Part shown: piece after piece, positions 1-7,835 of the stretch | Layout of the letters: the number at the start of each line of letters is the position of its first letter | Position numbering within the stretch: the first letter of the stretch is position 1 | IMG/VR virus record: IMGVR_UViG_2713896791_000024 | Coordinates: 1 to 7,835 of that record | DNA from: a virus | Lineage: Duplodnaviria; Heunggongvirae; Uroviricota; Caudoviricetes | Reading direction: 5' to 3' (one strand) | Length of the DNA: 7,835 bases | Notes under the pieces: generated by a model | What the model was told of the DNA's origin: nothing | What the model saw: only the letters and a program-made list of their open reading frames with translations | The model's database searches: none | Made by a program: the position numbers and the translations under genes

Positions 1-20
1 TTTCAAAATATTCCGCTATT

Positions 21-56
21 TGCTCCCAATGCAAAACATATATTGCATTGGGAGCA
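21..56 (+). terminator. Inverted repeat with T-rich tail; candidate intrinsic terminator for a plus-strand gene ending upstream of the window, or a protein-binding palindrome
   Basis: Seen in sequence: TGCTCCCAATGCA (21-33) and its exact reverse complement TGCATTGGGAGCA (44-56), separated by 10 nt (one extra A:T pair is possible) and followed by TATTCATATTTTTGTTATT. On the minus strand no T-run follows the stem, so it is unlikely to terminate the 184..489 ORF. Confidence 0.35.
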
Positions 57-183
57 TATTCATATTTTTGTTATTATTGTATGAAATCGTCTCATGTACA
101 CGGTCCTTTTTTCGCCGAAAACTGATATTACTTTAATCAAAAGTTGACGTGCCAGATTCGAAGTAAATTTATAAAATATCAAA

Positions 184-489
184 TCAATATACATTTTGCA
201 CCTTCGAGATAGTAATGACTGTTACTGTAACATGAGTTACAAACAGCTTCATACCCAGAGCTACTGATGTATCAACTCGATTCAACAATACCCGATATTT
301 ATTCCATGCCTCCAGCAACGATCTTTCTTCCTCCGTTGCGATTTCCAGATCTACAGCATCCTGCAGTGGCGCAATATACTCACTGAATTCCTGGATGTAG
401 AACTGTGTGGTGACGGTCTTCCAGCCATTCAGCTCCTGCTGTATCGAAGCATACCAGGCTATTTCAATATCGCTATGCTGCGGCAGCAT
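184..489 (-). CDS. Small ORF (101 aa) carrying a tail fibre assembly (Tfa) C-terminal motif; probable remnant or paralogue of a second tfa 3' end
   Basis: Residues ~38-76 ([40 protein letters not shown]) match the C-terminal region of the tfa product at 3002..3577 (36 of 40 residues by eye). At DNA level 265..386 aligns with 3038..3159 at about 105 of 122 positions (manual alignment), in direct orientation. ATG at 489 is immediately preceded by an in-frame stop; an AAGGGG Shine-Dalgarno-like motif lies only 3 nt upstream. The N-terminal 37 aa and C-terminal 25 aa do not resemble Tfa. Confidence 0.45.
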
Positions 490-545
490 TTAACCCCTTG
501 TAATTCATCGCCATAATTGATTTAATTCACAAATAAAACTATAAC

Positions 546-1214
546 ATGGTGAAATTAATGAAAAAAAACACAGATGATGGGGCTAAAATTTACACACCAC
601 TTACCCTAAAGCTTTATGACTGGTGGGTTTTGGGAGTATCAAATCGGCTTGCATGGGGATGTCCTACAAAGGAACACCTTCTTCCACACTTTCTGGAACA
701 TTTAGGTAACAACCATCTGGATATTGGTGTTGGAACTGGGTTTTACCTTACTCACGTACCTGAGAGTAGTCTGATATCTTTAATGGATTTGAACGAAGCT
801 AGCCTGAACGCGGCATCTACAAGGGCTGGGGAATCAAAAATTAAACATAAAATTAACCATGATGTTTTTGAACCTTATCCCGCGGCGTTACATGGTCAAT
901 TTGATTCCATTTCCATGTTTTACCTTCTTCACTGCCTGCCTGGAAATATATCTACAAAAAGCTGTGTAATACGCAATGCGGCGCAGGCCTTAACTGACGA
1001 TGGAACTCTATACGGAGCCACAATTCTTGGCGATGGAGTTGTGCACAATAGCTTCGGTCAAAAACTGATGCGCATTTACAATCAGAAAGGCATCTTTTCA
1101 AACACAAAAGATTCCGAAGAAGGCTTAACACATATACTCTCAGAGCATTTCGAGAATGTTAAAACCAAGGTTCAAGGTACTGTAGTAATGTTTTCCGCTT
1201 CAGGGAAAAAATAG
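546..1214 (+). CDS. Class I SAM-dependent methyltransferase, probably small-molecule type (UbiE/COQ5-like fold), substrate unknown
   Basis: 222-aa ORF with Rossmann-fold methyltransferase motifs read from the translation: motif I LDIGVGTG, acidic post-I LMDLN, motif II FDSISMFYLLHCL, motif III LTDDGTLYGATI. N-terminal YDWW...S...W pattern resembles the UbiE-family signature. No DPPY/NPPY motif, so probably not an N6-adenine DNA methyltransferase. Start is uncertain: ATG at 546 lacks an obvious Shine-Dalgarno, ATG at 558 has GGTGA 5 nt upstream. Visibly more AT-rich than the tail genes. Family assignment is from memory, not a search. Confidence 0.7.
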   Translation: MVKLMKKNTDDGAKIYTPLTLKLYDWWVLGVSNRLAWGCPTKEHLLPHFLEHLGNNHLDIGVGTGFYLTHVPESSLISLMDLNEASLNAASTRAGESKIKHKINHDVFEPYPAALHGQFDSISMFYLLHCLPGNISTKSCVIRNAAQALTDDGTLYGATILGDGVVHNSFGQKLMRIYNQKGIFSNTKDSEEGLTHILSEHFENVKTKVQGTVVMFSASGKK

Positions 1215-1220
1215 CATCCA

Positions 1221-1261
1221 ACCGCAGCACGTTCTTGCATAAGGCGTGTCTGCGGTTTTTC
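1221..1261 (+). terminator. Candidate Rho-independent terminator downstream of the methyltransferase gene
   Basis: ACCGCAGCACG (1221-1231) pairs with CGTGTCTGCGGT (1245-1256) with one bulged T, followed by TTTTT (1256-1260); begins 7 nt after the TAG stop at 1212-1214. Confidence 0.5.
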
Positions 1262-1579
1262 AACTATTCAGATACATCACTCCCATCACATTCATTCCTC
1301 CGCATCATAGGCATATAGGCTATATCACCTTGATATTTTTCTTCTTCAGATAAAAACTGTTATCTATGTATACTTTTAAACCCAATCCGTGTAGAGTCTC
1401 TGCATAAGATAGTTTGCAGTTGCCACTTCAGCTTGCGCCATAAACCGCCTGATTTTTGCCGCCACCTGTTAGCATTCCTGTATACCTGAAACGACAATGT
1501 TTATCTACGAACTTTAAGAACACCCAGGATAAAAATTGTCAACTATATCATATATAACACATTACTAATTCGAGGCTAT

Positions 1580-1693
1580 ATGAACAGCATACTGATAATC
1601 ACTTCGCTCCTTATCATATTCAGCATTTTTAGTCATGCTCTAATAAAATTAGGGATTGGCATATCCAATAACCCAGACAAAACCGATGTATAA
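1580..1693 (+). CDS. Candidate 37-codon small hydrophobic protein (single predicted transmembrane helix) in the leader upstream of the ydfK-like gene
   Basis: ATG 1580, TAA 1691-1693; translation [41 protein letters not shown] at 1572-1575 lies 4 nt upstream of the ATG. Below the size cutoff of the supplied ORF track. AT-rich DNA readily yields Ile/Leu/Phe-rich ORFs by chance, so this is tentative. Confidence 0.3.
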
Positions 1694-1761
1694 GTCAACA
1701 TATCCTGAATCAGACATACAATATCGCAATGAAAATCAATAATATTTTAAGGAATATCTTC

Positions 1762-1995
1762 ATGAAATCAAAAGACACCCTAAAGTGGTTCCCTGCGCAG
1801 CTTCCTGAAGTAAGAATTATCCTAGGGGATGCTGTAGTGGAAGTAGCAAAACAGGGAAGACCTATCAATACCAGAACATTGCTTGATTACATTGAAGGAA
1901 ACATAAAGAAAAAGTCATGGCTGGATAACAAAGAATTATTACAAACAGCGATATCAGTTCTTAAAGACAACAAAAATTTAAATGGTAAAATGTAA
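1762..1995 (+). CDS. ydfK: YnaE/YdfK-family small protein (the cold-shock-induced small proteins encoded beside pinR/pinQ in E. coli K-12 Rac and Qin prophages)
   Basis: 77-aa product MKSKDTLKWFPAQLPEVRIILGDAVVEVAKQGRPINTRTLLDYIEGNIKKKSWLDNKELLQTAISVLKDNKNLNGKM. I chose the ATG at 1762 (AAGGAA Shine-Dalgarno at 1749-1754) over the upstream in-frame ATG at 1729. Immediately upstream of, and co-oriented with, a pin gene, as in the K-12 ydfK-pinQ and pinR-ynaE neighbourhoods. Family and gene order are recalled from memory. Confidence 0.7.
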   Translation: MKSKDTLKWFPAQLPEVRIILGDAVVEVAKQGRPINTRTLLDYIEGNIKKKSWLDNKELLQTAISVLKDNKNLNGKM

Positions 1996-2224
1996 TATAA
2001 TAAACTTACTTTTTTATCATTTTTCCACTTTAACAACATTTTGCTCCACTTTTCCACGACCAAACAACTTGAAATCTGGTTAAAATAACACGCAACACTA
2101 TTCTTCTTCCTTGAGTCCGCCCGGAACTCGAAAAACAAACCGAGTTAAGGCCATTTTTCACAAAATCGATTTTGGGTCTCACCAAAATTACGGGGTTGCA
2201 TACGCATTCGTTTATTTTCGAACG

Positions 2225-2288
2225 TGTACATACAAATATGTACAAAAATAATCAAAATTATTTTCTGAGATGCATTATGATATGTACA
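2225..2288. promoter_or_regulatory. Cluster of TGTACA-containing palindromic sites upstream of pin; candidate operator or promoter-overlapping binding sites
   Basis: TGTACATA-caaa-TATGTACA at 2225-2244 is a perfect 8-4-8 inverted repeat; ATATGTACA recurs at 2280-2288, 44 bp after the copy at 2236-2244. All lie 25-90 bp upstream of the pin ATG at 2314. Function is inferred only. Confidence 0.3.
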
Positions 2289-2313
2289 CCAATTTCGTAT
2301 AGAAGATCTCACT

Positions 2314-2904
2314 ATGTCTCGAATTTATGCTTACTGTCGGGTATCAACTCTGGAACAGACAACCAAAAATCAACGTCGGGAAATCGAAAGTGCAGGTTTT
2401 AACATCAAATCTCAGCAAATAATTGAAGAACAAATTAGCGGCTCAGCAGCAACCAGTGAGCGTCCTGGTTTTAACCAGTTGCTTGATCGACTGAAAAGAG
2501 GTGATGCATTGATTGTCACAAAACTGGATCGCCTCGGTTGTAATCCAATGGATATCAGTAAAACGGTGGAACAACTGACCAAAGCAGGTATCAAAGTGCA
2601 TTGCTTAGCATTGGGGGGCGTTGACCTGACCAGTCCACCTGGAAAAATGATGATGCAAGTAATTTCAGCAGTCGCTGAATTTGAGCGAGACCTTTTACTT
2701 GAGCGTACTCATTCAGGGATATTAAGAGCACGGGGCGCAGGAAAGCGATTTGGTCGCCCACCTGTGTTAAATGATGAACAAATACAGAGGGTACTAGAGC
2801 AAATTAAGTCAGGTATAAATATAAGTGACATTGCCCAAGAATTCAAAACCTCGCGGCAAACCATTTTAAGAGCTAAAGCAAAAAATCAGACACCTGATAT
2901 ATAA
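2314..2904 (+). CDS. pin: Serine recombinase of the resolvase/invertase family (Pin-like DNA invertase), with Cys at the position of a conserved catalytic Arg
   Basis: 196-aa ORF. N-terminal catalytic domain with YCRVSTLEQ (Ser11 aligning to the Ser10 nucleophile of gamma-delta/Tn3 resolvase) and [10 protein letters not shown]; C-terminal helix-turn-helix region ([10 protein letters not shown]...[20 protein letters not shown]). The usual DRLGR motif reads DRLGCN (Cys76, TGT at 2539-2541). Convergent with tfa, as in K-12 pinQ-tfaQ. Confidence 0.9.
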
Positions 2905-2908
2905 AAAT

Positions 2909-2936
2909 AATCTCGGTGTGAGATTCCTTACGTTTT
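2909..2936 (+). terminator. Weak hairpin plus T-tract after pin; possible terminator
   Basis: AATCTC (2909-2914) pairs with GAGATT (2920-2925) around a 5-nt loop; a TTTT tract follows at 2933-2936, 7 nt after the stem. AT-rich short stem, so weak. Confidence 0.25.
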
Positions 2937-3001
2937 CCAAGCCCCCCTTCCTAGCCTTAAATGGAAAGATACTTCTAATTATAGAATTTATATATCTTAC
3001 C

Positions 3002-3577
3002 CTACGGTAGGGCTGGCCATTCAATATCCGGTGCAGTTGATGTATCAACACGGTTCAGCAACACCCGATACTTTTTCCAGGCTTCCAGCAACAAGGTTTC
3101 TTCCTCCGTTGCGATCTCCAGATCCACAGCATCCTGAAGCGGCGCAATATGCTCACTGGCTACCTGCATCAGGCTGTTTTTTGTTTCTTCCGCCTCCCGG
3201 ATCCGGAACAGTTTTTCTGCTTCCGTATCCTTCACCCAGGCTGTGCCGTTCCACTTCTGATATTCCCCTCCCGGCGATAACCAGGTAACATTTTCCGGTA
3301 ACGGACCGAGTTCAGAAATAAATAACGCGTCGCCGGAAGCCACGTCATAAACCGTTTTACCCCGATGATCTTCAACGAGATGCCACGATGCCTCATCACT
3401 GTTGAAAACAGCCACGAAGCCTGCCGGAATATCTGGCGGTGCAATATCGATACTGTTTGCTGGCAGACCTGTATGAGGCGGAATATATGCGTCACCTTCA
3501 CCAATAAATTCATTAGTTCCTGCCAGCAGATTATAAATTTTTATGGTCCGTGGTTGTTCACTCATTCTGAATGCCAT
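3002..3577 (-). CDS. tfa: Tail fibre assembly protein (lambda Tfa family)
   Basis: 191-aa product beginning [41 protein letters not shown], matching lambda Tfa as I recall it over nearly its whole length. ATG at 3575-3577 overlaps the stf stop codon (3577-3579) by one nucleotide (TAATG on the minus strand), implying translational coupling. Confidence 0.93.
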
Positions 3578-6492
3578 TATGCAAGCCTCACAATGTAGTT
3601 AAATGCGATGTTTTTGACAGTGTTTTCCGCGTTACCAGCAGCGTTAACGGTGATGGTGTGTCCATGTGAGCCAATCGCAACAGAGTGCGTATGAGCACCA
3701 ATACCGACAGTATGTGCGTGAGCACCTGCAGATGCAGCTGTGCCGCTGACACTATGAGTGTGCGCTCCTGCAGCACTTGTATTCACACTGGCCGCAGACA
3801 CTACCTTATGTACTGACCCATTTTGTGACCACTGGCTGACTGCTGATGCGCCTGTGACACTATGAGTATGGTTTCCGGCACTTGCGGCTGTACCGCTCAC
3901 ACTGTGCGTATGCGCCCCGGTGTTATTCGTGGATTTAGTGCCGTAATCAAACGACGATGTGGTTTTCGTCCCCAAATCCGTACTGGATGCACTGGCGCTG
4001 TGGGTGTGCGATTTAATGCCGTCCTGTTCCTGAGACAATACGGCCCGACCACTGGCAGGTTTGCCCTTAATCGTCCAGCCACGCATATCAGGGATCACGC
4101 CTGACGGATAAGCGGTTGCAAGTTTCGGGTAAGCGGATTTGTCAAAAGTCTGCCCCTGCATCAGGGCATAACCAGACGGAACGGTATCTGATGGCCACGG
4201 GATTGGTGCGCCAGGCGGATAAAACTGCTCTGATGGTGTATAGAGTGAATAAACTGTACCGTCCGTTAACCCTTCCGGCTTATTAGCAGAATATGCTGGT
4301 GACGTATGAATAGTCACGCTGGCATTACTGGTATAATCCCATTGAATATTTACACCAGTCGCATAATTTCCGATTGCAACGTAAATATCGTAAGTATCAC
4401 CAGATGTATTGACCCAGGCAAAATTTGTAAACCCTGTCGATGTGCGCTGCCATAAAGCACCAGTAATCCCCTTCGGATTACCATTACCTGCACGCAAAAC
4501 AAGTTCAGATATACCTGCCTGTTGAGGTGACCCCACGTTAAATCCCGCGCCACCAATCAACGTAATTGAAACAACAGAACTCGCCTGTGGCATGGTTACC
4601 GTTGCTAATTTGAACCAACCAGCACCACCGCTGAATGACATTGTTGTTGAGTTAAGCGTACCAATATCTTTCGGCGTCAGTGTTATATCCGCTGAAAGCG
4701 CCTTACCATTCACCTTACGGGCAGAAGGTACCCGACCATTCGCATTATCATTAGCTGCTTTCACTGCTTTCGGTGTCGCGGCAAGCGTTTCAGATGCGCT
4801 GTTGGTTGCACTACTGAGCTGGACAATTCCTTTTTGTGCTGTCGTAGCGTCCTGAGCAGTATATTTCCCGTTAGCAAGGTCATAGGCTGCCTTTACCGAC
4901 TTTGGCGTTGCCGCCAGCATTTCAGATGTGCTGTTGGTCGCGCTGCTGAGCTGAACTATCCCTTTCTGTGCTGTCGTTGCATCCTGTGCGGTGTATTTCC
5001 CGTTAGCCAGCTCATACGCGGCCTTAACGGCTTTTGGCGTTGCCGCCAGTGACTCGGAAGTGCTGTTAGTCGCACTGCTGAGCTGTACTATCCCCTTTTT
5101 CGTCGTGCTCGCATCCTCAAGCGCCACGGCGGATGCAATATCCTCTGCCCGTTTTGCCGCTGTCTCGGCGCGCGTTGCCGCGGATTCCGCCGTACTTTTG
5201 CTCTGAGCTGCCGCCGTCGCACTGCCAGCTGCCTCTGTCGCCTTCGTGGATGCCGTCGTGGCGCTGCCCTTTGCTGCTGACGCCTGTCTGGTCGCCTCAT
5301 CTTTTGAAGCAGACGCAGATGATGCCGATGACGCCGCCGAACTGGCGGACGATGCGGCAGCCGTTTTTGAGGATTCTGCGCTGGTTTCCGACGCTTTCGC
5401 GTTCGTCTCGGATGTCTTCGCTGCGGAAGCAGACCTCGCTGCTGCGCTGGCCTGTTCAGTGGCTTCGCCAGCCTTCGTTGTGGCTGTTGAAGCGGACGAT
5501 GCGGCGCTTTCTGCCGATTTTCCGGCAGCGGTGGCACTGGCTGAGGCCTGCCCGGCACTTGTTGACGCGGCACTGGCAGACGACGCAGCCGCTGTTTTTG
5601 AGCCTGCCGCAGCTGAGGCGCTCTGTCCCGCTGCCGTCTCAGAAGACCTGGCGTTCGTCTCGGACGTTTTTGCCGCCTTCGCGGAATTTGCTGCCGCCGT
5701 TGCCGAGGAAGCTGCGCTACTGGCGCTCGAGGATGCGTTCGTTTCTGATGATTTTGCCGCCTCTTTTGAAGCCGACGCATCCCGGGCTGAGGTGGCAGCT
5801 TCTGACGCTTTCGTGGTCGCGGTGGATGCAGAAGTGGCGGCTGATTGTTGTGACGCTGCAGCATTCGTTTCTGACGTTTTCGCGGCAGCGGCACTGGTAG
5901 CTGCCGCGCTTTTTGAGGACTCTGCAGCGGCAGCACTTTTTTCCGCTTCAGTGGCCTTTGTTGATGCCGTTCCTGCGCTGGAAGACGCTGACTGAGCCGA
6001 CGAAGCGGCCTGTCCGGCTGACGTGCTGGCTGCACGTGCTGAATCTGCAGCATCAGTCGCATGGGTTGCCGCCTCACGGGCAGATGTGCCGGCATCACTG
6101 GCTGACTTCTTCGCGGCTGCCGTGTTCTGTGCCACCACGGACGCGTTACGCGCCACCTCTTCCACCATCTGTTCAAAACGGCGCAGTGCCTCCGGACGGG
6201 CATCATCCTCCGTCATGGCACCGAGAAAATCATTCAGCGTACCGGGTTGAGAATCTTCATACACGGTGATGGTCCCGGCATGTGACGGCGGGAATCCTTC
6301 CACCAACAGAATAACGCTGTACTGCCCGTACTCAACGTCCATGCTGTAACGCCCGGCTTCATCCGGATTTTCTGAGGCCAGCGTGTTCACCACCACCGTG
6401 GTGCTGTTACGTTTTGCTTTCAGCTGGATTGTGCAGTTCTGTACCGGTTTTCCTGTGCCGTCTTTCAGTACACCTGAAATCTTTACTGCCAT
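3577..6492 (-). CDS. stf: Side tail fibre protein (lambda Stf family), 971 aa
   Basis: Starts [26 protein letters not shown], matching the lambda Stf N-terminus as I recall it. Contains a long Ala/Ser/Thr-rich fibrous region, three tandem 44-aa repeats ([27 protein letters not shown]...), and a C-terminal tip with repeated His-x-His motifs. Start is placed at the ATG at 6490-6492 (GGGGTGA Shine-Dalgarno-like motif just upstream); the ORF-track extension to 6612 reads through the N-gap and the lom terminator and is an artefact. An identical start context is duplicated after the gap at 6567-6569. Confidence 0.9.
4750..5097 (-). repeat. Three tandem copies (two full, one partial) of a 132-bp unit inside stf encoding a 44-aa phage tail fibre repeat
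   Basis: The string CTGAGCTG recurs at 4814, 4946 and 5078 on the plus strand (period 132 bp). Protein repeats [44 protein letters not shown] occur three times, the last diverging after KAVKAA. Confidence 0.8.
5100..6000 (-). repeat. Low-complexity Ala/Ser/Thr-rich region of stf with degenerate internal repeats (AAKTSETNA-type)
   Basis: The translation contains several [18 protein letters not shown]-like units within a roughly 300-aa Ala/Ser/Thr-rich stretch. GCN-rich codons generate long artefactual ORFs in other frames on both strands. Confidence 0.75.
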
Positions 6493-6503
6493 ATTCACCC
6501 CAC

Positions 6504-6553
6504 NNNNNNNNNNNNNNNNNNNNNNNNNNNNNNNNNNNNNNNNNNNNNNNNNN
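6504..6553. other. Scaffold gap (50 N) flanked by a 27-bp exact duplication; probable unresolved contig overlap rather than missing sequence
   Basis: AAATCTTTACTGCCATATTCACCCCAC occurs at 6477-6503 immediately before the N-run and again at 6554-6580 immediately after. Collapsing the duplication leaves about 64 bp between the lom stop and the stf start, close to the lambda lom-stf spacing as I recall it. Confidence 0.8.
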
Positions 6554-6579
6554 AAATCTTTACTGCCATATTCACCCCA

Positions 6580-6607
6580 CAAAAAAGCCCGCCTGAACCG
6601 GCGGGCT
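6580..6607 (-). terminator. Rho-independent terminator downstream of lom, immediately upstream of the stf ribosome-binding site
   Basis: Minus strand reads AGCCCGCC-GGTTCA-GGCGGGCT (8-bp GC-rich stem, 6-nt loop) followed by TTTTTTG; plus-strand stem arms at 6586-6593 and 6600-6607, A-run at 6581-6586. Confidence 0.75.
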
Positions 6608-6633
6608 GTCATAACTCTGTGTTACCTGGCTAA

Positions 6634-7257
6634 TCAGAATTTATAACCGACCCCCACAATGAAACCGTCAGTGCGCCAGTCGCCACTGCCGGAGCCTTCA
6701 TAAGCAAGGTCAATAACCACCGTCTCTACGGGACTGAACTGAATCCCGGCATTCCAGGCCGGCGACAGATGACGCGCAGTATGACCATCACTGGCGGTGG
6801 TGGTCTCCTTCACATACCCCGGTTTCACTTCATCACGCCGGTAATCCTGAACACTGTCAGACCAGCGGGTGTACGCCATCCCGGCCATGCCATAGAGACT
6901 GACCCGCTCACTGAGCTGCCAGACAGGGCCGGCCATCAGACTGACATAACGACCGCGCAGGCTTTCATAATGGAAGGTATTTTCACCCGTCTTCATCGTG
7001 TCACTTTTCTTCACCGATGCATAACTCAGCGCGACAATGCCGCCCAGGTGATCCGTGAACTCATAACGGTATTTCACGTTAATCCCTTTTAAATCACCTG
7101 CACGCGCACCGGTACCGGACAATGCCGGTACGCCGCCCGGGTGAACCTGAGCATATCCCACGGAAAATGCACCGTGTCCGCTTTCAGCCTGTGCAGGAAA
7201 GGCAATTCCTGCCAGCAGGGTAGTAAACAATAATATCGTTGCGTATAAATGCCGCAT
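6634..7257 (-). CDS. lom: Lom-like outer-membrane protein (Ail/Lom/PagC family 8-strand beta-barrel)
   Basis: 207-aa product MRHLYATILLFTTLLAGIAFPAQA|ESGHGAFSVGYAQ... ending ...DWRTDGFIVGVGYKF, with signal peptide and C-terminal aromatic residue; closely resembles lambda Lom as I recall it. Start chosen at ATG 7255-7257 with AAGAGG Shine-Dalgarno 5 nt upstream; the ORF-track extension to 7293 runs into the upstream terminator. Confidence 0.9.
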   Translation of the reverse strand: MRHLYATILLFTTLLAGIAFPAQAESGHGAFSVGYAQVHPGGVPALSGTGARAGDLKGINVKYRYEFTDHLGGIVALSYASVKKSDTMKTGENTFHYESLRGRYVSLMAGPVWQLSERVSLYGMAGMAYTRWSDSVQDYRRDEVKPGYVKETTTASDGHTARHLSPAWNAGIQFSPVETVVIDLAYEGSGSGDWRTDGFIVGVGYKF

Positions 7258-7281
7258 GATTACCTCTTTGTTTTCAGTCAA

Positions 7282-7306
7282 TAAAAAAGGCACCTCCTGA
7301 GGTGCC
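7282..7306 (-). terminator. Rho-independent terminator between the J-like gene and lom
   Basis: Minus strand reads GGCACCT-CAGG-AGGTGCC followed by TTTTTTATT; plus-strand coordinates 7289-7306 for the palindrome and 7283-7288 for the A-run. Confidence 0.65.
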
Positions 7307-7325
7307 CGTCCGGGTTAATAAACCG

Positions 7326-7835
7326 TCAGCTGATACTGATCCCTGCTGTGGATTTTTTCATGACCACAACCAGTAAATCACTGATGTACGTTGTCGGCGT
7401 CCAGTTGTTCGCACCGGCCGACGACACATTAAACGTCAGGGTGACATGACCCCGCCCTGCCGGCATATCTATCACCGATGAGAACACCCGGCTGACATCC
7501 GTTGCCGGTTCATGGAAAATCTCAACCCCGTTCTTCAGCACCTGCAGCTTACAGGTGGAATACCAGTACGACTGCTGATTCGGGCTGTTGAAATTCTGGT
7601 GTTTCGTCCCGCGAAACAGCACCGGGGGAATGATGATCTGCCGGTCGAAGCCCTGGTCATCGTAAACTGTGACGGTTACCGTCCCGCTGGCATAACTGTT
7701 ATTCCGGGGAAAGGCTTTCCCCACCGTCTTCACCAGGTCGCCTTCAATCTGGTTTGCAGACAGTTTCCCTCTGATGACACAGTTCTCGTTAATGGTGACA
7801 TTATTGAGCGTGCCGGTATTCGCGGTAATTGCTCC
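7326..7835 (-). CDS. J: Host specificity / tail tip protein J, C-terminal receptor-binding region (5' end outside window)
   Basis: Reading frame is open from the window edge at 7835 to the TGA at 7326-7328. The translation ([19 protein letters not shown]...[12 protein letters not shown]...) resembles the lambda J C-terminus as I recall it. The ORF-track start at 7733 is an internal GTG, not the true start. Followed by lom, as in lambda. Confidence 0.85.

Follow-up and report, generated by a model that had tools for sequence, protein, structure and literature searches.

The window analysed here is a 7,835-nt stretch of tailed-phage DNA (IMG/VR record IMGVR_UViG_2713896791_000024) that carries tail genes on its minus strand and a group of accessory genes on its plus strand. 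An intact tfa gene (3002–3577, minus strand) encodes a 191-aa tail-fibre assembly protein of the lambda/TfaR/TfaQ type (Caudo_TAP, 148.7 bits, profile positions 1–130), and the sequence is 96.4–96.6% identical to lambda orf-194 over 3015–3600. Upstream of tfa lies the side tail fibre gene stf (3577–6492, minus strand), identified from the open reading frame list and from PGAP, which in an identical genome describes the 971-aa product as a “prophage tail fiber N-terminal domain-containing protein”. Within stf there are three tandem 132-nt units at 4736–5131, the later ones with 77% and 62% identity to the first, and the Ala/Ser-rich region contains many shorter internal repeats. A little upstream of where stf starts, 50 consecutive N (6504–6553) lie between the two copies of an exact 27-bp duplicate (6477–6503 = 6554–6580), and 6477–6580 has the look of a gap between scaffolded contigs whose ends overlap. 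To the left of this gap the window is 99.97% identical to the O103:H2 strain 12009; to the right the alignment is limited to 161 bp (96%) and the lom/J genes are different, so that stf and the lom-J part are only tentatively linked.

The accessory genes begin on the other side of tfa. A segment carrying pin, ydfK and ynaM (1256–3014, plus strand; Pfam YnaM, Resolvase and HTH_7) behaves as an independent insertion/deletion variant. It comprises ynaM (1580–1693; Pfam YnaM), ydfK (1762–1995) and pin (2314–2904), all on the plus strand, the last encoding an intact 196-aa Pin-family serine invertase (Resolvase, 129.9 bits; HTH_7). Next to it is a gene for a class I SAM-dependent methyltransferase (546–1214, plus strand; matches to Methyltransf_12/23/25/11, phrog_2132 at 518 bits, and PGAP), which is the intact counterpart, 98% identical, of the K-12 pseudogene ybcY. 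A hairpin located 3′ of the methyltransferase gene (1222–1260, plus strand) coincides with the left junction of the pin segment. In Rac, Qin and phage mEp460_ev081, which have no methyltransferase gene, the pin module ends distally in the same hairpin, and window 1205/1218–3745 is ~95% identical to the right ends of these three elements. It is probably the left-hand homology that is used in gain or loss of the pin segment. Beyond the methyltransferase gene, and separated from it by a divergent 56-bp spacer (490–545), lies a 101-codon open reading frame (184–489, minus strand) which Caudo_TAP, PGAP and identity to K-12 mark as a tfaX-like remnant, a 5′-truncated tail-fibre assembly pseudogene.

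A scan of window 1–3100 for promoters and terminators gave counts at the level of shuffled sequence, and a sub-threshold match to Rfam CssrB, a Shigella chromosomal sRNA, was seen at 1223–1360 (minus strand, 28.5 bits, E = 0.004, gathering threshold 76). A defence role for the block was considered and rejected, as PADLOC returned no match for the remnant, ynaM, ydfK or pin and only a marginal one for the methyltransferase (E = 7e-4).

The tfa 3′ end is present twice in direct orientation

BLASTN of window 1–600 against 2901–3600 returned a single significant match, in which 265–385 aligns with 3038–3158 on the same strand at 105 of 121 positions (87%), gap-free, with E = 5e-36. A repeat search of the window recovered the same pair (family D2, offset 2773). 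All other 121-mers of the window compared with 265–385 share a mean of 30.7 positions (sd 5.1, best 51), and the match is therefore far above chance. The longest perfectly identical stretch between the two copies is 19 bp. Both lie in frame of minus-strand open reading frames: the right copy (3038–3158, minus strand) inside the intact tfa, and the left copy (265–385, minus strand), which encodes the conserved C-terminal Tfa domain in 39 codons, inside the 101-codon frame at 184–489.

A preliminary description of this DNA had proposed that a segment of ~122 bp from the tfa 3′ end occurs twice in the same orientation, and that the DNA between the copies is AT-rich and on the strand opposite to the tail genes. 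The BLASTN comparison, which that description had suggested as a check, bears out the repeat at a length of 121 bp. The four genes between the copies are all on the plus strand, and the base composition agrees as well, with GC of 0.32–0.44 over window 1–3000 vs. 0.46–0.64 in the tail genes. The further proposal that the repeat brackets the whole accessory block does not hold. The phage accessory arm also includes an alpha/beta hydrolase gene and ompT, and these are located outside the left copy both in the source genome and in phage Turner.

Both copies also fall within matches to Rfam IS009 (RF02111), listed as a candidate sRNA: 3036–3234 (minus strand, 224.4 bits) spans the right copy, and 263–466 (minus strand, 107.6 bits) spans the left one at a gathering threshold of 117. 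Since both matches lie in tfa coding or formerly coding sequence, the family may represent the conserved gene end rather than a separate RNA. We did not favour an RNA-element reading of the repeat, as IS009 exceeds its threshold on the tfa copy only, where it coincides with conserved coding sequence.

Two tfa alleles and not a duplication

The two copies differ at 16 nucleotides, distributed over 15 of the 39 codons; 11 of these codons are synonymous and 4 change the amino acid. Similarity stops sharply at 385/386, and the 104 nt farther 5′ in the remnant are unrelated to tfa. Because the differences are mainly synonymous, the copies appear to derive from two genes that diverged while both were functional, that is, from distinct tfa alleles. 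A duplication was rejected on the same grounds, with synonymous change in 11 of the 15 differing codons and unrelated sequences 5′ of the repeat. Tfa proteins, as North et al. 2019 are summarised in PMC9608196, combine a variable N-terminal fibre-binding domain with a conserved C-terminal multimerisation domain. The 121-bp repeat is thus best read, from its sequence, as the conserved C-terminal coding segment common to two otherwise unrelated tfa alleles.

An insertion or transposable element flanked by a target-site duplication was also considered and set aside: the repeat is 121 bp long, 13% diverged and mostly synonymous in its differences, unlike short identical repeats. Profile and repeat searches of the window detected neither a transposase nor terminal inverted repeats flanking the block.

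The locus corresponds to the right end of DLP12

Window 1–3600 has 100% identity to many STEC chromosomes of O103:H2, O45:H2 and related types. Its neighbours in O103:H2 strain 12009 are an alpha/beta hydrolase gene, ompT, envY, ybcH and nfrA; this is the right end of the prophage at the DLP12 site. The layout of DLP12 in K-12, tfaD–ybcY′–tfaX–appY–ompT, has the same order and orientation, and window 290–1255 is 98% identical to K-12 ybcY–tfaX (b0562–b0563). Taken together, the identity and the shared layout identify the open reading frame at 184–489 as a tfaX homologue, and the repeat itself corresponds to the known tfaD/tfaX pair of DLP12.

The two loci share the ompT/envY/nfrA neighbourhood, the gene order, the orientations and the 5′ truncation point of tfaX. 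They differ in that K-12 DLP12 lacks the 1,759-bp pin-ydfK-ynaM segment and has ~36 bp instead, in that ybcY is a pseudogene and tfaX has an in-frame stop but keeps its native tfa 3′ end, and in that K-12 has appY after tfaX where the window type has the alpha/beta hydrolase gene, the alleles diverging distal to 313/314. Past the remnant, the distal cargo (window 1–183 and L001 7516–9000) is the alpha/beta hydrolase gene followed by ompT, and appY occupies this position in K-12 and in phage PhiR68_2. A strong hairpin is located at 21–56, after the hydrolase gene. ompT is also carried by the plaque-forming lambdoid phages Turner, PhiR26_1 and 2G7b.

The remnant decays as a pseudogene

The match of the 184–489 frame to Caudo_TAP (PF02413; 65.4 bits, cut-off 22.1) involves only residues 30–77, aligned to profile positions 74–121 of 131. 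At 101 codons the frame falls short of a full-length Tfa of the lambda type, which has ~190 aa and an N-terminal fibre-binding domain, and its tfa-derived part is recognisable only over ~265–402. PGAP labels window 184–396 “tail fiber assembly protein, incomplete, missing N-terminus”, which is a pseudogene call. The frame is not directly downstream of a co-oriented fibre gene; its upstream neighbour, 56 bp away, is the divergent methyltransferase gene. In K-12, the spacer between ybcY and tfaX is bound by RpoD holoenzyme and H-NS (PMC3946193), and the mentions of tfaX/ybcY that we found in the literature concern promoter mapping only.

The spacer marks the 5′ truncation point of all alleles. 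Every remnant allele examined has the same 5′ start, which argues for one ancestral truncation, although the truncation point is placed with some uncertainty at either 386–402 or 489. Differences accumulate at the other end. An in-frame TGA is found in tfaX of K-12 and in the remnant of phage PhiR68_2, a 7-bp deletion in that of phage 2G7b, and frameshifts in some database alleles. The window-type remnant has lost its original final 9 codons and stop codon, and reading continues into the flanking sequence to give a fortuitous 101 codons; the native end ...RVDTSVAPDIEWLIQP (...DIEWLIQP) is retained in some database alleles. The reading frame is thus not maintained across relatives, and a shared 5′ end combined with differing 3′ lesions is the behaviour that would be expected of a decaying pseudogene.

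No full-length parent of the remnant was detected by tblastn among 50,697 phage records, which yielded only fragments of up to 86 aa, and when 5.8 billion protein clusters were searched by word index for the first 49 residues of the remnant, every protein that matched was at most 86 aa long. In the same 50,697 phage records, the remnant-specific N-terminus is absent outside the same remnant context. In view of these results the first ~30 residues of the frame may be derived from a source other than tfa: either the full-length parent is unsampled, or these codons do not come from a tfa gene. A version of 86–88 aa makes up a separate PHROG family, phrog_2341, and is still found in plaque-forming phages. 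The remnant is probably without protein function; a residual role is conceivable, as a protein or as part of the promoter region of the methyltransferase gene.

Accessory cassettes reassort around tfa 3′ ends

To obtain frequencies, 5,426 complete E. coli genomes were searched for the specific junctions. A short form, in which the methyltransferase gene, ~36 bp and tfa follow one another with no pin, occurs in 3,289 of them, K-12 included, and a long form, in which the methyltransferase gene is followed by the ynaM/pin segment, in 317. Breakpoints 1255 and 3015 recur in three independent sequences, K-12 DLP12, PhiR26_1 and 2G7b, with ~36 bp replacing 1256–3014. Position 3015 lies 4 codons before the tfa stop, and homology to lambda begins there too.

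Individual phages and prophages carry these modules in several combinations. Turner has the whole block, ompT–hydrolase–tfaX′–methyltransferase–ynaM–ydfK–pin–tfa, and PhiR26_1 resembles it but lacks the pin segment (tfa–methyltransferase–tfaX′). PhiR68_2 combines an appY-linked remnant with pin; we found no paper on the PhiR phages. mEp460_ev081, Rac and Qin carry only tfa-pin-ydfK-ynaM, and lambda only tfa. The gene orders stfR-tfaR-pinR-ynaE-ynaM in Rac and stfQ-tfaQ-pinQ-ydfK-ynfT in Qin, like that of mEp460_ev081, reproduce the convergent tfa/pin junction and the hairpin of the window. Unlike the window, these three elements end there at att and have neither the methyltransferase gene nor the tfaX remnant nor the direct repeat. 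In lambda, the b region is downstream of tfa. Lambda resembles the window in the high identity of its tfa and in having accessory genes after it, but its homology stops 4 codons before the tfa stop, its b region is a different one, and a second tfa fragment is absent.

In 2G7b and HannyBb, a different fibre type is accompanied by a 98-bp non-coding tfa 3′ scar equal to window 3015–3112. The scar (2G7b 6284–6381, L005; HannyBb 5810–5907, L008) lies beside a non-lambda tail-fibre/chaperone set and is joined to the methyltransferase cassette in 2G7b and to the pin cassette in HannyBb. In 2G7b, two tfa scars are stacked, one on either side of the methyltransferase gene, and a functional lambda-type tfa is missing; this phage illustrates directly how replacement of a tail-fibre module leaves a tfa 3′ end behind.

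These distributions bear on the origin of the repeat. The preliminary description had suggested that cargo was inserted into or next to a tfa 3′ end, with the repeat as its footprint. The first part has a basis in the pin segment (1256–3014), which abuts tfa with its right edge 4 codons before the stop. The repeat is a different matter, for tfa–methyltransferase–tfaX′ occurs without pin in K-12, in PhiR26_1 and in the short-form genomes, and it was therefore not made by insertion of the block. Alignment to lambda, Rac, Qin and e14, as had been recommended, found tfa without the methyltransferase–tfaX′ block in Rac, Qin and lambda.

A crossover within the conserved tfa segment

Comparison of the window with K-12 tfaX revealed 229 of 232 identical positions over 314–545 and 34 of 49 over 265–313, the distal part of the remnant in which the two alleles diverge. 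Distal to 313/314 the cargo differs as well, with the hydrolase gene in the window (the hydrolase-linked allele) and appY in K-12 (the appY-linked allele). The drop in identity at 313/314, together with the different cargo beyond it, points to a crossover inside the conserved tfa segment. As judged from these alignments, the conserved tfa 3′ end acts as a recombination joint, with one crossover mapped at 313/314.

There is experimental precedent for exchange at such sites. Lambda recombines with Rac and Qin via stf-tfa homology, Red-beta tolerates 12% divergence (PMC3945230), and acceptance of sequence diverged by 12% is described for Rad52-like recombinases (2014, PMC3945230). The present case is similar in that stf-tfa homology, a demonstrated site of exchange in that system, here contains the crossover in its conserved tfa segment. 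It differs in scale: the homology was ~650–700 bp there, and here it is 121 bp with a maximum identical run of 19 bp and with no recombinant between the copies. The hybrid junction that a deletion would produce was found in 0 of the 5,426 complete E. coli genomes (no place covering >=80%). The suggestion that recombination between the copies deletes the block and creates a hybrid tfa end is therefore not borne out, either by the genomes or by the 19-bp length of the longest identical run.

A broader conjecture, which we offer tentatively and consider possible but not probable, is that the conserved ~120-bp tfa 3′ segment serves as portable homology. It would act as a recurrent joint for exchange of accessory cargo independent of fibre type, and dead scars would be kept and stacked for the exchangeability that they confer. 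The cassettes concerned would be pin-ydfK-ynaM, the methyltransferase gene, and appY or hydrolase-ompT. One mapped crossover (313/314) and three recurrent breakpoints (3015, 3112 and 1255) are compatible with this idea and are not proof of retention.

Discussion

The data presented here argue that the open reading frame at 184–489 is a dead remnant of a second, different tfa allele, homologous to tfaX, which past module exchange would have left in a lambdoid prophage at the DLP12 site, within the accessory arm that corresponds to the b region of lambda. We assign this reading, which is based on sequence comparison, a probability of roughly 0.78. Beyond the observed identity, synteny, breakpoints, decay and distribution of the remnant, we infer an order of events and a recombination pathway. 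An ancestral phage would have carried stfX-tfaX followed by cargo, ompT among it. One illegitimate join would then have imported a different stf-tfa set together with a trailing methyltransferase gene, cutting the old tfaX in mid-gene and leaving its 3′ part as a scar. This could have happened during replacement of a tail-fibre module or after tandem lysogeny, and the data fit either. In later exchanges, homology would have been provided by the conserved tfa 3′ segment and by the hairpin that follows the methyltransferase gene; these exchanges may have swapped the distal cargo (appY vs. hydrolase, at 313/314) and have led to gain or loss of pin-ydfK-ynaM (1256–3014).

The tandem-lysogen setting can be stated as a variant of this explanation that differs only in the origin of the illegitimate join. 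Two head-to-tail prophages at one att site would have been fused by a deletion running from the accessory arm of the first phage to mid-tfa of the second. The product would be the same, with direct orientation, a 5′-truncated distal copy and cargo of two origins, and prophages at the DLP12 site are very common (PMC6379469; 3,289 plus 317 of the 5,426 genomes here). However, the methyltransferase gene and the remnant are separated by the 56-bp spacer only, with no att or int remnant between them, and the outcome is indistinguishable from replacement by recombination between co-infecting or resident phages; we regard this specific route as unlikely. An integration of the Campbell type is also improbable, in our estimate. 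Here a circle bearing a 5′-truncated tfa fragment and the methyltransferase gene, with or without pin, would have entered the tfa 3′ end through one homologous crossover. Direct copies with a truncated 5′ end on the distal one are what a single crossover yields, and a crossover within the conserved segment is documented at 313/314. Yet the short form has no recombinase or other mobility gene, a unit of methyltransferase gene plus tfa fragment was seen neither free nor at another location, the context of the remnant is constant in phage records, and the copies share no perfect run longer than 19 bp.

Two further readings, one of the segment as a whole and one of the short frame, are both highly improbable. 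The preliminary description had raised the possibility of a second tail-fibre module left from an ancestral invertible segment. In its full form, this would make the locus a relic of a Pin-driven invertible tail-fibre segment of the Mu G, P1 C or e14 P type, in which tfaX′ would be the alternative tfa′. Part of it stands, as the left copy is a remnant of a second tfa. As in those systems, an intact Pin-family serine invertase gene adjoins the tail-fibre genes and more than one tfa-related sequence is present. Systems of the Din family also have two inverted 26-bp crossover sites (pix/gix/cix) and opposite sets of stf 3′ ends and tfa, and the window has neither. A search with the real e14 pix sequence, recovered for use as a query, and with a generic gix/hix/pix consensus gave 0 matches in the window at up to 3 mismatches, and AAACCNNGGTTT-like (core-only) matches occurred singly and no more often than chance would give. 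The copies have direct, not inverted, orientation, a second or alternative stf fragment is absent, and e14 shares only 42 bp with the window. Moreover, the remnant occurs without pin in 3,289 genomes, K-12 being one, and pin without the remnant in Rac, Qin and mEp460. Given the results on crossover sites, orientation and stf, and the independent occurrence of remnant and pin, the invertible-segment reading fails. Pin at 2314–2904 is an orphan invertase, as in Rac and Qin, the window being devoid of crossover sites and of an invertible stf/tfa set. The other reading takes the short frame as a functional mini-Tfa, consisting of the C-terminal multimerisation domain alone and acting, for example, by interference with the Tfa multimers of superinfecting phages. 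It would account for the conserved C-terminal domain kept in the remnant, for a PHROG family of its own (88 residues) and for its presence in plaque-forming phages. Against it, that very domain has suffered independent inactivating lesions in several lineages, active phages included (TGA, 7-bp deletion, loss of the native end); PGAP calls the frame a pseudogene, and PADLOC has no match to it.

The remnant of a second tfa allele is an ordinary feature, already known and annotated, and it involves no new element or mechanism; outside annotation its significance is small. For annotation, the 101-codon frame is to be treated as a tfa pseudogene homologous to tfaX rather than a gene. At least three cassettes, each exchanged independently, make up the “accessory block”, in the region of a DLP12-type phage that is equivalent to the b region. 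The locus provides a natural example of how the conserved part of tfa that encodes the C-terminus serves lambdoid phages as a mosaic joint, in agreement with experiments on relaxed homologous recombination.

Follow-up and report, generated by a model that had tools for sequence, protein, structure and literature searches.

The prophage gene ybcY encodes an uncharacterised class I SAM-dependent methyltransferase carried as cargo by lambda-like prophages of Escherichia coli

The stretch of DNA analysed here in full (7,835 nucleotides, referred to as the window) matches, at 100% identity, a lambdoid prophage that is inserted beside ompT/envY/nfrA in E. coli O103:H2 12009. Read from its right end, the minus strand carries the C-terminus of J (7326-7733), lom (6634-7293), the tail-fibre gene stf (3577-6612, a 1011-aa ORF) and a full tail-fibre-assembly gene, tfa (3002-3577). 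To the left of these lie four genes on the plus strand, namely an intact serine invertase of the pin family with Resolvase and HTH_7 domains (2314-2904), ydfK (1762-1995, as annotated from RefSeq and a 77-position PHROG profile), a gene for a YnaM/YnfT mini-protein (1580-1693) and a methyltransferase ORF of 222 aa with an ATG start (546-1214). A truncated, tfaX-like tfa fragment, a 101-aa ORF at 184-489 on the minus strand, is divergent from the methyltransferase. When called mechanically, the ydfK ORF spans 1729-1995 and encodes 88 aa from ATG1729; ydfK and ynaM/ynfT form the most AT-rich part of the window (GC 0.33-0.34). The stf protein contains a long stretch of low complexity rich in Ala/Ser/Thr, a unit of about 45 aa that is present in three tandem copies and, near its C-terminus, His-rich GAHTHS repeats, and the run of 50 N at 6504-6553 inside stf, seen as a run of X in the translation, reflects masking or an assembly gap and not biology. 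At the other end, coordinate mapping on NC_013353 placed the end of an upstream gene for a 494-aa alpha/beta hydrolase (Abhydrolase_1 and TAP-like) directly before window position 1, and the perfect palindrome with a 14-bp stem at 21-56, followed by a T-rich tail, is probably the terminator of that gene. The hydrolase gene is carried together with ompT by isolated phages such as ev243.

The tfa fragment is annotated in RefSeq as an incomplete tail fiber assembly protein. Its Pfam Caudo_TAP match is restricted to profile positions 74-121, and it shares 76% identity over 51 aa with the C-terminus of the full tfa product. At the nucleotide level the duplicated 3' end of tfa forms a direct repeat of 146 nt (251-396 and 3024-3169, 82% identity) that brackets the whole block of methyltransferase, ynaM, ydfK and pin. 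Recombination between these repeats would delete the block, and this may explain the alternative arrangements found in other genomes. Rfam IS009, a candidate sRNA family, matched the minus strand over the 3' end of tfa (3036-3234, 224 bits against a gathering score of 117) and, just under threshold, over the tfa fragment (263-466, 107.6 bits); this "sRNA" model lies over sequence that codes for the C-terminal part of the tail-fibre-assembly protein. Since a scan of the window for gix/pix-like crossover patterns came up empty and the tfa copies have a direct rather than an inverted orientation, the pin invertase has no obvious invertible segment here.

The methyltransferase ORF was initially annotated as a protein of 222 aa. 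The ORF is indeed of that length, but the protein is likely to be shorter. M5, the second Met, is where the homologues start, as does the PHROG profile of 218 positions, and a Shine-Dalgarno sequence, GGTGA, lies at 548-552, 5 nt 5' of ATG558; the start is therefore probably ATG558, giving a predicted coding sequence of 558-1214 and a product of 218 aa. Residue numbers of the methyltransferase, as in D77 below, count from M5. With a GC content of 0.407 and a GC3 of 0.356, the ORF is foreign in composition to the structural genes (stf 0.55, lom 0.53, tfa 0.49), and the AT-richness first noted relative to the tail genes thus holds (0.41 against 0.53-0.55). A search of Rfam gave no match inside the ORF. 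A consensus scan of the upstream region gave two candidate sigma-70 promoters on the plus strand, TTAACC-16-CATAAT at 490-517 and TTGATT-17-TATAAC at 517-545. The second of these is the sequence reported from genomic SELEX as a site for the RpoD holoenzyme, together with H-NS binding, in the ybcY/tfaX spacer of K-12 (PMC3946193). If the promoter at 517-545 were used, the mRNA would be nearly leaderless for ATG558. Downstream, six bases past the stop codon, there is an intrinsic terminator at 1220-1260 on the plus strand, consisting of a hairpin (1220-1257) and a U-run. The hairpin has an MFE of -22.3 kcal/mol (z = -4.27), and none of 200 shuffled sequences was as stable.

This terminator bears on the speculation that the methyltransferase forms one accessory module with the hydrophobic mini-ORF and ydfK. 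The three genes are adjacent and co-oriented both in the window and in phage Kati, but the strong terminator and a 320-bp spacer lie between the methyltransferase and the other two. Furthermore, the contiguous order methyltransferase-ynaM-ydfK-pin was found in only 314 genomes, against 3,799 that have the methyltransferase, and ynfT-ydfK-pinQ occurs without the methyltransferase in the Qin and Rac prophages. Homology to the methyltransferase side in other genomes stops at about window position 1255-1258, and homology of the Qin/Rac type starts at about 1205-1218. The blocks thus break exactly at the terminator, which is the mosaic joint. Among 80 viral contigs the gene downstream of the methyltransferase was a full tfa in 39, something else in 34 and ydfK plus pin in only 7, while the upstream tfa fragment was a constant neighbour, present in 77 of the 78 contigs that could be evaluated. 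We therefore regard a three-gene module as highly improbable; the methyltransferase is independent of the genes next to it.

The gene itself is already annotated. Its product is 100% identical to RefSeq WP_000239874.1, a "class I SAM-dependent methyltransferase", and is a full-length match to PHROG 2132, catalogued as "unknown function". By sequence comparison the ORF is an intact ortholog of ybcY (b0562) from the DLP12 prophage of K-12, with 98% nucleotide identity across an aligned region of 791 nt (8153-8807 of the NC_000913 extract against window 480-1270), and the two copies have in common the flanking tfa fragment and the terminator. In K-12 a 2-bp deletion adjoining an A8 run removes the TG of ATG558, whereas the window copy is intact, as is the 100% identical copy in O103:H2 12009; repair of the deletion in K-12 ybcY would give back an intact protein of 218 aa. 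This is therefore a known gene of uncharacterised function and not a new type of element. A literature search found no functional study of ybcY, of the RefSeq accessions or of the PHROG identifier. In the literature searched ybcY is mentioned only in lists or as a landmark in papers on the context of OmpT, and Hha toxicity was found to be unaffected in a ybcY mutant of K-12 (PMC2408971).

The gene had been described as not standard for a lambda-like phage and as possibly belonging to something undescribed, and beyond its RefSeq and PHROG entries its distribution speaks against this. With coverage of at least 80%, the ORF was matched in 3,799 of 5,426 complete E. coli genomes (about 70%), in up to four copies per genome, and all 3,837 matching records were at least 95% identical. 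It is also found in 15 deposited phage records, including the isolated phages Kati and Turner as well as ev243, 2G7b and the PhiR series, so viable phages carry it, and in at least 164 IMG/VR contigs, usually about 1 kb or less from the predicted end of the prophage. Many related prophages lack it. ybcY thus ranks among the commonest prophage cargo genes of E. coli. The gene can be dispensed with in the laboratory, given that K-12 has it as a pseudogene. Together with the terminator and the atypical GC content this is what is expected of a moron, the promoter being a candidate from the consensus scan and from the SELEX data on the K-12 spacer, and the original description of the gene as prophage cargo beside the tail-fibre/pin locus is upheld.

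A gene that is broken in K-12 and lies next to duplicated tfa sequence might be in decay, without a function of its own, and be carried along by the tail-fibre-assembly repeat, and truncated forms do exist in the protein collection. Against this, dN/dS values relative to the Citrobacter and Salmonella orthologues are 0.10-0.21, which indicates purifying selection, the SAM-binding and family-specific residues are all intact, and the full-length cluster comprises 6,589 member sequences, in addition to the near-identity of the E. coli records. We consider decay very unlikely, and the ybcY product is real and probably functional.

The protein is one of a broad family whose members stand alone and measure about 220 aa, and for which there is no curated model and no close solved structure. 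A word-indexed search returned 2,296 relatives, and HMMER, run exhaustively over 1.84 billion cluster representatives, returned 1,321 with E<=1e-3 and 195 with E<=1e-30; stand-alone proteins of 215-235 aa make up nearly all of them. They come from Enterobacterales, Pseudomonas, Xanthomonas, Dyella, Burkholderiaceae and Vibrio, but also from Acidobacteria, Nostoc and Arthrobacter and from fungi such as Aspergillus wentii. The longer homologues are fusions to P450 and RCC1, apparently fungal, or have other N-terminal extensions without a domain. Since the fusions appear to be eukaryotic and the extensions are domain-free, they are uninformative on function. In an alignment of 70 members, Y20, H53, G57, G61, D77, S117, H125, G153 and D185 are invariant, and W33 (69/70), N182 (69/70), C35 (68/70), C126 (68/70) and D21 (66/70) are nearly so.

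That the ORF has the motifs of a class I methyltransferase was confirmed. Four Pfam models score above their gathering thresholds (Methyltransf_12, with 39.2 bits against a cutoff of 30, and Methyltransf_23, _25 and _11), motif I is present after strand 1 as LDIGVGTG (L54-D55-I-G57-V-G59-T-G61), and the acidic residue D77 lies at the end of strand 2. An AlphaFold2 model built with the 70-sequence alignment (pLDDT 93.6, pTM 0.89) has a pair of N-terminal helices and seven strands, with a helical insert, which is conserved, separating strand 5 from strand 6. The predicted seven-stranded sheet flanked by helices, together with a profile match over the curated threshold, is what defines a class I enzyme.

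Which class I enzyme it most resembles is a separate matter. The UbiE-like N-terminal signature proposed in the initial annotation proved weak. The Pfam model for UbiE/COQ5 (PF01209, Ubie_methyltran) did not match the window protein and matched only 9 of the 70 relatives, weakly, and the best score of the NCBIfam UbiE models among the relatives (E 3e-8) was well under the cutoff. BioC (TIGR02072) gave sub-threshold matches only, in 48 of the 70 relatives (best E 1.3e-10), and no bio genes were seen near the homologues in the Pfam-annotated contexts or the neighbour clusters of 80 loci. The best Foldseek match was PmtA, the R-type bacterial phosphatidylethanolamine N-methyltransferase (PDB 8YS9; E 1.2e-11, TM 0.62-0.65), a protein of similar length. 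In both families the N-terminal helices contribute tyrosines and the loop after strand 4 a histidine, with Y12, Y20 and H125 of ybcY comparable in position to Tyr10, Tyr17 and His117 of Rt-PmtA. However, Y12, the counterpart of the catalytic tyrosine of PmtA and of the Plasmodium phosphoethanolamine methyltransferase, is not invariant in the ybcY family (present in 63 of 70 members, replaced in 7), no membrane-binding Arg-rich helix was identified in the ybcY protein, and the PmtA model NF045882 gave 16.3 bits against a cutoff of 390. The likeness to PmtA is at the level of the fold only. E. coli is not known to produce methylated PE.

A second comparison is with CysG and BelI (PDB 9FCD and 9FCE), which carry out metal-dependent carboxyl O-methylation in the biosynthesis of cystargolide and belactosin and are about 15-18% identical to the ybcY protein. 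In a partial profile alignment His125-Cys126 of ybcY fall on His122-His123 of CysG, so that the first histidine of the His-His-Asp metal motif is conserved while the second position is the near-invariant cysteine. Unlike CysG and BelI, ybcY has no biosynthetic-cluster context, and Arg22 of CysG has no obvious counterpart. A profile of the C-terminal, substrate-binding half searched against the PDB at E up to 10 gave chance matches only, for example to a flagellar cap protein, and a pairing of Asp185 with Asp191 is putative. Since the list of fold matches is flat, O-, N-, C- and S-methylation cannot be told apart by it. The earlier judgement that no characterised enzyme could be assigned stands.

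Orphan DNA methyltransferases are frequent in phages, and one of the 70 family members has a marginal match to MethyltransfD12 (E 0.0047), so that a role in anti-restriction or epigenetic control might be considered. A regular-expression search bore out the previously reported absence of DNA-methyltransferase catalytic motifs: neither (D/N/S)PP(Y/F/W), such as DPPY or NPPF, nor PC-Q is present, and an isolated ENV at 203 lacks the PC. At 218 aa there is also no target-recognition domain, no DNA methyltransferase appeared among the top 50-60 fold matches, and PADLOC reported no restriction-modification component and no defence system, giving only a marginal "mad2" match over the methyltransferase core (E 7e-4). 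A DNA substrate is thus scarcely credible, and on profile and motif evidence the protein is not a UbiE, BioC, PmtA or DNA methyltransferase.

The surroundings of the relatives are varied. The Salmonella homologue lies between a PMT_2 glycosyltransferase and cybB/ydcF/hrpA, that of Enterobacter follows a DUF4156 gene, that of Erwinia adjoins a carboxylesterase and doxX, and that of Yersinia sits amid small hypothetical genes. In Aeromonas veronii a 57% identical homologue (locus 5001-5672) is flanked by the transposase genes rve and HTH_Tnp_1, and the family therefore also moves on non-phage mobile elements. Citrobacter has a copy of 68% identity next to sodC, dinI and prophage cargo of the sopA type, and one of 90% identity next to dinI. 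When the ORFs from the 80 loci were clustered, no partner was shared between genera, and the recurrent neighbours, a methyl-accepting chemotaxis protein (MCP), GST, ABC-F and crotonase, are each restricted to a genus. A linkage to esterases in the phage, Erwinia and Enterobacter was considered and rejected, as the phage and Erwinia enzymes have no detectable similarity (BLASTP E 0.87) and Enterobacter has only the generic Abhydrolase_1 fold family in common with them. The enzyme thus works alone. The chromosomal homologues are themselves uncharacterised and their contexts variable; no housekeeping enzyme of known function and constant surroundings, which would have refuted the original reading, was found among them.

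These contexts also bear on the proposal that the enzyme methylates a macromolecule (rRNA, tRNA or protein), thereby modulating translation in the host or one of the phage's own proteins, for example the adjacent tail fibre or the chaperone of that fibre. In Salmonella, Enterobacter, Pseudomonas, Acidobacteria and fungi the homologues lie outside any phage or tail-fibre setting, and a tail-fibre substrate therefore cannot be the ancestral function. The protein is a single domain of 218 aa without an RNA-binding or recognition extension or an NPPY-type motif, and the weak matches are a minority and lie far under their cutoffs. A macromolecular substrate is accordingly unlikely in our estimation.

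We therefore favour, as reasonably likely, a model in which the ybcY product is a functional, soluble, single-domain class I SAM methyltransferase that acts on a small molecule and not on DNA, and that is carried as an autonomous moron by lambda-like prophages. The gene lies in the non-essential stretch that runs from the tail-fibre genes to the attachment site, and it would be transcribed in the lysogen from its own promoter. SAM would be bound through D55-x-G57-x-G59-x-G61, D77 and D102, with Tyr20 of the N-terminal helix holding the SAM carboxylate, and the methyl group would be passed by SN2 transfer to a nucleophilic O, N or S on a small polar metabolite or xenobiotic. The substrate pocket would be formed by the two N-terminal helices and the conserved loops LLH125-C126-LPG and YN175-x-KGIF-x-N182-x-x-D185. 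In Rt-PmtA, His117 contacts the lipid phosphate, Tyr10 is the base and Tyr17 anchors the SAM carboxylate (PMC11446283), and CysG uses its His-His-Asp motif to hold the divalent metal with which it catalyses the carboxyl O-methylation of 3-isopropylmalate (PMC11408123). It is because H125-C126 and Y12/Y20 occupy positions comparable to those of residues in these two enzymes that transfer to a polar small molecule is proposed, and we infer that the enzyme is cytoplasmic, acts on a small molecule and works through the invariant His125-Cys126 loop that follows strand β4. His125 might serve as a base or, going by the partial alignment with CysG, as a putative metal ligand together with Cys126 and Asp185. 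Among the candidate chemistries we would rank carboxyl O-methylation of a small organic acid first (Tam- or CysG-like), N-methylation of a phospho-amine or lipid head group second (PmtA- or PMT-like) and thiol or metalloid detoxification third. A bolder form of the model, in which the family is an uncharacterised class of His-Cys-Asp enzymes, possibly metal-dependent, and the prophage copy methylates a host or gut metabolite or a toxin as a lysogenic-conversion factor, is decidedly doubtful.

If that form of the model were true, the prophage copy would bring about a lysogenic conversion that serves colonisation or stress tolerance, or that interferes with competitors or with phages. The family comprises about 200 sequence clusters without any assigned substrate. 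The identity of the substrate would annotate thousands of genomes, and it would tell whether lysogenic conversion can be brought about by a methyltransferase that works on small molecules in the cytoplasm.

Among known systems, a further comparison is with the classical lambdoid morons lom, bor, sodCI and ompT. Like these, ybcY belongs to the non-essential arm, where lom and ompT are its neighbours, and combines a lower GC content with a candidate promoter and a terminator of its own, and in the prophage remnants of Citrobacter it sits beside sodC and dinI. It differs from them in its product: lom, bor, sodCI and ompT encode envelope or periplasmic virulence factors with known roles, whereas ybcY is predicted to encode a cytoplasmic enzyme.

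Follow-up and report, generated by a model that had tools for sequence, protein, structure and literature searches.

Type I toxins with divergent antitoxin small RNAs are represented by the pairs TisB/IstR-1, ZorO/OrzO, and ShoB/OhsC, and the proteins MgrB, SafA, and AcrZ are small inner-membrane regulators of larger membrane proteins. The closest described relatives of the locus considered here are the 37-aa proteins YnaM (b4744) and YnfT (b4748), encoded in the Rac and Qin prophages of Escherichia coli K-12, respectively. In strain MG1655, the genes are arranged as ynaM-ynaE-pinR-tfaR-stfR in Rac and as ynfT-ydfK-pinQ-tfaQ-stfQ in Qin. The exact 37-aa sequence is printed for both genes in Table 1 of VanOrsdel et al. 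(2018; PMC6001520), where the Qin copy was published under the provisional name 'YnfQ'. Our search of the literature returned no published function, localization, or phenotype for YnaM/YnfT.

Several described small proteins resemble YnaM in part. MgrB, SafA, and AcrZ share with it a length of approximately 30-50 aa, one transmembrane helix (predicted in the case of YnaM), stress-linked expression, and a gene located beside a regulatory gene; the resemblance is in architecture only. Other examples are provided by YnfR, YnfQ, and YnfS of the Qin prophage, which are encoded near cspI and cspF and, similar to ynaM, are short prophage ORFs adjoining cold-induced genes. They were found in the same tagging study as YnaM (PMC6001520), and YnfR is strongly cold-induced. 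However, the sequences of these proteins are unrelated to YnaM, and the ynaM-ydfK leader contains neither a csp-type cold box nor any similarity to the leaders of cspA, cspB, cspI, and cspF.

Identification of the ORF as ynaM/ynfT

We analyzed a stretch of viral DNA (Caudoviricetes; IMG/VR record IMGVR_UViG_2713896791_000024) of 7,835 nucleotides, hereafter called the window. An earlier note, made from the letters of this DNA without database searches, had claimed a 37-aa ORF between a methyltransferase gene and a ydfK-like gene, and the translation quoted there matches exactly the ynaM/ynfT coding sequence at 1580..1693 of the plus strand. The ORF starts with ATG and encodes a predicted hydrophobic helix followed by a polar C-terminal tail. 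The peptide is identical both to YnaM from Rac and to YnfT from Qin; at three synonymous sites separating Rac from Qin, the DNA of the ORF carries the Rac allele. Together with the 37-aa sequence, the locus shares with its K-12 counterparts the ribosome-binding site (RBS), the position 68 nt upstream of ydfK/ynaE, and the adjoining pin gene. The upstream neighbor alone is different, being here a gene for a class I SAM-dependent methyltransferase.

The peptide is well covered by the existing family collections. Pfam family PF23676 (YnaM-like) matches residues 1-37 of 37 with 96.2 bits against a cut-off of 27, NCBIfam model NF041477 (cut-off of 35) matches with 63.9 bits, and a further match is to phrog_35882. 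An exact-sequence look-up found the same peptide as UniProt entry YNAM_ECOLI and in at least 999 contigs. RefSeq/PGAP has a CDS at identical coordinates, the 'YnaM/YnfT family protein' WP_120795384.1, followed downstream by genes for 'cold shock protein YdfK', a recombinase, a tail-fiber assembly protein, and a tail fiber. Since the RefSeq CDS occupies exactly this position, standard annotation does not miss ynaM, and the statement that the gene is hidden from it proved wrong: RefSeq, the K-12 annotation, Pfam, NCBIfam, and PHROG all have the gene. The peptide is catalogued, identical to that of K-12, and annotated in RefSeq; therefore, the ORF at 1580-1693 is no hidden gene but the already known YnaM/YnfT, rediscovered here. 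The finding has no value as the discovery of a gene, YnaM/YnfT having been found and validated in 2018, described by curated families, and annotated by the NCBI pipeline.

The reading of the ORF itself holds up well. A Shine-Dalgarno-like GAGG, which the earlier note had also pointed out, can be read at 1572-1575 of the plus strand, 4 nt before the ATG, and the RBS together with the start codon (1572-1582) is invariant across all loci compared. The peptide is strongly hydrophobic (GRAVY of 0.99), its best 19-residue stretch comprising residues 4-22 (mean Kyte-Doolittle value of 2.52). The AlphaFold2 model is a single helix of residues 2-30 with a mean pLDDT of 88.7, and by both the hydropathy and this prediction the hydrophobic helix is long enough to span a membrane. 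The tail, NNPDKTDV, is polar. Thus, hydropathy, the modeled helix, and the tail agree with the single hydrophobic helix and polar tail that had been described from the sequence.

The codon usage of ynaM deserves a separate comment. Five of its nine isoleucine codons are the rare ATA (codons 4, 6, 13, 22, and 28), and CTA, TTA, and GGG codons also occur. The rare codons may reflect an AT-rich foreign origin or may slow translation.

Selection and Distribution of ynaM

The intergenic region around ynaM also holds several ORFs of 26-45 aa, and hence the length of the ynaM ORF taken alone is no better than chance. One could suppose, given these ORFs of similar length and the lack of homologs beyond a very narrow group, that ynaM is simply a chance reading frame in an AT-rich leader. 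To characterize the variation, approximately 100 related loci were collected, 88 of them usable for the ynaM ORF. The ORF is intact in all 88, and the peptide has three variants (canonical, S18G, and H19Y). Ten sites of the gene are variable; eight of these are at the third codon position, and all eight are silent. Ten changes are synonymous and two non-synonymous, the test being based on just 12 substitutions among sequences that are all at least 92% identical. The excess of third-position changes has a Fisher p-value of 0.002, and the normalized ratio of non-synonymous to synonymous changes is 0.057 for ynaM and 0.098 for ydfK. Third positions of ynaM vary approximately as the non-coding leader does (about 22% of sites), and first and second positions almost never.

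Seven other short ORFs of the same region served as controls. Each of them encodes 8-16 different peptides, and in some copies five of the seven are disrupted by a stop or a frameshift or have lost the start codon; the two intact control ORFs overlap the ynaM ORF. The comparison of substitutions in homologous loci, which the earlier note had proposed as a check, yields a coding signature (ten synonymous versus two non-synonymous changes, with the ORF intact in 88 of 88 loci). As far as sequence comparison can tell, ynaM is confirmed as a genuine coding gene under purifying selection. With this third-position pattern, with ynaM intact in every usable locus while the control ORFs are broken, and with the protein seen in K-12 on published immunoblots, a chance ORF can be given practically no credence; the immunoblots and the substitution pattern already refute it.

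Two frameshifted loci, L013 and L015, were considered as a refuting case and rejected as such: indels of 1-2 bases are scattered equally through ydfK. These loci are error-prone assemblies or wholly decayed copies, are uninformative, and were excluded from the usable set. The protein collection also holds rare truncated or frameshifted YnaM variants.

Many E. coli chromosomes carry sequence that is 100% identical to 1216-2000. Of 5426 complete E. coli genomes, 2810 contain some version of this stretch, a single genome holding up to three copies, and versions also occur in 11 temperate phages that have been sequenced. When 1.84 billion cluster representatives were searched exhaustively with HMMER, only four YnaM matches emerged, all at least 81% identical, and a sensitive DNA search of E. 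coli genomes gave no matches between approximately 65% and 92% identity. In a scan of one genome per species, relatives of YdfK were found in Escherichia and Shigella only, besides contamination-like assemblies; a few YdfK-bearing assemblies labeled as unrelated organisms look like contamination. The YnaM family is a narrow orphan of lambdoid prophages of the E. coli group. Its importance is that ynaM is carried by about half of complete E. coli genomes, is under purifying selection, and is inseparable from the cold-shock gene ydfK.

Evidence for Synthesis of the Peptide

In LB cultures, VanOrsdel et al. (2018; PMC6001520) detected YnaM and YnfT, the latter named 'YnfQ' at the time, as chromosomally SPA-tagged proteins, and they noted that both genes had been unrecognized positives of a tetracycline ribosome-profiling screen. 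YnaM-SPA exceeds most newly found small proteins in abundance (Weaver et al., bioRxiv 10.1101/511675), and the tagged protein is readily seen in both growing and stationary cells (PMC6001520; bioRxiv 10.1101/511675). Profiling with retapamulin or Onc112 gave no ribosome density at the start codon of YnaM (Weaver et al., bioRxiv 10.1101/511675). The two K-12 copies, ynaM and ynfT, do not differ between approximately positions -52 and +22 relative to the ATG. Because of this identity, a natural explanation for the missing density is multi-mapping of footprints, which were probably discarded. At the RNA level, one RNA-seq comparison shows ynfT up 5.7-fold and ydfK up 5.3-fold, with csp genes rising too.

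For ribosome profiling and tagging, which the earlier note had named as ways to check the ORF, published positives therefore exist for the identical K-12 genes. Its central proposal, a small single-helix peptide of membrane type that is really translated, is supported by SPA tagging in K-12, by tetracycline profiling, and by purifying selection. One further report was set aside: in a paper on fluoride, ynaM stands beside ldrB/ldrC merely in a table of down-regulated uncharacterized genes.

Structure of the ynaM-ydfK Module

The left edge of the module is marked by a G+C-rich hairpin at 1222-1255 followed by TTTTT at 1256-1260 of the plus strand, both stem and T-run being readable in the sequence. 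This hairpin (1222-1260) terminates the upstream methyltransferase gene. Homology between the window, the Qin and Rac prophages of K-12, and the loci in the dinI context starts exactly at 1222-1255, and to the left of it the sequence is unrelated in each of the four upstream contexts. The upstream neighbor is the methyltransferase gene in the window and the prophage end in K-12, whereas phage 2H10 and related prophages carry a dinI-like gene there. A simple terminator scan of 1150-2350, which returned no terminator-like site, missed the hairpin, probably because its loop is 13 nt.

Downstream of the hairpin, the promoter scan found a sigma-70 promoter-like site TTCAGA-18 nt-TATACT at 1345..1374 of the plus strand (9 of 12 matches). 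It lies in a conserved island (1336-1395) with 5 variable sites, the flanking leader being approximately 20-22% variable; within 1345-1380 there are 2 variable sites, both inside the promoter spacer. The putative 5' leader of the ynaM-ydfK transcript (1381..1571) is the most variable part of the module, with 42 of 191 sites varying. The variable stretch is 1396-1535, and conservation resumes at about 1536 and continues through ynaM, the spacer, and ydfK. The spacer that separates ynaM from ydfK (1694..1761) includes the ydfK Shine-Dalgarno sequence AAGGA (1749-1753); it is 68 nt long in 87 of 87 loci, with pin located downstream. In another promoter-like site (TCAACA-16-TACAAT, 1695-1722), neither hexamer is invariant, positions 1695, 1697, and 1720 being variable. 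Because the island 1336-1395 is conserved while this alternative promoter varies in both hexamers, we infer a single transcript that starts near 1381 from the promoter at 1345-1374 and covers ynaM and ydfK. The joint rise of ynfT and ydfK in RNA-seq is consistent with one such transcript, as are earlier reports of short Hfq-bound RNAs from the leaders of ydfK and ynaE. A search of the conserved module for the promoter strings that genomic SELEX had assigned to ydfK and ynaE gave no match.

The module also contains an AT-rich 19-nt direct repeat with 16 of 19 matches, a level reached in 1 of 300 dinucleotide shuffles. Copy 1 (GATAAAAACTGTTATCTAT) occupies 1349..1367 of the plus strand, inside the promoter spacer, and copy 2 (GATAAAAATTGTCAACTAT) occupies 1528..1546, 34 nt upstream of the ynaM ATG. 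The second copy is identical in five aligned contexts, and 2 of its 19 positions vary in the wider set of loci. In the 2H10 clade, position 1357 is T, making the two copies more alike. The repeat might be a regulator-binding site.

The same repeat bears on another interpretation, also raised in the earlier note, in which ynaM is a type I toxin, that is, a membrane-damaging peptide restrained by an antisense or divergent small RNA. Through the repeat, an RNA that began near 1360 on the minus strand would be complementary to the ynaM leader, and at 1223-1360 the minus strand has a weak match to CssrB (RF02799, a Shigella sRNA family). The size of YnaM, its single hydrophobic helix, the long leader, and the location in a prophage all have parallels in systems of the TisB/IstR-1 type, whose small hydrophobic single-helix peptides are encoded on mobile or accessory elements. 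However, the CssrB match reaches 28.5 bits where the gathering score is 76, and no counterpart of it was found in related loci at E <= 0.01; being sub-threshold and resting mainly on the terminator hairpin, it was rejected. The Rfam search of both strands of the leader region detected no sRNA family at threshold. Promoter-like sites are no more common on either strand than in shuffled sequences, and those of the minus strand do not lie where an antitoxin RNA would require them. Thus, neither an antisense small RNA nor a suitably located opposite-strand promoter, both named earlier as things to look for, was found.

The protein itself also differs from the known toxins. Scans against Pfam and NCBIfam matched the YnaM family alone and no toxin family, with no homology to Hok/Gef, Ldr, TisB, Ibs, ShoB, Zor, or DinQ. 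Unlike the type I systems, ynaM has no detected antitoxin RNA and no similarity to them in sequence, its mRNA is without exceptional structure, and the chromosomally tagged protein, in contrast to tightly repressed type I toxins, is readily detected in ordinary growth. In view of the missing antisense or divergent sRNA, the lack of similarity to toxins, and the accumulation of the tagged protein in LB, we consider a type I toxin very unlikely.

A different role could be assigned to the ORF as a leader peptide. According to earlier transcriptome studies, the 5' leaders of ydfK and ynaE yield abundant short, prematurely ended, Hfq-bound RNAs, and the 5' UTR of these genes was proposed to be riboswitch-like. 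This 'ydfK/ynaE 5' UTR' contains the translated gene ynaM. Its location there, invariably 68 nt upstream of ydfK, would suit a mainly regulatory upstream ORF whose translation controls ydfK, either by preventing Rho-dependent or other premature termination or by opening the ydfK ribosome-binding site, with the peptide as a by-product. The five rare ATA codons among the 37 could make the rate of ynaM translation sensitive to conditions.

Nevertheless, the whole amino-acid sequence of YnaM is constrained (10 synonymous versus 2 non-synonymous changes), and simple leader peptides need no such constraint. The stretch separating ynaM from ydfK contains neither a terminator-like site nor a structure of unusual stability, ydfK has its own Shine-Dalgarno sequence, and tagged YnaM accumulates to comparatively high levels. 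The predicted fold of the leader is no more stable than that of shuffled controls (z = 0.12 for 1380-1800 and z = 0.37 for 1560-1790), and Rfam contains no family matching the leader; the sequence diversity of the loci is too low for a covariation test of leader structure. A purely regulatory upstream ORF, which the earlier note had offered as an option, is weakened by the selection on amino acids and by the lack of a terminator or stable structure before ydfK, and we regard it as improbable. A regulatory side effect of ynaM translation, for example on Rho-dependent termination, could still occur. A candidate pairing of CUCCUU (1607-1612) with the ydfK Shine-Dalgarno sequence was tried and discarded, as position 1609 varies (C/A) among haplotypes.

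The Partner Gene ydfK

Since ynaM is inseparable from ydfK, we also examined YdfK. The gene (1762..1995, plus strand), a paralog of ynaE, encodes a 77-aa cold-shock-induced protein, which RefSeq names simply 'cold shock protein YdfK', and it is intact in 96 of 96 loci. Both YdfK and YnaE proteins have been seen after refrigeration by top-down mass spectrometry. A Pfam scan assigned YdfK to no family, and in NCBIfam the YcgZ model matched it weakly, below threshold (E = 0.0079). The single-sequence AlphaFold2 model of YdfK is a three-helix bundle (pLDDT of 74). Among solved structures, the one most similar to this model is that of E. coli YmgB/AriR (2OXL), with a probability of 1.00, a target-normalized TM-score of 0.81, and an rmsd of 2.1 Å over 59 columns; the next structure is approximately 70-fold worse in E-value. 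In a BLASTP comparison, YdfK and K-12 YcgZ are 26% identical over 54 residues (E = 7e-5), and the core common to both is W/YF...LG-AV-E--K-GR.

YcgZ, YmgA, and AriR are labeled in RefSeq as putative connectors of two-component systems. Based on the NCBIfam, 2OXL, and BLASTP matches, YdfK is probably a distant prophage-borne relative of these connectors; the literature search yielded no paper linking YdfK to YcgZ/AriR. No comparable small hydrophobic ORF is present upstream of the chromosomal ycgZ operon. PADLOC reported no defense-system match for either the YnaM peptide or YdfK. These results suggest that the membrane peptide YnaM and the connector-like YdfK may act together.

Proposed Role of the Module

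The gene ynaM/ynfT, which encodes a known, experimentally detected 37-aa protein, is very probably the first gene of a compact two-gene prophage cargo module, ynaM-ydfK/ynaE. The module begins at an insulating terminator hairpin, has its own promoter-like island, and adjoins the pin invertase at the tail-fiber end of a lambdoid prophage, forming a mobile gene pair in prophages of E. coli and its closest relatives. The two genes would be co-transcribed from the promoter at 1345-1374, rising together in cold and related stresses. YnaM is predicted to insert into the inner membrane as a single helix, and the peptide itself would be the functional product. It may act with or alongside YdfK, a probable small regulator of the YcgZ/AriR type. 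YnaM is thus most likely a protein of the inner membrane with a single helix, expressed jointly with YdfK from a self-contained prophage cargo module that responds to cold.

A more ambitious scenario, which we view as a long shot, is that prophages give the pair to the host and that the membrane peptide and the YcgZ/AriR-like connector, turned on by cold, retune a host system of envelope signaling. If this were the case, a candidate target would be the Rcs phosphorelay, on which the chromosomal YcgZ/YmgA/AriR act, and the module would be regulated through the conserved 19-nt repeat. A function would then be available for two 'y' genes carried by approximately half of E. coli genomes. The facts collected for YnaM and YdfK provide a concrete starting hypothesis for work on the pair.

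Other Features of the Window

The methyltransferase gene (546..1214) encodes a class I SAM-dependent enzyme that matches Pfam Methyltransf_12 and related families and phrog_2132 (518 bits). It is variable cargo upstream of ynaM-ydfK, present in 10 of the loci examined, and shows a very weak match to the PADLOC 'mad2' defense model (E = 0.00068). Further upstream, the minus strand carries a truncated remnant of a tail-fiber assembly (tfa) gene at 184-489, and an intact tfa gene is located at 3002-3577, also on the minus strand. The remnant and the 3' end of the intact gene form a direct repeat (251-396 versus 3024-3169, 82% identity). The block of methyltransferase, ynaM, ydfK, and pin thus has a tfa 3' end on each side, a layout suggestive of an earlier recombination or insertion event here.

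The 3' part of the tail-fiber assembly genes also matches the candidate RNA gene IS009 of Rfam (RF02111) with approximately 220 bits. These matches are found at 4821-5019 in locus L001, 3345-3543 in L002, and 1255-1453 in L003 (approximately 3036-3234 of the window, minus strand). A weaker copy of IS009 in the tfa remnant, at 2048-2251 of L001 (approximately 263-466 of the window), falls short of the gathering score (107.6 versus 117 bits).

A run of 50 N occupies 6504-6553, with the same 27 bases (aaatctttactgccatattcaccccac) on either side. Apparently, scaffolding placed this gap between two contigs with overlapping ends; it falls at the start of the tail-fiber gene, and therefore the 1011-aa ORF that crosses it is an artifact at its N-terminus. 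Internal tandem repeats are typical of side tail fibers, and the tail-fiber gene of the window contains three units of 132 nt and four units of 40 nt (3691-3922 and 4736-5131), the 40-nt units encoding a His-rich motif of the GAHTHS type.

Follow-up and report, generated by a model that had tools for sequence, protein, structure and literature searches.

In the transposons Tn3 and gamma-delta (Tn1000) the res site lies directly upstream of the gene for a small serine recombinase. The promoters of Tn3 lie inside res and are autoregulated by resolvase binding (PMC7157771). Exchange at subsite I of res is also a source of mosaic transposons (PMC7157771). DNA invertases have two inverted crossover sites around the invertible segment and a Fis enhancer, and they lack subsites II and III, the accessory ones.

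PinQ and PinR were uncharacterised before a 2025 report that they protect E. coli against T2 by inverting DNA of another prophage (PMC12529663). Both are reported to invert the P segment of e14 at the sites TTCTCCCAAACCAA, PinQ being described as an invertase that acts in trans on the e14 pix sites, and pinQ and pinR are induced 14-fold upon T2 infection (PMC12529663). Expression of the two genes also shifts with alkylation stress (PMC6505713). None of the papers searched mentions a res site for either pinQ or pinR. Here we compare the DNA upstream of a gene of this type, pin, with these systems.

The pin locus

The window, by which we mean the whole stretch of 7,835 bp that was analysed, comes from the tail-fibre end of an E. 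coli lambdoid prophage of the Qin/Rac type, judged by its open reading frames and by matches to annotated genomes. It includes ynfT and the following genes.

184-489, minus strand, fragment of tfa
546-1214, methyltransferase gene
1762-1995, plus strand, cold-shock gene ydfK
2314-2904, plus strand, pin, encoding a small serine recombinase of 196 amino acids of the pinQ/pinR type, with a resolvase catalytic domain and HTH_7
3002-3577, minus strand, tfa, from the open reading frame list and annotated-genome matches
3577 to about 6500, minus strand, side tail fibre gene (stf), containing a gap of Ns
6634-7293, minus strand, lom, from the open reading frame list and annotated-genome matches

The start codon of pin is at 2314. 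The Pin protein is 85% identical to K-12 PinQ and contains the Pfam domains PF00239 (Resolvase) and PF02796 (HTH_7). The spacer between ydfK and pin is 318 bp long; in the collection searched, 2801 of the 5426 complete E. coli genomes have it, as do 11 phage records. An Rfam scan of 1-3100 at E<=1 gave no match inside this spacer; the sole matches were IS009 in the tail-fibre-assembly sequences and weak chance ones. No terminator-like site was found by a scan between the two genes. According to a tiling-array note, transcription may read through from ydfK into pin.

The TGTACA cluster

The spacer contains a cluster of the palindromic hexamer TGTACA, which an earlier note on this DNA had read either as an operator for a dimeric regulator of pin or as a recombinase accessory site. 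There are exactly four copies of TGTACA in the window, one at 95-100 and three in the cluster, at 2225-2230, 2239-2244 and 2283-2288 (hexamers 1, 2 and 3). The coordinates given in that note are correct, as is its description of 2225-2244 as a perfect 8-4-8 inverted repeat, TGTACATA-caaa-TATGTACA. In addition ATATGTACA is repeated at 2280-2288, and a second perfect 8-4-8 repeat with the same caaa spacer, AAAATAAT-caaa-ATTATTTT, directly adjoins the first at 2245-2264.

Clustering was assessed with sets of 1000 dinucleotide shuffles each of the whole window, of its AT-rich part (1-2313) and of the intergenic region. Four copies of TGTACA in 7.8 kb are not unusual, the shuffle mean being 1.83 per window, and at least four copies were present in 22 of 200 shuffles. 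Three copies of TGTACA within 64 bp were seen in 0 of 1000 shuffles, and to that extent the clustering claim stands. Three copies of any one of the 64 palindromic hexamers within 64 bp were found in 4-5% of shuffles, so the cluster is only marginally beyond chance. The palindrome is likewise unremarkable, since a perfect inverted repeat of the form 8-N(0-10)-8 is present in 71% of shuffled windows. These frequencies count in favour of a vestigial or chance cluster, made of decaying res remains or of AT-rich promoter DNA with no present function.

The copy at 95-100 had been listed as a fourth member of the group (94-101). It could form part of a dyad at 78-100, TGTATGAAATCG-TC-TCATGTACA, whose score of 10.3 lies inside the shuffle range (mean of the best dyad 9.0, 95th percentile 14.1). 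Its genomic context is also different, downstream of an alpha/beta hydrolase gene and beside an older tail-fibre-assembly remnant. This copy is probably due to chance and outside the element. On the same grounds of score and context we discarded the dyad at 78-100 as a second recombination site bracketing a 2.1-kb cassette. An inverted repeat between 2256-2271 and 2409-2424 (16 nt, 94%) was considered as an mRNA stem or an extra half-site; it was put down to chance, its partner in the coding region not being conserved as DNA in the relatives.

Relatives of Pin

There are 1850 relatives of Pin among plasmids and few intermediate ones among phage records. Pin shares 58-80% identity with plasmid resolvases and with TnpR proteins of the Tn3 family. 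The recombinase of the IncF plasmid pAPEC-O1-ColBM is 80% identical to Pin, and its gene adjoins a toxin-antitoxin pair. TnpR relatives belonging to Tn3-family transposons are found on Leclercia, Salmonella and Klebsiella plasmids. TnpR genes with products 72-73% identical to Pin lie 158 bp from divergent Tn3-family transposases, and this gap is the canonical position of res. With identities of 72-80% and the domain pair Resolvase and HTH_7, Pin falls in a clade of resolvases that stand in resolvase contexts. Described family members are more remote: Pin is distant from gamma-delta resolvase (phmmer E about 5e-23) and from Gin (E about 2e-27, the same order as for gamma-delta resolvase), and much more distant from Sin (E about 1e-6). 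The homology of the upstream DNA, described next, suggests that PinQ and PinR group with the resolvases rather than with the Gin/Hin invertases they were named after.

The 115 bp upstream of the recombinase gene were aligned for 13 loci with 58-100% identity at the protein level. The upstream DNA of the relatives aligns with 2199-2313 of the window, from subsite I through the ATG. The conserved blocks of this alignment are six half-sites and a -10 element, and the spacers between them diverge. In the relatives the half-site consensus is TGTMCGAAA, in six copies, and the -10 element is TATAAT. The layout of the family consists of an inverted 12-2-12 pair, an unconserved gap of 14 bp, an inverted pair spanning 32 bp, the -10 element and two head-to-tail copies.

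This layout was checked in 32 further distinct upstream regions, taken from viral-contig relatives of two distant family members. The half-site cores of these regions lie at about -117, -91, -77, -45, -26 and -13 from the ATG, and those of the window at -115, -90, -75, -44, -26 and -13 from the ATG of pin. Over the 150 bp upstream, TGTHC cores number 101 in the 32 regions; a coding control has 14. Within a locus the half-site word shifts in concert: it is TGTACTAAA in an Erwinia phage group, TGTATCGRAA in another group and TGTCCGTAT on a Serratia plasmid. Such concerted change is a signature of co-evolution between the sites and the protein that binds them.

The gene is called pin and adjoins stf and tfa, which raises the reading that a Gin/Hin/Pin-type inversion system acts on the tail-fibre genes nearby, with the motifs as its crossover site or enhancer. 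The reported inversion of the e14 P segment by PinQ and PinR would agree with this, and in our own comparison the pix half-site resembles that of the family (TCTCCCAAACC against TGTCCGAAACC). We consider this reading extremely improbable. Pin is about 38% identical to PinE (PMC12529663), as against 72-80% to its relatives in resolvase contexts. The window contains no inverted pair of crossover sites, and the pix word is matched, at three mismatches, only by both arms of a hairpin (21-56). The pin and tfa genes are convergent, an inverted alternative tail-fibre segment is absent, and the fragment of tfa at 184-489 is repeated in direct rather than inverted orientation.

A res-like site upstream of pin

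The following parts of a res-like site are recognised in the window; counts are matches to the nine positions of the family consensus.

2199-2224, no strand assigned, res-like subsite I, a 12-2-12 dyad of 26 bp, CATACGCATTCG TT TATTTTCGAACG
2211-2212, centre TT of subsite I, the presumed crossover site in the relatives
2225-2238, no strand assigned, I-II spacer of 14 bp, TGTACATACAAATA, holding hexamer 1, which is the left arm of the palindrome
2239-2270, no strand assigned, res-like subsite II, a 32-bp dyad of two inverted half-sites
2239-2247, left half-site of subsite II, TGTACAAAA, which is hexamer 2, 8/9
2262-2270, right half-site of subsite II, TTTCTGAGA, 7/9
2277-2288, minus strand, first half-site of subsite III, which is hexamer 3, reverse complement TGTACATAT, 6/9
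2290-2301, minus strand, second half-site of subsite III, reverse complement TATACGAAA, 8/9

Relative to the ATG of pin, subsite I occupies -115 to -90, subsite II -75 to -44 and subsite III -37 to -13, so that the presumed crossover subsite is distal and the accessory subsites are gene-proximal. The window contains a single copy of this array. Subsites I and II are inverted pairs, and the half-sites of subsite III run in the same direction in the window and in all relatives.

Subsite I can be aligned, in every column, to TGTCCGAAAnCG-nn-CGGTTTCGTACA of the plasmid and Tn3-family relatives; its left half is degenerate (5/9) and its right half matches at 7/9. The length of 14 bp of the I-II spacer is conserved and its sequence is not, the relatives having CCTCGCAAACAATA, TTGTTAAACAGATA, TCACTTACAACATC and others, with no TGTMC core. 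Subsite II aligns, for example, with the site TGTACAAAAATAGGTTAAATTAATTTCGTACA of an Arsenophonus plasmid. In the relatives the aligned counterparts of the first subsite III half-site are TTCGGACA, TTCGTACA and AAGTACA, the G, A, C and A columns being invariant. The second is head-to-tail with the first and aligns with ATTTCGTACA. With cores at -26 and -13 from the ATG, these two half-sites keep to the positions seen in the family.

A position weight matrix (PWM) was built from the non-prophage relatives only and run over the whole window. The best match is the left half-site of subsite II and the second-best is the second half-site of subsite III. A stretch of 110 bp contains five matches that reach 6 bits or more; four of these are distinct, one being a palindromic hexamer read on the other strand. 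None of 300 shuffles equals this cluster, at either the 6-bit or the 7-bit threshold. Among dyads of the family lengths, subsite II (32 bp) is the best of the whole window and subsite I (26 bp) the third-best. Single dyad scores in the window, including that of subsite I, are within the shuffle range, and the case therefore rests on alignment, homology and position.

Out of 54 consensus positions the window matches 41 (5, 7, 8, 7, 6 and 8 of 9), K-12 39 and phage 2H10 41, compared with 48-51 in the enterobacterial plasmid and transposon relatives. Four of the six half-sites of the window still match at 7-8 of 9. This, the PWM cluster and the exact coincidence of hexamers 2 and 3 with half-site positions of the family all argue against a cluster that is merely chance or vestigial. 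The coincidence also supports, for these two hexamers, the idea of a recombinase accessory site. The idea does not extend to hexamer 1, which lies in the spacer. By their alignment the motifs appear mostly to be remnants of binding sites of the recombinase family, not the operator of a separate regulator.

Alleles of the pin upstream region

The last 100 bp before pin were surveyed in 90 fetched loci and fall into 14 haplotypes. A scan of the genome collection with a single-protein query gave 9 loci, all of them close relatives. All three hexamers are intact in the window-type haplotype alone, which pairs with a Pin allele that is 85% identical to PinQ. The exact 115 bp of the window (2199-2313) are present at 99% identity or more in 130 of 2794 matching E. 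coli records (about 5%). K-12 Qin, K-12 Rac and the majority of loci have TGTACA, TGCACA and TGAACA at the three positions, and phage 2H10 has TATACA, TGTACA (or TGTGCA) and TGTACA. The active phages mEp460 and Tritos carry an allele with one intact hexamer, as K-12 does.

Conservation upstream of pin orthologues, which the earlier note had named as a check on its reading, is lacking for TGTACA as such: alleles with TATACA, TGCACA, TGTGCA and TGAACA occur. The recognition word of the family is TGTMCGAAA, and the orthologues vary without symmetric compensation. Hexamer 1 itself is TATACA or TGCACA in other prophage alleles. In every haplotype except that of the window the arms of the palindrome match at 7/8 or 6/8, and no symmetric compensating changes were seen in the 14 haplotypes.

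These data bear on the possibility that the region is the operator of a separate dimeric factor of the host or phage, with TGTACATA-N4-TATGTACA centred at -53.5 from the transcription start and a third site at the start. A perfect palindrome of 20 bp upstream of a promoter with a weak -35 element, as in the window allele, would suit such a factor, as would the responses of pinQ and pinR to T2 (PMC12529663) and to alkylation stress (PMC6505713). The palindrome is imperfect and uncompensated in all other alleles, however, and its left arm falls within a spacer whose sequence is unrelated across all relatives. Its span of 20 bp is also shorter than the 26-bp and 32-bp dyads of the family, which counts against it as the operator unit. 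The right arm and the third copy are already explained by recombinase half-sites. We regard a separate factor as most unlikely.

Up to about 2224 the window and K-12 share 99-100% identity; beyond this point, and through pin, identity is about 90%. Within the three hexamers the two differ at 2 of 18 positions, which is the background rate of this block of about 10% divergence. The junction lies somewhere in 2125-2241, a range that includes the centre of subsite I. An exchange at subsite I would be compatible with this junction, but other pairs of alleles switch elsewhere, and we do not adopt it. A break in homology at the left edge of subsite I in another locus (L049) was also considered as a site-specific junction; it is in fact an insertion of the IS903 type, with the C-terminus of the transposase and a terminal repeat present.

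Among the prophage alleles 11 of 54 half-site columns and 9 of 50 spacer columns are variable, as read from the alignments by eye. This visual reading gives no sign of purifying selection on the prophage half-sites at present.

An element without present function, whether vestigial or due to chance, would account for several of these observations: three intact hexamers in only about 5% of the E. coli records that have the region, one intact hexamer in K-12, mEp460 and Tritos, motif differences at the rate of the surrounding block, and degraded half-sites not visibly more constrained than spacers. Set against this are the family half-site positions and the PWM cluster described above, together with an intact pin gene whose K-12 alleles are reported to be active (PMC12529663). 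Taking both sides together, we consider this explanation unlikely.

The pin promoter

The transcription start of K-12 pinR has been mapped to 1431722 (10 reads) and that of pinQ to 1631622 (6 reads) (Kim et al. 2012 supplement, PMC3415461). Both mapped starts give a leader of 24 nt, and the string from -50 to +1 ends in ...TTATGATATGAACA (PMC3415461). A second start listed for pinQ is leaderless, at the ATG (PMC3415461). Transferred to the window by alignment, or found by scan, the promoter elements are as follows.

2225-2252, plus strand, predicted sigma-70 promoter TGTACA-16-AATAAT from a consensus scan, with hexamer 1 as its -35
2252-2257, plus strand, weak -35-like TCAAAA midway through subsite II, separated from the -10 by 18 bp, assigned by position only
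2276-2281, plus strand, -10 element TATGAT, at -12 to -7 of the K-12-mapped start
2288, plus strand, start of pin transcription as placed by homology to K-12, at the final base of hexamer 3

The -10 hexamer is near-invariant in the 13-locus alignment, and most relatives have TATAAT there. Distant relatives have TTGACA or TTGACG in the centre of subsite II, which makes the position of the promoter a feature of the family. By the K-12 data the promoter of pin is embedded in the site, with the -10 between subsites II and III and the start inside subsite III; these data come from K-12 alleles, with 6-10 reads in duplicated sequence, and the leader of the window has a 2-bp insertion.

The hexamers might also be nothing other than core promoter elements, hexamer 1 being a -35 and hexamer 3 the initiation region, with RNA polymerase acting alone. 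The mapped start at the last base of hexamer 3 and the scan match TGTACA-16-AATAAT would fit, and genomic SELEX with RNA polymerase-sigma70 gave peaks in both K-12 spacers, with TGTACA and AATAAT listed as the predicted hexamers for pinQ and pinR (Shimada et al. 2014, PMC3946193). The minor-sigma SELEX tables have peaks upstream of ydfK and ynaE only. Promoter elements would leave unexplained the coincidence of hexamers 2 and 3 with half-sites of relatives that have no TGTACA -35, and the retrieved pinQ and pinR entries of the PMC3415461 supplement include no start downstream of AATAAT. As an explanation of the whole cluster, promoter elements are very unlikely; they are compatible with a res-type site rather than exclusive of it, and TGTACA-16-AATAAT is predicted to be an alternative or secondary promoter.

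A probable degraded res-type site

We consider it likely that 2199-2301 is a degraded res-type site, inherited with pin and lying over the pin promoter, whose surviving role, if any, would be regulatory. Hexamers 2 and 3 would be half-site cores, the former of the left half-site of subsite II and the latter of the first one in subsite III. Hexamer 1, in the I-II spacer, would be a lineage-specific accident that happens to complete the 8-4-8 palindrome. Counting against this reading, the invertase activity reported for PinQ on the e14 pix sites in trans (PMC12529663) has no need of a res.

Pin dimers may occupy subsites II and III and in this way repress the promoter of pin, in the manner of Tn3 resolvase at its res. 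With the -35 region inside subsite II, the -10 between II and III and the start inside III, binding of Pin would block the promoter. Autoregulation of its own promoter by Pin is the most likely role of the element under our analysis. The operator proposed in the earlier note survives in part, in that the region plausibly controls pin; the dimeric protein would most likely be Pin itself, not a separate regulator.

The site appears partly decayed, as judged from the 39-41 matches of 54 in the prophage alleles and from half-site columns that are about as variable as the spacers. Given this decay, regulation of pin by Pin seems plausible in the prophage and recombination at subsite I seems doubtful.

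A more far-reaching proposal is that Pin and the res of Qin/Rac-type prophages are still a working pair, with autorepression until a signal such as phage infection, and with exchange at subsite I between this res and that of a co-resident prophage or an IncF plasmid. The IncF plasmid is a candidate partner because its recombinase is 80% identical to Pin and its res can be aligned. We think this rather unlikely. If true, it would drive the swapping of modules, or the formation of cointegrates, between phage and plasmid. In that case PinQ and PinR would be resolvases that have their own native substrate, and their reported inversion of the e14 P segment would reflect a secondary activity at similar-looking half-sites.

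An element of the res type is of a well-known kind. Its interest here is that the homology of the pin upstream DNA to resolvase arrays, over a mapped promoter, yields a concrete and testable model of autorepression, and that the half-site word TGTMCGAAA is now defined for binding studies. A literature search with the half-site words found nothing relevant. For annotation, motif clusters upstream of small serine recombinase genes should be compared first with the res sites of relatives.

Comparison with known systems

The subsites of gamma-delta res are in the order I, II, III, tnpR, and the order at pin is the same. The gamma-delta half-sites CGTCCGAAA, TGTCCGATA and TGTCTATTA are almost identical to the word TGTMCGAAA of the pin family. 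The geometry differs: gamma-delta has a subsite I of 28 bp, a gap of 22 bp, a subsite II of 34 bp, a gap of 5 bp and an inverted subsite III of 25 bp, whereas pin has 26 bp, a gap of 14 bp, 32 bp and then two head-to-tail half-sites. Subsite III is therefore inverted in gamma-delta and head-to-tail at pin.

In the res sites of Sin and beta, from plasmids of Gram-positive bacteria, an accessory subsite consists of directly repeated half-sites, like subsite III of pin. Unlike pin, these sites have two subsites and an architectural protein (Hbsu or IHF).

The crossover sites gix, hix, cix and pix and subsite I of pin are all 26-bp dyads of the 12-2-12 form. In our own comparison pix, TTCTCCCAAACC, is similar to the subsite I half-site of the family, TGTCCGAAACCG, with the motif offset by one base from the centre. 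Such a resemblance could account for the trans action on pix that is reported for PinQ. The arrangement of paired crossover sites and enhancer typical of the invertases is not seen at pin.

The closest counterparts are the IncF plasmid pAPEC-O1-ColBM and the TnpR relatives, which agree with pin in the positions of all six half-sites and of the -10, and in the leader. Their sites were assigned by position, repetition and concerted variation, and no footprint or resolution assay for them was found in the literature searched. The pin module differs from Tn3 and gamma-delta in having neither a transposase nor transposon ends, and it is located at the tail-fibre end of a lambdoid prophage. Unlike those of its relatives, the half-sites of the pin prophage are degraded: the IncF and TnpR relatives match the consensus at 48-51 of 54 positions and have TATAAT, in contrast to 41 of 54 and TATGAT in the window.

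Mosaic structure of the pin upstream region

The window was compared across positions 1500-3100 with K-12 (L002, L003) and phage 2H10 (L004). The window is 99-100% identical to K-12 up to about 2224, and identity is then about 90% through pin to about 3100. The Pin proteins of K-12 and 2H10 are nearly identical (194/196); the DNA upstream of pin in these two differs by about 10%, and the transition falls near 2286-2300. Since divergence changes at about 2224 between the window and K-12, and near 2286-2300 between K-12 and 2H10, the allele junctions lie within the res-like region or at its borders. The same region is interrupted in a K-12-type pin locus (L049), where an IS903-type element (positions 1-545 of L049) has inserted into the left half of subsite I; it is recognised by the C-terminus of its transposase and the terminal repeat GGCTTTGTTGAATAAATC.

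Two inverted repeats are found near the pin start:

2245-2264, AAAATAAT-caaa-ATTATTTT, a second perfect inverted repeat of the 8-4-8 form, adjoining the one at 2225-2244 on its downstream side and with an identical spacer
2256-2271 and 2409-2424, inverted repeat of 16 nt, 94%, AATTATTTTCTGAGAT / ATCTCAGCAAATAATT, either side of the pin start

The former spans the middle of subsite II together with the -35 region, and is imperfect both in the K-12 allele, which has the spacer CATA, and in the 2H10 allele. The downstream arm of the latter falls within the codons for KSQQII and is not conserved at the DNA level in relatives; this repeat is probably due to chance.

Transcription of ydfK

The K-12 start-site table gives a ydfK start with a leader of 325 nt, counted to an older annotated start. 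This start corresponds to about position 1405 of the window, with TAGAGT as the -10 element, and the stretch 1405-1761 precedes ydfK. In a tiling-array study, ydfK and pinQ are reported to form a single region of differential expression, so transcription reading through from ydfK may also extend into pin.

Repeats outside the pin region

Further repeats and a gap occur at the left end of the window and in the tail-fibre genes:

18-59, inverted repeat ATTTGCTCCCAATGCAA / TTGCATTGGGAGCATAT, 17 bp, 94% complementary, 8-nt loop, with a T-rich stretch after it
251-396 and 3024-3169, direct repeat of 146 nt, 82% identity
6504-6553, run of 50 N at the start of the tail-fibre gene

The repeat at 18-59 lies directly downstream of an alpha/beta hydrolase gene, one that is seen in O103:H2 strain 12009, and appears to be the terminator of that gene. 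Its arms are the only matches in the window, at three mismatches, to the e14 pix word (the crossover-site sequence of the e14 P-segment inversion).

One copy of the direct repeat is the C-terminal part of tfa; the other, 2.8 kb away, is a fragment of tfa. Both match Rfam IS009, at 107.6 and 62.5 bits, below the gathering score of 117. The fragment is part of an older prophage remnant, which in strain 12009 adjoins ompT, envY and nfrA. An exact duplication of 27 bp borders the N run on its two sides (6477-6503 and 6554-6580); run and duplication together look like a scaffolding artefact that falsely extends the tail-fibre open reading frame.

A palindrome upstream of subsite I

One further symmetric element precedes subsite I by 25 bp:

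2161-2174, perfect palindrome of 14 bp, CAAAATCGATTTTG

The 2H10-type allele has AAAAATCGATTTTT at this position, a symmetric change of both outer bases, but the intermediate haplotypes A...G and A...A are found as well. The palindrome may be an additional binding site or a coincidence. Its core, AAATCGATTTT, is also contained in site II of gamma-delta res (L107, positions 341-351).

Follow-up and report, generated by a model that had tools for sequence, protein, structure and literature searches.

The gene annotated as pin in the 7,835-nucleotide stretch of viral DNA analyzed here (referred to as the window) appears from its sequence to be a stranded Tn3-family resolvase gene (tnpR), rather than the gene of a Pin-type invertase, and the name Pin is historical. 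Its product has Cys at the position of an active-site Arg. This Cys is fixed, the gene descends from a transposon, and the rate at which the protein evolves has shifted. We infer a loss of catalysis together with retained DNA binding, and consider it probable that the gene encodes a resolvase that is catalytically crippled and has been kept, under altered selection, for its binding to DNA.

The protein has the domain order of small serine recombinases, with an N-terminal Resolvase domain (PF00239, residues 4 to 144, E = 1e-37) followed by a C-terminal HTH_7 domain (PF02796, residues 147 to 190, E = 1.8e-11; Pfam). The context of codon 76, 'cgcctcggt TGT aatcca', translates to the motif L-D-R-L-G-C-N. 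An earlier note on this DNA had placed a Cys codon at 2539 to 2541 within DRLGCN and proposed that it occupies the site of a catalytic Arg (R71 in gamma-delta numbering). The coordinates are right, and the assignment holds in a gap-free phmmer alignment to proteins of solved structure, in which 'kldrlgCn' of the window protein pairs with 'kldrlgRs' of Gin and 'kldrlgRd' of gamma-delta resolvase. Likewise, BLASTP sets the R of DRLGR in PinE of K-12 opposite Cys76. All gamma-delta residue correspondences given here were obtained by counting along the phmmer alignment. The transposon-borne orthologue described below has CGT at codon 76, and the Cys codon is therefore the product of one C-to-T transition, as had been suggested. 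The features of the locus are collected in Table 1.

Table 1. Features of the pin locus, with positions counted from the first nucleotide of the window
Feature	Position	Strand	Basis
ydfK/ynaE-type small gene upstream of pin	1729..1995	+	Annotations
Degenerate counterpart of res site I (crossover site)	2197..2224	+	Alignment A1; by analogy
Putative res subsite II remnant, dyad partly decayed	2239..2270	+	Alignment A1 and comparison; by analogy
Putative res subsite III remnant, well conserved	2283..2301	+	Alignment A1 and comparison; by analogy
pin gene (tnpR-derived orphan, PinQ/PinR clade)	2314..2904	+	ORF, 196 aa, small serine recombinase
Codon 11, Ser, catalytic nucleophile kept (YCRVS motif)	2344..2346	+	Alignment to gamma-delta S10
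Codon 35, Gln at gamma-delta R32 (R interface, 2-3' interface)	2416..2418	+	Alignment
Codon 61, Lys at gamma-delta E56 (R interface)	2494..2496	+	Alignment
Codon 76, TGT = Cys, at gamma-delta/Tn3 resolvase R71	2539..2541	+	Sequence and ungapped alignment
Decayed right terminal inverted repeat of a Tn3-family transposon	2910..2947	+	blastn and sequence comparison
tfa, tail-fibre assembly gene, convergent with pin	3002..3577	-	Pfam Caudo_TAP (E = 1e-43), near-identical record annotation

As a draft scaffold, the window contains a 50-N join at another position, and a sequencing or assembly error, or a mutation private to the source strain, could in principle account for a single unusual codon. 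A census of 5,426 complete E. coli genomes, based on exact matches to the 57-nt context centred on codon 76, makes this vanishingly unlikely. The context of the window allele with TGT was matched in 135 records and that of the pinQ/pinR allele with TGT in 2,557, while the CGT versions of both contexts had no exact match in this set. TGT was also found in the isolated lambdoid phages Tritos, 2H10 and PhiR34_1, in E. ruysiae and in further E. coli loci. Because the matching contexts carry TGT and never CGT, an error or private mutation is refuted, and the C/T polymorphism for which the earlier note had recommended checking did not appear in the census. That note had also raised the possibility that Cys is typical of this Pin subgroup. 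Indeed, K-12 PinQ, translated from a Keio-strain genome, reads DRLGCN, and PinR is 99% identical to PinQ (PMC12529663). A search of genome contigs with narrow peptide patterns returned close PinQ/PinR-type loci and one distant match only. Three metagenome-assembled contigs labelled Alistipes, Draconibacterium and Caldithrix carry an E. coli-type pinQ, probably as contamination.

Beyond this subgroup, Cys is rare. The best 120 homologues were taken from a collection of 5.8 billion proteins, each at least 72% identical to the query, and DRLGC was present in four of these clusters: the window type (P0001), two of the PinQ/PinR type (P0002 and P0003), and a shortened 181-aa cluster of the PinQ/PinR type (P0056). 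DRLGR followed by Asn or Asp was found in 113 of the 120, and two of the three remaining variants also retain the Arg in an altered motif, so that Cys is not a family-wide feature. On the sequences compared, Cys is derived and confined to a single narrow clade. A single origin of the Cys is supported by 11 residues, derived relative to the Arg-type consensus, that the window allele has in common with PinQ. In amino-acid identity, the window protein is closest to these relatives (85% to K-12 PinQ, 80% to the TnpR of cluster P0013) and far from PinE (37%). P0013 is the closest Arg-type protein among the best 120 homologues and is itself 83% identical to PinQ.

The genomic setting of the Arg-type relatives identifies their source. 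The P0013 gene lies on E. coli plasmids, divergent from and separated by 160 bp from a gene for a 994-aa transposase (DUF4158 and DDE_Tnp_Tn3), which plasmid records label 'Tn3 family transposase'. The element is a transposon of about 3.8 kb with the order tnpA-res-tnpR, flanked by perfect inverted repeats some 40 bp long (GGGGTCCGCTTGGAAAACGGAAAATATCCCACGCTAAGAC). The genes of P0013, P0071, P0111 and P0068 all adjoin PF01526 (DDE_Tnp_Tn3) genes, and more distant Arg-type relatives also lie beside Tn3-family transposase genes in Vibrio anguillarum, in Providencia and in Shewanella baltica, where one genome has three copies.

Homology between this transposon and the window extends beyond the coding sequence. 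By blastn, window positions 2232 to 2942 are 82% identical to the transposon, from about 82 bp 5' of the ATG to about 38 bp beyond the stop codon. The right end of the transposon runs colinear with window sequence, and positions 2942 to 2903 match the left end of the transposon in inverted orientation. In the terminal repeat of the window, the inner block CGTTTTCCAAGC is intact and the tip GGGGTC has eroded to GGGGGG. No trace of tnpA was detected in the window by tblastn with the transposase. A complete transposon, with tnpA and two terminal inverted repeats, is thus absent around the gene, and only the decayed right repeat (2910 to 2947) is left.

Upstream of pin, three transposon variants were aligned with the window, pinQ and phage 2H10 (alignment A1). 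Names for the res subsites I, II and III were assigned after Tn3, and the subsites are accordingly putative counterparts. At the counterpart of site I, the right half TTTTCGAAC is recognizable, while the left half and centre have been lost; no match to the site I consensus was found in the window at up to three mismatches. The putative subsite III reads TGTACACCAATTTCGTATA in the window and TGTACACCCATTTCGTACA in the transposon. An intact res, comprising site I with accessory sites II and III, is therefore missing upstream of the window gene, and only counterparts of II and III are recognizable. A junction made by the resolvase itself, with homology ending exactly at the site I crossover, was considered and is less likely, as alignment A1 better fits gradual degeneration. 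PinQ and the phage copies have the same transposon-relic junctions as the window, and all copies can therefore be explained by a single ancient insertion that later decayed. The putative subsite II remnant overlaps the presumed tnpR/pin promoter region. Promoter and terminator predictions between 1990 and 3010 gave no more hits than shuffled sequences.

The relationship between transposon and prophage copies is also recorded in recombinant alleles. Alleles P0004 to P0008 are chimeras. In L033, on an E. coli chromosome (assembly GCA_910593615.1), the gene lies in a ynaE-pin-tfa prophage context in which all informative sites from nt -61 to +559 are of transposon type and both flanks are of prophage type. 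Conversion in L034 covers nt -7 to +257. Arg76 is restored in both. These conversions therefore confirm the homology of relic and transposon, and the two alleles document that the transposon copy still recombines homologously with the prophage copy. Alleles of the L033 and L034 type are natural Arg76 revertants and supply test strains that already exist.

Apart from codon 76, the active site of the window protein is well preserved. Its Tyr7, Arg9, Ser11, Glu39, Arg50, Asp72, Arg73 and Cys76 correspond to Y6, R8, S10, D36, R45, D67, R68 and R71 of gamma-delta resolvase. The catalytic constellation is therefore incomplete at one place: Y7, R9, S11, E39 and R73 are kept and the R71 position is Cys76. 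Of 14 catalytic-domain residues tested in Tn3 resolvase, 13 are retained, with R71 the sole exception. Glu at the D36 position is common to the whole subfamily. We take R71 of gamma-delta and Tn3 resolvase to be the equivalent of Arg69 in Sin, by a count along the DRLGR motif in the Sin sequence. For DNA cleavage by Sin, Arg69 has been named the 'likely general acid' (PMC6007550; see also PMC4499144). Glu in place of D36 is a known natural variant (PMC2794168). Previous mutagenesis of Tn3 resolvase has shown that R71A and R71K give no resolution in vivo and cleave about 1,000-fold more slowly, with binding to site I retained (PMC2794168). The same mutants were nevertheless described as 'not inert' (PMC2794168), and by analogy residual activity of the Cys protein at high expression is possible. 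No obvious basic residue that could compensate for the active-site Arg was found among the clade-specific substitutions.

A second set of changes affects the R interface, which comprises R2, R32, K54 and E56 and whose mutation blocks recombination on full res (PMC9943657). In the window protein, R3 and R59 are kept at the R2 and K54 positions, and the R32 and E56 positions are changed to Gln and Lys. Position 35 is Arg and position 61 is Glu in all 111 Arg-type homologues, while R35Q and E61K are common to the whole Cys clade. K-12 PinQ additionally has R3Q at the R2 position. E56K is among the changes that disable the R interface in the engineered 'NM' Tn3 resolvase (PMC2794168).

The protein has also changed its tempo of evolution. 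In columns at least 95% conserved among the 111 Arg-type homologues, the window protein departs from the consensus at 16 and PinQ at 14, while the homologues themselves do so at a median of 1 and a maximum of 7. In Tajima relative-rate tests against the E. coli transposon copy, with Shewanella tnpR as outgroup, 27 unique amino-acid changes were counted in the window protein and 5 in the transposon copy (p = 1e-4); for PinQ the counts were 23 and 6 (p = 0.0016). Fourfold degenerate sites were symmetric (11 versus 7 for the window, 13 versus 11 for PinQ). The protein has therefore evolved four to five times faster, with an unchanged silent rate. At five positions, the two Cys lineages each acquired a substitution of their own, where about 1.2 such positions would be expected (p = 0.003).

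This acceleration, the many departures from conserved columns and the loss of the catalytic Arg, two interface residues, tnpA and site I would all suit a functionless pseudogene in slow neutral decay that hitch-hikes in a non-essential arm of lambdoid prophages, its frame open by ancestry; moreover, most copies belong to vertically inherited Qin or Rac prophages. However, the two deep Cys lineages differ by 25 synonymous and 34 nonsynonymous changes (dS = 0.21), which yields a dN/dS between the window allele and pinQ of 0.38, significantly below 1 (p = 0.0009). This value is about twice the 0.15 to 0.19 found on the paths to the transposon gene, and amounts to 0.35 for the catalytic domain and 0.47 for the HTH domain. 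All Cys-clade copies that were translated, including those of isolated phages, have an intact open reading frame, without frameshift or stop after about 10% nucleotide divergence among cryptic-prophage and phage copies. Phenotypes of deletion and overexpression have been reported as well (PMC12529663; bioRxiv 10.1101/2022.03.29.486199). We therefore regard simple neutral decay as improbable.

A comparison of the flanks puts the divergence of the two alleles in context. Over the 110 bp upstream of pin, the window and pinQ agree at 96% of positions, versus 90% for the gene itself. Selection on an operator was considered as the cause and dropped, as a sliding comparison shows a mosaic block from about 2250 to 3150 at about 90 to 92% identity between flanks at 97 to 100%.

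Together, these observations suggest the following history. A minimal Tn3-family transposon would have entered a lambdoid phage immediately downstream of the tail-fibre assembly gene and then decayed, with loss of the transposase gene, degeneration of res site I and erosion of the terminal inverted repeat. In the common ancestor of the window allele and K-12 PinQ, a CGT-to-TGT change would have turned the active-site Arg into Cys, and two residues of the regulatory interdimer R interface would have been lost in the same ancestor. The resulting protein would no longer carry out efficient canonical resolution and would have no substrate in cis; it would fold, dimerize and bind DNA, yet cleave very poorly. 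Because the fold, the HTH, the nucleophilic Ser and the rest of the catalytic residues persist, and purifying selection is weakened but real, the protein is most likely still produced and able to bind DNA. It would probably bind the residual subsites II and III within its promoter, and perhaps also similar res sites elsewhere, and its role would be that of a regulator or dominant-negative binder, not that of an invertase. The earlier suggestion of a catalytically impaired, domesticated or regulatory recombinase is thus the best fit to the loss of site I, tnpA and two interface residues and to the faster protein evolution; its element of impairment derives from the mutagenesis of R71 in Tn3 resolvase.

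Previous research on PinQ has come to a different conclusion. Kirigo et al. (NAR 2025, PMC12529663) reported that with overproduced PinQ the inverted fraction of the e14 P segment is 88% instead of about 30%, which blocks T2, that the effect depends on e14 and on both inverted repeats, and that deletion of pinQ slightly lowers inversion, from 30% to 22%; transcripts of pinQ and pinR were induced by T2. The authors concluded that 'PinQ is active' and presented it as the first recombinase-activated phage-defence system. PinQ was treated there as an ordinary Pin-like invertase and described only as 38% identical to PinE (PMC12529663). The missing Arg is not mentioned, and neither 'arginine' nor 'cysteine' occurs in the text of that paper. 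According to these data, the gene could encode a working recombinase that tolerates Cys76 or uses it as proton donor and that acts in trans, for example by inverting the e14 P segment. The retained Ser nucleophile and every other catalytic residue, together with a dN/dS of 0.38, agree with such a reading. Indeed, the retained catalytic residues and the dN/dS by domain would also be expected of an enzyme still selected for catalysis.

However, PinQ was overproduced solely in pinE+ cells, and deletion of pinE alone left the P segment about 98% noninverted despite intact chromosomal pinQ and pinR (PMC12529663). The 88% inversion with PinQ also exceeds the approximately 50:50 equilibrium of a simple invertase, which PinE overproduction approached (49%; PMC12529663), and this suggests bias or selection, or hints at an indirect effect. 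The published data thus do not separate PinQ from PinE, and they leave room for an indirect effect. Full activity of a recombinase with Cys at this position, which the earlier note had listed as evidence against impairment, has therefore been claimed in print, though in an experimental setting where PinQ is inseparable from PinE. Further points speak against a working PinQ. The protein is a derivative of a Tn3-type resolvase with 37% identity to PinE, its ancestral half-sites (TGTCCGAAA type) are unlike the P crossover site quoted in PMC12529663 (TTGGTTTGGGAGAAGG), recombination by Tn3 resolvase is lost in the R71A and R71K mutants (PMC2794168), and the substitutions on the stem of the clade add no obvious compensating basic residue to the active site. 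The missing catalytic Arg casts doubt on the claim that PinQ itself flips DNA, and we consider a working recombinase rather unlikely.

Two more speculative readings deserve mention. The protein could be an exapted 'pseudo-resolvase', a subunit that binds DNA without any catalysis and whose interference with other serine-recombinase systems is the reason why lambdoid phages retain it, which we hold to be unlikely. By sitting on the res sites of incoming Tn3-family transposons, such a subunit might repress or poison these elements. Alternatively, it might push PinE-catalyzed inversion of the e14 P segment in one direction and, if so, would account for the published anti-T2 phenotype without catalysis by PinQ. 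A more radical alternative is that Cys76 may replace Arg as general acid; the use of a thiol for this purpose would be a first among natural serine recombinases.

The crippled, DNA-binding resolvase that we favour has consequences beyond this window, as PinQ and PinR are present in about half of the complete E. coli genomes and in K-12 laboratory strains. The descent of PinQ from a resolvase, its lack of the Arg that putatively protonates the leaving group and its two lost R-interface residues reframe the question of mechanism. Either PinQ acts indirectly, through PinE or by DNA binding, or a serine recombinase works without that Arg, and both outcomes would be of interest to the field. The gene is furthermore a clean case of an enzyme gene from one mobile element that was stranded in another and kept under altered selection.

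Among known systems, the Din invertases (Hin, Gin, Cin and PinE) are those after which the gene was named. Members of this family are about 60 to 70% identical to each other, and their enzymes are interchangeable. Like the window gene, they encode small serine recombinases and adjoin phage tail-fibre genes, and Gin is the top PDB sequence match to the window protein (99.5 bits), with the C-terminal GRPP motif in common. They differ from it in having an adjacent invertible segment, inverted crossover sites, opposed tail-fibre cassettes and the catalytic Arg. In the window, stf and tfa are single-copy and co-oriented, an opposed alternative cassette is absent, no inverted-repeat pair was found around the tail-fibre genes, and the e14 P crossover site had no match at up to three mismatches. 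In the e14 locus, by contrast, stfP-tfaP is opposed to tfaE-stfE and pinE is adjacent. A 'Pin recombinase' in the sense of a Hin/Gin/Pin-type invertase, as the gene had been called, is thus not what the window encodes: identity is 80% to a TnpR and 37% to PinE, remnants of res and of the terminal repeat flank the gene, and there is no invertible segment.

The nearest counterparts are PinQ of the Qin prophage and PinR of the Rac prophage of K-12. PinQ has the DRLGCN motif, the ydfK-pin-tfa context, which is also found in isolated phages, and the same relic junctions; for PinR, the likeness is known through its 99% identity to PinQ. The window gene is a second, deeper allele, which differs from pinQ at about 10% of nucleotides and is present in 135 of the 5,426 complete genomes. 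The transposon TnpR has in common with the window protein its length of 196 aa, the domain order, the upstream region of res II and III and the downstream terminal inverted repeat. Unlike the window, the transposon has tnpA, an intact site I and an intact repeat, and its TnpR has Arg76, Arg35 and Glu61. Gamma-delta and Tn3 resolvase share with the window protein the fold and the catalytic constellation of Y6, R8, S10, R45, D67 and R68. Gamma-delta resolvase differs in R71, R32 and E56 and in its low overall identity (phmmer E of about 6e-23), while the Arg-type relatives of the window protein carry all four R-interface residues of gamma-delta resolvase.

Across window positions ~2250-3150, a segment covering pin, the relic of the inverted repeat and the tfa 3' end, identity to the K-12 Qin prophage is about 90-92%, and in the flanks (1350-2249 and 3150-3549) it is 97-100%. 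Judged by sequence identity, this segment is a mosaic block. The pin allele of the window was therefore acquired by recombination, with a more distant lambdoid lineage as the source.

Exchange within the pin gene itself was observed at two other loci. In an E. coli assembly (GCA_910593615.1; L033:5940-6560), a transposon-type tnpR tract lies inside a prophage pin gene, and in the second allele (L034:31-295), the interior of the gene is swapped for such a tract; prophage-type flanks were kept in both. These alleles are natural gene conversions, and Arg76 is restored in each of them, as are R35 and E61. A pinQ gene of the E. coli type, with codon 76 reading TGT, was also present on three contigs (2.3, 2.5 and 31 kb) from bins of non-enterobacterial metagenome-assembled genomes, labelled Alistipes, Draconibacterium and Caldithrix. 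These copies are most likely E. coli DNA contaminating the bins.

A recent study of PinQ reported inversion of the e14 P segment in several backgrounds (PMC12529663). The delta-pinE strain was about 98% non-inverted, and the inverted fraction was 22% in delta-pinQ compared with 30% in the wild type (supplementary Table S4 therein). Overproduction of PinQ was confined to pinE+ cells, with no delta-pinE host included. Because of these figures and this choice of host, PinE may be the catalyst and PinQ merely a modulator.

The run of 50 N in the window is flanked by identical 27-nt copies (6477-6503 and 6554-6580) and is a scaffold join between two contig ends with a 27-nt overlap. As the "1011-aa" tail-fibre ORF spans this join, its N-terminus is artefactual. 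Left of the gap, E. coli 2011C-4251 is 99.985% identical to the window; to the right, identity drops to 96% in lom before disappearing in the J gene. Within stf, three tandem 132-nt repeats (the later copies 77% and 62% identical to the first) and numerous shorter dispersed repeats encode an Ala/Ser/Thr-rich repeat region, and on the other strand these repeats give rise to long ORFs that are spurious.

Features of the window outside the pin gene
Feature	Position	Strand	Remark
Inverted repeat, left edge	18-59		
Truncated second tfa copy, 3' end	184-489	-	orientation as intact tfa
Class I SAM-dependent methyltransferase gene	546-1214	+	at prophage end
"1011-aa" tail-fibre ORF	3577-6612	-	
Tandem repeats in stf	4736-5131		
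Dispersed repeats in stf	about 5290-5990		
Run of N	6504-6553		

The methyltransferase-ynfT-ydfK-pin cargo block is bracketed by a direct repeat (251-396/3024-3169; 82% identity) formed by the truncated tfa copy, annotated as an incomplete pseudogene in a near-identical record, and the intact tfa. The left edge of the window also carries an inverted repeat of 17 nt (ATTTGCTCCCAATGCAA/TTGCATTGGGAGCATAT), whose arms are 94% complementary and enclose a loop of 8 nt. The K-12 prophage e14 likewise has a gene, ymfD, near its own end whose product name matches that of the window methyltransferase.

Follow-up and report, generated by a model that had tools for sequence, protein, structure and literature searches.

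A recombinase gene lying next to tail-fibre genes raises the question of which DNA it acts on. The stretch analysed here (the window, 7,835 nucleotides in full) carries such a gene, pin, at positions 2314-2904. The earlier note had read it as a Pin-like invertase without an invertible substrate; we found that no such substrate is present, but that the invertase label is misleading, the protein being only 33-38% identical to Gin, Cin and PinE.

Tail-fibre context and the search for an invertible segment

Positions 1-3600 of the window are 100% identical to a lambdoid prophage of E. coli O103:H2 12009 (STEC-type), and over positions 1-6503 only 2 of 6503 positions differ from that locus (99.97% identity). 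For whole-prophage searches, the complete 44.6-kb prophage was rebuilt from this matching genome (NC_013353.1), in which it is integrated at the argU/DLP12 site with ompT adjoining. The genes of the window are the following:

184-489, minus strand: tfaX-like 3' fragment (Pfam Caudo_TAP over residues 30-77)
546-1214, plus strand: ybcY-type SAM methyltransferase
1580-1693, plus strand: ynaM/ynfT-like gene (annotation of the identical locus), conserved left neighbour of the element described below
1762-1995, plus strand: ydfK (annotation of the identical locus), likewise a conserved left neighbour
2314-2904, plus strand: pin, 196 aa, Pfam Resolvase and HTH_7
3002-3577, minus strand: tfa, tail fibre assembly (Pfam Caudo_TAP, 1.3e-43; annotated in NC_013353.1), listed as context
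3577-6492, minus strand: stf, side tail fibre (CDS annotation of the matching genome), single copy, listed as context
6634-7293, minus strand: lom
7326-7733, minus strand: J'

The true start of stf, as annotated in the matching genome, is at 6492, since the CDS does not include the N-run at 6504-6553, a scaffold gap; the ORF list prolongs stf artificially across this run. The tfaX-like fragment is 97% identical to the K-12 DLP12 ybcY-tfaX region. ORFs, Pfam and the annotation of the matching genome bear out the statement that stf and tfa are single-copy and that tfa is intact, and the only other tfa-like piece is direct rather than inverted, as had been said (251-396 versus 3024-3169, 82% identical over 146 nt).

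We searched for the Hin/Gin/Cin/Pin crossover consensus TTNTCNNAAACCNNGGTTTNNGANAA, with both e14 sites as the positive control (1/18 mismatches each). The best match in the window had 5/18 mismatches, and randomised sequence gave a best match of 5-6 in 85 of 100 cases; in the 44.6-kb prophage the best match was again 5/18, where random sequence gives 4-6, so that no site in either rises above chance. Neither the window nor the full prophage has a neighbouring segment bounded by two 26-bp crossover sites (TTNTCNNAAACC-NN-GGTTTNNGANAA) in inverted orientation, and the window holds no alternative tail-fibre 3' ends or tfa in opposite orientation. The scan for inverted repeats proposed in the earlier note, run over the full prophage, likewise returned no crossover-like pair, the longest exact repeat being 18 nt. 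Generic inverted repeats in the window are about what chance gives (the longest 27 nt, with 74% complementarity), and those around the orthologue in phage HannyBb include nothing like a crossover pair. Two further candidates were set aside: inversion between the arms of the 18-nt repeat would break two tail genes, and the simple AAACCNNGGTTT core gave 3 matches versus 3.9 expected.

Relatives of the Pin protein

The ORF at 2314-2904 matches Pfam Resolvase (PF00239, 1e-37) and, at its C-terminus, HTH_7 (PF02796, 1.8e-11); judged by these domains, the 196-aa product belongs to the small serine recombinases. Its identity is 85% to PinR and PinQ of K-12, 38% to PinE and 33-35% to Gin and Cin; the Hin, Gin, Cin and PinE invertases, which depend on Fis bound to a recombinational enhancer at or close to the 5' end of their gene, share ~60% identity or more with one another. 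Against solved structures, Pin scored 99 bits with Gin and 85 bits with γδ resolvase, neither of them close and the two at about equal distance. Pin thus resembles PinE with its e14 P segment, Gin, Cin and Hin as a small serine recombinase with a C-terminal helix-turn-helix and tail-fibre neighbours, but differs from them in its 33-38% identity, and the window is without their 26-bp inverted sites or alternative fibre ends. With γδ/Tn3 resolvase it shares the fold class and the arrangement of res upstream of tnpR, in three subsites with site III beside the gene; on the other hand, the similarity amounts to only ~85 bits and the catalytic R71 is Cys in the window protein. The "invertase" of the viable lambdoid phages HannyBb, mEp460, 2H10 and Tritos is 84-85% identical to Pin, and none of these four phages has an invertible segment.

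A large protein database revealed a dense family at 72-80% identity to Pin, spread over many genera and found often on plasmids as well as on chromosomes, and in a plasmid collection 1,850 records match Pin. Its closest non-prophage relatives (72-80%) are TnpR resolvases that lie beside Tn3-type transposases of the ISSba14 family. A Shewanella relative (76%) and a Vibrio relative (73%), whose neighbourhoods were read at exact copies of the two, each adjoin a DDE_Tnp_Tn3 transposase (980-994 aa), the Shewanella one being named "Tn3-like element ISSba14 family" by NCBI, and on pCFSAN004181P a relative at 80% adjoins an annotated Tn3-family transposase. By tblastn, a Tn3-type transposase, whole or in fragments, was found at 29 of 80 genome loci from different species and at none of the 9 prophage-type loci (0/9). 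The comparison with Mu, P1 and e14 from which the earlier note started was therefore the wrong premise for an enzyme 33-38% identical to those and 72-80% identical to Tn3-family TnpR; the expectation drawn from it never applied, because the gene is of the TnpR type, with relics of terminal repeats, res and a target duplication (described below). For this type of enzyme, the absence of an invertible segment is expected and not an anomaly, because the ancestral substrate was res and an invertible segment was never part of the system.

The element that carries pin, described below, occurs in about half of complete E. coli genomes (2,799/5,426), in up to 3 copies in some of them, and the allele of the window, at >=99% identity, in 134 of the 5,426. 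Prophage alleles gave dN/dS values of 0.34-0.38 (0.34 versus PinR) and transposon-borne genes 0.08-0.15: purifying selection on prophage pin is relaxed but still present.

A decayed Tn3-type element around pin

The gene lies inside an 836-bp mini-element (2112-2947) with the layout terminal repeat, res, tnpR, terminal repeat and without a transposase. Besides pin itself, its parts and flanks are:

2107-2111, no strand: left copy of the target duplication, TTCCT, the same five bases as outside the right repeat
2112-2149, plus strand: left terminal repeat relic, 38 bp, Tn3-family, with ungapped repeat matches
2199-2224, plus strand: res site I relic (ancestral crossover site), aligning to TGTCCGAAACCGnTCGGTTTCGTACA; half-sites -3.7 and 5.0 bits
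2239-2270, plus strand: res site II relic; left half 12.2 bits, right half -0.8 bits
2276-2304, plus strand: -10-like TATGAT (2276-2281) and res site III relic (2281-2304), aligning with the family TATAAT and site III
2908-2947, minus strand: right terminal repeat relic, in gapped alignment to the ISSba14 repeat
2948-2952, no strand: right copy of the target duplication, TTCCT, identical to the left copy

The left repeat matches the intact left repeat of pAPEC-O1-ColBM at 27/38 positions and the ISSba14 repeat at 25/38, both ungapped. Its score of 17 is the best in the window on either strand and was reached in 0 of 200 randomisations, while the right repeat, whose alignment to the ISSba14 repeat requires a 2-nt gap, has the second-best score (15.5), reached anywhere in 7.8 kb in 4 of 200. 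Both repeats are degenerate, ~65-70% conserved in the window and in all prophage copies, and the TTCCT flank is conserved in Rac, Qin and phage HannyBb. The intact counterparts show the same layout. pAPEC-O1-ColBM holds an 852-bp mini-form of repeat, res, tnpR and repeat, also without a transposase, in which the repeats lie at -215 and +599 from the start codon, compared with -202 and +594 in the window. Its intact res lies in the 215 bp ahead of tnpR (NC_009837.1, 91,846-92,060). The Shewanella transposon has perfect 38-bp terminal repeats GGGGTCCGCTTGGAAAACGGAAAATATCCCACGCTAAG, one of them directly past the tnpR stop codon, and is flanked by its own 5-bp duplication, TTTAA. No TnpA was found in the window by tblastn, and there is no room for a transposase because only 49 bp separate the left repeat from site I; the 836-bp element is a non-autonomous form. 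We also joined the two flanks and searched for the predicted insertion-free junction, which would read ...CTTCTTCCTAGCCTTAAATGG..., but an empty ydfK-tfa junction lacking the 836 bp turned up in none of the 5,426 E. coli genomes and in none of 50,697 phage records, and therefore we infer the insertion event from the repeats and the duplication only.

A Tn3-family resolvase acts on the transposition cointegrate, which contains two res sites as direct repeats. Each of subsites I-III, immediately ahead of tnpR, binds one of three resolvase dimers, strand exchange occurs at the centre of site I, and the same binding represses the tnpR promoter. In the family of Pin, 66 distinct upstream regions share a conserved res of three subsites, with a TATAAT separating sites II and III; the site I consensus is TGTCCGAAACCGnTCGGTTTCGTACA, that of site II TGTCCGAAAGTnAGTGAAATTAATTTCGKACA, and site III adjoins the start codon. 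The half-site TGTCCGAAA resembles, we presume, those of γδ/Tn3. Positions 2199-2304 of the window align column by column to the family res but agree with it at only 43 of the 52 high-information columns; family members agree at 47 or more, with a median of 51. Half-sites were scored with a matrix derived from family sequences (5th percentile 9.6 bits, median 15, minimum 4.4), and the two top half-site scores of the window, the left half of site II (12.2 bits) and the right half of site III, TATACGAAATT (12.5 bits), both fall inside the res relic. Site I is without a recognisable dyad, the good half-sites that survive are single halves of II and III near the promoter, and no complete dyad is left. 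Neither a res dyad nor a second res was found in the 44.6-kb prophage. Judged by these scores, the res region of the window is a relic and not an evidently functional res.

Other features of the ydfK-pin interval were tried and rejected. An inverted repeat at 2256-2271 and 2409-2424 (16 nt, 15/16 complementary) was considered as a promoter switch but is not a conserved feature: the equivalents pair at 13/16 positions in Rac and at only 3-10/16 elsewhere in the family. As a possible binding site, the palindrome TGTACATACAAATATGTACA (2225-2244) found no support: it is allele-specific, with 1-2 mismatches in Rac, Qin and HannyBb. Rfam gave no relevant match for an RNA gene behind the high intergenic conservation there, which is a portion of a 99.5% identical block that includes coding genes.

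Compared with the ISSba14-family module of Shewanella, Vibrio and Enterobacterales plasmids, the element is alike in its protein (72-80%), its homologous upstream res I-III and promoter, the same 38-bp repeat directly after the stop codon, and the 5-bp target duplication. It differs from that module in that the transposase is missing, the repeats and res have decayed, Arg has become Cys and selection is relaxed. PinR of Rac and PinQ of Qin in K-12 are orthologues (85%, 196 aa) with the same gene order (tfa, pin, ydfK/ynaE, ynaM/ynfT), the same terminal repeat relics and TTCCT flanks, and Cys at the R71 position. Unlike them, the window allele sits in a DLP12-site prophage of STEC-type strains, is ~10% diverged in DNA from position 2241 onward, and has a few promoter-proximal bases that match the plasmid form instead.

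Together, these findings indicate that 2314-2904 is probably the resolvase gene (tnpR) of a decayed, transposase-less Tn3-family element, an orphan relic whose ancestral substrate was res. The element would have entered an ancestral lambdoid phage by transposition into the ydfK-tfa interval, with the transposase supplied in trans, and the insertion would have created the 5-bp duplication TTCCT. In the window and in all prophage copies, decay has affected the terminal repeats, the site I dyad, most half-sites and the Arg equivalent to R71. Several observations count against this explanation. The ORF is intact, some purifying selection persists and the lambdoid phages that carry the gene are viable, all of which points to a function that has been kept; both terminal repeats are degenerate, the right one needing a gap, and no empty site was found. 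As for the earlier note, which had left the choice between an orphan and a substrate elsewhere or of a different kind, "orphan" holds, and "different kind" pointed in the right direction, to an ancestral res. The decay of the cognate res and the replacement of the catalytic Arg by Cys lie beyond the options that it offered.

Catalytic residues and candidate roles

In Tn3 numbering, the catalytic residues of this class are Y6, R8, S10, D36, R68 and R71, and in Pin the set is incomplete. Y7, R9, S11 and R73 are present, and the D36 position is occupied by E39, a change shared family-wide. C76 of Pin, on the other hand, aligns with R71 of γδ resolvase, and this position is Cys in 9/9 prophage-type loci and Arg in 71/71 other loci. 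Among 120 cluster representatives it is Arg in 113 and Cys in 4, with the motif not found in 3; the members examined outside the prophage clade whose motif is intact all keep Arg. Changing R71 of Tn3 resolvase to Ala or Lys (R71A, R71K) eliminates recombination and makes cleavage ~1000-fold slower, while binding is kept (PMC2794168). On this comparison, the Pin enzyme looks catalytically crippled. Because a single decayed res is all that is left and the catalytic Arg is missing, the present protein would have no substrate in cis and would be at best a very slow recombinase. Selection most likely keeps its DNA binding, either for autoregulation or for related res or res-like sites in trans; such a retained role is suggested by the persistence of pin in 2,799 of 5,426 genomes and in live phages.

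A more specific version of this idea is that PinR/PinQ-type proteins are crippled TnpR (Arg71 to Cys) which lambdoid phages have domesticated as DNA-binding factors, the effect of PinQ on e14 and T2 being indirect. We offer it tentatively, as somewhat doubtful. If true, PinQ would modulate PinE or bind res-like sites, and half of E. coli would carry such a regulator or decoy. The effect in question also counts against the main explanation: over-production of PinQ, which is 85% identical to Pin and has the same Cys, is reported to raise inversion of the e14 P segment (PMC12529663), and a direct effect of this kind would mean that the Cys does not prevent catalysis.

This leads to the alternative that Pin is an active invertase in trans, acting on a Pin-type tail-fibre segment elsewhere such as the e14 P segment, which we consider unlikely. 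Kirigo et al. (NAR 2025, PMC12529663) found that PinQ production shifts P-segment inversion from ~30% to 88%, that deletion of pinQ lowers both inversion and survival after T2 infection, and that the PinQ effect requires stfP, stfE and e14; Pin and PinQ share 85% of their residues and do not differ in the recognition-helix region. However, a pinE mutant in the same study is locked in one orientation, so that chromosomal PinQ alone does not invert the segment (PMC12529663) and PinQ may act indirectly. In addition, PinQ and Pin both have Cys at the catalytic R71 position, and the half-sites of the e14 crossover sites score <=3.8 bits on the family res matrix, below the family minimum of 4.4 and far from the median of 15. 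Only 170 of 5,426 complete E. coli genomes carry the e14 stfP-pinE region at >=80% coverage, compared with 2,799 for the pin element. As far as sequence can tell, the low half-site scores and the 170-genome spread argue against e14 as a general target. Judged in this way by DNA-binding specificity, direct action on the e14 pix sites was rejected as a candidate, the matches being weak only.

A still-functional resolvase that acts on its own upstream res-like region, in phage or prophage multimers or between two prophage copies of one genome, appears very unlikely. Its res relic shows homology to the family res, lies where a res is expected and keeps part of the conserved sequence, and some genomes do carry up to 3 copies of the element, but site I is without a dyad (half-sites -3.7 and 5.0 bits), the prophage holds no second res or res dyad, and the R71 equivalent is Cys. 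A mosaic boundary against Rac could be taken for a trace of such activity: the ydfK/ynaM side is 99.4-100% identical to Rac as far as position 2237, and identity of the allele to Rac switches from 99.5% to ~90% somewhere within 2150-2241, an interval that includes site I. On the other hand, the boundary cannot be pinned to site I, and the divergence from Rac runs past the end of the element as far as tfa; homologous recombination of the ordinary kind accounts for it just as well. Kirigo et al. found no Rac or Qin rearrangements across E. coli genomes (PMC12529663). Finally, the position of pin immediately beside and convergent with tfa, like that of pinE beside the P segment in e14, might recall a classical Gin/Cin/Pin tail-fibre inversion system reduced by the loss of its stf'/tfa' arm and one crossover site, but this is extremely improbable for a protein only 33-38% identical to that group, with not even a single crossover site left, with Tn3-type terminal repeats, a res relic and a 5-bp duplication bracketing the gene, and with the same module in the viable phages HannyBb, mEp460, 2H10 and Tritos without an invertible segment.

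The gene, its orphan status and the element type are already known, whereas the transposon origin was not found in the literature searched, which also held no statement linking PinR/PinQ to Tn3-family TnpR or describing the Arg-to-Cys change. Assignment as a transposon resolvase corrects a common annotation: "DNA invertase Pin" beside tail-fibre genes leads readers to expect a host-range switch, an expectation that is unfounded for the PinR/PinQ type, which about half of complete E. coli genomes carry. The replacement of Arg by Cys and the locked pinE mutant also bear on the claim that PinQ and PinR are active invertases with an anti-T2 role, and a clean test of that claim is possible.

The reading as a decayed Tn3-family element has a described counterpart in TIME-RES (Szuplewska et al. 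2014, PMC4133298), a non-autonomous Tn3-derived element whose sole module is res with a resolvase gene; the 852-bp pAPEC-O1-ColBM element is an intact enterobacterial example of this architecture. Both TIME-RES and the window element have 38-bp Tn3-type repeats around res and tnpR, no tnpA, and a duplication of 5-6 bp (PMC4133298). They differ in that TIME-RES is related to Tn5563, comes from Pseudomonas, encodes a 309-aa resolvase and has been shown to transpose (PMC4133298), whereas the window element, from a different Tn3 subgroup, has degenerated and become fixed in lambdoid phage genomes. It thus adds to the known non-autonomous Tn3-family elements that carry a resolution module, this one residing in a phage genome. 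As to its right-hand neighbourhood, the end point of 3001 given in the earlier note corresponds to the gene end at 2904 plus the 97-nt spacer ahead of the tfa stop codon.

Prophage end and the ynaM-ydfK-pin block

At the prophage end lies a methyltransferase gene, bordered on one side by the tfaX-like fragment tfaX' and on the other by the ynaM/ydfK block:

546-1214: class I SAM-dependent methyltransferase, intact, 222 aa

Whereas this gene is intact, its K-12 counterpart is the pseudogene ybcY. At the K-12 DLP12 locus, the 3' end of tfaD abuts ybcY almost directly (locus positions 5076-5113, compared with window 1256-3014), and a 1.76-kb block comprising ynaM, ydfK and the pin element, a decayed Tn3-family mini-element, is absent. 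Since K-12 DLP12 lacks it, the block is an insertion/deletion difference among prophages at the DLP12 site. A direct repeat shared by tfa and tfaX' (3024-3169 and 251-396) encloses the block plus ybcY.

When compared with the K-12 prophage Rac, window 1500-2237 is 99.5% identical, with 4 differences, while identity is about 90% over 2241-3001 and continuing into tfa. The relic of res site I falls within the interval where identity switches (2150-2241). An exchange at res long ago would fit this switch, but ordinary homologous recombination explains it equally well.

Inverted repeats

In this pin allele, a perfect 8+4+8 palindrome, TGTACATACAAATATGTACA, occupies window 2225-2244, and a 16-nt inverted repeat (2256-2271 and 2409-2424, 15/16 complementary) covers the promoter of pin and the 5' part of its coding sequence. 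We looked for conservation of both in other members of the pin family, and neither was kept. An exact 18-nt inverted repeat, CCGTACTGGATGCACTGG, is found in the matching prophage of E. coli O103:H2 12009 at NC_013353.1 597,895 and 611,345 (the latter corresponding to about window 3978-3995), with its arms 13.4 kb apart, one in the minor tail U gene and the other in the 3' part of stf. Its length is in slight excess of the longest repeat seen in 30 randomisations (17 nt), and it bears no likeness to a recombinase site.

The pAPEC-O1-ColBM mini-element

The plasmid pAPEC-O1-ColBM carries an intact 852-bp mini-element in the order repeat-res-tnpR-repeat (within 4941-6637 of locus L008). Its flanks form no target duplication, and the locus has therefore probably been rearranged. 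A ParE/RHH toxin-antitoxin pair adjoins the element at the res site I side, beyond the left repeat. Toxin-antitoxin pairs directly at res site I are known in Tn3-family transposons (PMC7157771).

Contig join and Rfam matches

A run of 50 Ns at window 6504-6553 lies a short way upstream of position 6492, where stf truly starts, and the ORF list artificially lengthens stf across it. Since the identical 27-mer AAATCTTTACTGCCATATTCACCCCAC stands on both sides of the run (window 6477-6580) and is single-copy in the complete O103:H2 genome, the window is two contigs overlapping by one k-mer, with the Ns as joiner. Past the run, 760 of 1,282 positions differ from O103:H2 12009 in a comparison that was ungapped only, so this lom/J part may contain an indel or may originate from a different prophage.

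In Rfam, the E. coli sRNA candidate family IS009 has a match of 224 bits, above the gathering score, within tfa (3036-3234, minus strand) and a weaker one (108 bits) on the tfaX' fragment at 263-466 (minus strand); the model evidently spans conserved tfa 3' coding sequence.
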